Assembly (NCBI GenBank): GCA_028864975.1
Contig: JAGWLG010000004.1
Span: 64,001 to 128,000 of the forward strand
DNA length: 64,000 bases
DNA from: Thermoplasmata archaeon
GTDB lineage: Archaea; Thermoplasmatota; Thermoplasmata; Lutacidiplasmatales; UBA184
Direction: 5' to 3'
This document shows, piece after piece, positions 1 to 64,000 of the stretch (its first letter is position 1; the number at the start of each line of letters is the position of its first letter). The notes under the pieces were generated by a model. It was not told the DNA's origin. It did no database searches and worked only from the letters and a program-made list of their open reading frames with translations. Made by a program: the position numbers and the translations under genes.

Positions 1-2
1 TT

Positions 3-2948
3 CCCTTCACCGGCCCCTGGGGGAACACCGTCTGGGACTCGGCCGTCACCTTCGGGTTCGTCATCCCTGGCTACTGCGGGAGCACCGCGGTTGGTTGCGG
101 TAACTACGACAAGGTCCTGTTCACCTCCGGGCTCAACGGCACCAAGCCGGTCGCCCCGATGTTCCAGGTCAACGGCTATCACCTGACCCCGATCGGACTC
201 CCCGCGGATGCGGAGATGGTCATGACCGGGCCTGGCGGCGGTTCGCAGACCAACCTCTACGCGTACAACGGCACGATGGGCCTTTCCTTCTGGAACACCT
301 CCACCTACTCCCCAGCCCCGAACGTTTGGAACTTCGGGTTCGACACGGGCGAGTCCGCGGCGGGGATCGCCGAGCACTGGACCACGATGGGCAGTGTCTG
401 GATGGAGTCCGGGCCCTCCATGTCGGCTCCGTTCTGGGGCATCACCCCGAACAACAACCACGGAACGATCACCGTCACGGGGACGATCAAGACCAAGTCC
501 TCGCTCACCCCCTGGGTCTTCGTCTACCCGAACGGCACCACCTATCGGTACCACGGCACGGGGCTTGACCAAGCCGGGTGGGCTCCCCTAGTGACCCAGA
601 AGGCCTTCGTCTGGGACCTGCCTCCGGGGAGCTACAACTGGACCGCGATGTACAGCCACTTTGACCCGCAGGTCGGTTCGTTCGCGACGAGCGGGGTGAT
701 GACCATCACCCTGAAGTGGGACAACGTCAGCGGCAACCCCGGGGTCTACACTCCGCTCATGGCCTGGAACAACGCCCAGCTCACGGCGCAGTTCAACACG
801 GGCGGCGACCAGCTCTGGAACGACACGAGCACGACCTACGGCGGGCTCTCGCCCTACTTCACGCAGCAGAACGACTACTTCTTCCCAACATTCCCGGGCG
901 TCTTGCTCTTCGGGACAACGGCCCACGTGAACCTGACCAACCCGGCCTCGTTCTCGGTCAGCTTTGCACAGAGCCCCTGGTGGTCGAAGGTCTTCCAGCT
1001 CTTCGGGATCTACGCGCCCCCGGCGACAGCTCCTTCCAACCAGCTGTCGATCCAGTTCTACTACACGAGCAACGCGGCCGTGTGGGGTGCGAACGGTGCG
1101 AAGAACACCTTGAACCAGTGGGTGCCCTTCTTCAACCCGTACTCGGCCTTCTTCCCGTGGGCATCGATCGTCCTGTGGGATGCCGCGAACACCGTCATCG
1201 GAGACAACACGTTCGGTGGTTCCGGTAACGGCATCACCGCGATGAACGACTACTTGCCCGCGAGCATGAGCAACACCATCTGGGGCAACACGTTCTACAG
1301 CGACATGCTCGCCTACGGGAACGCCCCGGTGGCCATCAACGAGTGGGAGCCGGGCGACAGCATCTGGAACAACTACATTGGATCCTCCGTCTCGGAGCTG
1401 CCAACCAACCTGTGGAGCTTCGGTTCCCAGGTCAACCTCGACAACTGGAACCTCCCGAACGCGAAGTACTGGCCAGCGACGACGGTCTTCCACGATGACG
1501 GCTTTGCGATGACCGGCAGTGTCGTCGGCTCGACTTCGGTTTGCGGGAACGCCTGGGTCGGGTACGTCCCGGGGTCCGCTGCTCTTCCCTACACGGATGG
1601 CGGTCTCATCTCCAATGGTGGTGACTACTGTCCAGGCGCCATGGCCGAGCCTCTCACAGTCTCTGAGACCGGACTCCCGGTAGGGACGGCGTGGACGGCC
1701 ACGCTCACGCCCGACTGCGCCGCAGCGTGGGTCGTGACGTGCCCCTGGATGGGTCAGGCCCCAATGACCGTGAGCGCCTCGACGGCTAGCTCCGTCATGT
1801 ATGGCGTGGCGCCCGGCGAGTACAGCTGGGTCGCGGGCACCGTGGCGGGCGCCTCCCCTGGTGTCGGATACTTCGGCAACCCTGACTCGGGCCAACTCTG
1901 GGTCGGGACCGCAGCGTCGACGGTCATGATCACCTACGTTTCTCCAGTGATCAGCATCTCGAGCCCCACTGCCGGCCAAGCCTTGGCGGCTCCGTTGTAC
2001 AATGTCTCGGTCGCGTGGGGGACCACAGGAACCGCCGCGTCCGTGAGCTACAACCTGCAGATCGAGGATGCGGCCATGAAGACGGACGAGCTCCCCAAGA
2101 ACCTCTGGATCGTCGGCACGGCCACGTCCTACAACCTGGCCTACCAGTCGTTCGCGCCGCAGTGCTACAACGTGGTCATGGGCATCTACAACGGGACCTC
2201 CGCTGTGACCGACGTGCCTGCGGGGGACATCACGACCTGGCCGGTCTGGGTGTCGGTTCCGTTCTGCGTCCAAGCGGGAGCGGTCTCCACCGTTCTCCCC
2301 GGGGCTCCCAACGGGGCCCAGGCCGCGGGCAACGTCCCGATCGCCTGGTCGTGGTCCGGTCAGGGCGGGATCAGCACGGCGACGATCACCGTCTTCAACG
2401 GCACGACCATCACCGGCAACGTCCTGGTGCCGCAGCAGTCGGTGGGAACCTCGTCGGACGCCTATGCCTCCGGGGTGCTCATCGCCACGATCGTGCCGAG
2501 CTCGGGGTCGTGGAACGCAACGGTTCTACTCTCCGTGGAGGACATGTACGGTGGTCCCGGTAACGGCTTCGCGTTCACCAACTTCACCTATACGTTCATG
2601 GTGAACGCCCCCGTCGTGGTGCCGCCACCCCAGCCGGTCAGATCGACCTATTGGGACAACTCGACGACCACCATCTGGTACAACGCAACCGGCGGCTCGG
2701 TCGCCGGTCTCGGCATCAACACCCTGGGCGCGATCCTGCTTGACCTCGGCATCATCATCGGCGGAATCATCGGCATTATCGCCGGGATGATGTTGACCAA
2801 GCGCAAGGGCTCGGGTGGCGCAGGCGGCGCGGCCATGGGCGGCTCAGCCGATGCGGCCGCGACGGCCTTCCGGTGCCCGGCGTGCGACGCGAGCTTCCCA
2901 GACCAGGGCTCCCTGGACAGCCACCGGAAGACAGTGCACGGGGCGTAG
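3..2948 (+). CDS. Thermopsin-family membrane-anchored protease / surface protein, 5'-truncated by window edge; beta-helix and surface repeats, C-terminal TM helix and C2H2 zinc finger
   Basis: Frame is open from base 3 (upstream of the listed ATG at 159). Thermopsin-like motifs DAEMVMTGPGGGS and NFGFDTGES; NosD-like repeats (GDNTF, WGNTF); 'VSETGLPVGTAWTATL' Thermoplasmata surface repeat; hydrophobic LGIIIGGIIGIIAGMML; terminal CPACxxxFxxxxxLxxHxxxxH. Confidence 0.8.
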   Translation, partial: PFTGPWGNTVWDSAVTFGFVIPGYCGSTAVGCGNYDKVLFTSGLNGTKPVAPMFQVNGYHLTPIGLPADAEMVMTGPGGGSQTNLYAYNGTMGLSFWNTSTYSPAPNVWNFGFDTGESAAGIAEHWTTMGSVWMESGPSMSAPFWGITPNNNHGTITVTGTIKTKSSLTPWVFVYPNGTTYRYHGTGLDQAGWAPLVTQKAFVWDLPPGSYNWTAMYSHFDPQVGSFATSGVMTITLKWDNVSGNPGVYTPLMAWNNAQLTAQFNTGGDQLWNDTSTTYGGLSPYFTQQNDYFFPTFPGVLLFGTTAHVNLTNPASFSVSFAQSPWWSKVFQLFGIYAPPATAPSNQLSIQFYYTSNAAVWGANGAKNTLNQWVPFFNPYSAFFPWASIVLWDAANTVIGDNTFGGSGNGITAMNDYLPASMSNTIWGNTFYSDMLAYGNAPVAINEWEPGDSIWNNYIGSSVSELPTNLWSFGSQVNLDNWNLPNAKYWPATTVFHDDGFAMTGSVVGSTSVCGNAWVGYVPGSAALPYTDGGLISNGGDYCPGAMAEPLTVSETGLPVGTAWTATLTPDCAAAWVVTCPWMGQAPMTVSASTASSVMYGVAPGEYSWVAGTVAGASPGVGYFGNPDSGQLWVGTAASTVMITYVSPVISISSPTAGQALAAPLYNVSVAWGTTGTAASVSYNLQIEDAAMKTDELPKNLWIVGTATSYNLAYQSFAPQCYNVVMGIYNGTSAVTDVPAGDITTWPVWVSVPFCVQAGAVSTVLPGAPNGAQAAGNVPIAWSWSGQGGISTATITVFNGTTITGNVLVPQQSVGTSSDAYASGVLIATIVPSSGSWNATVLLSVEDMYGGPGNGFAFTNFTYTFMVNAPVVVPPPQPVRSTYWDNSTTTIWYNATGGSVAGLGINTLGAILLDLGIIIGGIIGIIAGMMLTKRKGSGGAGGAAMGGSADAAATAFRCPACDASFPDQGSLDSHRKTVHGA

Positions 2949-2980
2949 ACCGGGGTTCGCCGAAGGCTCCGAACGAACGG

Positions 2981-3036
2981 CCCCCCTGACCTTCAGGTCA
3001 GGGGGGACCGAACCCTTTCCTTCCCTCTTCTTCTTC
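2981..3036 (+). terminator. Hairpin plus pyrimidine tract, putative intrinsic terminator
   Basis: Perfect 11-bp stem CCCCCCTGACC-TTCA-GGTCAGGGGGG followed by ccctttccttccctcttcttctt, 32 nt after the thermopsin stop. Confidence 0.6.
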
Positions 3037-3127
3037 GATGGTTCTGGAGTGACCCGGCCGTGTCACGAGCCAGAGCGTGGCGCCTTCTCGCCCAACTGTT
3101 ACGGAGCTGAAGACCGAGGGGCGGTCG

Positions 3128-4366
3128 TCACAGGAACGCCATGCCACGGTAGCGGTGGCGAAAGGCCGCGATCTCGCGGCGGACGTCCTTGCGGTCGAGC
3201 CCTGACTCCTTGATCAACCGCGCGACCTTCGGCATGTCCTTCGGCTTGAGCCCGAGGCGGGTCGCCTCGGCGGTGCCAAGTCGTCCCACTAGGTCGATGA
3301 TCAGGTTCTGGGCCTCGAGGCGACGAGCGAACCCGGGGGGTGCGACCCCGAACTTCCGCTTGAGTTCCTCACCGTCCAGGTGGACCTGGTGGGACTCGGT
3401 GTACCCCTCGTCCTTGCCGATGACCGGGACTTCCTCCTGGTCCAGAGCCTTCGCTAGGGCCTTCGAGTTCTCGACCACGCGGGAGGCGTAGGGGGCGCCC
3501 ACCCGTTCCGTCTCCAAGAGGGCCTGGGCGAGACCCGCGATCCGGTTCCAGTGGGCGTTGTCAAGGATCCTCCAGGTGAGGGCGGCATCGATCTGCTGGA
3601 AGAGGTCCTCACGGTCCGTCGCGAAAAGCCCTCCTTGGGGGCCGAAGAGGGACTTGTGCGTCGAGCCAAAAACGACGTCCGCCCCCTCCCCCAGAGGGTC
3701 TTGAAAGGTCCCTCCCATGATGAGGCCCATGACGTGGGAGGCATCGTAGAGAACGAGCGCCCCCACCTCGTGGGCTATCTTGGCGACCTCCTTTAGCGGA
3801 TAGGGGAACAGGACGAAGCTCTGTCCCAGGACCAGCGCCTGGGGACGGTCGCGGTGGAGGAGCTCGGAGACTTCCTCCACGTCTAGTCGGTGGGTCGGTC
3901 CGTGGAGTGGGAGCGGCAGCACCTCATGACCCAGGACCGCAGGAAGGTACCCTGGAGCGTAGCCGTCGTATCCCCCGTCCACCGGTTGGACGGCTAGGTA
4001 CCGTGCCCCCTTAGGCAGGAGGGGCGCGAGGACGCACATCGAGGCAACGTGGCCCGAGAGGGGGCGCACGGAAGCGAACTTCCCGTGCAGCAGCCGTCCC
4101 GTGGCACGAGAGGCGAGCTCCTCCACCTGGTCGGTGTAGCGCGTTCCAGCGTAGCCGTTGTCGACCTTCTCTCCGTGGAGCATCTGGTCGAGCGGCAGGG
4201 TGTAACGACGTGAAAGGTCGCTCGCGAGGTAACGTTGGACGGTGGGGGAGGATAGGTTCTCCGAAGCGAGGAGGTTCAGGCAATCCCGGGCGCGCCAGCG
4301 CTCGTGAGCGTCAAGGAGCTGCTTGAGCCTGCGCTCCTCGCCCCCTTTCCCCTTGGACAAGGGCAT
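3128..4366 (-). CDS. glyA: Serine hydroxymethyltransferase
   Basis: LNLLASEN, YDASH and PLP-lysine motif GSTHKSLFGPQGG; start set at ATG 4366 because the longer ORF overlaps csl4. Confidence 0.93.
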   Translation of the reverse strand: MPLSKGKGGEERRLKQLLDAHERWRARDCLNLLASENLSSPTVQRYLASDLSRRYTLPLDQMLHGEKVDNGYAGTRYTDQVEELASRATGRLLHGKFASVRPLSGHVASMCVLAPLLPKGARYLAVQPVDGGYDGYAPGYLPAVLGHEVLPLPLHGPTHRLDVEEVSELLHRDRPQALVLGQSFVLFPYPLKEVAKIAHEVGALVLYDASHVMGLIMGGTFQDPLGEGADVVFGSTHKSLFGPQGGLFATDREDLFQQIDAALTWRILDNAHWNRIAGLAQALLETERVGAPYASRVVENSKALAKALDQEEVPVIGKDEGYTESHQVHLDGEELKRKFGVAPPGFARRLEAQNLIIDLVGRLGTAEATRLGLKPKDMPKVARLIKESGLDRKDVRREIAAFRHRYRGMAFL

Positions 4367-4397
4367 GAGGGCGCTCCAGGGATCTCCCGGGAAGGAG

Positions 4398-5168
4398 CTA
4401 CTCTGGCGGGAGGTCGGCAGGTCCCCGTTCGGGGGCGGGACGGTCCCGAGAGGGGTTGCCTGCGTGCTCCCCTTCGTCTCGGTGGCCATGCCCACCCTCT
4501 CGTCGGGGGTGGCGTCGTGGACCATCCCGGTCATCGCGGTCCCGGTGATGGCGTTCTCCTTCAGGTCGACCGCCCGAGGGCTCCTCCTCCACCGACCCGC
4601 CCTTGTGCCCCCCATAGTCGCGGGAGACCTTGCGATGCTCCCGGCGTCCGCATCGGGAGCAGACCAGCTGGTTTCCGCTCGCGTGGGTCAAGATCCCGTG
4701 GCAGTCAGTGCAACGGCCGAGGATGACCCCGAGCTCGGGGCCCTGGGTCGAGAGCTTCACCACGGGGTAGCCCTGGAGGACGACCGCCTTGAGGATGTCC
4801 CCGATGGCAAACTCCCCCGAGAGCTCCTCGACGTAGCTCTCCTTCGCTTTCGAGATGTGGACCGTCCCTTCCGGGTTCCCGGGCACGCCGCGGCCGGTCT
4901 TCGCATGGGTCAGGACCGTCGTGACGAGCATGGCGCTCTTGATCTCCTCGATGCGGGCATAGACGACTTCGCCCTCGGCGAGGTGAGGCACCTCGTGGAG
5001 CGCGTGCACGGTGACGGTGCGGTTCTGGGCATCGATGTGGGGATGTCCCATCAGGGCCGCGTAGACCTGGCCATTGTACTCGTAGGTCCCTCGTCCAGGG
5101 ACGTACTCTTCGGCGGTGCCCAACAGGTCCCCCGGGAGGACCAGGCGTTCTTCGGAGGGTTCGCTCAT
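4398..5168 (-). CDS. csl4: Exosome complex RNA-binding protein Csl4
   Basis: LVLPGDLLGTAEEYVPGRGTYE N-terminus, S1 domain, C-terminal Zn ribbon CTDC...CSRC and RKVS. Confidence 0.9.
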   Translation of the reverse strand: MSEPSEERLVLPGDLLGTAEEYVPGRGTYEYNGQVYAALMGHPHIDAQNRTVTVHALHEVPHLAEGEVVYARIEEIKSAMLVTTVLTHAKTGRGVPGNPEGTVHISKAKESYVEELSGEFAIGDILKAVVLQGYPVVKLSTQGPELGVILGRCTDCHGILTHASGNQLVCSRCGRREHRKVSRDYGGHKGGSVEEEPSGGRPEGERHHRDRDDRDGPRRHPRREGGHGHRDEGEHAGNPSRDRPAPERGPADLPPE

Positions 5169-5184
5169 CTTCCTCGCTCTTCCT

Positions 5185-5856
5185 TTACCTGCTTCGCAGG
5201 ACCCATCGGTCGACCTCGATCCGTCCCCGGGCTTCCCGATGGTGGGGGAAGGTCGGGGGCAACGTCCAGGGGCTCCTTCGGTGGTCCTCGATGGTCAGAT
5301 GGCGAGCGATTGACCAGCGCTCTATAAAAGCTTGGGAGGCGGCGTTCGAGAGGAGGTAGACCGCTCCCCCGGAGGGGGAGATCGCCCCGGCCGCCGCCTC
5401 CAGGAAGGGGCGGTCCGCGTGCTTGCGCTGCGCCCCGAAGGGCGGGTTCATGACGACGGTATCGGCCAAAGGCACGGGCGGCTCCCTCGAGGTGGAGCCT
5501 AGTTCCCGCTGGACCCAGGCAATCTCGGCGTTCGCGCGGCGAGCGTTCTCCCGGGCCACCGAGAGTGCCTCGGGGTCCTGGTCCACTCCCGTCACGGACG
5601 CAGCCCCAAGGAGCGCCGCGCCGATCGCGAGGACCCCCGTGCCGCAGCCCAGATCGAGCACGCGTCGCCCCACGATATCGCCACGGACGAAGGCCTCCCA
5701 CAGGAGCTCGCTCGCGGCCTCCGCCGGTGTGACCACCTGCTCGGTTCGGGCATCAGGGTGGGGAAATCCCTCGAGCTGAGCGAGGGCACGGAGGAGCTCT
5801 GTCCTCTTTCGGAGGGGGGGCGGGGGGGCCGCCCGCTGGGGGGGAGGTTCCGTCAT
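5185..5856 (-). CDS. METTL5-family SAM-dependent RNA methyltransferase
   Basis: LEGFPHP...EQVVTP, VLDLGCGTG, MNPPFG motifs; typical archaeal neighbour of csl4. Confidence 0.88.
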   Translation of the reverse strand: MTEPPPQRAAPPPPLRKRTELLRALAQLEGFPHPDARTEQVVTPAEAASELLWEAFVRGDIVGRRVLDLGCGTGVLAIGAALLGAASVTGVDQDPEALSVARENARRANAEIAWVQRELGSTSREPPVPLADTVVMNPPFGAQRKHADRPFLEAAAGAISPSGGAVYLLSNAASQAFIERWSIARHLTIEDHRRSPWTLPPTFPHHREARGRIEVDRWVLRSR

Positions 5857-5972
5857 GCGGGGAGCCGGATTCGAACCGGCGAACGCCTGCGCGACGGAAT
5901 CTCTTCTCGAGGAGAGACGCGACCTCTCCCCGGTTTAAGTTCCGCGTCGTTTCCAAGCTTGACTATCCCCGC
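5856..5972 (-). tRNA. tRNA-Leu(TAA) with 33-nt intron at 37/38 (intron 5901..5933)
   Basis: Acceptor GCGGGGA/TCCCCGC+A; anticodon stem CGGAA/TTCCG with CT-TAA-A; long variable arm; T-arm GCCGG-TTCGAAT-CCGGC; intron folds CGGGGAGAG/CTCTCCTCG. Confidence 0.93.
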
Positions 5973-5980
5973 GCCAGGTC

Positions 5981-6301
5981 TCAGCGGGAGGCCCGCTCTA
6001 AGACCGGGGCGCGAGGGGGAGGGGCCGCGGCGGGGGCCGTGGGCGCTGGCGAGGCCTTCTTTGCCGAAACGCGCTTCGGGAAGTACTTCAGGAGGATCAC
6101 GTCGTTCACCGCCGCCACCCAGCGGAACGGGACGTTCACGCCTCGCGAGCCTTCGACCAGGTACTCGCTAGGTTCCGCGACGAAGAGCCCATCCGCCCGG
6201 CCACCCTCGACGTCCAGGACGATGTTCGTGACCTTGCCGAGGTGGCGTCCGTCAGGGGTGTAGACGTCCCGGTCGACCAGTTGGGTGATCTCTACGAGCA
6301 T
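5981..6301 (-). CDS. PRC-barrel domain protein
   Basis: LVDRDVYTPDGRHLGKVTNIVLD...VPFRWVAAVNDVILL PRC-barrel pattern; ATG at 6301. Confidence 0.85.
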   Translation of the reverse strand: MLVEITQLVDRDVYTPDGRHLGKVTNIVLDVEGGRADGLFVAEPSEYLVEGSRGVNVPFRWVAAVNDVILLKYFPKRVSAKKASPAPTAPAAAPPPRAPVLERASR

Positions 6302-6387
6302 GGTGGGGGCTCCTCGAACGTCAAGCACGCGTGACCCGCCTTAAGACCTTTCCCCTCGAGACGCACCCAGGGTCGCCCCTACGGGGC

Positions 6388-8235
6388 CTACGATGTGTCG
6401 TGGGGGTTCTTCGCGCCGGAAGCCGCTTTCTCGATCTCGGACCCTTCCGAAGAGCTCTCTGACTCGGCGCGACGGACCTGCGTCTCGTAGAGGTGCACCA
6501 CCTCATCGGTGGTCGTCGCCTGCTCCGGGGACTTGTCGTCGCGGACCCGACCCGTGAAACGGGGGAACCTCAGGGCGAGCCCGTACCCCTCGCGGACCCG
6601 GCCCAACGCAGCACGGTGGATGGGGGAGAGGGTCAGCTCAGCGCCCCGAAGCTCCAGCACGGTGGAGGGGTCGATCCAAACGTCCGGGGTGAGGGTGGAG
6701 ACGACCTCTTCGGGACGGTCCTTGACCTGCTTGGAGCGCAGCTCGTTCGTGAACCGCTCGAGCGAGGAGTCGTCGAACCCGGTGCCGACCTTGCACAGGG
6801 TGGGGAACGTTTCCTCCTTGGGGTCGAAGACGCTGACGAGAAGGGCGCCATAGCGGCCCGCGCGCTTCCCGCGTCCCCAGAACGCTCCGACTACGACCGT
6901 GTCGATGGTGTCCGCGAGCTCGTGCGTGTACTCCCGCTTGTACTTGATCCACCAGAATCCCCGTGCGCCTGCCCGGTAGGTCGAACCGGGCGCCAGGGAC
7001 TTCGCCATCACGCCCTCGCACCCATCTGCCAGGGCTTGGTCGAAGAATCGTTGCGCGGCGGGGACGTCCTCCACCATGGCGCGCGTAGCGAGGCCCACGC
7101 GGTCTCCGGCCTTGACGTCGCGCTCCAGGCGCGCTCTGCGCTCGGGGTACGGCAACATGAGCGCTTGTTCCTCTCCCTCAAGAAGCAGGTCGAAGAGGAG
7201 GAAGCGGACGGGAACCTCCTCCTCGAACCGTTCCAGATCGTACTTGCGTCCGCGTCGTCGGGAGATCTCCTGGAAGGGGCGTAGCTCGCCGGTCGTCGGG
7301 TCGACCGGCACACATTCGCCTTCGACGATCGCCGGCCGGACCTTGAGCGCCTTCGGGAGGTCCCGGACGATCTCCGGGAACTGGCTGCTCACGTTCTCAA
7401 GCCGTCGGGAGAACAGAAGGACAGGTTCGGTCTCGTCGCGAGGTACGTGGGCCTGAAGGCGCAGACCGTCGTACTTGTATTCCAGGGCCGCCTGCCCCTC
7501 CATCCGCTCGAGGACATCCTTGAGCGTCGCCTCGCGTTCTCCGAGCATCGGGCGGATCGGCTTACCTACCTGGGCTCGGAGCGAGCGCAAGGCCTCCAGT
7601 GTCCCCTGGCGGGCCAGGGTCGAGGCGACCTCCCCGAGGTCCGAGGTCACGTTGAAGGCGTTCTCGATGGTCGGACGGGCTTGCTTGGGCTCGCCCCCCC
7701 CATAGACTTCCGCGAGGGCGTCCAGGAGGGTCATGTCCTTGACCCCGAGCCGGAGCTTGCCCAAAGTGAACCTCGTGAGGTACTTCGCCTCCACCGCTGT
7801 GGCCCGTCCGAGGAGCTTCGAGAGCCTCTCGACCTTCGCTTCCTGGGAGCCTTCCCCGGAGGAGCGGGCGATCGAGGTCAATTCCTGGTAGACATCGGAA
7901 AGGGTCAATCCCCGGTCCGCAGGCGGGGGGGTCCGATCACGAAGGAGCTCCTCCGCCGTGGTCCCGAGGTCGCCCGAGCGCGATGCTCGAGCACGGACCG
8001 TCTCCTCGGGGGTACCCGTGGCCTGAGCGATCGCTCGACGCGCCAACGAGTCCGCAAGTCCGAGCTCGACCCCCTCGTACTCCGGTCGGAGCTGGCCCTG
8101 GAGAAGATAGACCATGGGGGCGATGTCCGACTCGGAGACCCCTCGAAGATGTTCGGCGAGGAGCGCGCGGATCTCGAGCCGTTTCGTCGTCGCCGAGATC
8201 CTCTCGAAGAGGTCGACGAGGTCAGCGAACCTCAC
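6388..8235 (-). CDS. lig: ATP-dependent DNA ligase
   Basis: Motif I EYKYDGLRLQAH, EGVMAK, WIKYKREY, LRFPRF. Confidence 0.96.
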   Translation of the reverse strand: MRFADLVDLFERISATTKRLEIRALLAEHLRGVSESDIAPMVYLLQGQLRPEYEGVELGLADSLARRAIAQATGTPEETVRARASRSGDLGTTAEELLRDRTPPPADRGLTLSDVYQELTSIARSSGEGSQEAKVERLSKLLGRATAVEAKYLTRFTLGKLRLGVKDMTLLDALAEVYGGGEPKQARPTIENAFNVTSDLGEVASTLARQGTLEALRSLRAQVGKPIRPMLGEREATLKDVLERMEGQAALEYKYDGLRLQAHVPRDETEPVLLFSRRLENVSSQFPEIVRDLPKALKVRPAIVEGECVPVDPTTGELRPFQEISRRRGRKYDLERFEEEVPVRFLLFDLLLEGEEQALMLPYPERRARLERDVKAGDRVGLATRAMVEDVPAAQRFFDQALADGCEGVMAKSLAPGSTYRAGARGFWWIKYKREYTHELADTIDTVVVGAFWGRGKRAGRYGALLVSVFDPKEETFPTLCKVGTGFDDSSLERFTNELRSKQVKDRPEEVVSTLTPDVWIDPSTVLELRGAELTLSPIHRAALGRVREGYGLALRFPRFTGRVRDDKSPEQATTTDEVVHLYETQVRRAESESSSEGSEIEKAASGAKNPHDTS

Positions 8236-8929
8236 GCGGCGCCTCCCCCGGGAGCAGGGCCCGCAACGCCCTCAGGTTCTCTTGAGGGGAAGGTCCGTCC
8301 GCGTACACGGAATTGCCGCAAACGAAGAGGTTCGCCCCCGAGCCCACCGCATCCCCGATCGTCTCCCGCGTGATCCCCCCGTCCACGGACAGGTCGATGG
8401 CCCGGCCCGAGATGTCGATCGCGTGGCGCACCTGCCGCATCTTCGGCAGGACGTCGTGCATGAACTTCTGACCCGAGAATCCCGGCATCACGGTCATCAC
8501 GATGACCTCGTCGAACTCCGGAAGAAGGGCCTCCACTTCCGCGAACTTCGTATCGGGCCGGACGGCGAGGCTAGGGTGGCGCCCGAGGGCGCGCACCTCC
8601 CGCGCGAGAGCGGAGATGTTCCCGCCGGCCTCGATGTGGAAAGCCAGGGTGTCGCCACCCGCCTGTGCGAAGGCTTTCAGATACTTCCCGGGCTCCGAGA
8701 TCATCAGGTGGATGTCGAGGGGGAGGCGCGTGCGAGCACGTACGGCTCTGACGAGCGCCGGCCCGAAGGTGATGTTCGGCACGAAGTGCCCGTCCATCAC
8801 ATCGATGTGGAACGCGTCGGCCCCTCCCTCCTCGGCGGCCCGCAGCGCGGAGGCGAGGTCGGTCGGGTCCGCGCTCAGGATCGAGGGGAGCAACCAGAAC
8901 GGGCGATGCTTCGCGGACCCCCTCGCCAC
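8222..8929 (-). CDS. rpe: Ribulose-phosphate 3-epimerase
   Basis: HIDVMDGHFVPNITFG, MTVMPGFSGQKF, VDGGI. Confidence 0.95.
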   Translation of the reverse strand: MARGSAKHRPFWLLPSILSADPTDLASALRAAEEGGADAFHIDVMDGHFVPNITFGPALVRAVRARTRLPLDIHLMISEPGKYLKAFAQAGGDTLAFHIEAGGNISALAREVRALGRHPSLAVRPDTKFAEVEALLPEFDEVIVMTVMPGFSGQKFMHDVLPKMRQVRHAIDISGRAIDLSVDGGITRETIGDAVGSGANLFVCGNSVYADGPSPQENLRALRALLPGEAPREVR

Positions 8930-9000
8930 GGTCGCGCGAGCGAGCCTTCGTACATAATCCGCACCCTGCGAAGATCCGAGAGTCTCCGTCCCCGCGCCAG

Positions 9001-9012
9001 GGTATATATACC
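9001..9012. promoter_or_regulatory. TATA box between divergent rpe and ABC substrate-binding gene
   Basis: GGTATATATACC palindrome in a GC-rich 130-bp intergenic gap. Confidence 0.65.
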
Positions 9013-9061
9013 AGCACCCGGGTTAGCCGCCCAGCCGGGTCCCCCCGGCAATCGAAGGAAC

Positions 9062-12000
9062 ATGTCGAACACGTCTCCGTCCGCTGGCGCAACCCCTGCG
9101 AAGTCGAGCTCTGGAGGATTGGGTCCCATGCTGGGGATCATCATCCTTGTCGTGGTCCTGGTCGTCGGCGGGATCGGTGCCTACGTGGCGCTCCCGAAGA
9201 CGTCCGGGGGCGCAGGGACCTCACCGAGCGGGACGACTCACAATACTCCTCCGCCTGCATGCACAGGGAACGGTTGTGCTCCGCCTCTCGCTCAGCCGAT
9301 CAGGCACGACGTGACCGTTACCTCGACCTTCGCCACCGCCCAGGCTGGAACACCTGTGACCTTCGGTGCGCTGCTCACCAGTGCCGCAGCCTCGACCTAC
9401 ACCTTCCACTTCGGGGATGGGAACTCCATCACCACCCACAGTTCCTCCGTCTCGTACACCTACGCCTCGCCAGGCTCGAACCTGGTCTACGTGCTCGTGA
9501 AGGACACCAGCGGTAACCTCCACGACAACGCGAACACCGGAGCCGGGGCGAACCTTCTGCCCTTCAACGTCTCCTTCTCGTACAATTCCTACAACGGCGA
9601 CCCTGTGGGCGACCACGTTCAGACCGCGGGGACCGTCGTCAGCTCCTCGTCCAACAACTCGGTGGCCCTCTCCGCCTACATCGCGGGCCCTCCGACCAAC
9701 ACCCTCACGGTCATCGGGTGGACCGCCTACAACGTCAGCGGCCCCTCCGCGAACGCCCTCTCTCTTGGCACCACCGGTGGCGATGGCATGTCCGCCCAGA
9801 CCCCGCTCACGGTGACAGCGACCGCGAAGGCCGGCGCGACCCCTGGGCTCTACAACGTGAATTTCAGCGCCGGGACTTATGTGCCGGGGACCTCGAACAC
9901 GGGGATCAGCGTCTTTTCGTTCGGCGTGTTTGTGAATGCCGCGGGTGCGACCTCCACCATCGGTGTCGGCTCGGGATGCACCAGCAACTGCGCGCCGATC
10001 CACCAGACCCCCCACCCAGCCTCTCCCCACCCCCGCTCCCTCGTGGTCTACGAGGAGACGGCGTCCGGGGCCTCGACGCTCGACCCCTCGGTCGACTACG
10101 AGTCGGTGGGAGCTGAGGTCATCGCCAACGTCTACGAGACCCTGATCGAGTACAACGGCTCGCACGCGACGCCCGACCCCTCGAGCTTCGTGCCCGAAGC
10201 CGCCACCTGCGTCCCGGGCAGCACGACCGGACCCTACAGCTGCATGACGATGTACGGCAGCAGCCTTATCGGTCCGACCGCGGGAGACTACACCTTCGTC
10301 ATCAACCCGAACGCAAAGTTCTACAACCCCTACACCGCGTCCTCGTATGCCGTCAGCCCGAGCGACGTCGTCTGGAGTGTAGCCCGCACGTGCCTGTTCG
10401 CTGACTACCCGTCGGCGTACGTCAACAATGGCTGGGTGCTCTGTCAGTCACTCCTCCCCTACGGGAGCTCGAAGTTCGACGCCGGGATGCACGCCCCCTG
10501 GGCCAGCACGCCGGCCAACATCCTGAGCTCGATGACGGTGAACGGCCCCGAGTGTCCGTTGGTCGGAGGGAGCCCCGCTGGCGCAGGCTGTGTGACGTTC
10601 CACACCGCCCTTGGCGGAGTTCCAGGCGTGTCCGCGTTCCCGTTCTTCCTGGAGCTGGTCGAGGACCCCCTCGGCGCGGCCATCCAGAGCTGCAGCTGGG
10701 AGCAGAGCCAGGGCTTCACCCTACCCGGGTGGACCTCCTGTTCCACGATCCCATCGGCGAGCAGCTACCCGCTCGGGACGGAGTGGGACGCCGCGGAGAT
10801 GCAGGGTGCCCAGAACAACTGGAACCAGAACATCGCGACCCAAATGGTCGGCAGCGGCCCGTACTACCTCCAGGCCTACTCTCCCGGCGGCGACTACGCC
10901 GTCAAGCTGAGCCCGGCCTGGACCGGGACCACCTGCCTGGGGGGCCACGCGAACGGCTGCGTCCCCAACGCCAACCAGATCGAGGCCACGCAAGCGAGCA
11001 TCACCTGGGAGAAGACCGCCACGCCGGGCGAGTCCGCCTATTCCCAGGGGACCGCGGACTTCGCGACCATCCCCAACACGGACACCTCGACGATGCTGAA
11101 CCTCATCGCGCAGGGGAAGATCGGGGCCTTCACGTCGCCCACGATGATCATCTTCTTCTCGTGGTTCAACTTCGCGACGGACGAGACGGCGGCGCAGTCG
11201 CTCACCACGACCACGCTCACGGCCCCATCGTACATGATGCAGGACCTGAACATGCGTCAGTTCCTGGTCCACGCGTTCCCCTACCAGACCCAGCAGTCGA
11301 CGCAGTGCGTCGTCCAGGGTGTCCCCTACTGTGAACTCTACGGCGGGGCGATTCCTAGGGGCGAGGGAAGCTTCTACCCCGGCAACATCAGCTGGCCCTC
11401 CGGTAACCCGTCGACCTCGACGGGGTCGCCGAACGACGCGGGCTACTGGTGGAGCGCGGTCCAGGCGGACAACTTGGACGGCCCCAAGTGTACGACCGCG
11501 AAGCCCTGTGTCTACGCCCAGATCCTGCCGCAGGGCGACCCGGGCGACCTGGCGATGTACAACGCCTGGGCGGGCTGGATCAACACGATCTCCAGCGGAG
11601 CGGTCAATATGGTGGTCATCCCGGTCACCTTCAGCAACGAGATCACCTTCCTCGGGCAGGCCCCGGGTACCGCGCCGTACCAGGGGGCGTTCCTGGGCTG
11701 GATCCCTGACTACCCCGACCCCTCGGACAACACAGCGCCGATGCTCTACCCCGATGCGAGCTACACGTATTCGAGCGGGTTCTGCGAAGGTATGACGGAC
11801 GGCACCAACTGTGCGCTCCCGTCGGTCGCTCAGCAGAACTACATGGGGGCGTGCACGGGTGGAACGCTCTCGTCGCCGACGCAGGTCTCGACCGCATGCC
11901 AGGGGACGGAGTACAACGAGATGGTCGCGCTCGCCCAGGCTGGCGACGCGTGCATCGCGCCCTGCCCGGTCTCCCAGCGCATCCTGGACTACAGCATGGC

Positions 12001-12160
12001 GGAGAACATCCAGAACCAGCTAGGTTTGTACGTCTACGACTTCCAGCAGGTCGGGACCAGCACCTACGCGCCCTGGATCAACCCGGCGGCGTTCACCCCG
12101 AACCCCGTCGAGCTGAGCCTCTGGTTCGGCACTGCCTACTACAACCAGCCGCTGCCGTAG
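9062..12160 (+). CDS. Peptide/oligopeptide ABC transporter substrate-binding protein (family 5) with N-terminal TM anchor and PKD domain
   Basis: TM MLGIIILVVVLVVGGIGAYVAL; PKD signature YTFHFGDG; TLDPSVDYE...ANVYETLI and MVGSGPY SBP family 5 motifs; opp permease/ATPase genes adjacent. Start ATG 9062 (the listed 8114 extension is antisense to rpe/lig). Confidence 0.88.
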   Translation: MSNTSPSAGATPAKSSSGGLGPMLGIIILVVVLVVGGIGAYVALPKTSGGAGTSPSGTTHNTPPPACTGNGCAPPLAQPIRHDVTVTSTFATAQAGTPVTFGALLTSAAASTYTFHFGDGNSITTHSSSVSYTYASPGSNLVYVLVKDTSGNLHDNANTGAGANLLPFNVSFSYNSYNGDPVGDHVQTAGTVVSSSSNNSVALSAYIAGPPTNTLTVIGWTAYNVSGPSANALSLGTTGGDGMSAQTPLTVTATAKAGATPGLYNVNFSAGTYVPGTSNTGISVFSFGVFVNAAGATSTIGVGSGCTSNCAPIHQTPHPASPHPRSLVVYEETASGASTLDPSVDYESVGAEVIANVYETLIEYNGSHATPDPSSFVPEAATCVPGSTTGPYSCMTMYGSSLIGPTAGDYTFVINPNAKFYNPYTASSYAVSPSDVVWSVARTCLFADYPSAYVNNGWVLCQSLLPYGSSKFDAGMHAPWASTPANILSSMTVNGPECPLVGGSPAGAGCVTFHTALGGVPGVSAFPFFLELVEDPLGAAIQSCSWEQSQGFTLPGWTSCSTIPSASSYPLGTEWDAAEMQGAQNNWNQNIATQMVGSGPYYLQAYSPGGDYAVKLSPAWTGTTCLGGHANGCVPNANQIEATQASITWEKTATPGESAYSQGTADFATIPNTDTSTMLNLIAQGKIGAFTSPTMIIFFSWFNFATDETAAQSLTTTTLTAPSYMMQDLNMRQFLVHAFPYQTQQSTQCVVQGVPYCELYGGAIPRGEGSFYPGNISWPSGNPSTSTGSPNDAGYWWSAVQADNLDGPKCTTAKPCVYAQILPQGDPGDLAMYNAWAGWINTISSGAVNMVVIPVTFSNEITFLGQAPGTAPYQGAFLGWIPDYPDPSDNTAPMLYPDASYTYSSGFCEGMTDGTNCALPSVAQQNYMGACTGGTLSSPTQVSTACQGTEYNEMVALAQAGDACIAPCPVSQRILDYSMAENIQNQLGLYVYDFQQVGTSTYAPWINPAAFTPNPVELSLWFGTAYYNQPLP

Positions 12161-12179
12161 GCCGAGAGCGACACCCACG

Positions 12180-12230
12180 GGAGGGGGGCACTTCGGTGCC
12201 CCCCTCCTGAACCTCTTCCTGCCTTCTCTT
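12180..12230 (+). terminator. Hairpin plus pyrimidine tract, putative intrinsic terminator
   Basis: Perfect 12-bp stem GGAGGGGGGCAC-TTCG-GTGCCCCCCTCC then acctcttcctgccttctctt, 19 nt after the SBP stop. Confidence 0.65.
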
Positions 12231-12346
12231 ATCGCTTCATCGTTCAGGAATCTTGAAGGGCTCCCGGAGCACGGCAAGGCTTGGGCGATCGACATCTCCC
12301 CGAACGGGACGGGGGGAAGTTCCCCCCTCTCTCCGGGGGGAGGAGG

Positions 12347-12784
12347 TCACAGGAACTCTTCCGCGGGTACGCTCGCCTCTCCCGTCGCGGGGACCCGCTC
12401 CAGCCACTCGTCCCGATCCGGTTGCAGCCGTCCTATCAGGAACGGACGCTTCCAGGAAGGGTGGAAGGGCCGACCCGCGCGTTGGGAGGGCGACGGCCGC
12501 GCCCAAAGGTAGGCGTAGGCCAGGAGGTTGCTGTAGACGATGGGAACGATGGCCGCGAGGGAGAGCCATCGGACCAGCGGGTCGGACGATTCGTCCAGGG
12601 CCACCAGTACGAAACCGTCCAGGACCAGAAGTCCTAGGACGACGTAGGGCTTGAGACCCGTGGTGAGGGCCCACACTTTCCAAGAGGAGCCCTCCTCCGC
12701 CACCGCGTGGGCCCGCTCCTCACCTTTGAGGTGGCGTGGGAGGACCCCGACAGGCCGATGCGACGAGCGACGGGAGGACGGCAT
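12347..12784 (-). CDS. Small hypothetical membrane protein
   Basis: Two hydrophobic segments (YVVLGLLVLDGFVLVAL; WLSLAAIVPIVYSNLLAYAYLW); fills the gap after oppF. Confidence 0.6.
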   Translation of the reverse strand: MPSSRRSSHRPVGVLPRHLKGEERAHAVAEEGSSWKVWALTTGLKPYVVLGLLVLDGFVLVALDESSDPLVRWLSLAAIVPIVYSNLLAYAYLWARPSPSQRAGRPFHPSWKRPFLIGRLQPDRDEWLERVPATGEASVPAEEFL

Positions 12785-12817
12785 CCTAGATGGTCGGTCT
12801 CCCGGACCGCTCCCCCA

Positions 12818-15067
12818 CTAGGGCGAACCGCTTCCGCCGGTGCTCTCCCGACGGAGCCGGGGCCGCGTCGATGAGGCCGGCGGTTCTTCCGGCGAGAGCG
12901 CGCTCTCGGAGAGCTTGCCCACCCTCCATGGCGGCGCAGGTTCCGGGGGTGGAGGGGGGGAGGCTCCCCGCAAGGGGAGAGATGGCGTGGCCTCCCTCGC
13001 TTCCTGACTCGGCAAGGGGGGCTCTGAGGGAAATCCCAGGTCGGCCGCAGGTGGAGGTGGGGGCGGAACTGACGGGGGAGGTGGCGGCTGAGAGCTTTGC
13101 AAGGCGTACGGGGACGCCTCAGGGGCTGGAACTCGGGGCGCAGGGTGCGTGTACGAGGCGAACGTGAACGGGCGGCGTGCTCCTGAGAGGGGAGGGGGTG
13201 GGGGTGGAGGTGACGCGGTCGCGGGTGGCGAGTTCGGAAGAACGGGGGCCCCCTGATCGGCGCCTTCCGTTCGCGAAGGAGGGGGGGCGGGAGGCGGAGT
13301 TCCTCCCAGTTCGCTCGAGATTGGCGAGGGGGTTGGTGGGGGGGAAGGGGAAGAGGACGAGTGCAGGGCGAACCTGCCCCGGGAGATGAGGGGACGTGAG
13401 GCCGGGGGCGGTGGGGATGGATCCGAGGCCGTCGGAGCGGAAGGAGGGGCAAGGGAGGAGGTCCCGGAGGGAAGGGGGGGAGACGGCGGTGCAGGCGGTG
13501 GGAGCGAGAAGGGGGCCGGAACTGGAGAGGATGGCGGGTCCTGGACTCGCGGGCCCGGTGGAGGAGGCGGTTCGGGTCCTTGGAGGCTGAACCCCTCTGG
13601 GGCCGCAACGAAGGGCACGGTCGGCGGGGAAGTCGGATCGGATGACGGTCCCGGTGGGCCATCGCGGTCCGTTCCGCCCCCCCCGGGGACGGAGGGGAGG
13701 TTCGGGGTCCCTCCTAACGACCCACCGGACGAAGAGGGCTCTTCAACGGCCGGACCCCCCGCCGGGATGCCGATGACCGCCGGAGATCTCGATCCCAGGA
13801 GCCCTAGCTCAGGGAATCCCTGCTCGGAGTAGAGATGGCAAGCGACCACATGGTCCGCCCTCCCGCCGACGGTCATGAGGGGAGGTTCGACCTTGGAGCA
13901 GACCTGCATCACCTTCGGACACCGGGTGTGGAACCGGCAGCCCGACGGGGGGGCCGCGGGGGAAGGAACGTCTCCCGAGAGGATGATCCGCTCGCGCTTG
14001 AGCGTGGGGTCCGGTATCGGGATCGCGGAGAGCAGCGCCTGGGTGTAGGGGTGGAGCGGGTGCTCGAAGAGCTCCTCGGTGGGGGCCCTTTCTACGACCT
14101 TCCCGAGATACATCACGACGACCCGGTGCGAGATCGCCCGGACGACGCTCAGGTGGTGAGAGATGAACAAGTAGGAGAGCCGCTGTTCCCGCTGCAACCG
14201 CAGGAGGATGTTCAGGATCTGGGCCTGGACGCTCACGTCGAGCGCGCTCGTGGGTTCGTCGAGCACGATGAAGTCGGGACGTAGTGCCAGCGCTCGGGCG
14301 ATACCGATCCTCTGGCGCTGCCCACCGGAGAACTCGTGCGGGAACCTCCAGACGTGCTCGGGGTTGAGCCCGACGGAGGCGAGGAGCTCCCCCACGCGCT
14401 GGTAGCGTTGCTTGCGGCTTCCCACGTGGTGGACCGCGAGGGGCTCCGAGACGATGTCCCGCACGAGCATCCGCGGGGACAGGGACGAGAAGGGGTCCTG
14501 GAAGACGATCTGCATCTTCCCGCGCATGCGTCGCATCTCGTGGCCGCCCTTCCGGTAGAGCGAGTACTGAGCCGCGAGCGCGTCGAGCTGCTTCAGGATC
14601 GGCTGGGCGGCAGGGATCGAGCGGAGCGCGGCTCCGCGGTCGACCACGCCGGGGGGGATGAGCTTCTCAAGACCGTCGTAGAGGGATTGGAGCCGTTGCT
14701 CGATGTCGGCGGGGAACGGTTTCTCCGGGTCGAAGTAGAAGGTGTGTCCCCGCGTGGGTTCGATCAGCCGCAGGAGCAAGCGACCCGCCGTGGTCTTGCC
14801 ACAGCCGCTCTCTCCGACGAGACCCACGGTCTCTCCTCGACGGATATCGAAGGTGATCCCGTCGACGGCCCGCACCTCGCCGACCCGCGTCGATAGGACC
14901 CCCCCGCGCAGCGGGAAGTGCTTCTGGATGTTCCAGGCGGAGAGCAGCAGCTCCTTGCCGGGCTCGGCCTTGCTCTGGACCGCCTCCAGGCCTTCCTCGG
15001 AACGGACCGAAGTCCGGGTCGTGTCACCAGGTGGGGGGGGCGGCGGAAGGACCATGGGCTCGCTCAT
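12818..15067 (-). CDS. oppF: Oligopeptide ABC transporter ATP-binding subunit with long Pro-rich C-terminal tail
   Basis: [58 protein letters not shown]. Confidence 0.9.
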
Positions 15068-15074
15068 GGCCTCG

Positions 15075-16664
15075 CTAATATTCCTTCACCTCAGGTCCGT
15101 GGTAGAGCCAGCAGGCCACGACGTGGTCCGGCCCCTCGCCGGTCGTCGGAGGTCGGTCGGTCTTGCAGCGTTCCATCGCGTAGGCACATCTCGGATGGAA
15201 CCGACAACCACCGGGAGGGCGGATCAGGTTCGGTACGGACCCCGGGATGGATTCCAGTTTCTTCGTCGGGTCGTCCATACGGGGGATCGAGGCGAGCAGG
15301 CCCTGGGTGTACGGGTGCAGAGGTCGTGCGAAGAGGTCCTTCACCGGGCCTACCTCGACGATGTGCCCCGCGTACATGACGCAGACGCGGTCGCACACCT
15401 CGGCGACGACCCCGAGGTCGTGGGTGATGAGCAGGATCGAGGTCCCGATACGGCTCTTCAAGGAGTGCATCAGTTCCAGGATCTGTGCCTGGATGGTCAC
15501 GTCGAGCGCGGTCGTCGGCTCGTCGGCGATGAGCAGCTTCGGCTCCGGGGCGAGGGCCATCGCGATCATCACCCGTTGGATCATGCCCCCGGAGAGCTCG
15601 TGGGGATACCCCCGGGCCACCTGGACGCAGTTCGCGATACCGACGTCCTCCAGCATCCGCACGGTCTGCCAGAAGACCTCCTGGTCGAGCGGAGAACGGG
15701 CGATCCTCCGAAGGACCGGAAGGGAGAGCCAAGAGCCCTTCAACCGTTCGAGGAGCATCTGCACCCGGAGCACACGACGGAGGGGCGCCGTGCTCTCGCC
15801 CATCCTCATCTCGCGGTAGTAGAGATCCCTCTCGGCGGCGCGGAGCTCGGAGAGCTTCCTCTCCCGAAGGAGGTAGGCCCGCTGGAGCCCGGGGATCCTC
15901 AGACGGGAGAAGGCCTTCACGATCCCGCGCACACGGGCTTCGGGATTGCCCGTCTGCCCGCGGAAGAGGTAGAACAGCTCGAGGGCGATCGAGGGAACCC
16001 CGACCGCCTGGGCGATGTTCCTCGAGACCTCGCGGAGTCGGGGCTGTCCGGGCTCTCTGGCAGCGGCCAGGAGGTCTCGGGTCGCCTGCGTGACGTTCAC
16101 CCCTGCGGGGTTCGCGCCGAGAAGCAGGTCGATGGTCGGCGTTGCGCGATGGAGCAGAAGCGCCTCGGCCAACTGCTTCGTGATCGAGAAGACCGGGTTG
16201 AGGGCGGCCATCGGCTCCTGGAAGATCATCGTGATCTGGGAGCCCCGGATCGCCGACAGGCGCTGCTGTGACTCCTTGATCCGGGAGAACCGGCGACGGA
16301 CCCGGGCCCGGACGGTCCCTTTGATAGGACGGACCGACGCCTCTCGGTCGATCTTCCAGAGAAGGTTCGCTCCGGAGAAGAACACGTGCCCCGACTGCAC
16401 CCTTCCCGGAGGCTCCGCAATCAGCCGGGTGATGGAGAACGCCGTGACGGACTTCCCGCAACCCGTCTCCCCCACGAGCCCCACGGTCTCCCTCCGGCGT
16501 ACCGAGAAGGTGACCCCGTCCAGGGCGCGGACCACCCCGTCATAGGTGTAGAAGTACGTCTTGAGGTCCCGGACCACCAACAACGGAGGTTCCGAGGAGG
16601 GGGACGCAGGTACCCACGCGCTCCCGGAGGTCGAAGCGCCGGGGGCCTCCCCCGGGAGGAGCAC
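15075..16664 (-). CDS. oppD: Oligopeptide ABC transporter ATP-binding subunit with large insertions
   Basis: [55 protein letters not shown]. Confidence 0.9.
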
Positions 16665-16733
16665 AGGGGTCGTGCTGGGGCCATACTCCAGACCTGGGAG
16701 GAGGGGTCGTAGCTCGGATGCGCTCAGGTGGTC

Positions 16734-18467
16734 CTACCTCCTCAACCGAGGGTCGAGCGCGTCCCTCAGCCCGTCCGACAGGAAGTTCACGGCGATGCAG
16801 AACAAGAAGAGGGCGAGGCCCGGGAAGAGGTACTCCCACCATGGGAAAGGAGAGCCGCTGATGACCGTGGCATAGAACTCTCCCCCTCCCACTTCGTAGG
16901 AGGAGAGGATGCCCCACTCGGGGAACGGGGCCCCGGACGTGGTGGGAAATAGCAAGTTCGTGAACCCTAGGAACCCGATGTTCGCGAGCGCTAGGGGGAC
17001 GGTCCCCACGTCGAGGGAGAAGGAAACGAGCAAGGGGAAGATGCTGTTCGGAATGATGTGCTTCCTCAGCATCCAGCCGGACCCGGCGCCGCTCGCACGC
17101 GCGGCCTCCACGTACTTCTGCTCACGGGTCACGAGCACCTGTCCACGGATGATCCTCGTGTACGACGGCCACCACGTGATGATGAACGCCCCCATCAGGA
17201 ACGCGATCCGCACCCGTTGGTCATGCGGCAAGGAGTTCGGGCCCCCCGCGAACAGGGCCGCCAAGATGACCAGCACGAGGAAGAACGCGGGGATCGATAG
17301 GAACATGTCCGTGAGGCGCATCACCACTTCGTCCGCGATTCCCCCCTTGTATCCGGCGAAGGTTCCCAGGAGCAATCCTACGAGGGCGCCCGCCGAAACG
17401 ATGCCGGCCGAGATCGTCAGGTCCCACGGCGTGGCGCGGACCAAGCCGGTGTAAATGTCCACGTACGGCCCGTTGGGCGTGCTCTCCAATTGCAGGGACC
17501 CGAGCGGGACGGGGCCCGGATTGAACGGGTAGAGGGTCCACGTCGGGAGGATGAGATTCGGAGACCCTCGGAACTGGATGCCGGTGAGGGAGGCAGAGTA
17601 GGCCACGCAGTCACCCGGCGGGGAACTGCCCGCGGCCGCGTACGACGGATAGACGCACTGCCAGTCGTGCGTTGAGATGTCTGGCATGGTCGACGGGTTG
17701 TAGCTAGACCCGTCGAAGTAGGGGGTGTACGCTCGATACTCGGGTAGGGTCACGTAGTCGCCATTGCATCCGGGGGGAGTGCAGGCCCCAACCGACGGTG
17801 AGTAGGGGGCGAGGACGGGTGAAAGCAGCGCAACCACGGCATAGCCTAGGAGCAGCGCGAGCCCCAGCACGGCGAGCTTGCTCTGGAAGAAGAAGTAGAG
17901 GGTCCGTTTCATTTGGGCAAGTCGAGGGGCAGGTCGCCCTAGCGGGTCCCGCAGGATCAAGCCCAGGACAAGGAGCGCCGCCCCCAGAGCCGCCGCCCCG
18001 ACGGCCGCTCCCTCCTCCGCGAGAGCGCTCGGGGTCGCGGGGACCTGGACGTTGGCCCGCACCGGGTCGCTGGCGGAGACGACGTACCATATCCCGGACC
18101 GACCCTGGAACTCCCCATGGTTGGACGGCCCGTTCAGCGTCAGGAGCGCGCTTCCCGTCCCCTGCGCGCATCGGAGCGATTGTTCGCTCCACGGACACTG
18201 GAAGACCTGGACACTGGTCGAGGTGTTGCCGTACTCGTAGCTGAGCGTGAAACTCTGAGTGGCGTTCGGGCCGGGGGCCACGAAGGGCAGTCCCACGGGC
18301 GCGCTCGGGACGATCGAATAGGGTACGGGGGTGGTCGTGTTATAGCCGGGGAAGACCCCTCCCGAACCCACCAGCGTCGCGGAACCGGGGTTCACGATGA
18401 AGAGGAGCGCGCTGACCACGGCGGCCAGCCACAGGAGCATCCCCAGGTAGACGAAGAAGGCCCTCAT
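16734..18467 (-). CDS. oppC: Oligopeptide ABC transporter permease with extra N-terminal domain
   Basis: FQSKLAVLGLALL, MRLTDMFLSIP, YVEAARASGA, HIIPN, GDGLRDALDP-like end; ATG 18467 with GGAGG upstream. Confidence 0.88.
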   Translation of the reverse strand: MRAFFVYLGMLLWLAAVVSALLFIVNPGSATLVGSGGVFPGYNTTTPVPYSIVPSAPVGLPFVAPGPNATQSFTLSYEYGNTSTSVQVFQCPWSEQSLRCAQGTGSALLTLNGPSNHGEFQGRSGIWYVVSASDPVRANVQVPATPSALAEEGAAVGAAALGAALLVLGLILRDPLGRPAPRLAQMKRTLYFFFQSKLAVLGLALLLGYAVVALLSPVLAPYSPSVGACTPPGCNGDYVTLPEYRAYTPYFDGSSYNPSTMPDISTHDWQCVYPSYAAAGSSPPGDCVAYSASLTGIQFRGSPNLILPTWTLYPFNPGPVPLGSLQLESTPNGPYVDIYTGLVRATPWDLTISAGIVSAGALVGLLLGTFAGYKGGIADEVVMRLTDMFLSIPAFFLVLVILAALFAGGPNSLPHDQRVRIAFLMGAFIITWWPSYTRIIRGQVLVTREQKYVEAARASGAGSGWMLRKHIIPNSIFPLLVSFSLDVGTVPLALANIGFLGFTNLLFPTTSGAPFPEWGILSSYEVGGGEFYATVISGSPFPWWEYLFPGLALFLFCIAVNFLSDGLRDALDPRLRR

Positions 18468-18498
18468 GCGCTGCTCTTCCCTCCGGTGCGCTCTAGGC

Positions 18499-19782
18499 CT
18501 ACCCCAGCCGGACCCGAGGGTCCAAGATGCCGTAGACCACGTCCACGATGACGTTCGCGACCACAATGATGATCGTGAAGAGGACCGTGCTGGCGAAGAT
18601 CGTGCTAATGTCGGGAGGAGGTAGGACCGAGTAGGCGAACATCGAACCCACCCCAAAGAGGCCGAACAAGGTCTCGGTCACCGCGAAGCCCCCCAAGAAG
18701 GCGGCGAAGGTCAATCCGAGGATCGTCACCGTGACGTTGAGCGAGTTCCGGCCCGCGTGATGCTTGACCACCTGTCGTTCCGGTACCCCCTTGGCGCGGG
18801 CTGTCCGGATGAAATCCAGGTTCATCACCTCAAGCATCGAGTTGCGGACGAACCGAAGCAGGGTGGCCACAGATCCGTAAGCGATCGTGAGCGCAGGAAT
18901 GAGCAGGCGGAGGAAGTGGTCGCCGACCAGGTCCCAGTAGTAGTACTTTCCCCCGGGCATGCCGGGCGCGGGCGCGTGCGACGCGGCGAAGATGACCCCG
19001 TCCAACGTGGGTAACCCTGTAGGTTGTGTGCCCCAGAGAGGATTCGTAAAGTGGGGCTGTCCCGGCGGCATGAGGTTCGAGGTGCCGTTGGAGAAGTGCT
19101 GGTAGTAGCACTGGCTCAACGCCGGCGGCCAACTGCCGACGATCTGCTCGTACGCGCTGTTCTCGCAGGCGAAGGCGTTGTTCTGGTCGTAAGGGTTGGA
19201 GACGGTCAGGGCCGAGTAGAGCACCAGGATGATGAGCGCCCCTAGCAAGAAACTGGGAAGGGCGAAGCCACTGAAGGAGAAGACCCGTGTCCCTTGGTCC
19301 AAGGGTCGGTTCCGATGGACGGCGGACTTATTCCCGAGAGGGATGGCGATGGCCAGAATGAGCACGAGGGAGATGGCGGCGAGCTCGATGGTGTACGGAA
19401 GCCAGTTCGACACGAGGGTCATGACCGTACATCCCCCCTGTTGCTGCGAGATATTCATCGAAAAGCAGGGCTTCACCGGGGAGTTCGACGCCTGCACCAT
19501 CCCACTATCGTTCGAAACGTAGCCCCACTGACCTGTGAACGTGTGGTAGAGGTAGCGGCCGTACTGGACAGGGGGTGTCTGGTCCAGACCGCAGATGCGG
19601 AGCTCATTGGCGTATTGCGGGGTGCCCGGAGGAGGATACCCCCCTCTGGGAGGAGGGATGCAGGCCGCGATACGCTGACTGACGGGAACCGCAGAGATGA
19701 TGATGAACGTGATGGTGACGACCCCGATCAGGACGGGGATCATCAAGAGCAGGCGTCGAAGGAGGAAGACCCAGAGCTTCAC
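18499..19782 (-). CDS. oppB: Oligopeptide ABC transporter permease
   Basis: FLLRRLLLMIPVLIGV, DFIRTARAKGV, RNSL, ETLFGLFGVG, YGILDPRVR; GTG 19782 with GAGGT upstream. Confidence 0.9.
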   Translation of the reverse strand: MKLWVFLLRRLLLMIPVLIGVVTITFIIISAVPVSQRIAACIPPPRGGYPPPGTPQYANELRICGLDQTPPVQYGRYLYHTFTGQWGYVSNDSGMVQASNSPVKPCFSMNISQQQGGCTVMTLVSNWLPYTIELAAISLVLILAIAIPLGNKSAVHRNRPLDQGTRVFSFSGFALPSFLLGALIILVLYSALTVSNPYDQNNAFACENSAYEQIVGSWPPALSQCYYQHFSNGTSNLMPPGQPHFTNPLWGTQPTGLPTLDGVIFAASHAPAPGMPGGKYYYWDLVGDHFLRLLIPALTIAYGSVATLLRFVRNSMLEVMNLDFIRTARAKGVPERQVVKHHAGRNSLNVTVTILGLTFAAFLGGFAVTETLFGLFGVGSMFAYSVLPPPDISTIFASTVLFTIIIVVANVIVDVVYGILDPRVRLG

Positions 19783-19983
19783 GGTCGCACCTCGATCGGC
19801 CTCGGATGCCCTCGAACAGCCTCCAGGCTCTTCACCACCGTGCGAGACTTTCTCGAGGTATTTATGTATTGGCCACTTTGACCGAGAGAGGACGGTGTCG
19901 GGCCGACATTGCACCTCGAGATGGGCCTAACGGCGCTCGTTTCAAGTGCGGTCCCGCAGACCCGCACCAAGGACTCCCGGCTC

Positions 19984-20358
19984 CTATAGCAGCGGGAGGT
20001 TCCCGGTGACCCGGTCGATCTGTCCAGCCGTCCCGGGGCCGATCCCCAGGACCGTGCGGGTCCCTGGAGGCACCTCCGTGAGCCCCGCGTCCTCCACCAC
20101 CACCGTCGGGATACCCATCGCCTCGGCCTTCTTTCGAAGCGCTTCGAGCTCGGCGATCGTCTCCACCTTGAGGGCGACCTTCTTCTGGCCCTGCTCGAGC
20201 CAGAGGCGGAACTCCCTTCGGCGCCGGACCTTTTCGTCCAGGGAGAGCATCACCGCCGCGTGCGCGACCTGGACGGCGGCCTTCCCCGCCGAGAGGCCAA
20301 GCTCGTGCCGAAGCACGAGGACCATTTTGACGCTGTCTCCGGATGCTCGGTCAGCCAC
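19984..20358 (-). CDS. pth2: Peptidyl-tRNA hydrolase Pth2
   Basis: KMVLVLRHELGLSAGKAAVQVAHA, GQKKVALKV, DAGLTEVPPGTRTVLGIGP. Confidence 0.95.
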   Translation of the reverse strand: MADRASGDSVKMVLVLRHELGLSAGKAAVQVAHAAVMLSLDEKVRRRREFRLWLEQGQKKVALKVETIAELEALRKKAEAMGIPTVVVEDAGLTEVPPGTRTVLGIGPGTAGQIDRVTGNLPLL

Positions 20359-20905
20359 GAAGCTCCTCCTCCCTCTCCTTCTCCATCCGACGGCGCTTAT
20401 CCCCCAGCTCTTGGAGCTCCGCCTTAAGACGTTCGACATCCCCCGAAGCTCGACCGCTGCGTTGCGCCGTCCGAAGCTCCCGCCGCGCCTCCCGCTCCCG
20501 GCGTGAGAGCGCCTGGAATCGTTCGAGGAGCGGCTCTACGTCCTCCTCCCCAGGCAGCGGGGGCTCGACGAACGAGGGAGCCGGCGGGGGTTCCGCGCGG
20601 TACGCCCCGCGGATCCATCCGAGAGCCAAGAACCCGAGGGCGAAGGTGGCGAGGACCCCCTCCAAGACCGGGTCGGAGGGCGCCGCAGCGAAGGTCCCGG
20701 TGTTCCCGAGCACGAAGCCTACGACGAGGAAGATCGAGAGGCTGGCGACGAACCCCCCCGTGAGGAGCTCCAGCGCATCCATGGTGCCCCGCGGGCCCTT
20801 CCAGCGCTTCTCCGGCCAGAGGGCCTTCATCATCAGGTACCCCGGTGCGAAGAAGAAGAGGGCGAGCGCCCCCAGGGCAAAGATCGGGTTCACGGGGGGC
20901 ACCAT
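20351..20905 (-). CDS. DUF1616-like membrane protein with C-terminal coiled coil
   Basis: FFAPGYLMMKALWP, three TM segments, charged helical tail. Confidence 0.65.
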   Translation of the reverse strand: MVPPVNPIFALGALALFFFAPGYLMMKALWPEKRWKGPRGTMDALELLTGGFVASLSIFLVVGFVLGNTGTFAAAPSDPVLEGVLATFALGFLALGWIRGAYRAEPPPAPSFVEPPLPGEEDVEPLLERFQALSRREREARRELRTAQRSGRASGDVERLKAELQELGDKRRRMEKEREEELRG

Positions 20906-20955
20906 CCCGGGGTCGTTCCTCCGTTATCTCTTCGAGCCGCGGGTGGCGAGCGACC

Positions 20956-22299
20956 TCACGAGGGCTTGGGACCGCCACTCGCGGCGAGCTGCCGTTCCAT
21001 GTGGCGCCGGAGCTTGCGGTTGGAGGCGATCCCGTGCGCGGCCCGTTTCGTCTGCTCATAGTACTTGAGCAGGGCTCGCACCTCCTGGGGCCGGTGGCCG
21101 CTCCCCCGAGCGATGCGCTGGACGCGGTCCCCCTTGATGAGCTGAGGGTTCGTCATCTCCTCTTTGGTCATCGAGTCCATGATGACCTTGAACGCGGCGA
21201 GCCGGGTCTGGGTCTCTTCGACCTGAGCGTCATCGATCTTCGCCTGCGCGAGGCCGGGGATGAGCGACTTGAGCTTCGTGAACGGCCCCATCTTCCCGAG
21301 CGAGTCCAACTGGACGTAGAACTCCTTGAGCGTGAACTTCCCCGTGAGGAGCGACTCCGCGGCCTTCTCCGCCTCTTCCTTCCCCTCCAGCGTCTCGAAG
21401 CGCTCGAGCAGGGTCTGGATGTCCCCCATCCCCAGGAGCTGAGAGACGAAGCGGGTCGGGTCGAACTTCTCTAGGTCCTCGGCGTGCTCCCCCACCCCCA
21501 CGAACAGGATGGGCGCCCCGCTGCGCGCGACCGCCGAGAGCGCGCCACCCCCCTTGGCCGACCCATCGAGCTTCGTCAAGATGACCCCCGTGAGGCCCAC
21601 CGCCTTGTGGAAGGCCTCCGCCGACCGGCCCGCGGACTGCCCCATGGCCGCGTCCAGGACGAGGAGGACCTCCTGGGGGTCGAAGGTCTTCTTGCAGCGC
21701 TGGATCTCGGCGACGAGCTCGGCGTCGAGGTTGGACCGACCGGCGGTGTCCAGGATCATCACGTCCGTGGCGGGGAACTTCTCCCGGCCCTGGGTGGCGA
21801 TCACCTCGGCCCGCTTCTCCTCCCGGTTCGCGTAGAAGGAAGCGTTGACCTTCTTCGCAAGTTGTTCCAACTGGTCGATGGCCGCCGGACGATGGACATC
21901 GGCGGCGATGAGGGCGGCCCGGACGCCCTTCTTCTGGAAGAGCCGCGCGAGCTTCGCCGCGGTGGTCGTCTTTCCTTGCCCGAAAAGGCCTACCAGCATG
22001 ATGCGACGCGGACGCATCTCGAAGACGCGGTCCTCGCCCATGATGCGACGGATCTCCTCATAGACGATCCGGACGAGGAAGTCCCGAAGGCTGGCCCCTG
22101 CCGGGGGCTTTTCCTCCTTGGCCCTCGTCTTGACCCGGGTCGTGAGCTCGAGCGCGAGCTGGACGTTCACGTCGGACTGCAGGAGGGCCCGCTGGATGTC
22201 GCGGGAGACCTCGGCCAGAAGCTCTTCGTCGACCGCCCCGCTCTTCGCGATCTTCGCGAGGACATTGCGGAGCGATTTGCCGAGAGAGTCCAGCACCAT
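20956..22299 (-). CDS. srp54: Signal recognition particle protein SRP54
   Basis: ALLQSDVN, GKTTTAAKLA, DTAGR, TKLDGSAKGGGALS, M-domain with RIARGSG. Confidence 0.97.
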   Translation of the reverse strand: MVLDSLGKSLRNVLAKIAKSGAVDEELLAEVSRDIQRALLQSDVNVQLALELTTRVKTRAKEEKPPAGASLRDFLVRIVYEEIRRIMGEDRVFEMRPRRIMLVGLFGQGKTTTAAKLARLFQKKGVRAALIAADVHRPAAIDQLEQLAKKVNASFYANREEKRAEVIATQGREKFPATDVMILDTAGRSNLDAELVAEIQRCKKTFDPQEVLLVLDAAMGQSAGRSAEAFHKAVGLTGVILTKLDGSAKGGGALSAVARSGAPILFVGVGEHAEDLEKFDPTRFVSQLLGMGDIQTLLERFETLEGKEEAEKAAESLLTGKFTLKEFYVQLDSLGKMGPFTKLKSLIPGLAQAKIDDAQVEETQTRLAAFKVIMDSMTKEEMTNPQLIKGDRVQRIARGSGHRPQEVRALLKYYEQTKRAAHGIASNRKLRRHMERQLAASGGPKPS

Positions 22300-22461
22300 G
22301 GCTTCGACCTTGGGCCCCCGTCACGGCGGGGGATGCGTTAGAAACGAAGGGACGCCCCTTATCTCTTCTAGGTCGCCCAGGACACTGCCTTCTGGCACTC
22401 CGTGCCACACCAAGGCACGGCCTTCCAGGGGCCCGTTATACCTCCCCCCTCCGTGAATCAG

Positions 22462-23961
22462 ATGATGACCGCCGGCACCGAGGCCGCCATCCCCCCCGCG
22501 GTCCCGGCGAAGACGCCCCCGAAGCTCAATCCGGTGCGTGTCCACGTCCCCGAGTCCCCCGTCGAGGAGCGGGTCCATAACTTCGAGGAGATCATCCATC
22601 CCTACACTCTAGAGGATGCGGTCCTCGAGGCCAAGCGCTGCATCCAGTGCCGTCGTCCTTGGTGCGTCGAGGCCTGCCCGATCTCCCAGGACTGCCGCGA
22701 GTACATCCTGAAACTTGCCGAGCGCGACTTCGACGGGGCGGCGCGGGTGACGCTCCGGGACGACCCGATGGCCACCACGCTCTGCAAGGTCTGCTACCAT
22801 TACTGCGAGGACGCCTGCGTCGTGAAGAAGAAGGGGGTCCCCATCGCCATCCGGCAGCTCAAGCGCTCCTCGCTCGAGCTCGGGAAGAGCGATCTCGTCT
22901 ACGTCGCGCAGAAGCCCAGGGACCAGCGGGTGGCGATCGTCGGCGGGGGCCCTGCCGGGGTCATGGCCGCCTGGGAGCTCGGCATCCGCGGCTACGGCGT
23001 CACGGTCTACGAACAGGAGGAGCTCTTGGGCGGGCTCGTCCTCTCCATCCCGAGCTACCGTGTCACCGACCGGGAGGTCCAGGAGGACCTTGCGCGCTTC
23101 CGCGACCTCGATGTGACCTTCGTGAAGAGCACCAAGGTCGGCGTTACGCTCCCTGCGGAGAAGCTCCTCGAACAGGGGTACGCTGCGGTCCTTCTGACCC
23201 TCGGGACCCCTCTCCATCGGAAGCTCAACATCCCTGGCGAGGACCTCCCGGGGGTCGTCCCGGCCCTCCGCATGCTCCTCGACCTGCACCACGGCCGACC
23301 CGCCAAAGTGGGGAAGCGGATCATGGTCATCGGGGGTGGGGACGTGGCGATGGATGCGATCCGCTCCTCGGTCCGTCTCTCGCAGGGGGGAGAGGTCACC
23401 TTGGTCTACCGCAGGACGGAGGAGGAGATGCCCGCGGACCGCGAGGAGCTCCTCGGCGCCAAGGAGGAGGGGGTCAAGTTCCTCTGGCAGAAAGCGCCGG
23501 TGCGGATCGTGGGGAGCGACCGCGTGGAGGGCCTCGTGGTCCAACGCGTGGAGCTAGGGCCTCCCGATGCCTCGGGACGCCGGGCCCCCGTTCTTGTCCC
23601 CGGCTCGGAGGAGACCCTTCCGTGCGACACGGTCATCGTCGCCGTTGGCCAGAGATCGGACACGACAGGGTTCGACAGCGACCTCGACCTCCGGGTCACC
23701 GCGCAGGGCTGGGTCGAGGGGAAGGGCCCTGACCTCATGACGGGGGTCGAAGGGGTGTTCGCGGCGGGAGGGAAGTCCGTGGTCTACGCGATGGCGGCGG
23801 GCATGCGCGCAGCCGAAGCGATCGACGGCTACCTTCGGAAGAAGAAGGGAGAAGCCCCCGCCCCGCGGCCAGATCCCTTCGGCGGGTCGACGCCGTTCCA
23901 CCTTCCCGCGGGATACGCGAAGGCGAACTGGAACCCGAACCCCACGTACGGGAAGGCCTAG
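22462..23961 (+). CDS. GltD/SudA/NfnB-like Fe-S FAD-dependent NAD(P)H oxidoreductase
   Basis: EAKRCIQCRRPWCVEACP, second Cys cluster CKVCYHYCEDAC, VAIVGGGPAG, VIGGGDVAMD, YRR. Confidence 0.88.
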   Translation: MMTAGTEAAIPPAVPAKTPPKLNPVRVHVPESPVEERVHNFEEIIHPYTLEDAVLEAKRCIQCRRPWCVEACPISQDCREYILKLAERDFDGAARVTLRDDPMATTLCKVCYHYCEDACVVKKKGVPIAIRQLKRSSLELGKSDLVYVAQKPRDQRVAIVGGGPAGVMAAWELGIRGYGVTVYEQEELLGGLVLSIPSYRVTDREVQEDLARFRDLDVTFVKSTKVGVTLPAEKLLEQGYAAVLLTLGTPLHRKLNIPGEDLPGVVPALRMLLDLHHGRPAKVGKRIMVIGGGDVAMDAIRSSVRLSQGGEVTLVYRRTEEEMPADREELLGAKEEGVKFLWQKAPVRIVGSDRVEGLVVQRVELGPPDASGRRAPVLVPGSEETLPCDTVIVAVGQRSDTTGFDSDLDLRVTAQGWVEGKGPDLMTGVEGVFAAGGKSVVYAMAAGMRAAEAIDGYLRKKKGEAPAPRPDPFGGSTPFHLPAGYAKANWNPNPTYGKA

Positions 23962-24030
23962 CCGGCAGGCTACCGTGGAGGGGCAGATAGTGGCCCCACG
24001 CGGCCTTATCTTGGGAGACGTTCCTCCCCT

Positions 24031-27000
24031 ATGGCGATGGTTGAACGGGAAGGGGGTTCCCCGCGAGTGCGAGGACCCTTCCGTGCGCTTCTGCGGAACA
24101 TGAGGCTCTCTCCCAGGGCCGTCGTGGTCTTCGTGGCGCTCGCCTCGCTGGTCGTTTCGACCTGGGCGCTCACTCCCTACCTACCCGTTTCCGCCGCGAG
24201 CGGGACCTTGGACGAGCTCGCCTCCTCCCATGGAGTGCTGCCCTCCTGGCAAGCCGCGCGCGCGATGCACCTCTCCGTGACCGACCCCCTGGGACTCCTG
24301 GGGTACGACGCCGCCACCGTGGAGGGGCTCTCCAACGAGCGGGCCCTGGCGTCGAGCACCCCCGAGACCCTCGGGATCGCGCTCATCCCCCGCGACCCCG
24401 CGGGACTGCAGCAACTGGACCTCGCGGTGAACGAGCCGGGCAGTCCCCTTCTCGGTCACTATCTCACCCCACAGCAGTACCAGGAGCGATTCGCGCCCAC
24501 GGTCGCCGCGGAGCAGCAGGTGGAACAGATCCTCCGCGCTGGCGGGTTCACGGTCACCTACGCTTCCGCGGACCGCAGCTTCGTCCAGGTCGAGGGGACC
24601 GCGGGGGCAGCGAACGCGCTGTTCTCGACCGAGCTGGTGGCGGGAACGTACCAGGGCCGCTCGGAGGTCGTCCCTTCGACCGCCCCGACGCTCCCTTCGT
24701 CGCTCTCCCCCTACGTCCTCTCCGTGACCGGGCTTGAGGTGAACGTCGCGCCGTTCTCCTTCGCTCCGCTCTGGTCGCACGCGATCACCCCCTCCTCCAG
24801 CTCGACGTGTCTGCTCACGTGCAGCACGATCTACCCTGACTGGACCCACTTCATGTACGACCTCGACAAGCTCTACAACAACACCGCGAGCGCGGGGCCC
24901 CACTTCGCCCAGACCTCGACGATCGGGATCCTCCTCTGGGGTGGTAGCTACGGGGGCTTCTCTCCCAACGACATCCAGCAGTACGCGCAGGGGCTCTACT
25001 GGGGGCCCCCCTTCACCTACACCCCCTATCCCATCGACGGAGCCGCGCCCCCGGGGCCGAACGCCCCCAGCGACCCGAGCCTGGCCCCCATGGAGCTCAC
25101 GCTGGACATGGAGTGGTCCGAATCCCAGGCCCCCGGCGCTTCGCTCGATGTCGTCTATGTGCCGGAAGGAACCGCGGCAAACAACTACTCCCCGAACCCG
25201 GTGGAGCTCGAGCATGGGATCGCGGTCCTCGTGAACCTCTCGGGGCTCACGGTGATCACGCAATCCTTCGGCGCTCCCGAGGGGGACCAGGCGTTCCAGA
25301 GCTTCTTCGACGCCGAGTTCGTCCACGCGGGCGCTCTCGGGATCTCGGTCTTCGCCGCTTCCGGGGACGATGGCGGATCTACCGGCTCCATCTCGAACGG
25401 ATGCACCCAGAACCCCCAGGTGGACTATCCTGCGGCTTCTCCGTACGCGACCGCGGTGGGCGGCACGGCCCCTACGGTGAACGCGAGCGGAGGGGGCGGT
25501 CCATCGGGGACCGTCGGGGTCGACACCGAATCCGCCTGGCAGTTCAGCGGCGGCGGCTACTCCACCTCCTACGGGCTCCCCCCGTGGCAGCGCGGCGGGA
25601 GCGCGTACGCGACCATCATGACCGCCACGTCGAACGCGGGCGCGCGGGGGGTACCGGACGTGGCAGGCCCGGCGGCCGACAATGCCTTCGTCTACAACGG
25701 GGCCCTCCAGGGAGGGGAGGGCACGAGCTTCGCCTCCCCCTTCTGGGCCGGGCTCACGGCGGAGATGGTCGCGGTCCGCGGCGGGGCGCTCCTGGGCTGG
25801 CTCAACCCGAGGCTCTACGCGCTGGGGGCGGCGCAGGACCAGGGGTCGCTCACCCCCGCTCCGTACCGCGAGATCCTTCAGGGCCAGAACCCCGGCATGG
25901 CGGCGAGCTGTCTCTACTATGCCCAGCCCGGGTGGGACGCGGTGACCGGGTACGGGGCGCCGAAGGACGCGTTCAACCTCTACGCCGACCTGGTCGCGAA
26001 CTACATCGACCTCAACATCACCTTCAACCCGGATACGGCCTCCCCCGGGAGCACGGTCACCGTCCGGGTCGCCGCGACGAACAGCACGAACGGACAGCCG
26101 TTCACCTCCGGGACGATCGACCTCAGGATCTTCTCGCTCCCCCAGACCCTCAAGTCGACGCCGCTGCTCACCGAGACCCAGGTCGCTCTGAACTCCCAGG
26201 GGACGGGGAGCTTCTCGTACTCGATCGACCTGTTCTACAAGTACGGGCATCTGCTCGCGCAGGCCGAGATCTTCAGCGCTCACTCCGTGGGGAGCACTTC
26301 GAGCATCCTCACGGTGACGCTCCTGGGTTCGTGGTACCAGGCGATCCAACCCCTGCTGGCCCCTCCGTGGAACTACCTGTTCTTCGCGTTGATCATGGGT
26401 CTCGCGACGGCCCTGGGCTGGGTGCTCGGGCTGAGGGCGCCCAGGCCGATCGGGAGCCCCTCGCCCCTTCGGCGATTGCTTCCCGTCCGCCGGAGGGCCC
26501 CGGTGCGAGGTCCGACCCCGGGACCGCCGGTTCCGGTGTCCTATGCAGGAGGTCTAGGAGGACCGAGGAGGCCGTCCGTCGCTGCGCGACCGGGCCCTGG
26601 CGGCCCCCCGAGGCGCGGCCCCGGCCAACGACCCGCCACCCCGCGCCCATCGGGAGGACCTGCGACCGCGGCGCAGCGAGCGAGGCCGCCGACCGCGCCA
26701 AGCGGCGCACCGACAGGGGCGCCTCGCTCCATGGAGCGGCCTGCCCCAGGGACGGAAGCGCAGGTCGCCCCCGGGGTGACGATGGTCGTCCCCCCGAAAC
26801 CCTCGCCCGCGCCGCCATCACCGGTCGAGACGTCCTCCGAGACACCCCCCGCTCCTTCTCCTACCGCGGCTTCCGACGCGCCTGCCGTTCCGTTGCCGGA
26901 GGATGCCACAGCGCCGCCTCCCGCGGCGACCGAGGGCTCCGCCGGGACCGCGACCGCCACGCCGCCCGAGGTCCCGCCCGAGGCGGTCGCCTCCGAGGCC

Positions 27001-27741
27001 GAGACCTCTCCACTTCCCCAAACCCGTGAGCGTGCTCCCGAGGAGGCAGGGGCAGCACGCCCTCCTCCAGAGAGCGGGCCGGTTGCGGAGGGCGTAGCGG
27101 CGTCCGAATCGACGGCACCCGCCGCGCCTACCGAGGAGGAAATGGCCGCGAGCCTGGCCTCGATGCAAGCCCAGGCTCAGGACGAGGCTGCCCCCGCGCC
27201 ATCGGCCGCACCCGAGGAGGCGGCTCCTGCCGCGGAACCCCGCGAGGCCTCCTCTCTGCCGAGCCCCGAGGTTCCCGAAACGCCTCCGTCGGAGCCCCCC
27301 AGCGAGCCCGCGCCCGCGCCGCCCGTGGCTCCCGCGGTGCCGACGGAGCCCCTTCCTCCCACGCTCCCCGAGCCCGAGGTCGCTCCGCCGCCTCCACCTG
27401 CACCCCTCCAGATCTCCCCCGAGGCCGCGCCGGCACCCCGAAGGCCGCGGGTCCGCAAGGTCCAACGTCCGGTGGTGGCGGCGGCAGCCCCTCCCGCCCC
27501 CGTGGTCCCTGCGGTCTCCCGCCCTCCTCCGTCGCCCGCGCCACCCGTCGCGGTGCCCGCCTCCGTCGTGAAGGCCCCCCGCGAGGGGCTCGTCGCGAGG
27601 GTCGAGGGGGATGTCGAGAAGCTCGAGAAAAAGGTCTCCCGCGCCGTGCGACGTCCCAAGGCGACGTGTCCCCGTTGCGGCAAGGGGGTCTCCGCCAGCG
27701 CCAAGAGCTGCCCGAGCTGCCATGCCCCGCTCGGGGGGTAG
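24031..27741 (+). CDS. Membrane-anchored sedolisin (S53) protease with propeptide, Pro/Ala-rich cytoplasmic linker and C-terminal double zinc ribbon
   Basis: Propeptide (GHYLTPQQYQERFAP); catalytic ELTLD (Glu/Asp), SGDDG (oxyanion Asp), GTSFASP (Ser); Ca-site GWDAVTGYG; TM WNYLFFALIMGLATALGWVLGL; CPRC...CPSC. Confidence 0.9.
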   Translation: MAMVEREGGSPRVRGPFRALLRNMRLSPRAVVVFVALASLVVSTWALTPYLPVSAASGTLDELASSHGVLPSWQAARAMHLSVTDPLGLLGYDAATVEGLSNERALASSTPETLGIALIPRDPAGLQQLDLAVNEPGSPLLGHYLTPQQYQERFAPTVAAEQQVEQILRAGGFTVTYASADRSFVQVEGTAGAANALFSTELVAGTYQGRSEVVPSTAPTLPSSLSPYVLSVTGLEVNVAPFSFAPLWSHAITPSSSSTCLLTCSTIYPDWTHFMYDLDKLYNNTASAGPHFAQTSTIGILLWGGSYGGFSPNDIQQYAQGLYWGPPFTYTPYPIDGAAPPGPNAPSDPSLAPMELTLDMEWSESQAPGASLDVVYVPEGTAANNYSPNPVELEHGIAVLVNLSGLTVITQSFGAPEGDQAFQSFFDAEFVHAGALGISVFAASGDDGGSTGSISNGCTQNPQVDYPAASPYATAVGGTAPTVNASGGGGPSGTVGVDTESAWQFSGGGYSTSYGLPPWQRGGSAYATIMTATSNAGARGVPDVAGPAADNAFVYNGALQGGEGTSFASPFWAGLTAEMVAVRGGALLGWLNPRLYALGAAQDQGSLTPAPYREILQGQNPGMAASCLYYAQPGWDAVTGYGAPKDAFNLYADLVANYIDLNITFNPDTASPGSTVTVRVAATNSTNGQPFTSGTIDLRIFSLPQTLKSTPLLTETQVALNSQGTGSFSYSIDLFYKYGHLLAQAEIFSAHSVGSTSSILTVTLLGSWYQAIQPLLAPPWNYLFFALIMGLATALGWVLGLRAPRPIGSPSPLRRLLPVRRRAPVRGPTPGPPVPVSYAGGLGGPRRPSVAARPGPGGPPRRGPGQRPATPRPSGGPATAAQRARPPTAPSGAPTGAPRSMERPAPGTEAQVAPGVTMVVPPKPSPAPPSPVETSSETPPAPSPTAASDAPAVPLPEDATAPPPAATEGSAGTATATPPEVPPEAVASEAETSPLPQTRERAPEEAGAARPPPESGPVAEGVAASESTAPAAPTEEEMAASLASMQAQAQDEAAPAPSAAPEEAAPAAEPREASSLPSPEVPETPPSEPPSEPAPAPPVAPAVPTEPLPPTLPEPEVAPPPPPAPLQISPEAAPAPRRPRVRKVQRPVVAAAAPPAPVVPAVSRPPPSPAPPVAVPASVVKAPREGLVARVEGDVEKLEKKVSRAVRRPKATCPRCGKGVSASAKSCPSCHAPLGG

Positions 27742-27765
27742 GCCCCGGCGGGCGGCCCACGTTTC

Positions 27766-29829
27766 ATGCGGTGTTCCCAGCGTGGACTCGGGCGCCTCCC
27801 TATCCGACCCACGACGGTATCACGTTCCTCCGGGCGGTCTCGCGTCGCCGCGGGGGTGGGGGCACTGGTCGTCCTCACGGTCCTGGGGCTCGCGGGCCTC
27901 GCTGCCCCGCACCCCGCCACGTCGCTCCATGCCACCTCCGCGGCCTCTTCGTCCAGCCCCACGGGCGCCGCCTCCTCCCTCTCCTTCCCCTACCAGCCGC
28001 TCCCGCAAGCGGTGAGCTCGTCCTATCGAAGCGGCCCGGGCGCGTTCTCGACGAGCCCGCCTCCGCTCCTGCCGCGGCAGTTCCGTAGCTCGTACGGCGT
28101 GGACGCCTTGTTGAACGCGAGCGGGGTCTCGAGGTTCCCGGTCAACGAGACGATCGCGGTCGTCGCGTGGGGGTATGGCTACGACCCCTCCGACCTCTCC
28201 ACCTTCTTTGGCACCTACTACCCCTCGAACTTTCCCGTTCCGAAGGTGATCCCGGTCCCTATCGACGGGGCACCGCCGCCGGGGGTCAATGCCCCGAACG
28301 ATCCCTCGGGCGGTTCGCAGGAGCTCACCATCGACATCGAGTGGGCCTCCTCGATGGCCCCCGGGGCGACGATCTACGCCATCTACGCCCCGCCGACGAA
28401 CAGCACCCCCTACAGCCCCACCGACGCGGCCATCGAGGACGCGCTGCACTACGCCGTCGCGATGGGGAACCTTACGGCGCTCTCGATGTCGTTCGGAGAG
28501 GCCCAAGGCTCGGACCCGTCGCTCGAGAGCGCGATGAACACGGACTTCGCTTCGCTCATCAAGAACGGGACGACGGTCCTCTCCTCCTCGGGGGACGACG
28601 GGGGCTCTCCCAACTCTCCGCTCTCGGGCCCGTGCTCGCGGGGGCCCGGGGTCGACTTCCCCGCCGCGAGCCCGTACGTCCTCGCGGTGGGGGGCACGGA
28701 TGCCACGGGAGGGGGGACCGAAACGACGTGGGTGTTCAGCGGTGGAGGCTCGGCCTCGAGCTCGGCCAACGACCCCGCTCCCAGCTGGCAGACGATGGGC
28801 AGTGCGGGAAGCCTCGCCGCCCGCACGGGGACCCGCGGGGTCCCCGACGTCAGTGCGAACGCGAACGACAGCGGCTTCTACTTCAATTCCCGCCTCTCGG
28901 CCGGGATGGGGACCAGCTTCTCCTCGCCCCTCTGGGCCGGGGTCGTCGCCGACCTGGCGAGCGCCGACCATGCGACCTTCGGTCTGCTCGACAGCAAGCT
29001 CTACGCCTTGGGGGCGATCCGTGAAGCGACCGGGATCGGCCTCGCGCCCTTTACCGACATCACGCACGGGGCGAACTGCTACGAGCCCGCCCGACCGGGA
29101 TGGGACCCCGTGACCGGTTGGGGGACCCCCAACGCCTTGGCGCTCGCCCAGCTCCTGCAGGGGACGACCTTCACCCAGCTCGGGCTCTCCTTCCAGCCCT
29201 CCCAGGGCGTCTCCGCGGGGGCCACGGTCACCGCATCGGTCACGGACCCGACCGGGGCCCCAGCCGCGCTCGCAGGGCGGCCCCTGACGGTGAGCCTCCT
29301 CGACCCCTCGAACGATTCGTGGGCCCTCCGGATCTCGGGCATCCTACCCGCTGCGGGCGCGGTCCCCTGGACCGGGACGTTCGCCTTCCCTTCCGGGCTC
29401 ACGGGGAGATGGACGAACGCGACCGTGGTCGTCGAGAACGGGTCGAACTGGGGCGTCGCGAGCGCGGCGTTCGCGCCACCGCCGCGCGGAGCGCCCCCGG
29501 GGCCTTCCGTCTGGGAGCTCCTGATCGACTACCAGCTCCCGCTGCTCGCCGGGTTCATGATCCTCCTCCTCGCGTTCCGCTTCCTGGGCGACCGGCACCG
29601 CTCCATCCTGAAGGGCCCTTCTCCCCGGGAGCTGTCGGGCGAAGCGTGCCCGCCCCCCGCGAAGGGAGACGCGGGGCGGACCCCCGCTTCGAGCCCCGGC
29701 CCCGCCTCGGTCTCCGCCCCACCCACGGCCAGGTACGGCGAGGTGCTGACGCCCTTCTGCTGGAAGTGCGGGACGACGCTCAAAGGTAACGAGGCGCGGT
29801 GTCCGTCGTGCGGCACGCAGTTCTCTTGA
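27766..29829 (+). CDS. Second membrane-anchored sedolisin (S53), no recognisable propeptide, C-terminal zinc ribbon
   Basis: ELTID, SGDDG, GTSFSSP, GWDPVTGWG; TM LPLLAGFMILLLAFRFL; CWKC...CPSC. Confidence 0.88.
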   Translation: MRCSQRGLGRLPIRPTTVSRSSGRSRVAAGVGALVVLTVLGLAGLAAPHPATSLHATSAASSSSPTGAASSLSFPYQPLPQAVSSSYRSGPGAFSTSPPPLLPRQFRSSYGVDALLNASGVSRFPVNETIAVVAWGYGYDPSDLSTFFGTYYPSNFPVPKVIPVPIDGAPPPGVNAPNDPSGGSQELTIDIEWASSMAPGATIYAIYAPPTNSTPYSPTDAAIEDALHYAVAMGNLTALSMSFGEAQGSDPSLESAMNTDFASLIKNGTTVLSSSGDDGGSPNSPLSGPCSRGPGVDFPAASPYVLAVGGTDATGGGTETTWVFSGGGSASSSANDPAPSWQTMGSAGSLAARTGTRGVPDVSANANDSGFYFNSRLSAGMGTSFSSPLWAGVVADLASADHATFGLLDSKLYALGAIREATGIGLAPFTDITHGANCYEPARPGWDPVTGWGTPNALALAQLLQGTTFTQLGLSFQPSQGVSAGATVTASVTDPTGAPAALAGRPLTVSLLDPSNDSWALRISGILPAAGAVPWTGTFAFPSGLTGRWTNATVVVENGSNWGVASAAFAPPPRGAPPGPSVWELLIDYQLPLLAGFMILLLAFRFLGDRHRSILKGPSPRELSGEACPPPAKGDAGRTPASSPGPASVSAPPTARYGEVLTPFCWKCGTTLKGNEARCPSCGTQFS

Positions 29830-29894
29830 ACGCTCCCTGTTGAACGCACGTGCGTGCATTCCCCTTATCTTCCGGCACCCTCCTCTCCCGCGCC

Positions 29895-31430
29895 GTGGCC
29901 GCGCCCGAGCCCGGGTCGCCGTCGGTGGGCGACCTCACCCTGACCCTCTCCCCGCCCGAGGTCCGCCTGCTGAAGGTGCTGAAGAGCTCGCCCTCGGGCA
30001 AGGCCGTCCCGGAGGAGGAGGTCGCGCAGAGGTCCGAGCTCTCTCCCGACGCCACGCGTGGCGGGCTGGAGCGGTTGCGGAGCAAGAGGCTGACCGTTCT
30101 CGAGGAAAGGAGCGAGGAGCGGTGGACCCTGACGTCGCTTGGGAACTCGGTGGTCAAGGACGGGCTGCCGGAACGTCGCGTGCTGACCGTGCTCGCGGCG
30201 AAGGGGCCGCTCGCCCCCTCGGAGATCCCGGACGCGGCCCTCCCCGTCGCGATCCGCCCCGAGGAGGTCACGATCGCCATCGGTCCGCTGCGGCGCCAAG
30301 GTCGTATCGTCATGGGCGAGAAGCTCTCGGTCGTTATCGAGTATCTGGGAAACGCTCTCGAACTCGAGGGAGCCCTTCAGACCCTTGCGGCGGGCGGCAC
30401 CGTCTCCGAGGACAAGGTCCTCAAGGAGCTCGCACGGCGAGGGGTCCTTTCGAGGTCCCCCGAACGCCACCGGGCATGGAAGCTCTCCCCCGAAGGGCTC
30501 GCGCTCCCGCTGGAGGAGACCTCGACGAGCCTCGGCGCCATCACCCCCTCGTTGCTCAAGAGCCGGGCCTGGGCGAAGGGCTCGTTCCGTCCGTACGACG
30601 TGCGGGCCCAGGTGCCTCACCTGGGCGGGTCGCGCCGCCACCTCTACCGGGAGTGGCTTCGACAGGTGGAGGAGGTCCTGGTGGGGCTCGGGTTCGAGGA
30701 GTTCCGGGGCCCTCTCGTGGAGCTCGAGTTCTACAACAACGACCTGCTCTTCATGCCTCAGGAGCACCCCGCTCGCTCGATGCACGACATGTTCTTCGTC
30801 GAGGGGGTGGAGGGGCATGGACTCCCGCCTCGCCTCCTGCGTTCGGTCGCGGCGGTGCACGAGGGTCGGGCCCTCCCTCGCCAGGGCGCGCCCCTCTCCT
30901 CGGGCTGGCAGACCCCTTATGGGGAGGAGGTGGCGCGACGAGTGGTCCTGAGGAGCCAGACCACCGCGGCGACGATGCGCTACCTCGCTTCCCATCCGAA
31001 GCCCCCCTTCCGCATGTACTCGCTCGACGCGGTCTTCCGCTACGACCAATTGGACGCGACGCACCTGATCCAGTTCGACCAGTGCGAGGGGGCCGTGGGG
31101 AAGAGCGGGCTCACCTTCCGCCACTTGCTCGGGTTGCTGACGCAGTTCGCGAAAGCGCTCGGGATCCCGGAGGTCAAGTTCCAGCCGACCTACTTCCCGT
31201 TCACGGAGCCCTCGGTCCAGGGGTTCGTTCGACATCCCACGCTGGGCTGGGTGGAGATGATGCCGGGAGGCATGTTCCGCCCGGAGGTGCTGAGGCCGCT
31301 CGGCATCAAGGTCCCCGTTGCCGCCTGGGGGATCGGGATCGGCCGGCTCGCCATGGTGGCGCTAGGGCTCAGCGACATCCGCGACCTTTTCATGGACGAC
31401 CTTCCCCGCCTGTCCAAGGCGAGGGTGTGA
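29895..31430 (+). CDS. pheS: Phenylalanine--tRNA ligase alpha subunit
   Basis: HPAR, DATH, YFPFTEPS, GMFRPE; archaeal N-terminal helical domains; GTG 29895. Confidence 0.95.
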   Translation: MAAPEPGSPSVGDLTLTLSPPEVRLLKVLKSSPSGKAVPEEEVAQRSELSPDATRGGLERLRSKRLTVLEERSEERWTLTSLGNSVVKDGLPERRVLTVLAAKGPLAPSEIPDAALPVAIRPEEVTIAIGPLRRQGRIVMGEKLSVVIEYLGNALELEGALQTLAAGGTVSEDKVLKELARRGVLSRSPERHRAWKLSPEGLALPLEETSTSLGAITPSLLKSRAWAKGSFRPYDVRAQVPHLGGSRRHLYREWLRQVEEVLVGLGFEEFRGPLVELEFYNNDLLFMPQEHPARSMHDMFFVEGVEGHGLPPRLLRSVAAVHEGRALPRQGAPLSSGWQTPYGEEVARRVVLRSQTTAATMRYLASHPKPPFRMYSLDAVFRYDQLDATHLIQFDQCEGAVGKSGLTFRHLLGLLTQFAKALGIPEVKFQPTYFPFTEPSVQGFVRHPTLGWVEMMPGGMFRPEVLRPLGIKVPVAAWGIGIGRLAMVALGLSDIRDLFMDDLPRLSKARV

Positions 31431-31448
31431 CGCGGGCGGGTCAGGTCC

Positions 31449-33146
31449 ATGCCACGTTCCACTCTCTCGACCGAGCGGTTGTTCGGTCTCCTGGGTCAGC
31501 AGCTCTCGGAGTCCGAGCTTCGCGAGACCCTTTTCCGCACGAAGGTCGAGATCGAGTCGCTTAAGGACGGGCTGGTCGAGGTCGAGGTCAACGCCGACCG
31601 CCTGGACCTTCTCGACGAGGGAGGGCTCGCGCTCGAGCTCCAGGGCGCGATGGGAAAGGCGACGGGGCCGGTCCTCCGCGTGGATGGGGAAGCGCTCCCC
31701 GGGGTCGAGGCGCGGGTGAACGCCTCGGTGGCCCCGCTGCGACCCGAGCTCTCGATGGCGGTGGTCGAAGCTCCCCCAGGGAAGGCCCTGGACGAAGGGC
31801 TCCTCGAGGAGCTCGTTCGCTACCAGGAACTCCTCCATGCGACGCTCGGTCGGCTCCGTCAGGCGGCGAGCATCGGGCTCTACCCGATCGAGAAGCTTCG
31901 CCCTCCGTTCCACTATGCGATGGAGCCCCTGGGCCAGGTCCGCTTCGTGCCTCTCGGGGGAACCACGGAGGTCTCCGGAGAGGCGTTCTATCCGGAGCAC
32001 GCGATGGCCCGGGAGTTCGGGGTCCTTGGGCGGCGGGAGGACCTGGCCCTCACCTTGAGGGACGACGCGCGCACGGTCCTCTCGCTTCCTCCGGTCCTGA
32101 ATGCGGCGGGGGCGGGCGAGGTCCGACCCGGCGACCGGCGCGTCCTCATCGAAGCGACCGGGACACGTGCCGCGCGCACGCGGGAGATGGTGGGATACAT
32201 GCTGCTGCCCTTCGCCGCCCGCGGCTGGTCCGTCCATCCGGTCCCTGTGCACCGTCCCAGCGGAATGTCTGACGGGACCGAGGTCGTCCGACCTCGCAAG
32301 GTGCAGGTCCAACCGACGCTCATCTCTCGTCTCCTAGGCTCGCGTCTCTCCTCCGGAGAGGTAGAGGACGCGCTGCAGAAGTCGCGTCTCGGGGTCGAAC
32401 GCGTCTCCGGGAGCCTGCTCGCGCTGGTCCCTCCATGGCGCGCGGACATCCTGGCGCCGGTGGACCTCGCGGAGGAAGTGGCGATCGCTCGAGGGTACGG
32501 AAGCTTCGCTCCAATCCTCCCTCCCGCGGTGACCATGGGGCGTCGGCGTCCCGAGCGACGGTACGAATCGCGGTTGGCGGAGGTCCTCCTAGGGATGGGA
32601 TATCAGGAGCTCCACACACCCGTGCTCCTCTCCCAGTCCTCCGTCGAGCGGGTCTGCGCTCCAGGAGAGGCGCTCTTCCTGCGCAACCCCATCTCCTCGG
32701 AGCTCACCCATCTGCGTCCGGTCCTCCGTGCAAGCCTGCTGGATGCCCTCGGACGGAACACGGGGTCGGGATACCCGCAGAAGATCTTCGAGATCGGTCC
32801 GGTCATCGTCCGGGACCCGGAGGGCGAGACGGGGACCCGCACCGAGACCCATCTCGCGCTGGCCGACGCGGGGGAGGGCGCAGGGTTCGCCCTCGCCGCC
32901 GGGGTGGCCGAGCGGCTCTTCGAGGTCCTGGGTTTCAACTCGCCCCGCGAGCCGGCCGAGGCAAGCGGTACGGTCCCGGGTCGCGTCGCGAAGCTGCGGA
33001 TAGCCGGGGAGAGGGTCGCCCTGGCGGGGGAAGTGCACCCCGGGGTCCTGGCCGACCTCCACGTGCCGATGCCCGTGAGCTGGGTCGAGGTGGAATTGAC
33101 GCGCCTGGAGCAGCTCCGCGGTGTTCTCCCGACTCCCGGCGCGTAG
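31449..33146 (+). CDS. pheT: Phenylalanine--tRNA ligase beta subunit
   Basis: NADRLDLL, PPWRADIL...DLAEEVAIARGY, LRNPIS, KIFEIG, GEVHP. Confidence 0.93.
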   Translation: MPRSTLSTERLFGLLGQQLSESELRETLFRTKVEIESLKDGLVEVEVNADRLDLLDEGGLALELQGAMGKATGPVLRVDGEALPGVEARVNASVAPLRPELSMAVVEAPPGKALDEGLLEELVRYQELLHATLGRLRQAASIGLYPIEKLRPPFHYAMEPLGQVRFVPLGGTTEVSGEAFYPEHAMAREFGVLGRREDLALTLRDDARTVLSLPPVLNAAGAGEVRPGDRRVLIEATGTRAARTREMVGYMLLPFAARGWSVHPVPVHRPSGMSDGTEVVRPRKVQVQPTLISRLLGSRLSSGEVEDALQKSRLGVERVSGSLLALVPPWRADILAPVDLAEEVAIARGYGSFAPILPPAVTMGRRRPERRYESRLAEVLLGMGYQELHTPVLLSQSSVERVCAPGEALFLRNPISSELTHLRPVLRASLLDALGRNTGSGYPQKIFEIGPVIVRDPEGETGTRTETHLALADAGEGAGFALAAGVAERLFEVLGFNSPREPAEASGTVPGRVAKLRIAGERVALAGEVHPGVLADLHVPMPVSWVEVELTRLEQLRGVLPTPGA

Positions 33147-33454
33147 GGTGCGGGCCGTGCGGCGGGCATCTTCAGGGGGTTGGTGCACGCGAGTCCCTCC
33201 TGGACCTCCCTCGCGCCCTTTCCTCGGTCCGCGAAGATTCCCTTCACGGATCCTTCTAGCTCTCCCGTCCACCTGGATCTGGCCCGGTTCGGATGGAACG
33301 GGCGTAGGCGACCTGGAGTCGTCTCCCCCCTCGGACCTGCTCCGTGCGGAGGCGACGGGTCGCCATGCGTGACGCGGGCATGGAAGCCCTATGGACACCA
33401 TGCGCTACCTAGGGAATTGGAAATGCTCATTTTTTTGGAGAAACCACCGAGGCC

Positions 33455-33691
33455 GTGGCGGCACCGTCGAAGGTCTCGAAGGGGAATCTGACCGTCGTTC
33501 CGAAGGACGTTCGTGCGGCCACGGGCATCCACGAGGGTGACATCCTAACTTGGAAGCTGGAGGATGGGAAACTCTTGGTAGAACGACGGCGACCACGGAC
33601 GCTGAACGACATCATCGGTATCGCCCCGCACGGGGGCGATGCTGTCGAGCCCAAGCGAGCAGTTCAGAGGACAGGCCACGCCCTTCGGTGA
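33455..33691 (+). CDS. AbrB/MazE/SpoVT-type antitoxin
   Basis: SKVSKGNLTVVPKDVRAATGIHEGDILTW swapped-hairpin pattern, immediately before a PIN gene. Confidence 0.8.
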   Translation: MAAPSKVSKGNLTVVPKDVRAATGIHEGDILTWKLEDGKLLVERRRPRTLNDIIGIAPHGGDAVEPKRAVQRTGHALR

Positions 33692-34064
33692 CACATCCTA
33701 TTTCATTGCCCCGACGGACCCAAGGGATCAGTGGCGCTCCAGGGCGGTCAAGGTCGCTGAGAGGGACCGGGGGAGGCTCAAGGTAACAGAGTTGGTCATG
33801 TCGGAGTCGATCACTACGGTCGGAGCGCACTGTGGGGCGAAGCCTGCCCGTCAGCTGTACGAGTTCTTCTTGGATTCCACGGAGATTCTGTACACCACCC
33901 CCGACGTCTTCGACGAAGCCATGGACGATCACACGAGATTCGACGGGGCCCTCTCGGTTTCGGATGGTGTAACCGTCGTTGGAATGGCACGGTCGAAAGA
34001 CCTCTACGTCGTCTCGTTTGGTTCTGACTTCGATAAGGTTCGGGGGATCCATCGGACCTCCTGA
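33678..34064 (+). pseudogene. vapC: Probably degenerate VapC/PIN toxin
   Basis: DTSYFIA...SES...SD PIN pattern, but the expected overlapping start reads ACG and the terminal SFDxDF motif reads SFGSDF. Confidence 0.6.
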
Positions 34065-34159
34065 ACCTCGCGCCCTCTCCTCGCTCGGTGAGGACGCTCC
34101 TCACGGATCCAGAATCCATCGCTCCGACCAGCGAGACTTCCGAATCGAGGCGTGAGGGA

Positions 34160-34477
34160 TCATGCTTGGGAGGAAAGGTAGCGCCCATCCGGAGGATGTA
34201 GACTGTGGAGGTCGACGTAAACGGTCTCGTGCGGTCCGAAGATGATGAACACCACTTCCATCCCATCCATGGCATACATCGCTCGCCACTCCTTGCCCCT
34301 GCACAGCGCCCAGACGTTCTGGTATCCCCAGAGTTGATGGATGTTCACCGTGGGAGTCCGGGTCCGAGGATCCTGAGCAAGGACGTCGAAACGGTCGTTG
34401 AAGTAGTTCCGCACGACTCGAGGCAAGCGGTCGAAGCTCTGCCCCGCGATGGGCCGGGCGAACCGCACCCGAGACAT
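34160..34477 (-). CDS. RelE/ParE-superfamily toxin
   Basis: ~105 aa; RVRF-helix-DP, IHQLWG, EWRAMY, VVFIIFGPHETVY; start overlaps upstream stop (TGATG). Confidence 0.65.
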   Translation of the reverse strand: MSRVRFARPIAGQSFDRLPRVVRNYFNDRFDVLAQDPRTRTPTVNIHQLWGYQNVWALCRGKEWRAMYAMDGMEVVFIIFGPHETVYVDLHSLHPPDGRYLSSQA

Positions 34478-34713
34478 CAGCGAGACCGCTTCGGTGCGGT
34501 CAGTCCTCGTGACTGGCGGAACTCCTCCAGAGACTCCTGGGGGAGAGCGAGGGCCCATTGGAGATCCCGACGGAAGTAGTCCGGCGGGATCTCGTCCATG
34601 AACTCCTCGATCACCTCAGCGGGGGTCTTTCCGGCGATCTGGTAATCGAGGAGGCGTCGCCGAACGGAAACCGGGAGGCTGATGGTCGTTGGGCGCTCGC
34701 TGGAGGTGGGCAT
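34477..34713 (-). CDS. Putative ribbon-helix-helix antitoxin
   Basis: 78 aa, TTISLPVSVRRRL N-terminal ribbon-helix, acidic C-terminus, coupled to RelE-like gene. Confidence 0.6.
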   Translation of the reverse strand: MPTSSERPTTISLPVSVRRRLLDYQIAGKTPAEVIEEFMDEIPPDYFRRDLQWALALPQESLEEFRQSRGLTAPKRSR

Positions 34714-34719
34714 GGGGAA

Positions 34720-34754
34720 CTCATGAAGTGCATGAGATATATGGCTTACATGAG
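34720..34754 (-). promoter_or_regulatory. TATA box with CATGAG operator repeats of the RHH/RelE operon
   Basis: CTCATG-N5-CATGAG (34720..34736), ATATAT (34737..34742), third CATGAG (34749..34754). Confidence 0.6.
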
Positions 34755-35034
34755 GCGCTTCAAAGAGCTTGTGGCGCCCTCTCCCCCGTCCGTGAGGAGG
34801 CTCCTCACGAATCCCCGTTTCGGCCATTGCCCCCGACCTACGGCCCGGAGGTGGAGGCCCGTGCCACGCATCGGATCTCTTTCCTGCGGCGCCCCCGGCC
34901 ATGGGCCCTTCGTCCTCCCGGGACCGTCTCACACGTTGCGAACCACGGGGGGTCTCTCGCCGCGAGGCACCCTTCCGTGCAGCGGAGGGAAGTAATGCTT
35001 ATTAGTAAGACTTCCATCCTAACGCCGGGTTACC

Positions 35035-35283
35035 ATGAGTGCGGTTGGGGTCGGGTCCGTCACCACCAAGGGGCAGGTGACGATCCCCAAGGAGATTCGG
35101 GATGCGCTGGACCTTCACCCGGGGGACAAGGTCGTTTTCGACCTCGAGGGACGCGCTGCCCGGGTCCAGAAGGTCGGCGAGGAGAAGCTGAGCGACATCC
35201 TTGCCCGGATGGGACCCCTGGGTGAAGACGCGGTATCCTTCCAGAGGAGGCTGAGACATGAGTGGAATCAGCGCTCTCCTTGA
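35035..35283 (+). CDS. AbrB/MazE/SpoVT-type antitoxin
   Basis: GSVTTKGQVTIPKEIRDALDLHPGDKVVF. Confidence 0.92.
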   Translation: MSAVGVGSVTTKGQVTIPKEIRDALDLHPGDKVVFDLEGRAARVQKVGEEKLSDILARMGPLGEDAVSFQRRLRHEWNQRSP

Positions 35284-35707
35284 CACGAACGTGTTCATCG
35301 CCGCCCGGAGTCCTGATGAGCGGCACTACCTGACGAGCAAGGCCGTGCTCGACGGTGCGGACGAGGGCCGGTTCACCGCGGTCATCTCGACGGTGACCCT
35401 GATCGAGGTTGGCGTGGGGTACCTGAGGGCGGGCACCGCCGAGTTGCGGAAGCAGTTCATGCATCATGTCCAGACCTCACCCAACTTCCGGGTCGTACCG
35501 GTCGATGTCGCGGTGGCGGATGCAGCGGCCATCGTTCGCCACGAGTCGTCCCTCAAGCTGCCCGATGCTGTCCTGGTGGCTACCGCGAGACAGGAACAGG
35601 CGAGCTGGCTCGTGACCCACGACGACCGGATCTCCAAGCTCGTGAAGAATCCAGGCGTGATCTCGACCGACCGGTTCCTGAGAGAGATCTCATCCCACCC
35701 CCGGTGA
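35258..35707 (+). CDS. vapC: VapC/PIN-domain toxin
   Basis: LLDTNVFIA, STVTLIEV, LPDAVLVATA, LVTHDDR; overlaps antitoxin. Confidence 0.9.
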   Translation: MSGISALLDTNVFIAARSPDERHYLTSKAVLDGADEGRFTAVISTVTLIEVGVGYLRAGTAELRKQFMHHVQTSPNFRVVPVDVAVADAAAIVRHESSLKLPDAVLVATARQEQASWLVTHDDRISKLVKNPGVISTDRFLREISSHPR

Positions 35708-35899
35708 ACGAGCGGCTGAAGCAGTTCCAAGGAGAGCCATGGGGACCCCAGCGCCCGCTCCTCTCTACGCGACGAGCAGTCGCGTAGTCCGATTCGGCTG
35801 CACTCCGCTACGACCATGGCGGGGCCAAGGTCGAGGTCAGCCCTCCGAGACAGCCCCCCTTCAGGGGACGCCCCGAGTGGGCAGGACGTCCAGTCGAGG

Positions 35900-36541
35900 G
35901 CGGGCGGGTGCCCGGGTGCACCGGTGGCAAGTGTTGGGCCTGGGGCTCGCTGGCGGTGAGGCACGTCTACGGTGGGGACGCGAACTACGAACTCGCCCCG
36001 TCCTACCACAGGTGCCGGCGGCGCGACCATGCCTCCCCTCGTCCCAGCCGGACCGGAGCGCCATCCCGAAGGCCGCGCGAGAAACGATGCGCGAGCACGA
36101 CACGCTTCTCGCGGAGCGGGACCGGGCTCGGGACGGGAGGTTCCTGATCTTCAGCACCGACCTCTCCCTGAACGGCTCGGAGATGTACGAGACCTACTTC
36201 GCGAGTGACGGGATCGAGAAGGTCTTCCGAACGGGCAAGGGCGAGCTTCACCTGGAGCCCATCCGAAAGCAACGGTTGGACCGGATGTACGCGAGCGCCA
36301 CGATCCTCTTCACGGCGTGGCTGCTCTGGAGCTGGACGGAGCGGACCCTGAAGCGGAAACTCCCGAAGATGAGCCTCGCCGAGGCGCTGAGGCTCCTCGA
36401 AAAAGAGCCACGGGTGAGGACAGGCGCGGGAAAATCGGTCCGGGAAGGGGTTCCCCGCCTCTCGGGCAAGCAGGACGAGGTCCTCACCGCCGTCGGGGCG
36501 ACACGCTACCTGCCTGTGGTGTAAGGCTCACGGAACCCAGG
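35900..36541 (+). mobile_element. IS1634/IS4-like transposase C-terminal remnant
   Basis: DGRFLIFSTD, YFASDGIEKVFRTGKGELHLEPIR (degenerate Y-x2-R-x3-E-x6-K), RMYASATILFTAW; readable frame only ~36087..36524, no N-terminal DDE region; left boundary approximate. Confidence 0.7.
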
Positions 36542-36711
36542 ACTGGAGAAGATACTCGGCCGGCCTCAGATTGGGATTCCGAGAGAGTTCCCGTACAACC
36601 CCTCCTCGAGGGAACGTCGAGGCTCCGTCCTCTTGTTCGGGGGTTCACCTGCCACCAACCTGACCCGCTAGCAACCCGCTCCCCGGGCGCGGTCCAGAGC
36701 TCGTCAGGTCT

Positions 36712-39342
36712 TTGAGCTCCGGGGACGATGAGGGTTCCTTGACAGTGGACGTCCAAGCCACGGTGCGACTACGCAACGAGCCACCCTTCGTGGGTCGCCG
36801 GGCCGAGCAGTCCGAGCTCTCCTCGTCCCTGGCTCGCTTGCGGGAGGGACGGGGAGGTGCCTGGAGAATCACCGGTCCCGAGGGGATCGGAAAGAGTCGG
36901 CTCGCACGGTGGCTCGCGGACCAGGCCCTCCAGGACCACCTTGACGTCCGATGGGCCCACGGGCTCAGCGAAGGGGGCGTCCCGTTCTTCCTCTTCGAAC
37001 AGCTCCTCCGCGACCCGGCGGATGACCACCACGACCTCGCATCCATCCCCATGCCTCCGTCGCTCGCGAAGTACTCCCTGGCCCCCGCAGCTCGAATGAT
37101 GGCCTACCTGGACCGGCTGGACATCCTGGCGAGAAAGGGCGCGGCCCTCCTCATCCTGGACGATCTTCAGTGGGCGGACGACGCATCCGTACGCGCGCTC
37201 CAGTTCCTGGTGAGGAACTCTCGCGACCGCCCAGTCCTTTGGGTCGCTTGCGAACGGTCGGACCCCGACACGACGGCCCCCACCCGCCTCGGTGAGGTCT
37301 TCCAGCGCTTGGAGACCGAGGGAGCCCTCTCCCAGCTCCGACTGAGGGGCATGAGCCCTGAGGAGCTCAGCGAAGTGCTCCGGGGGGTAACCCAACCCCC
37401 GCTCGATCTCGAAGCGGGGGATGGCGGGTTCCGACGGTTCCTTCTCAAGACTGCCGGGAACCCGCATTTCGCTCTCGCCGCCCTCCGGCTGATGTACGAC
37501 CAGGGGCGCCTTCGCCCCGAAGAGGGTCGTATCGTCGTGGAGGCCCCGCCCCGCCCCGAAGCCCAGGACGGGGCCTCCTGGCCGGAGACGCTCCGTCAGG
37601 CCACCGAGGGACGTCTTGCCCTTCTCGGGCCCGAGGAGCTCCGCTTCCTCTCCATCGCCGCCCTCCTGGGAAAGGATTTCGAGCTGACCCCGTTGCAGGA
37701 GGTATCAGAACCCTCGCGTGAGGCGCTCCGCCACCGGGCACGGGGCCTCGAAACGCTGCACGGTCTCATCCGCCCCGTGTTCGGAGGGCGGGACCGGTGG
37801 ACCTTCACAGAGGGCATGGCGGCGGACCTCGCCCTTGGGAAGCTCCCGACGGAGCTCCGGCGTTCGGCGGCGAGGAAGCTAGGGGACTGGTGGGCCGAGC
37901 ACCGTCCCGAGGATGTCGAGCAGGTCGCCCGCCTCTACCACGACGCGGGGGACGGGAGCCTGGCGGCCCCCTGGATCACCAAGGCGATCGACCGGGCGGC
38001 CTTGGAGGAATCCGCGGAGCCGGTGGAACGCTACGTCCAGTGGGCTCGGGACCTGGGGTCCTCGGACCCCGCCGCCACGGCCTCACGCGGCCTGGAGGAA
38101 GTGCGTGTCGCACGCTCGCTCCGGCGATTCGGGGCGAACGCTCCGGCCCTCCGGATCCTGAGGTCCATCCCCGGAGAGGGACTCCCCCTGGGGGTGGCGC
38201 GGGAACGCGACCTCGCGGTGATCGACGTGCTTACGGACCTCGACCCCCGGGAGGCCCACGACCGGCTGCGCCAGCTGGAACAGCTGGTCGATGCCACCCC
38301 AACGACGGAGGTCCCCCCGCTGTTCCATGCGCGCCTATGCGGGACCCGAGCCTACCTCGCCCGGGTGACGGGGGCCTTCCCGGAAGGGCTCGCCGCGGCC
38401 GAGAAGGCCCTCACGTACCTCGACGCGAGCATGGACCCTCGCGAGCGTGCCCGCGCCCTCTACGAGGCTGGCTGGTGTGCCCTCGAGCTCGAGAAATGGG
38501 ACCTCGCGACGCACTACTTCGAGAGGAACCTCGAGGTCGGGCGGAGCGCAAACCTGCTCCGCAGCCAGGCCAGCGCACTCGGGGGGCTGGGCGGGGTCGC
38601 CTTTCTGATGGGAAAGGTCCGCGAGGCCCGCGAGCACTTCGAGTCCGCCGTGCGCCTCCAACGAGAGGGAGGAGAGCTCTCCCGCATCGTCCCCCTCCTG
38701 CTCAACCTCTCCGAGGTGGCGGTCGCGGAAGGGGACCTGCGCCGGGCCTGGGGACACCACGAGGAGGCCAGCCGCCTCGCCGACCGGTTCGACCTACCGC
38801 GATGGCGCGCCTCTGCCGCCGGCCAGCGAGGGCTCCTCCTCCTGCGTGAGCGTCGGTGGGAAGAGGCCCAGCGGGCCTTGGAGCTCGGGAGGGAGCTGAC
38901 CCGGCCGCTGGGGGCTCGGATGTACCTGGAGGAGGTGGAGATCGGGTTGGCCTGGGCGCGTGGAGAGCGGGGCGACCCGCAGGGGGCGATGGCCACCCTC
39001 GACCCGCTGGAGCGCGGCCCGCCCCCGCTCGCGGCACAGCACGCCGACTTCTTCTACGAGGTGCGCGGACGCCTGAAGGCCATGCTCAGTGACCCCAGCG
39101 GCGCACGCGCCGACCTGGACCAAGCCCTCGGTCGCGCCGGTCCGAGTCTCGTGCGTCGGGCCCACATCCTCGGCGACCTCTCGGCCTGGGAGGTCGACCA
39201 CGGTGACGCGGAGCACGCCCTCGAACTGAGGGCCCAGGCGGACGACCTCTACCACCGCTCCGGGGTCGACCCGGAGAAGGCCAGGGTGGTCAACGAGGTG
39301 TTCGTGGGATCGGCCACGGCGCCAACGCCCTCGAAGAGATGA
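36712..39342 (+). CDS. STAND-like AAA ATPase with C-terminal TPR repeats
   Basis: FVGRRAEQSEL, Walker A GPEGIGKS, Walker B LILDDLQWAD, GNPHF, TPR-like helices in the C-terminal half; exact start uncertain. Confidence 0.85.
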   Translation: MSSGDDEGSLTVDVQATVRLRNEPPFVGRRAEQSELSSSLARLREGRGGAWRITGPEGIGKSRLARWLADQALQDHLDVRWAHGLSEGGVPFFLFEQLLRDPADDHHDLASIPMPPSLAKYSLAPAARMMAYLDRLDILARKGAALLILDDLQWADDASVRALQFLVRNSRDRPVLWVACERSDPDTTAPTRLGEVFQRLETEGALSQLRLRGMSPEELSEVLRGVTQPPLDLEAGDGGFRRFLLKTAGNPHFALAALRLMYDQGRLRPEEGRIVVEAPPRPEAQDGASWPETLRQATEGRLALLGPEELRFLSIAALLGKDFELTPLQEVSEPSREALRHRARGLETLHGLIRPVFGGRDRWTFTEGMAADLALGKLPTELRRSAARKLGDWWAEHRPEDVEQVARLYHDAGDGSLAAPWITKAIDRAALEESAEPVERYVQWARDLGSSDPAATASRGLEEVRVARSLRRFGANAPALRILRSIPGEGLPLGVARERDLAVIDVLTDLDPREAHDRLRQLEQLVDATPTTEVPPLFHARLCGTRAYLARVTGAFPEGLAAAEKALTYLDASMDPRERARALYEAGWCALELEKWDLATHYFERNLEVGRSANLLRSQASALGGLGGVAFLMGKVREAREHFESAVRLQREGGELSRIVPLLLNLSEVAVAEGDLRRAWGHHEEASRLADRFDLPRWRASAAGQRGLLLLRERRWEEAQRALELGRELTRPLGARMYLEEVEIGLAWARGERGDPQGAMATLDPLERGPPPLAAQHADFFYEVRGRLKAMLSDPSGARADLDQALGRAGPSLVRRAHILGDLSAWEVDHGDAEHALELRAQADDLYHRSGVDPEKARVVNEVFVGSATAPTPSKR

Positions 39343-39445
39343 TAGGCCGGACACCGCTCAAGGGCACTCACGGTGCACCCGATCACCGGGCAGAGCGGGA
39401 GGACCCCCCGAATGGTTCATGAGGTCGTCTTCGCCTTAGCGCACC

Positions 39446-41173
39446 ATGCCTCGCCACCCAGCGTCTCGGCCTCCCCGTTCCCCCGAGGAGGCGCGTTGGC
39501 GAAAGGAGGTGGAGGAAAAGCTCCCTCCGGACGAGAGGTCCCGCGGAGACCCGCCCGCCCTCGGGCTTCCGGAGGAGGACGAGGCGCACCGGTACGAGGC
39601 CCATCTCGGCTTCCCCGGGCGCCCGCCCTTCACGCGCGGCGTGCAACCGACGATGTACCGGGGCCGTCTCTGGACGATGAGGCAGTACTCCGGGTTCGGG
39701 ACCGCGGAGGAGACCAACGCGCGGTTCCGCGACCTGCTCGCGCACGGTCAGACCGGCCTCTCGGTGGCCTTCGACCTCCCGACACAGATCGGTTACGACC
39801 CGGACCATCCCCGGTCGAAAGGGGAAGTGGGGCGCTGTGGCGTCTCCATCTCGACGCTGAGGGACATGGAGTCCCTCTTCCACGACATCCCCCTCGACAA
39901 AGCCACGGTCTCGATGACCATCAACGCCACCGCGACCATCCTCCTGGGGCTCCTGGTGAACGTCGCCGAGGCCCACGGCGTGTCCCGCGCTCGACTGGGA
40001 GGGACCGTCCAGAACGATGTCCTCAAGGAGTACGCCGCCCGAGGGACCTACATCTATCCGCCCGACGCCTCGCTCCGTCTCACGGCCGACCTCATCGAGT
40101 TCACGACCCGGGAGATGCCGCAGTGGAACGGCATCAGCGTCTCGGGCTACCACATGCGCGAGGCGGGGGCGACCGCGGCCCAGGAGGTCGCGTTCACCCT
40201 CTCGGACGGTATCGCCTACGCACGGGCGGTGAAGGCACGAGGTCTCCCGGTCGATGAGTTCCTTCCTCGGGTCTCCTTCTTCTTCTCGGCCGACCGGAAC
40301 TTCCTCGAAGAGGTGGCCAAGTTCCGCGCGGCCCGTCGTCTCTGGTCACGCCTCACGAGCGAGGCCCTCGGCGCCAAGAGCTCCCGGGCCCGGGAGCTGA
40401 GGTTCCACACGCAGACCGCGGGCTCCTCGCTCACGGCCCAGCAGCCCGAGCTCAATGTGGTCCGGACGACCTTGGAGGCGCTCTCCGCGGTGCTGGGGGG
40501 CACGCAGTCCTTGCACACGAACGCGATGGACGAGGCGCTGGGTCTCCCGACCCCCGAGTCCGCGCGTCTTGCGCTCCGGACGCAGCAGATCCTCGCCGAG
40601 GAAAGCGGGGTCCCCAACACCGTCGATCCGCTGGGAGGGGCGTGGGCCATCGAGGACTTGACGGACCGCATCGAGGAGGACGCCCAGAGATACCTCGACC
40701 AGATCGAGGAGATGGGCGGGGCGAGCGTCGCCGTCGCCCGAGGGTTCTACCAGAAGGAGATCGGCCGGGAGGCCTACCTGCGCGCTCGGTCACTGGAAGA
40801 GCGCGCTGCCCATGTCGTCGGGGTCAATGTCCATGCCGAAGGGAACTCCGCCTTCGACCTCTTCCCGGGCAAGGGGAAGGGAACGGGAAAGGGCACAGGG
40901 AAGCGCACGCCGGCGGGCACGGCAGGGCCGAGAGGACAGCGCATCTCCCCCGAGCTCGAGCGAAAGGCGGTTCGTGCCGTGGTCGCATGGAGGAAAGCGC
41001 GCAGGGCCCCCGACACCGAAAGGGCCATCTCTTCCCTGCGCAAGGCGACCGAAGAGGGTCGGAACGTGATGCCCCAGGTCATCGAGGCCCTCAAGAAGGG
41101 CACGACGTTGGGGGAGATCGCCGGCCTCTGGCGAGAGATATTCGGCGAGCACCATCCCTCGCGCGAGTACTGA
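39446..41173 (+). CDS. Methylmalonyl-CoA mutase, substrate-binding large subunit (split type)
   Basis: PFTRGVQPTMY, WTMRQYSGFG, GLSVAFDLPT, ISVSGYHMREAG, SLHTNAMDEAL; no B12-binding domain. Confidence 0.93.
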   Translation: MPRHPASRPPRSPEEARWRKEVEEKLPPDERSRGDPPALGLPEEDEAHRYEAHLGFPGRPPFTRGVQPTMYRGRLWTMRQYSGFGTAEETNARFRDLLAHGQTGLSVAFDLPTQIGYDPDHPRSKGEVGRCGVSISTLRDMESLFHDIPLDKATVSMTINATATILLGLLVNVAEAHGVSRARLGGTVQNDVLKEYAARGTYIYPPDASLRLTADLIEFTTREMPQWNGISVSGYHMREAGATAAQEVAFTLSDGIAYARAVKARGLPVDEFLPRVSFFFSADRNFLEEVAKFRAARRLWSRLTSEALGAKSSRARELRFHTQTAGSSLTAQQPELNVVRTTLEALSAVLGGTQSLHTNAMDEALGLPTPESARLALRTQQILAEESGVPNTVDPLGGAWAIEDLTDRIEEDAQRYLDQIEEMGGASVAVARGFYQKEIGREAYLRARSLEERAAHVVGVNVHAEGNSAFDLFPGKGKGTGKGTGKRTPAGTAGPRGQRISPELERKAVRAVVAWRKARRAPDTERAISSLRKATEEGRNVMPQVIEALKKGTTLGEIAGLWREIFGEHHPSREY

Positions 41174-41196
41174 GAAGAACCGGAGCGTCGAACCCC

Positions 41197-41652
41197 GTGA
41201 CCCTTGGGACCCGCGCTCAGATCTCCGAGACGGGAGCAGGGCTCCCTATCGACCATCTTGGTATCGCTGTGGTGCACCTGGAGAGCGCGGTCCCTCTGTG
41301 GGAACGCTCGCTCGGAACCCTGGCTTCCCCCGCCGAGGAGGTCCCATCGCAGAAGGTCCGTGTCCGATTCCTGACGGTGGGCGAGAGCCACTTGGAGCTC
41401 CTCGAGCCAACCTCTCCGGAGGCCACGATCGCCAAGTTCCTGGAGAAGCGAGGCGAGGGGCTCCACCACATCGCCTTCCAGGTCTCGGACCTTCGCGCGA
41501 AGCTCTCCGAGCTCTCGAAGGCGGGGGTCCGTCTCATCGACGAGGCCCCGCGGCAGGGGGCTCGGGGCCGTTGGGTCGCGTTCGCGCATCCTTCTTCCTT
41601 TGGTGGGGTCCTGACCGAGTTCGTGTCGGACCGACCGGGGGGCGGCGCATGA
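41197..41652 (+). CDS. mce: Methylmalonyl-CoA epimerase
   Basis: IDHLGIAV, LELLEP, GEGLHHIAF, FAHP...GVLTEF; follows mutase. Confidence 0.92.
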   Translation: MTLGTRAQISETGAGLPIDHLGIAVVHLESAVPLWERSLGTLASPAEEVPSQKVRVRFLTVGESHLELLEPTSPEATIAKFLEKRGEGLHHIAFQVSDLRAKLSELSKAGVRLIDEAPRQGARGRWVAFAHPSSFGGVLTEFVSDRPGGGA

Positions 41653-42911
41653 GCACCGCCGCGCACGCCCCGCGTTCGCCGCAGGAGCGAGCGATGGTGG
41701 TGCGGGCGCGCCTGGCGCGCGTCTTCGACTCCCGGGGCAATCCCACGGTCGAGGCGACCCTGACCTCGAGCGACGGGTCCACCGGGCGCGCGGCCTCCCC
41801 GAGCGGCGCCTCCACGGGCGCCACCGAGGTCCAAGCTTTCCCAGATGGGGGGGTCCCGGTCGCCCTCGAACGCTTCTCGCAACGCGTCGCACCACGACTC
41901 TCGGGCTTCGGTCTTGACGACCAGACGGGGTTCGACGCGCTGCTCAAGGAGATCGACGGGACGCCCGAGCTCAAGGAGATCGGGGGGAACACCGCCACCG
42001 CCCTCTCGATCGCCTACGCGCTTCTCCGCGCGAACGCGCGGGGACTCCCGTTGTGGCGTGCGGTCCCCGGGGCGCCCGACCGGCCGAAGTTCCCCGCGAT
42101 CGTGGGGAACGTGATCAACGGGGGTGCCCACGCCGTGGGGGGTCCCGAGTTCCAGGAATACATCGCGTTCTCCGAGGCCGCGGACCCCGGAGCGGCGATC
42201 GAGGCCGCGGTGGCGGTACACCGCAGTGTCGGGAAACGCCTGCGGGAGAGGTTCCCGAAGGCGGCCTTGGGGCGTGGTGACGAGGGAGGGTGGGTCGCCC
42301 CGCTCTCCAGCGTCGAGGCGCTCGAGCTCCTCGCGACCTGCTGCCAGGAGGTCAACGATGCGCGGAGGTCGAGCGGGGTCTCGGTCCGTCCCGGTCTCGA
42401 CCTGGCAGCGAGCGAGTTCTACCGCAAAGGCCGCTACGTCTACCGCGACCAGACCCTGGACCCGGATGGCCAGGTGGGGTTCATCGGGAAGCTCACGGAG
42501 AAGTACGACCTCGCCTACCTCGAGGACCCTCTGGAGGAGAGCGACTTCTCGGGTTTCGCACGGCTGACCTCCCGGGTGGGGCGCAGCGGGAGGACCCTAG
42601 TGGTGGGGGACGACCTGTACACCACCCACCCCTCCCGGCTCGAGCGCGGGATCCACGAGAAGGCGGGGAACGCCGTCCTGCTCAAAGTGAACCAGGTGGG
42701 GACCCTCACCGATACCCTCCGTTGTGTCGAGCTCGCGAAGGGGGCGCTTTGGGCGACCATCGCTTCCCACCGGTCGGGCGAGGTCCCGGACGCCTGGCTC
42801 GCCCACCTGGCCGTTGCCTTCGGGAGCCGGGGGATCAAGACCGGCGTCCTCGGCGGTGAACGCGTGGCCAAGCTTAATGAACTGACCCGACTCGCGACCT
42901 CCCCCCCATGA
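41649..42911 (+). CDS. eno: Enolase
   Basis: DSRGNPTVE, SGASTG, GDEGG, LDLAASEF, LEDP, VGDDL, LKVNQVGT, SHRSGE. Confidence 0.95.
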   Translation: MSTAAHAPRSPQERAMVVRARLARVFDSRGNPTVEATLTSSDGSTGRAASPSGASTGATEVQAFPDGGVPVALERFSQRVAPRLSGFGLDDQTGFDALLKEIDGTPELKEIGGNTATALSIAYALLRANARGLPLWRAVPGAPDRPKFPAIVGNVINGGAHAVGGPEFQEYIAFSEAADPGAAIEAAVAVHRSVGKRLRERFPKAALGRGDEGGWVAPLSSVEALELLATCCQEVNDARRSSGVSVRPGLDLAASEFYRKGRYVYRDQTLDPDGQVGFIGKLTEKYDLAYLEDPLEESDFSGFARLTSRVGRSGRTLVVGDDLYTTHPSRLERGIHEKAGNAVLLKVNQVGTLTDTLRCVELAKGALWATIASHRSGEVPDAWLAHLAVAFGSRGIKTGVLGGERVAKLNELTRLATSPP

Positions 42912-43573
42912 GCCCCGAGGAAGAGCAGGGAGAGGTCGCGGCGACGCCCATGGCGCTGCCGTCGGACCGACGCGGCGAAGGGGACCTCCTGATCCCGGAG
43001 GACACCTACCTCACGAGCGGCGTCCACATCGGGACCCAGCAGAAGTCGGCCTCGATGCGCCGGTTCATCTTCAAGATCCGCTACGACGGTCTCTACGTCC
43101 TCGACATCAAGGAGACCGACCGCCGCATCCGGCTCGCGGCGAAGTTCCTCTCCCGCTTCCCTTCGGAGAAGATCCTCGCGGTCTCCCAACGCCAGTACGG
43201 TCAGAAGCCCGTGCGGACCTTCGCGAAGCAGGTGGGCGCGATGACCCTCTCGGAGCGCTTCGTCCCTGGTTCGCTCACGAACCCCAACCTCCCGACCTTC
43301 GTCGAACCGAAGGTGCTGGTCGTTTCCGACCCGGCCACGGACATGCAGGCGCTCTCCGAGGCCCTCTCTGTTGGGATCCCCGTCGTGGGGTTCTGCGATG
43401 TCAACAACGACACGCGGTACGTCGACCTGGTGATCCCCGCGAACAACAAGGGCCGCGCTTCGCTGGCCACGCTCTACTGGCTCCTGTCCCGGGAGCTCTT
43501 GAAGGAACAGGGGAAGTCGACCGCGGAGAACCCGTTCACGCTCACGGTCGACGACTTCCAGGCCGCGCTCTGA
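42908..43573 (+). CDS. rps2: 30S ribosomal protein S2 (uS2)
   Basis: YLTSGVHIGTQQKS, RFVPGSLTNP, IPANNKG. Confidence 0.97.
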   Translation: MSPEEEQGEVAATPMALPSDRRGEGDLLIPEDTYLTSGVHIGTQQKSASMRRFIFKIRYDGLYVLDIKETDRRIRLAAKFLSRFPSEKILAVSQRQYGQKPVRTFAKQVGAMTLSERFVPGSLTNPNLPTFVEPKVLVVSDPATDMQALSEALSVGIPVVGFCDVNNDTRYVDLVIPANNKGRASLATLYWLLSRELLKEQGKSTAENPFTLTVDDFQAAL

Positions 43574-43741
43574 TCCTCCGGCTCCGTGGGAGTTGCCCGT
43601 CGTGGTTCGAGAGGGGCTGCCCTGCCCCGCCCGGGGCCAGAAAGTTGAAGGTCTGGGTATCGCGTTCCCCCCTGCGAGGTGCGGGTCCGCTGTGACGAGG
43701 GTGGCCAGGTCGGTCGTCGCCGCGATCGTTCGTCGTCGTCC

Positions 43742-45076
43742 ATGACCGCAAGCGCTGCGCCCGCTGCGGAGGCGCCCTCCCAGCTCGAGTCGCTGCTCAC
43801 GCGATTAGGGTTGTCCCCTCGGCTCGCTCGCAGCTACCTCATCGTCGCGCGGCAGGGACCGATGTCCGCCCCCGAGCTCGCGCGAATGGCCGGGACCCAC
43901 CGCGTCGCCGCGTATCGGGACGCGAAGGAGCTCATGACCCGAGGCCTCTTGACCGCCAAAGGGTCCCCTCGCCGTTTCGAAGGGGCCCCGCTGAAGCGCG
44001 CCCTCGACCTGCTCGAGCGGGAGGCTCGCGCCCAGGTGCGACATCTCAAGGACACCCGTCGAAAGATCGAGCGCCTGTGGGGTGCCGAGGAGTCCCGGCC
44101 GTGGGAGCAGGCCGAGTCCCTTCGTTTCCGCTACTTCGAGGGGCGGGAGCAGGTGGTGGAGGCGACCCGTCGGCTCTTCGGCCTTACCGTGAAGAGGATC
44201 GACGCGGTCCTGCCGCCGAACCCCCGGCACCAGGAGCTATGGACACGGATCCCGCTCGCCCAGAGCGCGCATGCCCGGGGGGTGAAGTTCCGCACGGTCG
44301 TCCAGCTATCCCGCGAGAACCTGGCCCTGGTCCGCAAGCTGGCGACCTTCACGGAGTGCCGTGACGTCCAGGGGCTCTACTCCTTCCGGTACAGCATCTT
44401 CGATGGTCGAGGGATCCTGATGGCCCTCACCGAAGACCCCGCCGGCGGCTCCCGCGGGTTCGATGCCGCCGTGTGGACCACGGCCCCCGAGGCGCTCAGG
44501 TTCTACCGGCGCCACTTCGAGATGCTCTTCTCGCAAGGTACTCCCATCGACCGGAGCCTGACCTTCTACGAGGCGATGCCCCAGATTCGTCCGGTGCTGA
44601 CCCGACCTTCCGCGGGGGCGGTCCTGGCCTCTCTGGAGGAGGTCGCGAACCGCTGGCTTTCGCTCTTCCGGGTGGCCCGGGTCCGAATGGACCTCACTCC
44701 GATCCTGCAATCGTTGGGTTACCAGGTGGGGGTCGCTCTGGGTCGGGAGCTCCCTCGCGGCAAGCTTCCTGCCGTCGTCCGTGGGCTCGACCGTCGTTTC
44801 GCACGGGAGTCCCTGGGCCATCTAGTGCTCTCAGGGCGAGGAGGGGACAGCCTCGTGCGTTGGGAGAGGTGTCCCTGCTGCTCGGGGGCTCTCGCCCAGC
44901 TCGGCAGCGAGGTCTGCCCCGCGGTGCTCCAGGGAGCCCTGCGTACGGCGGTGTCCGACCGCCTGGTGATCCGCGCTGTCGACTCCCGGCCCCCGTCTCG
45001 GGGCGTGCACATCTTGCTGGTGCGGCCGCAGGGAGCGACTGGGGTGCTTTCCAGGGAAACCGTGGGCCTCGGGTGA
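43742..45076 (+). CDS. TrmB-family transcriptional regulator with C-terminal V4R-like domain
   Basis: TrmB wHTH (LGLS...SYLIV...GPMSAPELAR...AYRDAKELMTRGL), central effector domain (RYSIFDGR), GYQVGVALG...CPCC...VCP...LQGAL V4R-like pattern. Confidence 0.78.
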   Translation: MTASAAPAAEAPSQLESLLTRLGLSPRLARSYLIVARQGPMSAPELARMAGTHRVAAYRDAKELMTRGLLTAKGSPRRFEGAPLKRALDLLEREARAQVRHLKDTRRKIERLWGAEESRPWEQAESLRFRYFEGREQVVEATRRLFGLTVKRIDAVLPPNPRHQELWTRIPLAQSAHARGVKFRTVVQLSRENLALVRKLATFTECRDVQGLYSFRYSIFDGRGILMALTEDPAGGSRGFDAAVWTTAPEALRFYRRHFEMLFSQGTPIDRSLTFYEAMPQIRPVLTRPSAGAVLASLEEVANRWLSLFRVARVRMDLTPILQSLGYQVGVALGRELPRGKLPAVVRGLDRRFARESLGHLVLSGRGGDSLVRWERCPCCSGALAQLGSEVCPAVLQGALRTAVSDRLVIRAVDSRPPSRGVHILLVRPQGATGVLSRETVGLG

Positions 45077-45321
45077 AGCCGAGGACGCCTCCTCAGGTTG
45101 GCCACCCGACTTCCCCGGGCCTTCCGATGCCGTGCCTATAGTTCGTTACAGTTGTTACAAAACCAAGCTGGGACGGGAGCGTATTTCTTACACACCTCAA
45201 GGGTAAGACACAAGGTCCATAACCCTCTGGATGTTACGTATTGGTGCGTTCCTGGAGGGGGACAGGGGATGGTCATCCAACGGTGCGGGGGTCCGCAGGC
45301 CCGCGCATCTCTGTACAAGAG

Positions 45322-46353
45322 ATGAGCGTACGGTCGCCCCCACCCCAGCCGCTCCGGTCCGAAACCGGAGAGGACGCCTGCCCGACGTGCCGGTCGGTCC
45401 ATTTGACGCGCGACGAGATGCGCGGGGAAGTGGTCTGCAGCGACTGCGGCCTAGTGCTCGACGGAGGCGCGTTCCTTTCGGACCGTGCTCCCCGCCACCG
45501 CGAGGACGACGACGGAAGGACGGCGCGCGGGTACGGCCCGGCCATCTCCAACCTGCTCCCCGACAAGGGGCTCTTCAGCGAGATCGGTTCACCCGGGCGC
45601 GACTTCCAAGGCAACCCCCTCTCCCGCCACGCTTCCCTCAAGTTCTACCACCTGCGCAAGCTCAACCACCGCCTGCGCACGGTGCGCACGCATCAGAGGA
45701 ACCTGAGCGTCGCGCTGGCTGAGATCCAACGCCTCTCGAGCGTCCTCGGGCTGTCGCGAGAGGTCAAGGAGTCGGCGACGTTCATCTACCGCAAGGCGCT
45801 CGAGCACAAGGCGACGCGGGGGAAGAAGATCGTCTCGCTCGTCGCCGCGTCGGTCTACGCGGCCTGCAGGCAATGCCGGGTCCCCCGGACGATGAAGGAG
45901 ATCATCGTCCACTCGAAGGCGAGCAAGATCGAGGTGGGCCGCGCCTTCACCCTCCTGGCCCGCGAGCTCCACCTGGGGCTGCGGCCGATCGAGCCCCGCG
46001 ACTATCTCGTGCGGTTCACCCAGGACCTGAACCTCTCGCGCGATGTGCGACAAAGGGTGCTGGAGCTCCTCGCGCAGGTGGAGAAGGTCTACTCGACGAG
46101 CGGGGTCCTGCCGAACGGGGTCCTGGCGACGATCATCTACATCGCCTGCAACTCTCTGGGCGAGCCACGGAGCCAGGACCGTATCGCGGCGGTGGCGAAC
46201 GTCACCCCCGTCACCATCCGGAACCACTACAAGGAATTCCTCGACCTCCTGGGGCTCCCCCGGCCCACCCCCAACGTCCCGGCGAGCGCGCGCGCCGTCA
46301 CGATCTCGGCCGGCAGCCAGCTCGGGGCCAACGCCCTCGGGACGGCCCACTGA
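45322..46353 (+). CDS. tfb: Transcription initiation factor IIB (TFB) paralog
   Basis: Zn ribbon CPTC...RGEVVCSDCGLV, DKGL, RNLSVALAEI, IYRKA, AASVYAACR, two cyclin repeats. Confidence 0.92.
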   Translation: MSVRSPPPQPLRSETGEDACPTCRSVHLTRDEMRGEVVCSDCGLVLDGGAFLSDRAPRHREDDDGRTARGYGPAISNLLPDKGLFSEIGSPGRDFQGNPLSRHASLKFYHLRKLNHRLRTVRTHQRNLSVALAEIQRLSSVLGLSREVKESATFIYRKALEHKATRGKKIVSLVAASVYAACRQCRVPRTMKEIIVHSKASKIEVGRAFTLLARELHLGLRPIEPRDYLVRFTQDLNLSRDVRQRVLELLAQVEKVYSTSGVLPNGVLATIIYIACNSLGEPRSQDRIAAVANVTPVTIRNHYKEFLDLLGLPRPTPNVPASARAVTISAGSQLGANALGTAH

Positions 46354-46412
46354 ACGGCGGCGGCGCAGCGTCTCCCCCAAAAGGCCTTACGGCCAGCAGT
46401 CTCCCATCGCCG

Positions 46413-47654
46413 ATGGGCACGGTTCCTCCGCTCTCCTATTCCGGGTTCTCTGCCTACGAGGAGTGCCCGCTCCGCTGGAAGTTCCGGTACATCGACAAGT
46501 TGCCGGAGCTCCCCCGCGGTTACTTCTCCTTCGGTCGGTCCATCCACTCGGCGCTCGAGGAGTTCGTCGGCCCCCTCGCGAAGGCGGCGGGCGTCGGGAT
46601 CGTCCCGGCGGGCGCGCCGGGCACGGTGCAGAGGACGCTCCGCGACTTCGACGCGAGGTCGGGGAAGGTCGAACCCGAGGAGGAGCGCACCCTCCCGCCA
46701 CCCATGCCCCTCCCGGAGCTCCTGGAGATCTATCGACGTGTGTGGGTCTCGGACGGCTACCTCTCCCCGGAGGACGAGAAGCGCTACTTCGACCTAGGCG
46801 CGGACCTCTTGCGGCGCTTCCATGCGCTCTTCTTGTCCGCGCCCCCATGCCCCATCGCCGTCGAGCAAGAGCTCGATGCGCAGCTGGACGGCATCCGCGT
46901 CCACGGCATCGTCGACCGGATCGACACGACGCCGAAGGGCGCTCTCGAGGTGTTGGATTACAAGACCTCGAAGGAGCTCTCCTGGCAGGATGCCAAGGAG
47001 TCGGACCAACTGACCCTCTACCAGGTCCTCGTGGAGCGGAACTATTCCCGCCCCGTCGAGACCCTCACCCTCTACCACATGCGCACGCTCTCGCCGCTGC
47101 GCACCCCAGCCCGCGGCCCCGACGAGGTCTCGGAGCTCGCCTCCCGCATGGGGGAGGTCTCGGACGGCATCCGGGCCGAGGTCTACGACCCGCGGCCCGG
47201 GCCGTACTGCCAGCGGTGCGACTTCCGCGCGCGCTGCCCGGAGTGGAAAGAGGTCCCCGTGGAGGAGCGTGCCAGGGTCTTCGAGCTGGTCGAGCGATAC
47301 GCCGAGCTACGCCGTCAGGGGGAAGGGCTGCGGCAGGAGATGGAGGCCGTCGCGAGCGAGCTCCACGAGATCTCGGAGCACCTGGGGGTCCACCGGCTCT
47401 CTGGACGCAGCGGGACCGTCTACCGGCACAAAGAGACCCCCTGGGTCTTCCCGCCGGAGCAGGTCCTGCCCGTCCTCCAAGCGGCCGGCCTCCTCCCCCG
47501 CACGAGCCGGGTCGACGGCGAGCAGGTCGCTCGCCTCCTGCACGACTCGAAGGTCCCCCCCGAGGTGCGGCGCACGCTCCGGGAGAAAGGCTCGCGCCGG
47601 GCCGAGTGGGCCCTCCGGTTCGAACGCAACGGCGGTCGATACCGGGACAGCTAG
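46413..47654 (+). CDS. RecB/Cas4-like PD-(D/E)XK nuclease with four-Cys Fe-S staple
   Basis: LSYSGFSAYEECPLRW, GRSIHSALE, HGIVDRID, LDYKT, QLTLY, CQRCDFRARCP. Confidence 0.88.
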   Translation: MGTVPPLSYSGFSAYEECPLRWKFRYIDKLPELPRGYFSFGRSIHSALEEFVGPLAKAAGVGIVPAGAPGTVQRTLRDFDARSGKVEPEEERTLPPPMPLPELLEIYRRVWVSDGYLSPEDEKRYFDLGADLLRRFHALFLSAPPCPIAVEQELDAQLDGIRVHGIVDRIDTTPKGALEVLDYKTSKELSWQDAKESDQLTLYQVLVERNYSRPVETLTLYHMRTLSPLRTPARGPDEVSELASRMGEVSDGIRAEVYDPRPGPYCQRCDFRARCPEWKEVPVEERARVFELVERYAELRRQGEGLRQEMEAVASELHEISEHLGVHRLSGRSGTVYRHKETPWVFPPEQVLPVLQAAGLLPRTSRVDGEQVARLLHDSKVPPEVRRTLREKGSRRAEWALRFERNGGRYRDS

Positions 47655-47954
47655 CCGGGAGCCCCGTTCTCGGGGGCCTTCTGGAGGCGGGGTTCATGGA
47701 GGTGGCTTTCGGCCACTTCGAGCATAGCGAGGAGGGCGTCCCGGCCCGCGTCGGGGGCACGGCTCCGCCGTTGGCGAAGCTCAACGAATCGGACCTCCGG
47801 GGGCTTCGTGGGCCCCTCCCCCGACGGGTTCCTGGTGGTCCCCAAACGAGGGGAGACTCCTCCACCCATCCACCGACCTTCTCGCAGCAGTCCCAACGAC
47901 CCTCGTCTACCCGGGCTGAAGGGTCCCGGGTCACCACCCAGAACGTTCAAGCAT

Positions 47955-47970
47955 TGTCATTCCATTGACA
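47955..47970 (+). promoter_or_regulatory. Inverted-repeat operator upstream of AbrB/PIN pair
   Basis: TGTCA-N6-TGACA ending 5 nt before the antitoxin ATG. Confidence 0.55.
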
Positions 47971-47975
47971 TTTCC

Positions 47976-48188
47976 ATGACGGAGTTCGACGCCACGGTCC
48001 GCAAGGTCGGCGACTCGATGGGGATCCTGATCCCGGCGAACATTCTGAAGCAACTCCACGCGCACCCGGGAACGAAGCTCCACATCGTCATCCCGCAGAA
48101 GATCGACTGGTCGGGCTTCCGGGGGGAGTTCCACTCTACGAAGTCCACCGAGGAACTGATCCGCAGGGCCCGGACGGAGCGCGATTGA
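47976..48188 (+). CDS. AbrB/MazE-type antitoxin
   Basis: ATVRKVGDSMGILIPANIL...PGTKLHIV. Confidence 0.88.
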   Translation: MTEFDATVRKVGDSMGILIPANILKQLHAHPGTKLHIVIPQKIDWSGFRGEFHSTKSTEELIRRARTERD

Positions 48189-48556
48189 GCGTCTTCCTCG
48201 ATTCGTACGCCATCCTCGAGATGGCGAGAGGCAACCCCCGGTACGACCCGATCGAAGCCGAGTCCGTGGTTACCTCCGTATGGGACCTCTTGGAGGCGTA
48301 CTACATCCTCGCCCAAGCCGGAGAGGGGGGGCTCGCGGAGCGGGCGCTCCAGAAGCTCGCCCAGGTATCGTTCGAGGTCCCGGTCGACCTCGTCCCCGAG
48401 ATCGCGAAGTTCCGTCTCGAGAGGAAGGGGACCACCGGGCGACGCTTTTCCTACGCCGACGCCGCGGGCTACGTCTTCGCACGGGACCGCGGGCTCGAGT
48501 TCGTCACGGGAGCCCACGAGTTCGAGGGGTTCCAAGGGGTTCGGTTCCTGCGCTAG
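48185..48556 (+). CDS. vapC: VapC/PIN-domain toxin
   Basis: VFLDSYAILE, LLEAY, FSYADAAGY, FVTGAHEF; TTGA overlap with antitoxin stop. Confidence 0.88.
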   Translation: MSVFLDSYAILEMARGNPRYDPIEAESVVTSVWDLLEAYYILAQAGEGGLAERALQKLAQVSFEVPVDLVPEIAKFRLERKGTTGRRFSYADAAGYVFARDRGLEFVTGAHEFEGFQGVRFLR

Positions 48557-48706
48557 ATCAGCGATCGCGAGGTCTCGGCGTCTGACGTGGGGGCCACGAG
48601 CGAGCTTTCGAGTCGGGACGGCAGGCCGCCCCTCCAAACCCCCAGCGGCCCCACCAGAACCCTATGGACCGCATGGTTGCAGTTTCTTGAACTAGTCTCA
48701 TAGGTT

Positions 48707-49366
48707 GTGTCCAGAATGGTGGGAATGCGTGCGCATGAGGAGAGGCATCATGCAACGAGCGTAGGTGCAGCCGGTAATGCGGGAGGTGAATCCGGTCTGT
48801 CCAATCCTCAAGAATCCAGCTTACCCACAAGGCGAAAGCGGAAGTTGTTGGGGCCGGAAGTACGTTTGCTGAAGTCTCTTGAGCCAGCGGATTGGGCGGT
48901 AGCCTCCATCCTGATCTTCCTGGCAATTACGATGGGCACGCTCCTCCTCCTGAGCTCAAGTCTCTCTTGGCTCAGCCGGTCCGTTTCTCCGATTCGCGCT
49001 GCCTGGTCTCTGACGGTCTTGCTGCTCCTTGTTGGGGGTCTTGCCATCGGTTGGAGCGGTCGCGCGCGCTCTAGACTCATCGGAAGAGCCCTCGCGGACG
49101 GGTCAGCAGTTGAGTACGGGGCGACAGCAATTCTCTACAGGGTCCGTGGGTCTCCCAGCTTGGTCCTCAAGATTGGCGAATTCGGGTGGAACTTGGGGCC
49201 CCACACCGCGCTGGCGCTTACTAGGGCTGCCGGGCACCGTTTGAATCGCTCTGCCCTGGTATTGGCCGGAATAGAACCCAATAGCCCTTGGCGGTGGGGA
49301 TTCTGGGTGCTATCCGTAGATGGGACGACACTTCCAAGTGTGATTGGGATTGACCGTGTCCGCTGA
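48707..49366 (+). CDS. Hypothetical two-TM membrane protein in lower-GC segment
   Basis: 219-aa ORF with two hydrophobic helices; many A/T-ending codons; start uncertain. Confidence 0.5.
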   Translation: MSRMVGMRAHEERHHATSVGAAGNAGGESGLSNPQESSLPTRRKRKLLGPEVRLLKSLEPADWAVASILIFLAITMGTLLLLSSSLSWLSRSVSPIRAAWSLTVLLLLVGGLAIGWSGRARSRLIGRALADGSAVEYGATAILYRVRGSPSLVLKIGEFGWNLGPHTALALTRAAGHRLNRSALVLAGIEPNSPWRWGFWVLSVDGTTLPSVIGIDRVR

Positions 49367-49673
49367 CCCACCGGACGTCCTTCCCAGAGGACTCTTCTAC
49401 CAGGTGACTCAATGTGTTCTGGGTACGGACCAGACCCACCCGTTTGACCAGGTGGGCCAGTGCACGATCAGGGTCTTCGTGTGCGATTGCAACCGGGCTC
49501 GTGTCACCCAGAGTGCGGTGAGCGTGGAAACCGAAGGGACCTTCGTGGTCCCCGCGGGGCGCCCTCCTCCTCTTGGTGGGGGCGCCTCCGGTCACGGATT
49601 CGGTTTACCTCCTCGAGATGCGTCTCAGGCCAGGAGCTGGGTCCGAGGCGAGGTTCGCGAGAGAGATCTCGAA

Positions 49674-50252
49674 CTATGCGGGTGGCGCGGAAGAAAGGTA
49701 GCTGAGGTCGACGTAGAGCTCGACCGTCGAGTTGCTCGGGTTCGTCCAGAGGAACGCATACCAGTCGGTGTACGCGGCCGTGAAGGTGACGGGAGAGGCC
49801 CCCGTCGGGTGCATCGGGTAGAGGTTCTGGGACATTCGCTCGCTCCAGTTCCCGTTCCCGGAAGGGAGCACATCGAACGCCACCGCCTGGCCGTGGGGCG
49901 AGGCTACCGTGAAGTTCCCCGCGACCACGTCGTCACCGTCCACCCGACCCGAGAGGCCGGTCGTGTTGTGCGGGGCGATCGAGAGCCACTTCGCGACCGT
50001 CAGGGGGTCGGGGGCGGGCTGGGCCGTGTTGGTGATCTCCGGCAGGATCACCGCGGTCACGAGACCTAGCATGCCGACGATCATGACGAGCCGCATCGCG
50101 TTGTAGTAGAATCCCCGTCGTCCCGGGGTGGAAAGGGCCCAGAGGAAGGCCCCGTGGAGCGGACGCAGCGGCCGGGGAAGCGACCCCGCGTCTGCGGCCG
50201 GCGGCGGCGCGGGTTGCGCTCCCTGAGCGGGAGGGAGGGTCTCGTCCCCCAT
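49674..50252 (-). CDS. Single-TM membrane protein with extracellular beta-sandwich
   Basis: TM MRLVMIVGMLGLVTAVIL followed by a beta-rich domain (GNFTV, YAFLWTN, VELYVDL). Confidence 0.65.
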   Translation of the reverse strand: MGDETLPPAQGAQPAPPPAADAGSLPRPLRPLHGAFLWALSTPGRRGFYYNAMRLVMIVGMLGLVTAVILPEITNTAQPAPDPLTVAKWLSIAPHNTTGLSGRVDGDDVVAGNFTVASPHGQAVAFDVLPSGNGNWSERMSQNLYPMHPTGASPVTFTAAYTDWYAFLWTNPSNSTVELYVDLSYLSSAPPA

Positions 50253-50327
50253 CGCCCCTCGGGGGGAAGCCCCCTGTAAGAGGTTTGCTGGCGGGCTCGA
50301 TCGCACGGCCTTGGAGTGCCATGCAGG

Positions 50328-50942
50328 TCAGACGTAGAGGGAGCACCCGTAGCAGTAGTGGCGCTGGTACTGCGGGATCCACGTTGCCGTCTTCCCGCAG
50401 CGAAGGCACGCAGGAGCGGACGCGTGCGGTGGAGGCGAAGCCATGAGCACCGGGGCCGAGGGCAGCGGGGCCGCCATGGGAGTTGCCGGGACCATGACGT
50501 ACCCGGGTGGGGGGGCGTAGGCGTAGCCCGGATGGGCGAACATCATGACCGGGACCATCGGTCGGGTCCGCTCCTGGATCGCATCGTCGAGCTTGCCGTA
50601 GGCGAGCAGGTAGAAGATCCCCGGGAGGAGGCCGAAGAAGATCCCGAGGATCCCCAGGAGCAGCGTCACGCCCCTGGCCCCCTCGTAGTTGCCGCGCTTC
50701 GTGCGCGAATAGCTCCACTCCCAGGCCGCGAAGAGCATGAAGACGATCACGGCCACGATGAGCCCCCCGATGACCCAGAAGCCGGAGCTCACGACCCCTA
50801 GGACCCCGAAGAAGACGAACACAAACAAGAGGAAGCCCAGCGAGGAGAGGATCTGACAGATGAGCCCGATGAGGATGTAGGTCTCGGCCTCCCCTCCGGC
50901 GAGGTTCTTCGTGGCGATGGGGAGGGCCGGCTGGGCGTACAC
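50328..50942 (-). CDS. Membrane protein with Pro-rich linker and C-terminal zinc ribbon
   Basis: Three TM segments, then CLRCGKTATWIPQYQRHYCYGC. Confidence 0.78.
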   Translation of the reverse strand: MYAQPALPIATKNLAGGEAETYILIGLICQILSSLGFLLFVFVFFGVLGVVSSGFWVIGGLIVAVIVFMLFAAWEWSYSRTKRGNYEGARGVTLLLGILGIFFGLLPGIFYLLAYGKLDDAIQERTRPMVPVMMFAHPGYAYAPPPGYVMVPATPMAAPLPSAPVLMASPPPHASAPACLRCGKTATWIPQYQRHYCYGCSLYV

Positions 50943-51109
50943 GACATCTCATGATAGGGGTCGGACCATAACCGTTGGCCTCGCGGCCCTGGAGCATCGT
51001 GAGCGTCGTGGCGCAGCGCCATCGACCTCACCCGGTCCATATGGCCCCTCACACCGCCACCGAGGGGCGCGGCGCAGCGCCGGTGGGAAGCTCGAGCGTT
51101 CCGAGGCGG

Positions 51110-52024
51110 TCAGTAATGCCCCGAGAAGTTCGCCAGCACCTCGCTCGCGAAGTTCTGGTCCTCGAAGTAGCTCACCTTTCCAGGGGTGTAGGAGTCCAAT
51201 TGCGGGATGTGGAGGTCGGGGAAGAGGTAGGCATGGTCGTAGGCGACCGACTCCGCCGAGGGGGCGTCGACGAGGCCATCGTTGGCGTGGCCCGAGAAAT
51301 AGGCCATCGCCCAGTAGGGGTTCGCGTACCCGACATAGGTGAGCCACTCGGTCGAGGGATAGTTCGCTCGAGCGTTCGGCACCCACGCGTGCAGCTCCGT
51401 GAGGAAGGCCGACCCCTGGGACATCTCGGCGGCCTGGTAACCGCTCAGGTTGAGCCAGGGGGTGAGGTAGGTCACCGGGGCTCCGTCAAGGGGGGAGCCC
51501 AACCAGATCACGTTCTTGAGGGTGACGCCGGTGAGGCGAGTGTGCTCGAGCATGTACTCGGTGACGAGGCCTCCCATGCTGTGCCCGAGGATGTCGACGG
51601 TCGCCGCCGTGTGGGCGAAGGCCCGGGTCAGCATCTTCGCGAGCTCCATCGAGATGGTCTCGATAGGAACGGCAGTCGTCCCGTAGTACGACGGGTCCGA
51701 GTACGTCGTCCCGTTGCTGAAGGCCAGCGTGAAGGTCCCGTAGTAGGTCACAACGCCGACGATGTAGCCCGCGTTGACGAGCTGCTGGTAGAGGTTGACA
51801 CCGTAGGTCCAGACCACGGTCGCGGGCGTGGTGCTCGGGTCGTACCCGTGCACGAGGATGACGTAGGTCGGGGAAGGGAGCGCGTGGTGCGGAGGGGGCC
51901 CTGAGAGCAGCGCTCCGGAGGTCGGAAGGAACGGGACCGACCCTAGGAGCATCCCTGCCACGGCGATGGCCCCTAGGAGGGCGGCGAACGCCGGGGGCGC
52001 GAGCGGGCTTCCTCCTGAGGGCAT
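51110..52024 (-). CDS. Secreted alpha/beta hydrolase (lipase/esterase family)
   Basis: Signal-like N-terminus, ILVHGY, nucleophile elbow GHSMGG, LGSPLDG, NDGLVD. Confidence 0.85.
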   Translation of the reverse strand: MPSGGSPLAPPAFAALLGAIAVAGMLLGSVPFLPTSGALLSGPPPHHALPSPTYVILVHGYDPSTTPATVVWTYGVNLYQQLVNAGYIVGVVTYYGTFTLAFSNGTTYSDPSYYGTTAVPIETISMELAKMLTRAFAHTAATVDILGHSMGGLVTEYMLEHTRLTGVTLKNVIWLGSPLDGAPVTYLTPWLNLSGYQAAEMSQGSAFLTELHAWVPNARANYPSTEWLTYVGYANPYWAMAYFSGHANDGLVDAPSAESVAYDHAYLFPDLHIPQLDSYTPGKVSYFEDQNFASEVLANFSGHY

Positions 52025-52154
52025 GGACGGACGAGCCGAGATGGGCTATTTCGTCCTTTGTTCAACGCGGACGGCCTGGAGGGCCGTTGCCGAAGGACTT
52101 CGAGGAAGGTCCGCGAGTGGCAAAGGCAAATATCCCTCGGCGATTGGAGCCGTA

Positions 52155-53225
52155 ATGGGAGCGCCTCGCCTCGCGTCGGACAAGGTCCTGGAGCCCCTCA
52201 AGGGGCGCGACCCGACCATCGCCACCATCTGCTCTCACTCCTCGCTCCAGATCTTCCACGGGGCGCGTCTCGAGGGGTTCCGGACCCTAGGGATCGCCCG
52301 GGGCCGCCCCCCCCGGTTCTACGACGCCTTCCCGCTCGCCAAGCCCGACCTCTTCTTGGCGCTGCCCAAGGTGGCGGAGATCGGCGAGCATGCCGAACGT
52401 CTCCGAAAGGAAGGGGCGGTCCTGGTCCCGACGGGGTCGTTCGTCGAGTATGTGGGACCCGAACGCTTCTCGAAGCTCCCGGTGCCGGTCTTCGGCAACC
52501 GCAAGGTCATGGAGTGGGAGTCGGACCGGGAAAAGGAGCGCCTCTGGCTCGAAGGGGCCGGGGTGCGAATGCCGCGGAAGTTCACGGACCCCTCAGAGAT
52601 CGATGGGCCGGTGATCGTGAAGTACTATGGGGCGAAGGGCGGACGCGGGTTCATCCTGGCCAAGAACCGACGGGAGCTCGAGAGCCACAAGATCGACGAG
52701 CCCCACGTCATCCAGGAGTACGTCATCGGGACGCGCTACTACATCCACTTCTTCTACTCCCCCCTGAACGACCGCGGGTACCGTGTGGGGGACGGGTCCC
52801 TCGAGCTCCTGGGGATGGACCGAAGGGACGAGGCGAACATCGACGAGCTCTACAAGCTCGGGAGCCAGGAGGAGCTTCTTCGGGCAGGGATCCACCCGAC
52901 CTTCGTGGTCACGGGGAACGTCCCCGTGGTCATCCGGGAGTCGCTCCTTCCGGAGGTCTTCGAGATCGGCGAGAAGATCGTCGAGCGCTCGATCGACCTC
53001 TTCGGAGGGATGGTGGGGCCCTTCTGCGTGGAGGGCATCATGACGGAGAAGCTCGAGTTCTACGTCTTCGAGATCTCCACGCGCATCGTCGCCGGGACGA
53101 ACGTCTACATCAACGGCTCGCCCTATTCCGACATGGTCGCCCCTGGGCTCTCAACGGGCCGGAGGATCGCGATCGAGCTCAAGCGAGCGATCTCCGAGGG
53201 GCGGCTGGCCGAGGTCCTGAGCTGA
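52155..53225 (+). CDS. purP: 5-formaminoimidazole-4-carboxamide ribonucleotide synthetase (ATP-grasp)
   Basis: IATICSHSSLQIFHGARLEGF, GAKGGRGF, FVVTGNVPVVIRESLL, EISTRIVAGTN, STGRRIA. Confidence 0.93.
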   Translation: MGAPRLASDKVLEPLKGRDPTIATICSHSSLQIFHGARLEGFRTLGIARGRPPRFYDAFPLAKPDLFLALPKVAEIGEHAERLRKEGAVLVPTGSFVEYVGPERFSKLPVPVFGNRKVMEWESDREKERLWLEGAGVRMPRKFTDPSEIDGPVIVKYYGAKGGRGFILAKNRRELESHKIDEPHVIQEYVIGTRYYIHFFYSPLNDRGYRVGDGSLELLGMDRRDEANIDELYKLGSQEELLRAGIHPTFVVTGNVPVVIRESLLPEVFEIGEKIVERSIDLFGGMVGPFCVEGIMTEKLEFYVFEISTRIVAGTNVYINGSPYSDMVAPGLSTGRRIAIELKRAISEGRLAEVLS

Positions 53226-53305
53226 GGCGCCCCGCCCTGGGCGGCGCGGCCCGCCGAGGCCCGGCGGGCTCCCCTTAAGTTCGGAGTGGGGTGGGAACGG
53301 GCGCC

Positions 53306-54253
53306 ATGACGGAGGTCCTCGTCGCTCGGAAGCTCGGCCGACGCTACCGGTGGCGAGGAGGGTCGAACCAAGCGCTCCTCGACGTGGACCTCTCGGTCCC
53401 GAAGGGGGTCGTCCTGGGGCTCCTGGGGAGGAACGGCGCGGGGAAGACCACGTTCGTCCGGATCGCCGCCACGTCGCTGATGCCGACGAGCGGGTCCCTC
53501 GAGGTCTTCGGGCACGATGTGGTGCGCGAGGCGGATGCGGTCCGCGAACGTATCGCGGTGATCCCCCAGGAGTCGCGCCCGTTCTACTGGATGAGCCCGA
53601 CGGAGCTCGTGGCGTACTACCTGCGGATGCGCGGTGAGAGCACCGGCGCGGCCCTACGCCAGGCCAAGGAGACCCTCGAAGAGCTCGAGCTCACGAGGTG
53701 GAAGGACACCCAGGTGAACCGCTTGAGCGGCGGGCTTCGGCGGCGGGTCATGGTGGCCATGGTCATGGCCTCGGACGCCGAGTTCCTGTTCCTCGACGAG
53801 CCGACCACCGGGCTCGACCCGCTCGCCCGTCGCAGCGTCTGGGCCGCGATCCGGAAGGCCGCCAAGGCGAACCGTACCGTCCTCCTCACGACGCACTACC
53901 TGGACGAGGCCGAGGCGCTCTCCGACCGCCTCGCCATCCTCGAGAGCGGCCGCCTCCTGGCGAGCGGAACTCCGAGGGAGATCGCCGCACGGGTCCGACA
54001 CCCCTACCGTGTGACGCTCGAGGGCGGCTTCTCGGAGAAGGAGCTTCGCGCCCTGGGCCAGGTCACCCAGGTCGGGGCGAAGACCTTGCTCTTCACGGGA
54101 GAGCAGGAGGCGAGGGAGCTCGCGCGGGTCTCGCTCGAGAAGGGGACACGGATCTCCATGGGGCCCGTGAGCCTGGAGGACCTCTTCGTTCAGATCGTCG
54201 GAAAGGAGATCTCCGAGGAGGACGAGGAGGTGGAGGCGAGCCATGCCGCGTGA
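53306..54253 (+). CDS. ABC-2 type exporter ATP-binding subunit
   Basis: GRNGAGKTT, LSGGLRRR, FLDEPTTGLDP, TTHYLDEAE. Confidence 0.92.
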   Translation: MTEVLVARKLGRRYRWRGGSNQALLDVDLSVPKGVVLGLLGRNGAGKTTFVRIAATSLMPTSGSLEVFGHDVVREADAVRERIAVIPQESRPFYWMSPTELVAYYLRMRGESTGAALRQAKETLEELELTRWKDTQVNRLSGGLRRRVMVAMVMASDAEFLFLDEPTTGLDPLARRSVWAAIRKAAKANRTVLLTTHYLDEAEALSDRLAILESGRLLASGTPREIAARVRHPYRVTLEGGFSEKELRALGQVTQVGAKTLLFTGEQEARELARVSLEKGTRISMGPVSLEDLFVQIVGKEISEEDEEVEASHAA

Positions 54254-54992
54254 ACGCCTGCGCGCGATCTGGGCCTTGGTCTCGCTGAACGGGCTGCTCC
54301 CGCTCCGCCGGCAACCGCTGTTCCTGCTCAACACGCTCACGAGCCCGTTCTCCTTCCTCTTCCTCATCTACGTGGTCTCGGGGGGGAAGCTCGTCGCGGA
54401 TGCCGTAGAAGGGGGCATGGTCCTGACGGTCCTCTCGATCGGGACCTCGCTCCAGACCGATCTCACGCACTACAAGCAGGACCTGAAGTTCCACGAGATG
54501 GCGGTCGCTTCACCCGTCTCGGCGGGCACCTACGTGGTGGGCCTCGCGTTGAGCGAGTTCGTCTACTCCCTCCCGGGGATGGTCATCTTCGTGATCCTCT
54601 CGTTCTTCTATGCCCACTACATCTTCCTCGGAGGCCTCATCGTCTTCGGGACCCTCATCCTCATCTGGATCTTCGCGAGTTCGCTGGGGTTCACGCTCGC
54701 TACGTACCTCGCCGACGTTCGCGAGACCTTCGCGGTGTCGCCGCTGATCTCGATCGGTCTTACGGTCATCCCTCCCGTGTACTACCCGATGAGCGCTCTC
54801 GCTCCCTGGCCCTGGTTGCAGGTCGCCGCCCAGATCGCCCCCACCACCTGGGCGGCGAACCTGGTCAAGGGGGCGATGGGCCTGGCCCCGCTCTCGTTCG
54901 CCGGAGGGGTCGAGGCGGTGCTCATCCTCCTGGCCTCGGCGGGACTGCTGTTCCTGACCGCGTGGAAGAAGGCCCAGTGGCGAGAGAGCTGA
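54243..54992 (+). CDS. ABC-2 type exporter permease
   Basis: Six TM segments, PPVYYP, overlaps ATPase stop. Confidence 0.88.
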   Translation: MPRERLRAIWALVSLNGLLPLRRQPLFLLNTLTSPFSFLFLIYVVSGGKLVADAVEGGMVLTVLSIGTSLQTDLTHYKQDLKFHEMAVASPVSAGTYVVGLALSEFVYSLPGMVIFVILSFFYAHYIFLGGLIVFGTLILIWIFASSLGFTLATYLADVRETFAVSPLISIGLTVIPPVYYPMSALAPWPWLQVAAQIAPTTWAANLVKGAMGLAPLSFAGGVEAVLILLASAGLLFLTAWKKAQWRES

Positions 54993-55228
54993 CGCGCTCT
55001 TCCTCTGCGGAGCTTGCGCGTTGTCCGCGGAACGACTCTTTTCCCTCAGGTCCGGCCGCGTTCGGGTCCCTTTCCGCTCTCGGAGCGGACCGCCGGCGGA
55101 CCTCGTTCTCGAGGTGCGCGCGTCATGCTTCGACGCATCAATTCGCGTGCAAAAGTCCGGAGTTGGAGTCCCAAGTCCGGGAGCAGGTCGGCAGCCTTAT
55201 CTTGCTGCAGGCTGCTCCGAACCTTCGA

Positions 55229-55468
55229 ATGCTTGTGGACGCCGACATCCGCATGTTCTCTGCCACCGAGGAGAAGTTCCAGCACTGTCTCTCGTGCGGC
55301 AAGGACCTGGTGGTCCTTCCCGAGGACCGGCGCCACGGGCTCTGTTTCGATTGCCTCTCACCGCTCGGACCGCTTTCGGCGAACTGCACGAACTGCGGGT
55401 ACTGGCTCGAGGCGGATGTGCGGCCGGTCCCCTGTCCCCGCTGCGGGACTTCGGTCTCAGCCTGGTGA
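55229..55468 (+). CDS. Small protein with four CxxC motifs (double zinc finger)
   Basis: CLSC, CFDC, CTNC, CPRC in ~75 aa; TTATCTT box 32 nt upstream of ATG 55229 (alternative ATG 55253). Confidence 0.7.
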   Translation: MLVDADIRMFSATEEKFQHCLSCGKDLVVLPEDRRHGLCFDCLSPLGPLSANCTNCGYWLEADVRPVPCPRCGTSVSAW

Positions 55469-55579
55469 GCGTCGAGGGCCGCGCCCCCCTCGGAAAGGAA
55501 TCTCTCCCGCCCCTGCGACCGTAGCGTCGCGGTCGTCCTGAGCTCACCTCCACGCCGGCCCCTCGAGAGGCTTCATCCC

Positions 55580-56968
55580 ATGTCCTCGATGGTCTCGCCC
55601 GTGCCCACGGCCCCCTCTGCCTCTCACGGACCGCCGACTTCCAGCGGAACGTCAGGGCCGGGCCCCCGGCCCCGCCCCTCGTGGCTCCGTTCCTTCTCCC
55701 AGTTCGACCGCCGGATCTACCTCATGGGCGTCGGAGCGTTCGTGCGCTCTTCGGGGAGGAGCGCGAGCTGGCTCTTCCTGCCGCTGCTGCTCTACCTGGG
55801 GTATGGTCTCCCCTACGACGAGATCGGGTTGCTGACCGCCGTCATCGTTCCCGTCGCGATCGCGGCGAACTGGCTGGGCGGCGCGGCCGCGGACCGCTGG
55901 GGTCGGCGATGGCTCTCCACCGCGCCCCCCTTCGTTGCCGCGGCCACCTTCTCGCTCCTCTACCTCTACTGGCACGTCTCGCTCGGGCTGCTCATGGGGC
56001 TCTGGGCGCTCAACAGCCTCATGATGAACCTCCAGACGCCGGCGCAGAACGCCGTGATCGGGGACGTCACCCGGGCGGACCTGGCCGTTCAGGGGTTCAG
56101 CTTCCAGCGGGTCCTCTCCAACGCGGGGTTCGCGCTCTCTCCGGCCCTTGGCGGTCTCCTCGCGGCCTCCCATGGGCTTCCCATCGTCTTCGCGATGGCG
56201 GCGACAGGCTCGGCGCTCGAAGGACTGCTCCTACTCGCGTTCCTTCGAGAGAGCCGTCCGCGCTCCTCCTCCGAGGACCCCGTTGACGACGCTGGGACGG
56301 GGAGGAGGCTCCTCGAGACCCGTCCCTGGAGGGGCGGCCTGGTCGAGCCCTTCCGCGACCGCTCGCTGGTGCTCTTCGGCGCCGTGGGGTTCGGGCTGAC
56401 GCTGGCGACCCAGCAGTTCGGGACCGCGCTTTCGCTCTATCTCCGGACCTCGCAGTCACTCCCTTTCGACCAGATCGGTGCGATCTACTCCTTGAACGGG
56501 ATCCTGGTGGTCCTGCTGCAGCTCCCCATCTCTCTCCTGATGAGGAAGCGCCCCCTCTCCTGGCTCGCCGTGGGTTCGCTGCTCTACGGAGCAGCCTTCG
56601 TGATCTTCGACGCCTCGGCGGGGTTCCTCTTCGACCTAGGGGCGATGACGGTCCTGACCATCGGGGAGGACGTCACGAGCCCGCTCCAGAACTCGGTCGT
56701 CTCCGGGCTCGGGGGGTCGAAGAGGAGAGGAGGATACTTTGGGGCCTTCAATGTCTTCACCCAGGCCTCTCGGGTGGTGGCTCCCCCTATGGGCACCCTC
56801 CTGCTCGCCGTGAGCGCGACGGCACTTTGGGGGACCTCCGCCTCCATCGCGGTCCTGGCCGCCGCAGGGTATCTCCTGCTCCAGCGGGCGCGAGGAGAGC
56901 GGTTCGAGCCCCCGATGGCGAAGGAGGCCGGGCCGGGAGTCGGGCTTGCCACCGCGAAGCCGGGCTGA
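55580..56968 (+). CDS. MFS transporter
   Basis: ~12 TM segments; motif A GGAAADRWGRR. Confidence 0.9.
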   Translation: MSSMVSPVPTAPSASHGPPTSSGTSGPGPRPRPSWLRSFSQFDRRIYLMGVGAFVRSSGRSASWLFLPLLLYLGYGLPYDEIGLLTAVIVPVAIAANWLGGAAADRWGRRWLSTAPPFVAAATFSLLYLYWHVSLGLLMGLWALNSLMMNLQTPAQNAVIGDVTRADLAVQGFSFQRVLSNAGFALSPALGGLLAASHGLPIVFAMAATGSALEGLLLLAFLRESRPRSSSEDPVDDAGTGRRLLETRPWRGGLVEPFRDRSLVLFGAVGFGLTLATQQFGTALSLYLRTSQSLPFDQIGAIYSLNGILVVLLQLPISLLMRKRPLSWLAVGSLLYGAAFVIFDASAGFLFDLGAMTVLTIGEDVTSPLQNSVVSGLGGSKRRGGYFGAFNVFTQASRVVAPPMGTLLLAVSATALWGTSASIAVLAAAGYLLLQRARGERFEPPMAKEAGPGVGLATAKPG

Positions 56969-57070
56969 AGGCCCACCGAGCGGGACGGAACCCGGAAGGG
57001 AGGACGGGCCCCCGTCGCCCAGGCGAAGCCATCACCGTTATCTCGGGGACATCATCCGACCCCTGGGGCT

Positions 57071-57188
57071 GCCGAGGTGGCTCAGACCGGTACGGCGCGA
57101 GCCTGGAAAGCTCGTGGTGGATCTCCACCGCGGGAGTTCAAAGACCGACGGGGACTCCCCCCGTCGATGGAAAGTCTCCCCCTCGGCG
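57071..57188 (+). tRNA. tRNA-Ser(GGA) with 32-nt intron in the T-loop (59/60; intron 57143..57174)
   Basis: Acceptor GCCGAGG/CCTCGGC + G73; anticodon stem CGAGC/GCTCG with CT-GGA-AA; variable arm GGTGG/CCACC; T-stem GGGAG/CTCCC interrupted after TTCAAA by a hairpin insert. Confidence 0.92.
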
Positions 57189-57234
57189 CTCCCCTTTCCC
57201 CGCCGCGACGTCCGGAGCCGAGGTCCGCCGCCCC

Positions 57235-57729
57235 ATGAACATCGATCCCGCTCGCGCTGAGCGCGCGCTGGAAGAAGGAAAGGCGCTGCTTCGGGGGGCC
57301 CCGCGGAACGCGGCGTTCACCCCGCTGTGCCAATGGCTTCGCAAAGGATTCCCGCAGTACAACTGGGTCGGGGTTTACCTCCTCGAAGGTCAGGAGCTCT
57401 CTCTCGCCGCGTGGGATGGCGAGAACGCGACCGAGCACACGACCATTCCTCTCGCGATGGGCATCTGCGGGATGGCCGCCCGCGAGAAGCGCACGATCAA
57501 CGTGAAGGACGTCCGCAAGCGACCGGAGTATCTCGCATGCTTCCTCGAGACCCGCAGCGAGATCGTCGTGCCGATCATGGACGGGAGGACGTGCCTGGGG
57601 GAGATCGACATCGATGGGAAGACCGAGGGGGCCTACGACGCCTCGGACGAGAGCTTCCTCGAGCGTCTCGCGGTCGAGCTGGTCCCGTTCGCCCGAGCGG
57701 AGCTCAGGTCCTCATCCTCGAGAGCTTGA
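57235..57729 (+). CDS. msrC: GAF-domain free methionine-R-sulfoxide reductase (fRMsr-like)
   Basis: YNWVGVYL, GICGMAA, DVRKRPEYLAC...TRSEIVVPI, GEIDID. Confidence 0.82.
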   Translation: MNIDPARAERALEEGKALLRGAPRNAAFTPLCQWLRKGFPQYNWVGVYLLEGQELSLAAWDGENATEHTTIPLAMGICGMAAREKRTINVKDVRKRPEYLACFLETRSEIVVPIMDGRTCLGEIDIDGKTEGAYDASDESFLERLAVELVPFARAELRSSSSRA

Positions 57730-58468
57730 GGAGCCGCTCGCGGATCGTCGAGAGCGCCTCGCCGCGCAACGCGGGCCCGTCCGCACTGGAAGCGATGGCG
57801 CGGAGCGTGCGCGGCGCCTTGCGGCGGAGCCGCACGGCCTCTCTCCGCACGTGCGAGAGCGCCCGGGATAGCTCATCGATGATCGGAAGCTGCGCCACGA
57901 CCGCGGTGCGAGAGAGGGGGTTCAGGTCGATCGCGATGACGAACTTCCCCGCCAGGACGAGCGCCTGCGCCCGGTCCCCGTCCTCGAGGGGGACCAAGAC
58001 CACGTCCGCGCGCAAGATGCCCAGAGGGTCGACCCAGCTGCGGTCCGAGGCGAGCCCCCGCAGCCGGGCGGTGGGGCGGACCCCGAGCACCTCCTTCACT
58101 CCCGCCGCCCGGAGCGCGTGGGCGACGAGCTCGGCCCGACGCGGGGTCCGATGGAACAGGTTCACTTCGACCCGCAGGTGAGGGATGGCGCGCGCGAGCG
58201 CGGCCACTTCCCGGGAGGCGAGAGCGGCCACGTTCCCGTTGACGGAGAGAACGGGTCGCTCGGCCAGCAGGAGGCGGGCGGCCGCCGCTTGGGCCGCACG
58301 TGCCGCAGAAGGCGTGGTCCGCTCTCCGAGGAGGTAATCAAAGGCCTCGCCCCTTCCGTGGGCCATCAGCCCCTCCGGGACGACCAGTCCGCGTTGCATC
58401 TCCTCGGCGAGACCCGCCCGGACCAGCAGGCTGCGGTACCGCGGATGCGACCGGGGGATCACGGTCAT
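57704..58468 (-). CDS. Phosphopantothenate synthetase (4-phosphopantoate--beta-alanine ligase)
   Basis: IPRSHPRYRSL, GLMAHGRGEAFDYLLGE, SVNGN, VNLFHRT, VPLEDGDR, IDLNPLSRT. Confidence 0.93.
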   Translation of the reverse strand: MTVIPRSHPRYRSLLVRAGLAEEMQRGLVVPEGLMAHGRGEAFDYLLGERTTPSAARAAQAAAARLLLAERPVLSVNGNVAALASREVAALARAIPHLRVEVNLFHRTPRRAELVAHALRAAGVKEVLGVRPTARLRGLASDRSWVDPLGILRADVVLVPLEDGDRAQALVLAGKFVIAIDLNPLSRTAVVAQLPIIDELSRALSHVRREAVRLRRKAPRTLRAIASSADGPALRGEALSTIRERLLKLSRMRT

Positions 58469-58490
58469 GGTCCTCGCCATGGACGGGCGC

Positions 58491-59318
58491 TCAAAGAGGC
58501 TCGCGCTCGCGCGTCGAGGGGGAGGGCGGTGCGAGGTCGGATGCCGGGTCCCATCGCGGCGACCGAACCGGGAGCGGCCCGCCCCAGAGAGCCCCTCCTG
58601 GGGTCACGTGCAGGGCCCTGCCGAGAATGAGCACGCCCCCACTCCTTGCCCGCTCGACCGCTCGGGCGAACCGGGGGTCCATCGCCCCGTAGGGACGTAC
58701 CTCACGCACGTCGTCCCTCTGGACGAGGAAGAGGAGGGCGGCGCGTCCCCCTCGCCTGAGCACGAAACGGGTCAGAGCCTCGACATGGGACGCGCCTCGC
58801 ACCGTGGGGGCGTCCGGGAAGAGCGCGGTAGGGCCTTCGCGGAGGTTCGAGCTCTTCACCTCCAAGAGGGCCCGGGGCGTGGGCCGACCGCCCGCGAGGA
58901 GCACCGCGTGGTCGAAGCGGTGGTGTCCCCAGGGGACCTCGCTCGACCATCTCCCCCAGTCGGCCACCGGGCGGACCCAACCGCCCTCCAGCGCCTGGTC
59001 GACGAGGGGCCGAGCCGCCCCCGTGTCGATGGAGACGAGGGTGGTGGGGTCGCCCGGGGCTTCGACGTCCACCAGGGTCCACGACGTGCGCCGCTGCCCT
59101 TGGGCGGAGGGCGAGGTCCTCTCGCGCGGCGGGACGATGTGGCCGTAGGTCCGTCCCGGAGGAAGGAGCTCCCGCAACCGTCCCGGGTTCGGAACGTGGG
59201 CCTCGAGCACTCCAAGCTCCGGGTCCTCGACCCGGCAGAGGTAGCGGTTGGGCCGCTCCAGGAAGCGCACGCGGCGGGCGGCCCCGGCGTACCGCAGTTC
59301 GGGGCGCGCTCGGCCCAC
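58491..59318 (-). CDS. sfsA: SfsA-family DNA/RNA nuclease
   Basis: FLERPNRY, HVPNPGRLRELL, FDH...LLEVKS, FPDAPTVRGASHVEAL; GTG 59318. Confidence 0.9.
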   Translation of the reverse strand: MGRARPELRYAGAARRVRFLERPNRYLCRVEDPELGVLEAHVPNPGRLRELLPPGRTYGHIVPPRERTSPSAQGQRRTSWTLVDVEAPGDPTTLVSIDTGAARPLVDQALEGGWVRPVADWGRWSSEVPWGHHRFDHAVLLAGGRPTPRALLEVKSSNLREGPTALFPDAPTVRGASHVEALTRFVLRRGGRAALLFLVQRDDVREVRPYGAMDPRFARAVERARSGGVLILGRALHVTPGGALWGGPLPVRSPRWDPASDLAPPSPSTREREPL

Positions 59319-59335
59319 GTCCCCTCGTCCGTCTC

Positions 59336-60499
59336 TCAGTCGAAGCCCGGGCCTAGGAGCTCGCGCGCGATCACCAGACGGCGGATCTCGCTCGTACCGG
59401 CCCCGATCTCGAGGAGCTTGGCGTCGCGCATCAACCGTTCCACCGGGAGGTCGCGCATGTAGCCGTTCCCGCCATGGACCTGGATCGCCTCCAGCGCCAC
59501 GCGCGTCGAGGCTTCGCTCGCGTACGTCAGGGCTGCGCAGGCGGGTCGGCCCGTCCGCTTGTCGCGGCCCACCGCGTCCAGAGCAGCCCACACGAGCCCG
59601 CGCGACGCCTCGAGCTGCATGTACATGTTGGCGAGCTTCTCCTGGATGAGCTGGAACTGACCGATCTTCTTCTGGAACTGTTCGCGCTCCTGGGCGTACT
59701 TGGTGGACAAGGCGAGGCACTCGTCCATGATCCCCAGCGGGATCGCGGCCAGCACCGCACGCTCGACGTTGAGACCGCTCATCACGATCTCGACGCCCTG
59801 GTTCTCCTTCCCTAGGAGGTTCTCCTTCGGGACCTCGACGTTGTCGAAGACAAGCTCGCCGGTGGGAGACCCTCGCATCCCCATCTTGTCCAGCTTGCGA
59901 CTCACCGAAAAGCCCGAGAAGGTCTTCTCGACGATGAAGGCACTGATGCCGCGGGAGCCCCTCGACGGATCGGTCTTGGCGTAGACGAGGAGCGTGTCCG
60001 CTACGGGACCGTTCGTGATGAACTGCTTCGTGCCGTTCAGGACGTAGTGTCCCCCCTTCCTCTCCGCCCTCGTCTGGAGCGACACGGCATCCGACCCGGC
60101 GTTGGGCTCGGTCAGGGCGAGGGCACCCGTACGTTCCCCCTTCGCGAGCGAGGGAACGTACTTCTTCCGCTGCTCCGCGCTGGCGTTACGGCACAGATTG
60201 TCGAGGCAAAGGTTCGAGTGGGCCCCGACCGAAAGGGCGAAGGCGGGAGAGATCCGGGCGATCTCCTCGAGGATGAGGGCCTGGGCCACGTAGTCGAGGC
60301 CAGCCCCCTCAAGCTCCGTCGGTACGGTCACGCCCAGGTACCCCTGGGCCCCCATCCGTCGGAAGACGTCGATCGGCCAGAAGTCCTCCCGGTCCATCTT
60401 GTCCGCGACCGGGGCGAGCTCCTTGCGGACGAAGCTCCGTACGGACTCCTGGAGCGAGCGTTCCTCCTCGGAGAGGGAAAGCTGCACGGTCTCCCCCAT
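59336..60499 (-). CDS. Acyl-CoA dehydrogenase, isovaleryl-CoA dehydrogenase-like
   Basis: [60 protein letters not shown]. Confidence 0.9.
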
Positions 60500-60588
60500 G
60501 GGCTCCTCCCAAAAACCCCTAGGGGAAGCGTGGAGGGCCACCTGCGGGCCCCGACGACCGAAGCCGAGGACGGGCTCCCTCCTATGAC

Positions 60589-60616
60589 GGTAATATATAT
60601 TACCATTAACGGTAAT
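60589..60616. promoter_or_regulatory. Perfect 16-bp palindrome centred on a TATA box plus third half-site
   Basis: GGTAATATATATTACC (60589..60604) then GGTAAT (60611..60616). Confidence 0.75.
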
Positions 60617-60627
60617 CTAGAATACCT

Positions 60628-62025
60628 ATGTTCGTGGGTCGGTCCTGGGAACTCTCCGCCCTCCTGAGGGCCCTGGAGAAGGGCCCTCCTCAGTTCGTGC
60701 GTGTCCTAGGTCGACGTCGCGTGGGGAAGACCGAGCTCCTTCTCCATTTCCTCGAAGGGCGGAAGGCCCTGCTCTTCGACGTCGATGAGACGACCACCCC
60801 CGTGATGCTAGGGACGCTGGCCGCCCAGTTCGCGACCCAGGTGCGGACCGACCCACCCTTCCTGCGCACGTGGGATGACTTCTTGGACGCCGTTGAGCGC
60901 TCCGGCCTCCCGCTGATCGTCTTCGATGAGTTCCAGCATGTCCTCGAGTCAGGAGGCGGTGGCGAAGGCCGGCTCCGTTCCCGATGGGACCGGCGATGGC
61001 GCAAGAGTGGCCCGAGCGTCATCCTCTGCGGGAGCAGCATCGGAATGATGCGAGGGCTCGCGGAGGCCCGAGGGGCCCCGCTCTACGGTCGGCTGACCGC
61101 GGACCTGCGGCTACGACCGATGGAGTACCGGGATGTCCGTGCCTTCCACCCGGACCTTTCGGAGGCCGAGCGGGTCCGTCGGTTCGCGGTCTTCGGAGGC
61201 ACCCCCTACTACCAGGCGATGTCGCTCAAAGGGACCCTGGAGGAGTCGATCTCACGGGCGCTCCTCAACCCCGAATCTCCGTTGCTCAACGAGCCGACCT
61301 TGCTGCTCCGGTCCGAGTACGGGGACCCGACCCGCTACAACAGCGTCCTGACCGCGGTGGGAGAGGGGTGCCACGCGCTGCACGACATCGAGTCCCGGCT
61401 GGGAACCCCCCATGGGGGTCTGGGGTCGTACCTGCGGTCCCTCCAGGAGGACATGGACCTGATATCGCTCGAGGTTCCCTTGCTGGGCAGGTCGAAACTC
61501 GGTCGCTACGTGATCAGCGATCCCTTCTTTGCGTTCTACTACCGGTTCATTCCCAAGGAGCGCCCTCTGATCGAAGCCCGGAAAGGGGACGATGTCCTCT
61601 CCCGGATCCGGCCCCAGCTGGAGGAGCGGGCCGGGAGGGTTTTCGAGCGTGTAGCTCTCGAGGCCCTGGTCCGCGCCCCAGAGATAGGGGGTCGGTCGCC
61701 ACGGCTGCGAGCCTGGGGGCGTTGGTGGAACCGTACCGGGGAGGAGATCGATATCGTGCTCGTGGGAGAGGACCGCGTCTGGGCGGGTGAGGTCAAGTGG
61801 TCCTCAGCGCCCCAAGGCACGTCTCTGGTCTACGACCTCCTGCGGAAGATCCCCCTCATCGAAGGACGCGGGCAGCTCACCGTGCTGCCCTTCGTCGTGA
61901 GCCGCGGGGGAGTCACCGACGGTGCCGCGCATCTCCTCGAAGAGCGAGGAGGATTCGCGCTGACCCTGGAGGACCTGACGGGGCTGTTCGAAGGACTGGA
62001 GCGAGCACCTCTACACGGGTCGTGA
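60628..62025 (+). CDS. Archaeal ATPase (AAA) with wHTH and C-terminal DUF234-type PD-(D/E)XK nuclease
   Basis: FVGRSWEL, GRRRVGKT, IVFDEFQ, ILCGSS, FGGTPYY, DPFFAFY, WWNRTGEEIDIV...GEVKW. Confidence 0.88.
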   Translation: MFVGRSWELSALLRALEKGPPQFVRVLGRRRVGKTELLLHFLEGRKALLFDVDETTTPVMLGTLAAQFATQVRTDPPFLRTWDDFLDAVERSGLPLIVFDEFQHVLESGGGGEGRLRSRWDRRWRKSGPSVILCGSSIGMMRGLAEARGAPLYGRLTADLRLRPMEYRDVRAFHPDLSEAERVRRFAVFGGTPYYQAMSLKGTLEESISRALLNPESPLLNEPTLLLRSEYGDPTRYNSVLTAVGEGCHALHDIESRLGTPHGGLGSYLRSLQEDMDLISLEVPLLGRSKLGRYVISDPFFAFYYRFIPKERPLIEARKGDDVLSRIRPQLEERAGRVFERVALEALVRAPEIGGRSPRLRAWGRWWNRTGEEIDIVLVGEDRVWAGEVKWSSAPQGTSLVYDLLRKIPLIEGRGQLTVLPFVVSRGGVTDGAAHLLEERGGFALTLEDLTGLFEGLERAPLHGS

Positions 62026-62545
62026 GCTGGCCCCTGGTGGCGCGGGTTGCTGCACCGTCCCGGTCTCCGTGCCGGTCGAAGTCATGCACCCCATGCCACC
62101 CTGTCCCCCCATGCCCTGGTCGTAGTCTCCGCCGGTACCATTGCCGCTGCGGTGGCCGCAGCAGGGGCCGCTGCCCCCCCCCAGTCCCGATTCCTCTCAC
62201 GATCCCGTTGCCTCCCCAGGTGCCGTTCTGCCGCCCTCCTCCCGGGTCTCCGACCATGGGCCCCTGACCTTGACCCCACGGGGAGCAAGCCCCCAGGGGT
62301 CCCGCGTGACCCGTGGGCTCACCCCAGGGACCCGAGAAGGTCCCGCCGGAGGCGACCGCGAAGATCCGGCCTCCGCCCATCAGGTCCATGACGGCGCCCA
62401 CCAGGACCCCTTTGCCGCTCAGCCACCCGCCGACCCCGCACCATCCCGGGGTCGCCCCGACCATGGTTTGGACCGCCTGGACATCCGTGGGGGGAACCAC
62501 CTCGAACTTGGAAGAGATCCGTACGACCCGCTCGTTCGAACATCA
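62011..62545 (-). pseudogene. Broken Gly/Met-rich ORF, frameshifted at a G9 run
   Basis: Coherent Gly-rich reading in one frame up to the G9 tract (62174..62182), continuing in the +1 frame to TAG at 62011; in-frame TGA upstream at 62543. Confidence 0.35.
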
Positions 62546-62772
62546 CGCTGGAGTGGGGGACGATCGTCGAACGGACCCGACACGTTCGCTTCCGCGAAGG
62601 TGCCGCGCGACCTCGCGCGCCGCCGGCACGGGGCTTGTCAACGCAGTCCGTCGGAACGGGTCCTCTGTCTCGGTGACTAGCAGGCGTGCTGGGGGGAGTT
62701 CCGGGTGCATAGGTTGGAGGATGAGATGGAGGGACAGAACCTATCTGTACCTCTCGACCTTGAAACCTAGGA

Positions 62773-63105
62773 ATGCCGAAGGAGATTCCCGCCCTCGACC
62801 CGGAGCTCCTTGCCGACATCATACGACGTGTCGTTCGCGTAGCCCATCCCGTCAGGATCGTGCTGTTCGGGTCCTCCGCCCGTGGCCAGCGAAGGCCCGA
62901 CAGCGACGTCGACCTGCTCGTCGTGGTCCGCCCCCGCGTCCATCGTGGGCACCTCGCCGAACGGATCTACCAGAGCTTCATCGGCCTTGAGGTCCCCGTG
63001 GATGTCATCGTCGCCACCGAGGACGACATTGAGCGCCATCGATCGAACCCGGGACTGATCTACCAGACCATCCTGGAGGAGGGAACTGCCGTCTATGGCT
63101 CGTAG
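62773..63105 (+). CDS. Minimal nucleotidyltransferase (MNT) antitoxin
   Basis: IVLFGSSARG...DSDVDLLVV, PVDVIV. Confidence 0.9.
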   Translation: MPKEIPALDPELLADIIRRVVRVAHPVRIVLFGSSARGQRRPDSDVDLLVVVRPRVHRGHLAERIYQSFIGLEVPVDVIVATEDDIERHRSNPGLIYQTILEEGTAVYGS

Positions 63106-63430
63106 CGGAGCGAGGGATGGCAGCCCACAGGACTGGCTGGCGCGTGCGCTCAGCAATCTGACCCGAGCTCGCCAGCCAAGGCCGATGGACGTCTTCTGGG
63201 AGGACCTGTGCTTCGATGCCCAACAGGCGGCCGAGAAGAGCCACAAGGCCGTATTGGTCTCCCGTGGCAGCACCGTTCCACGGACCCACAGCTTCGCCGA
63301 CCTCCTCACGCTCCTTTCGAAATCGACCCCTTCATTCCCCGAGTAGCTTGGAGAGGTTGCCGGTCTCACACGGTACGCGGCAGAGGCCGACACCGGACGA
63401 CCTCTGACCCGGTCACGGATGCCATGACCG
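63095..63430 (+). pseudogene. HEPN-domain protein with premature stop
   Basis: DWLARA, CFDAQQAAEKSHKAVL, PRTHS; TAG at 63344..63346 followed in frame by LGEVAGLTRYAAEA, then loss of frame. Confidence 0.75.
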
Positions 63431-63499
63431 ATCCTCGCCACAAACTCGCGGAGACGGTGCGGCCGAACGTCTGAAGAGAGCCTTCCGCTGGAGGCAGGC

Positions 63500-63985
63500 A
63501 TGTCCTTCCTCGAGAACCCCCCCGAGAACGTGTGCTTCGGCTGCGGCAAGGCCAATCCGCGAGGACTGCACCTCGATTTCGAGCTCAAGCCATCCTCCCC
63601 GCCGGGAGGGGAGCGGGTCGTGACCCAGTTCGTCCCCAAGGAGGACGAGGTCGGATGGCCGGGGCTCCTCCATACCGGGTTCCATCAGTTCGTCCTGTTC
63701 GAGACCGCCTATTGGGCAGCGCTCACGCTGGGTGGGAAGGTGCACCGGTTCGGGGGCCATGCCTCCTTCGACCAGGACCGGCTTCCGAGAGTAGGGCGCG
63801 TATGCACCGTGGAGGCCTCCATCGTTGGCAGAGACCCCGAACTCAAGGTCCTCGCGACCTCACGCAACGATCGTGGGGCTCCTTGCGGTAGGCTGGAGAC
63901 GAACTGGGTTCCCGCCAGTCGGAAGGCCGTGGAGGCGGCGGGCATCTCTCTGCCCACCTACCTCCTTGACGAGATGGACCCCTAG
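63500..63985 (+). CDS. PaaI-like hotdog-fold thioesterase
   Basis: CFGCGKANPRGLHLDF, GWPGLLHTG. Confidence 0.8.
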   Translation: MSFLENPPENVCFGCGKANPRGLHLDFELKPSSPPGGERVVTQFVPKEDEVGWPGLLHTGFHQFVLFETAYWAALTLGGKVHRFGGHASFDQDRLPRVGRVCTVEASIVGRDPELKVLATSRNDRGAPCGRLETNWVPASRKAVEAAGISLPTYLLDEMDP

Positions 63986-64000
63986 ACTCGGCGGCTGTGC

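What the first reader, a model, noticed from the sequence alone, without database searches (positions are those of the whole stretch)
57071..57188. tRNA-Ser(GGA) interrupted by a non-canonical intron in the T-loop (59/60)
A complete serine cloverleaf has a 32-nt insert after T54-T-C-A-A-A59. The insert forms 3-nt bulges on both strands (AA|G and AG|T) around a 4-position central helix, above an 8-bp stem CGACGGGG/CCCCGTCG (seen). Non-37/38 introns, including T-loop ones, are characteristic of Thermoproteales and similar lineages with broad-specificity endonucleases. Euryarchaeal-type alpha2/alpha4 enzymes mostly act on strict BHB at 37/38 (established). One in a Thermoplasmatota-like genome is unexpected and easily missed by standard annotation. 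It may also block a viral integration site in the tRNA 3' half (inference).
Basis: partly seen in the sequence, partly recalled or inferred. Interest (0 to 1): 0.82.

Follow-up and report, generated by a model that had tools for sequence, protein, structure and literature searches.

The report
Serine tRNA with T-loop intron
This is a working serine tRNA gene interrupted by a 32-base intron in its T-loop; it is one of at least nine such genes in this soil archaeon, which has only the 'strict' type of splicing enzyme, so the intron is real but routine for its lineage.

Summary
Confirmed. Window 57071-57188 (+) is a tRNA-Ser(GGA) gene with a 32-nt intron (57143-57174) between positions 59 and 60. 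Removing it gives a clean 87-nt class II tRNA. Intron-free orthologs in sister genomes have exactly the predicted junction.

The intron folds into a bulge-helix-bulge motif that uses the T-stem as its outer helix. It is kept in six genera of the family, with compensatory changes in 7 of 10 intron-helix pairs.

It is not a one-off. My own scan found nine tRNA genes in this genome with 59/60 introns, as earlier scan notes on this genome had reported for seven of them. A Ser-type T-arm with a 59/60 insert occurs in 90 of 401 sampled genomes of the class, in at least eight families.

The genome is a soil Thermoplasmata MAG. Its family also holds published Ca. Lutacidiplasmatales MAGs. It has one EndA gene of the two-repeat (alpha'2) type, with no Crenarchaea-specific loop, plus RtcB.

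Best reading: the T-arm mimics the anticodon arm, so a strict EndA can cut there without broad specificity. The kind of intron is known; the lineage and enzyme context appear unreported in the papers I could search. Interest is moderate.

The parts
57038..57043 (+). TATA-like box about 30 nt upstream of the tRNA. In most orthologs an A-rich BRE-like stretch precedes it.
   Evidence: A TTAT-containing box sits at the same distance in the upstream flank of most of the 30 intron-bearing orthologs, while the surrounding GC-rich flank is otherwise unconserved. It is a promoter by position and conservation only.
57071..57142 (+). Exon 1: tRNA-Ser(GGA) positions 1-59. It covers the acceptor 5' strand, D-arm, anticodon arm (anticodon at 57105-57107), long variable arm, T-stem 5' strand and T54-A59.
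   Evidence: Rfam's tRNA model gives a partial 22-bit match at 57071-57132. Exon columns are nearly invariant in 29 orthologs.
57143..57174 (+). 32-nt BHB intron between tRNA positions 59 and 60.
   Evidence: Its removal restores the tRNA. Intron-free orthologs have the same junction. Intron sequence diverges while pairing is kept.
57175..57188 (+). Exon 2: positions 60-73. It covers T60, the T-stem 3' strand, the acceptor 3' strand and discriminator G73. CCA is not encoded.
57132..57136 (+). Outer helix h, 5' strand (T-stem 49-53). It pairs with 57176-57180.
   Evidence: Five pairs, invariant in 27 distinct orthologs (helix 5).
57137..57140 (+). Central helix H, 5' strand (T54-A57). It pairs with intron bases 57169-57172.
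   Evidence: T54 and T55 pair with A or G and C56 pairs with G in 27 of 27 sequences. A57 faces G in 27 of 27 (helix 6).
57141..57143 (+). 5' bulge (A58, A59 | first intron base). The cut falls after the second bulge base.
   Evidence: These columns have no gaps in 29 orthologs.
57144..57168 (+). Inner helix h' with its 5-nt loop: 57144-57153 pairs with 57159-57168 in an A-T pair, a C.A mismatch and 8 bp.
   Evidence: 7 of 10 pairs change on both sides; 93.6% of cells are paired (helix 7).
57173..57175 (+). 3' bulge (last two intron bases | T60). The cut falls after the second bulge base.

Best explanation
Window 57071-57188 is the functional, conserved tRNA-Ser(GGA) gene of this organism, and the only conserved decoder of UCY codons found in the genome. 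It is transcribed with a 32-nt intron between positions 59 and 60.

In the precursor, T54-A57 pair with the 3' end of the intron. The T-stem stacks below this helix and an intron hairpin stacks above it. This gives the archaeal helix-bulge-helix-bulge-helix motif: two 3-nt bulges four positions apart.

The T-arm has a 5-bp stem and a 7-nt loop, the same architecture as the anticodon arm. Position 59/60 is therefore the geometric equivalent of 37/38.

The genome's single EndA is a two-repeat, alpha'2-type protein of 374 aa with catalytic Y311, H319 and K350. It lacks the Crenarchaea-specific loop. I infer that it cuts after the second base of each bulge and that RtcB joins the exons.

Shown here: the gene, the motif, its conservation and covariation, the exact junction, and the enzyme genes. 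Inferred: that this EndA does the cutting, and that the intron has no role beyond being spliceable.
For: - The spliced sequence is a clean class II tRNA-Ser(gga).
- Intron-free orthologs in genus g3 and in other families give the predicted junction.
- The intron is present in 29 aligned orthologs from six genera. Exons are near-invariant. The intron helix shows double changes in 7 of 10 pairs, 95.7% of cells are paired against at most 55% when partners are slid, and 0 of 500 shuffles reach the observed score.
- A TATA-like box is conserved at about -30.
- Nine tRNA genes in the genome share the same 59/60 hBHBh' design.
- The canonical 37/38 introns of Leu(TAA) and Met(CAT) have the same central helix of three pairs plus A.G.
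- EndA has two N-domains and two catalytic-type domains in one ORF. The catalytic triad aligns with M. jannaschii Y115/H125/K156, and there is a gap where A. pernix has its specific loop.
- 40 of 41 genomes of the class, with or without T-loop introns, have one such two-repeat gene.
- RtcB is present on the same contig.
- The literature says alpha4 and alpha'2 enzymes cut canonical BHB motifs, including those in rRNA and mRNA (PMC5829648, PMC4033280).
Against: - There is no RNA evidence: splicing is inferred.
- One of the four central-helix positions is always A.G rather than a pair, so the motif is not textbook-perfect. No in vitro data exist for an alpha'2 enzyme on such a substrate.
- The minimum-free-energy fold of the precursor (-65.1 kcal/mol) is not the BHB cloverleaf (-51.3). 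For the isolated T-arm, the model forms the T-stem and the intron hairpin but leaves the central helix open. This is usual for BHB motifs, but it gives no support.
- The genome is 89.6% complete, so a second endonuclease subunit cannot be strictly excluded in G000. None was found in relatives up to 100% complete.
Confidence: 0.9

Rival explanations
1. The intron is real, but the lineage's EndA is not strict. It has gained a relaxed specificity by some change other than the known specific loops, or it uses a helper factor. That change is what allowed T-loop introns to spread.
For: 5 of the 9 T-loop introns have a purine-purine mismatch next to the 5' bulge. Sister families carry 11-15 nt inserts at 59/60 that can form only a bulge-helix-loop, a relaxed motif, and they too have only a two-repeat EndA.
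Against: There is no insert at the site of the Crenarchaea-specific loop. The same one-gene, two-repeat architecture is found in families with no T-loop inserts. All nine introns here keep both 3-nt bulges and a 5-bp outer helix. Canonical introns have the same A.G.
Confidence: 0.12
2. The intron persists because it is useful: it breaks up the T-loop to 3' end segment that integrases of viruses and plasmids use as an attachment site.
For: [quoted passage not shown] The bias to one site in the 3' half, with nine genes at 59/60, is compatible with it.
Against: Nothing here tests it. The bias to 59/60 is equally explained by geometry: only there does a tRNA stem-loop mimic the anticodon arm. Genus g3 lacks this intron yet keeps the gene. 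Only the intron's pairing is conserved.
Confidence: 0.15
3. The gene is a pseudogene or a tRNA-like remnant disabled by an insertion, and another gene supplies tRNA-Ser(GGA).
For: ARAGORN in intron mode reports a Ser(gga) on contig C83. Standard tools do not call the window's gene.
Against: The C83 gene has a perfect canonical BHB whose cuts give anticodon GAA, not GGA. The two registers that would give GGA have no motif. It has no ortholog in 60 relatives and lies in a patchy, repeat-rich region. The window's gene is conserved with covariation across the family.
Confidence: 0.02

Closest known systems
Non-canonical-position BHB introns at 59/60 in Thermoproteales and other TACK archaea (Sugahara et al. 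2008, 2009; Marck and Grosjean 2003, as cited in PMC4033280 and PMC8450103)
   Same: Same site in the T-loop and same helix-bulge-helix-bulge-helix design. The cut falls after the second bulge base, and the intron is short and hairpin-shaped.
   Different: In those lineages introns are scattered over many positions and often have relaxed motifs. They go with heterotetrameric EndA that carries a specific loop. Here the non-canonical introns are almost all at 59/60 and keep both bulges, and the enzyme is a two-repeat alpha'2 type without that loop.
Canonical 37/38 tRNA introns of Euryarchaeota cut by alpha4 or alpha'2 EndA
   Same: Same motif geometry and the same enzyme class. In this genome the 37/38 introns of Leu(TAA) and Met even share the central helix of three pairs plus A.G.
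   Different: The outer helix is the T-stem rather than the anticodon stem. T54-A57 are therefore locked in the motif, and the T-loop cannot form until splicing.
Korarchaeum cryptofilum and ARMAN-2 (alpha2 with specific loop; epsilon2)
   Same: They are archaea outside Crenarchaeota with non-canonical tRNA introns (PMC4033280, PMC3488258).
   Different: Both enzymes carry an inserted specific loop with a key lysine, which is held to give broad specificity. No such insert is seen here.
Methanothermobacter thermautotrophicus and Methanopyrus kandleri multi-intron tRNAs
   Same: They are euryarchaeal precedents for introns away from 37/38 (PMC4033280). M. kandleri EndA also lacks the specific loop (PMC5829648).
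   Different: Those are single genes per genome, not nine. M. kandleri EndA is a heterotetramer.

Membership tests
Archaeal BHB (hBHBh') tRNA intron | Two 3-nt bulges on opposite strands separated by a 4-position helix | tested here: met
   The bulges are at 57141-57143 and 57173-57175. The central helix is 57137-57140 with 57169-57172: three pairs plus an invariant A.G.
Archaeal BHB (hBHBh') tRNA intron | Flanking helices on both sides (h and h') | tested here: met
   The 5-bp T-stem is invariant. The 10-position intron helix has double changes in 7 pairs.
Archaeal BHB (hBHBh') tRNA intron | Cuts after the second bulge base on each strand leave a functional mature tRNA | tested here: met
   ARAGORN calls tRNA-Ser(gga) on the spliced sequence. 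The junction is identical to that of intron-free orthologs.
Archaeal BHB (hBHBh') tRNA intron | Splicing endonuclease and RNA ligase encoded in the genome | tested here: met
   EndA is on C53. RtcB is at C104:51240-52547, 565 bits.
Archaeal BHB (hBHBh') tRNA intron | Spliced product observed | not testable with these tools
   No RNA data are available.
Relaxed-motif intron (HBh', hBH, BHL) that needs a broad-specificity EndA | One bulge missing or disrupted | tested here: not met
   Both 3-nt bulges are present in this intron and in the other eight 59/60 introns of the genome.
Relaxed-motif intron (HBh', hBH, BHL) that needs a broad-specificity EndA | EndA with an inserted specific loop (CSL/L1 or ASL/L2) | tested here: not met
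   Aligned with the A. pernix alpha subunit (3p1z_B), the query has a gap of about 10 residues where the loop lies. It aligns without a gap to M. jannaschii EndA.
alpha'2-type EndA | One polypeptide with two tandem EndA repeats, only the C-terminal one keeping the Tyr-His-Lys triad | tested here: met
   Pfam finds two tRNA_int_endo_N and two tRNA_int_endo stretches in 374 aa. Y311, H319 and K350 align with the M. jannaschii triad. By my reading of the sequence, the N-terminal repeat lacks these residues. The best full-length PDB matches include A. fulgidus alpha'2.
alpha'2-type EndA | Homodimer in solution | not tested
   No complex prediction was run.

The most novel reading that the evidence does not exclude
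A whole branch of soil and sediment Thermoplasmata, including the Ca. Lutacidiplasmatales family, has undergone its own expansion of tRNA introns, almost all at 59/60. It has done so with only an ordinary two-repeat EndA that lacks a specific loop.

This would show that intron position and motif relaxation are separable. A strict enzyme allows introns wherever a tRNA arm can mimic the anticodon arm. The accepted link between non-canonical introns and broad-specificity EndA would then need that qualification.

The 11-15 nt inserts in sister families look like tandem copies of the palindromic T-loop. They hint that such introns can arise de novo by local duplication.
Probability: 0.5. Interest if true: 0.6.

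Novelty: new member of a known kind. Interest (0 to 1): 0.45.

Why it matters
Reviews state that alpha4 and alpha'2 endonucleases go with introns at 37/38, and that introns elsewhere co-evolved with enzymes that gained a specific loop (PMC4033280, PMC5829648).

This lineage has nine T-loop introns per genome, kept for a long time, with a plain alpha'2-type enzyme. It gives a natural test of whether position alone, without motif relaxation, needs any change in the enzyme. It also offers a simple rule for where a strict enzyme tolerates introns.

On the practical side, ARAGORN and Rfam miss or mis-call about a fifth of the tRNA genes in these genomes. tRNA complements and MAG quality checks based on those tools will therefore be wrong for this group.

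Tried and rejected
- **Standard tRNA tools.** ARAGORN in default and in intron mode, and Rfam at gathering score, do not call the gene. Intron mode on this GC-rich genome gives many spurious calls with kilobase 'introns'.
- **Thermodynamic folding.** It does not recover the BHB cloverleaf. I treat this as uninformative.
- **A second Ser(GGA) gene on C83.** Rejected. The only BHB there gives GAA, and the gene has no orthologs.
- **Contamination or another phylum as the source of the contig.** Rejected. Same-genus genomes have the same gene at 95-97% identity.
- **A specific-loop insert in EndA.** Not found.
- **A separate beta subunit or second EndA gene.** Not found in 40 genomes of the class.
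- **Shared origin of the nine introns.** Only His with Ser(GGA) (z 3.7) and His with Asp (z 3.3) stand out among 36 pairs. This is suggestive, not shown.
- **C/D-box or other functional motif in the intron.** I saw none by eye, and only pairing is conserved.
- **Literature.** Searches for T-loop or non-canonical tRNA introns in Thermoplasmata or Thermoplasmatota found nothing. The Lutacidiplasmatales paper does not mention introns. The searched library holds open-access papers only.
- **Gain or loss in genus g3.** I did not build a species tree, so this is left open.

Full report
**Observation**

ARAGORN finds one tRNA in the window, and it is not this one. Rfam at gathering score finds none. 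At a loose threshold, Rfam's tRNA model matches only 57071-57132, at 22 bits against a cut-off of 29.

Deleting 57143-57174 (32 nt) makes ARAGORN call an 87-nt tRNA-Ser(gga). It has a 7-bp acceptor stem, a long variable arm, a TTCAAAT T-loop and G73.

The precursor can form:
- the T-stem (5 bp);
- a 3-nt bulge holding the 3' cut;
- a four-position helix between T54-A57 and the intron's 3' end (three pairs plus A.G);
- a 3-nt bulge holding the 5' cut;
- an intron helix of A-T, C.A and 8 bp.

**Is it more than chance?**

A BHB-like arrangement alone is common. With my thresholds the genome has about 593,000 of them. The comparative data are what decide.

A BLAST of the 118 nt against 60 relatives found full-length matches, intron included, in genera g1, g2, g4, g5, g6 and g7 of the same family, at 75-97% identity. 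Genus g3 and other families matched only the first 72 nt. When fetched, those partial matches turned out to be intron-free Ser(GGA) genes whose T-loop and T-stem read exactly as the predicted spliced junction.

In an alignment of 29 intron-bearing orthologs, the exons are almost invariant while the intron varies (the one unpublished genome, G028, was left out). Counting pairs on the proposed structure gave:
- 95.7% of cells paired, against at most 55% when partners are slid;
- 7 of 10 intron-helix pairs changed on both sides;
- none of 500 shuffles reaching the observed covariation.

Kinship inflates the shuffle control, but the slid controls and the count of double changes do not depend on it. 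T54, T55 and C56 always pair with the intron. A57 always faces G (27 of 27). A TTAT-containing box about 30 nt upstream is shared by most orthologs in otherwise unconserved flanks.

**Whose genome**

The assembly is 3.61 Mb in 124 contigs, 67.4% G+C, 89.6% complete and 1.9% contaminated. Relatives of its EndA are named Thermoplasmata archaeon MAGs from soil, peat, permafrost and sediment.

Two MAGs with names from the Ca. Lutacidiplasmatales study carry the same intron: AcS1-67 (listed in that paper's Table 1) and SubAcS10-22 (assigned by its name only). One of them is a member of the window's family in the genome panel.

**Not a one-off**

Earlier notes of this scan list 59/60 introns in seven other tRNA genes of this genome. 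I checked them independently. I scanned both strands for the 3-4-3 geometry, removed each candidate, and asked ARAGORN for a tRNA spanning the junction.

Nine genes came out with an intron of 28-41 nt at 59/60:

| tRNA | Note |
|---|---|
| Ser(GGA) | this finding |
| Ser(GCT) | |
| His(GTG) | |
| Asp(GTC) | |
| Asn(GTT) | |
| Ala(GGC) | |
| Arg(TCG) | |
| Lys(TTT) | also has a D-loop intron |
| tRNA on contig C50 | identity unclear |

Each has a 5-bp T-stem as outer helix, both 3-nt bulges, three or four pairs in the central helix, and an inner helix of five or more pairs. That is roughly a fifth of about 50 tRNA genes.

A pattern for a Ser-type T-arm with a 10-40 nt insert at 59/60 matched 90 of 401 genomes sampled across the class:
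- 55 of 59 in the window's family, all genera but g3;
- members of at least seven other families;
- none in four large families of 43-48 genomes each.

These tallies include three unpublished genomes (G028, G236, G323), and the conclusion does not depend on them. Genus g3, which lacks the Ser(GGA) intron, keeps the 59/60 intron of tRNA-Asp. Gain and loss therefore run gene by gene.

**The enzymes**

The genome has one EndA locus: an ORF of 374 aa with two tRNA_int_endo_N and two tRNA_int_endo stretches. Its C-terminal repeat aligns along its whole length with M. jannaschii EndA and keeps the catalytic Tyr, His and Lys (Y311, H319, K350).

Against the A. pernix catalytic subunit, the query has a gap of about ten residues exactly where the Crenarchaea-specific loop lies. 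That loop, or its ARMAN counterpart, is what the literature holds responsible for cutting relaxed motifs (PMC5829648; PMC4033280).

In 40 of 41 genomes of the class, whether or not they have T-loop inserts, there is one gene with two catalytic-type repeats about 540 nt apart. RtcB is present on the window's own contig, upstream of the window.

**How it most likely works**

The T-arm and the anticodon arm share one architecture: a 5-bp stem and a 7-nt loop. With the stem as outer helix, loop positions 1-4 as one strand of the central helix, and positions 5-6 plus the first intron base as the bulge, 59/60 in the T-arm corresponds to 37/38 in the anticodon arm.

The canonical introns of Leu(TAA) (window 5856-5972, minus strand) and Met(CAT) in this genome have the same central helix of three pairs plus A.G next to the 5' bulge. 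One enzyme with one rule can serve both sites.

Archaeal EndA is known to recognise the motif and not the mature tRNA body (established; PMC5829648). A strict alpha'2 enzyme should therefore cut here. This also explains why the non-canonical introns of this lineage pile up at one position instead of being scattered as in Thermoproteales.

What is shown: the gene, the motif, its conservation, the junction and the enzyme genes. What is inferred: cutting by this EndA, joining by RtcB, and the absence of any further role for the intron. Only its pairing is conserved.

**Rivals**

- **Pseudogene.** This is excluded for practical purposes. The only other Ser(gga) call, on C83, has a perfect canonical BHB that yields anticodon GAA. 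It has no motif for the registers that would yield GGA, no ortholog in 60 relatives, and a patchy repeat-rich setting.
- **A quietly broadened enzyme.** This cannot be excluded. 5 of the 9 introns have a purine-purine mismatch in the central helix. Sister families carry 11-15 nt inserts that can form only a bulge-helix-loop.
- **The integration-blocking idea.** This remains untested.

**Known or new**

Introns at 59/60 with this motif are well known in Thermoproteales and other TACK archaea. tRNAscan-SE 2.0 searches for them by default (PMC8450103). The kind is therefore known.

I found no paper that reports them in Thermoplasmata, or that discusses a lineage with many non-37/38 introns and a plain alpha'2 EndA. 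The search covers open-access papers only.

I file it as a new member of a known kind. Interest is moderate: it qualifies the co-evolution story rather than overturning it.

Noticed in passing
window 5856-5972 (-): This is a tRNA-Leu(TAA) with a 33-nt intron at the canonical 37/38 site. ARAGORN's default mode mis-calls it as a 90-nt tRNA-Arg(cct). Its central helix also has three pairs plus A.G, and its inner helix is weak next to the bulge.
   Followed up: partly
G000:C83:15780-15884 (+) (L129:181-285): This is a class II, Ser-type tRNA gene (long variable arm, G73) with a 19-nt intron. The intron's perfect canonical BHB (outer helix 5/5, central helix 4/4) would leave the anticodon loop with GAA and C at position 33, that is a Ser-bodied tRNA reading Phe codons. 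It has no ortholog in 60 relatives, and its flanks match relatives only in short repeated pieces. It could be carried by a mobile element, be a decaying copy, or be a recoding tRNA.
   Followed up: partly
G040:C9:12095-12130; L040:116-215 (G038); several f24 and f22 genomes: Other families of the class have very short inserts (11-15 nt) at 59/60 of Ser tRNAs. Their 3' end repeats the palindromic T-loop, and in G040 the insert is an exact 9-nt tandem copy. The copy supplies the central helix, but the 5' cut site then lies in a loop (bulge-helix-loop). These genomes too have only a two-repeat EndA. This hints at de novo intron birth by local duplication.
   Followed up: no
G000:C50:11378-11490, C115:54061-54164, C83:15780-15884: Three tRNA genes appear to have C rather than T at position 33 of the anticodon loop, by my reading. 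The C50 gene also has an odd junction between its acceptor stem and D-stem. I did not check this against orthologs.
   Followed up: no
G000:C93:18372 (His), C104:121142 (Ser GGA), C119:61616 (Asp): The 59/60 introns of His, Ser(GGA) and Asp are more alike than shuffled controls (z 3.7 and 3.3 among 36 pairs). The His intron shares a run of about 15 nt with the same-genus Ser(GGA) introns. This hints at intron copying between T-arms.
   Followed up: partly
G000:C44:4196-4306 (-) and C38:9218-9360 (+): Two further non-canonical introns lie in D-arms. One is in a Pro(TGG)-like gene (35-39 nt, register unclear). The other is in Lys(TTT), which also has the 41-nt T-loop intron.
   Followed up: partly
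G000:C104:51240-52547 (+), upstream of the window: The RtcB RNA ligase gene lies on the same contig, about 12 kb before the window starts.
   Followed up: no
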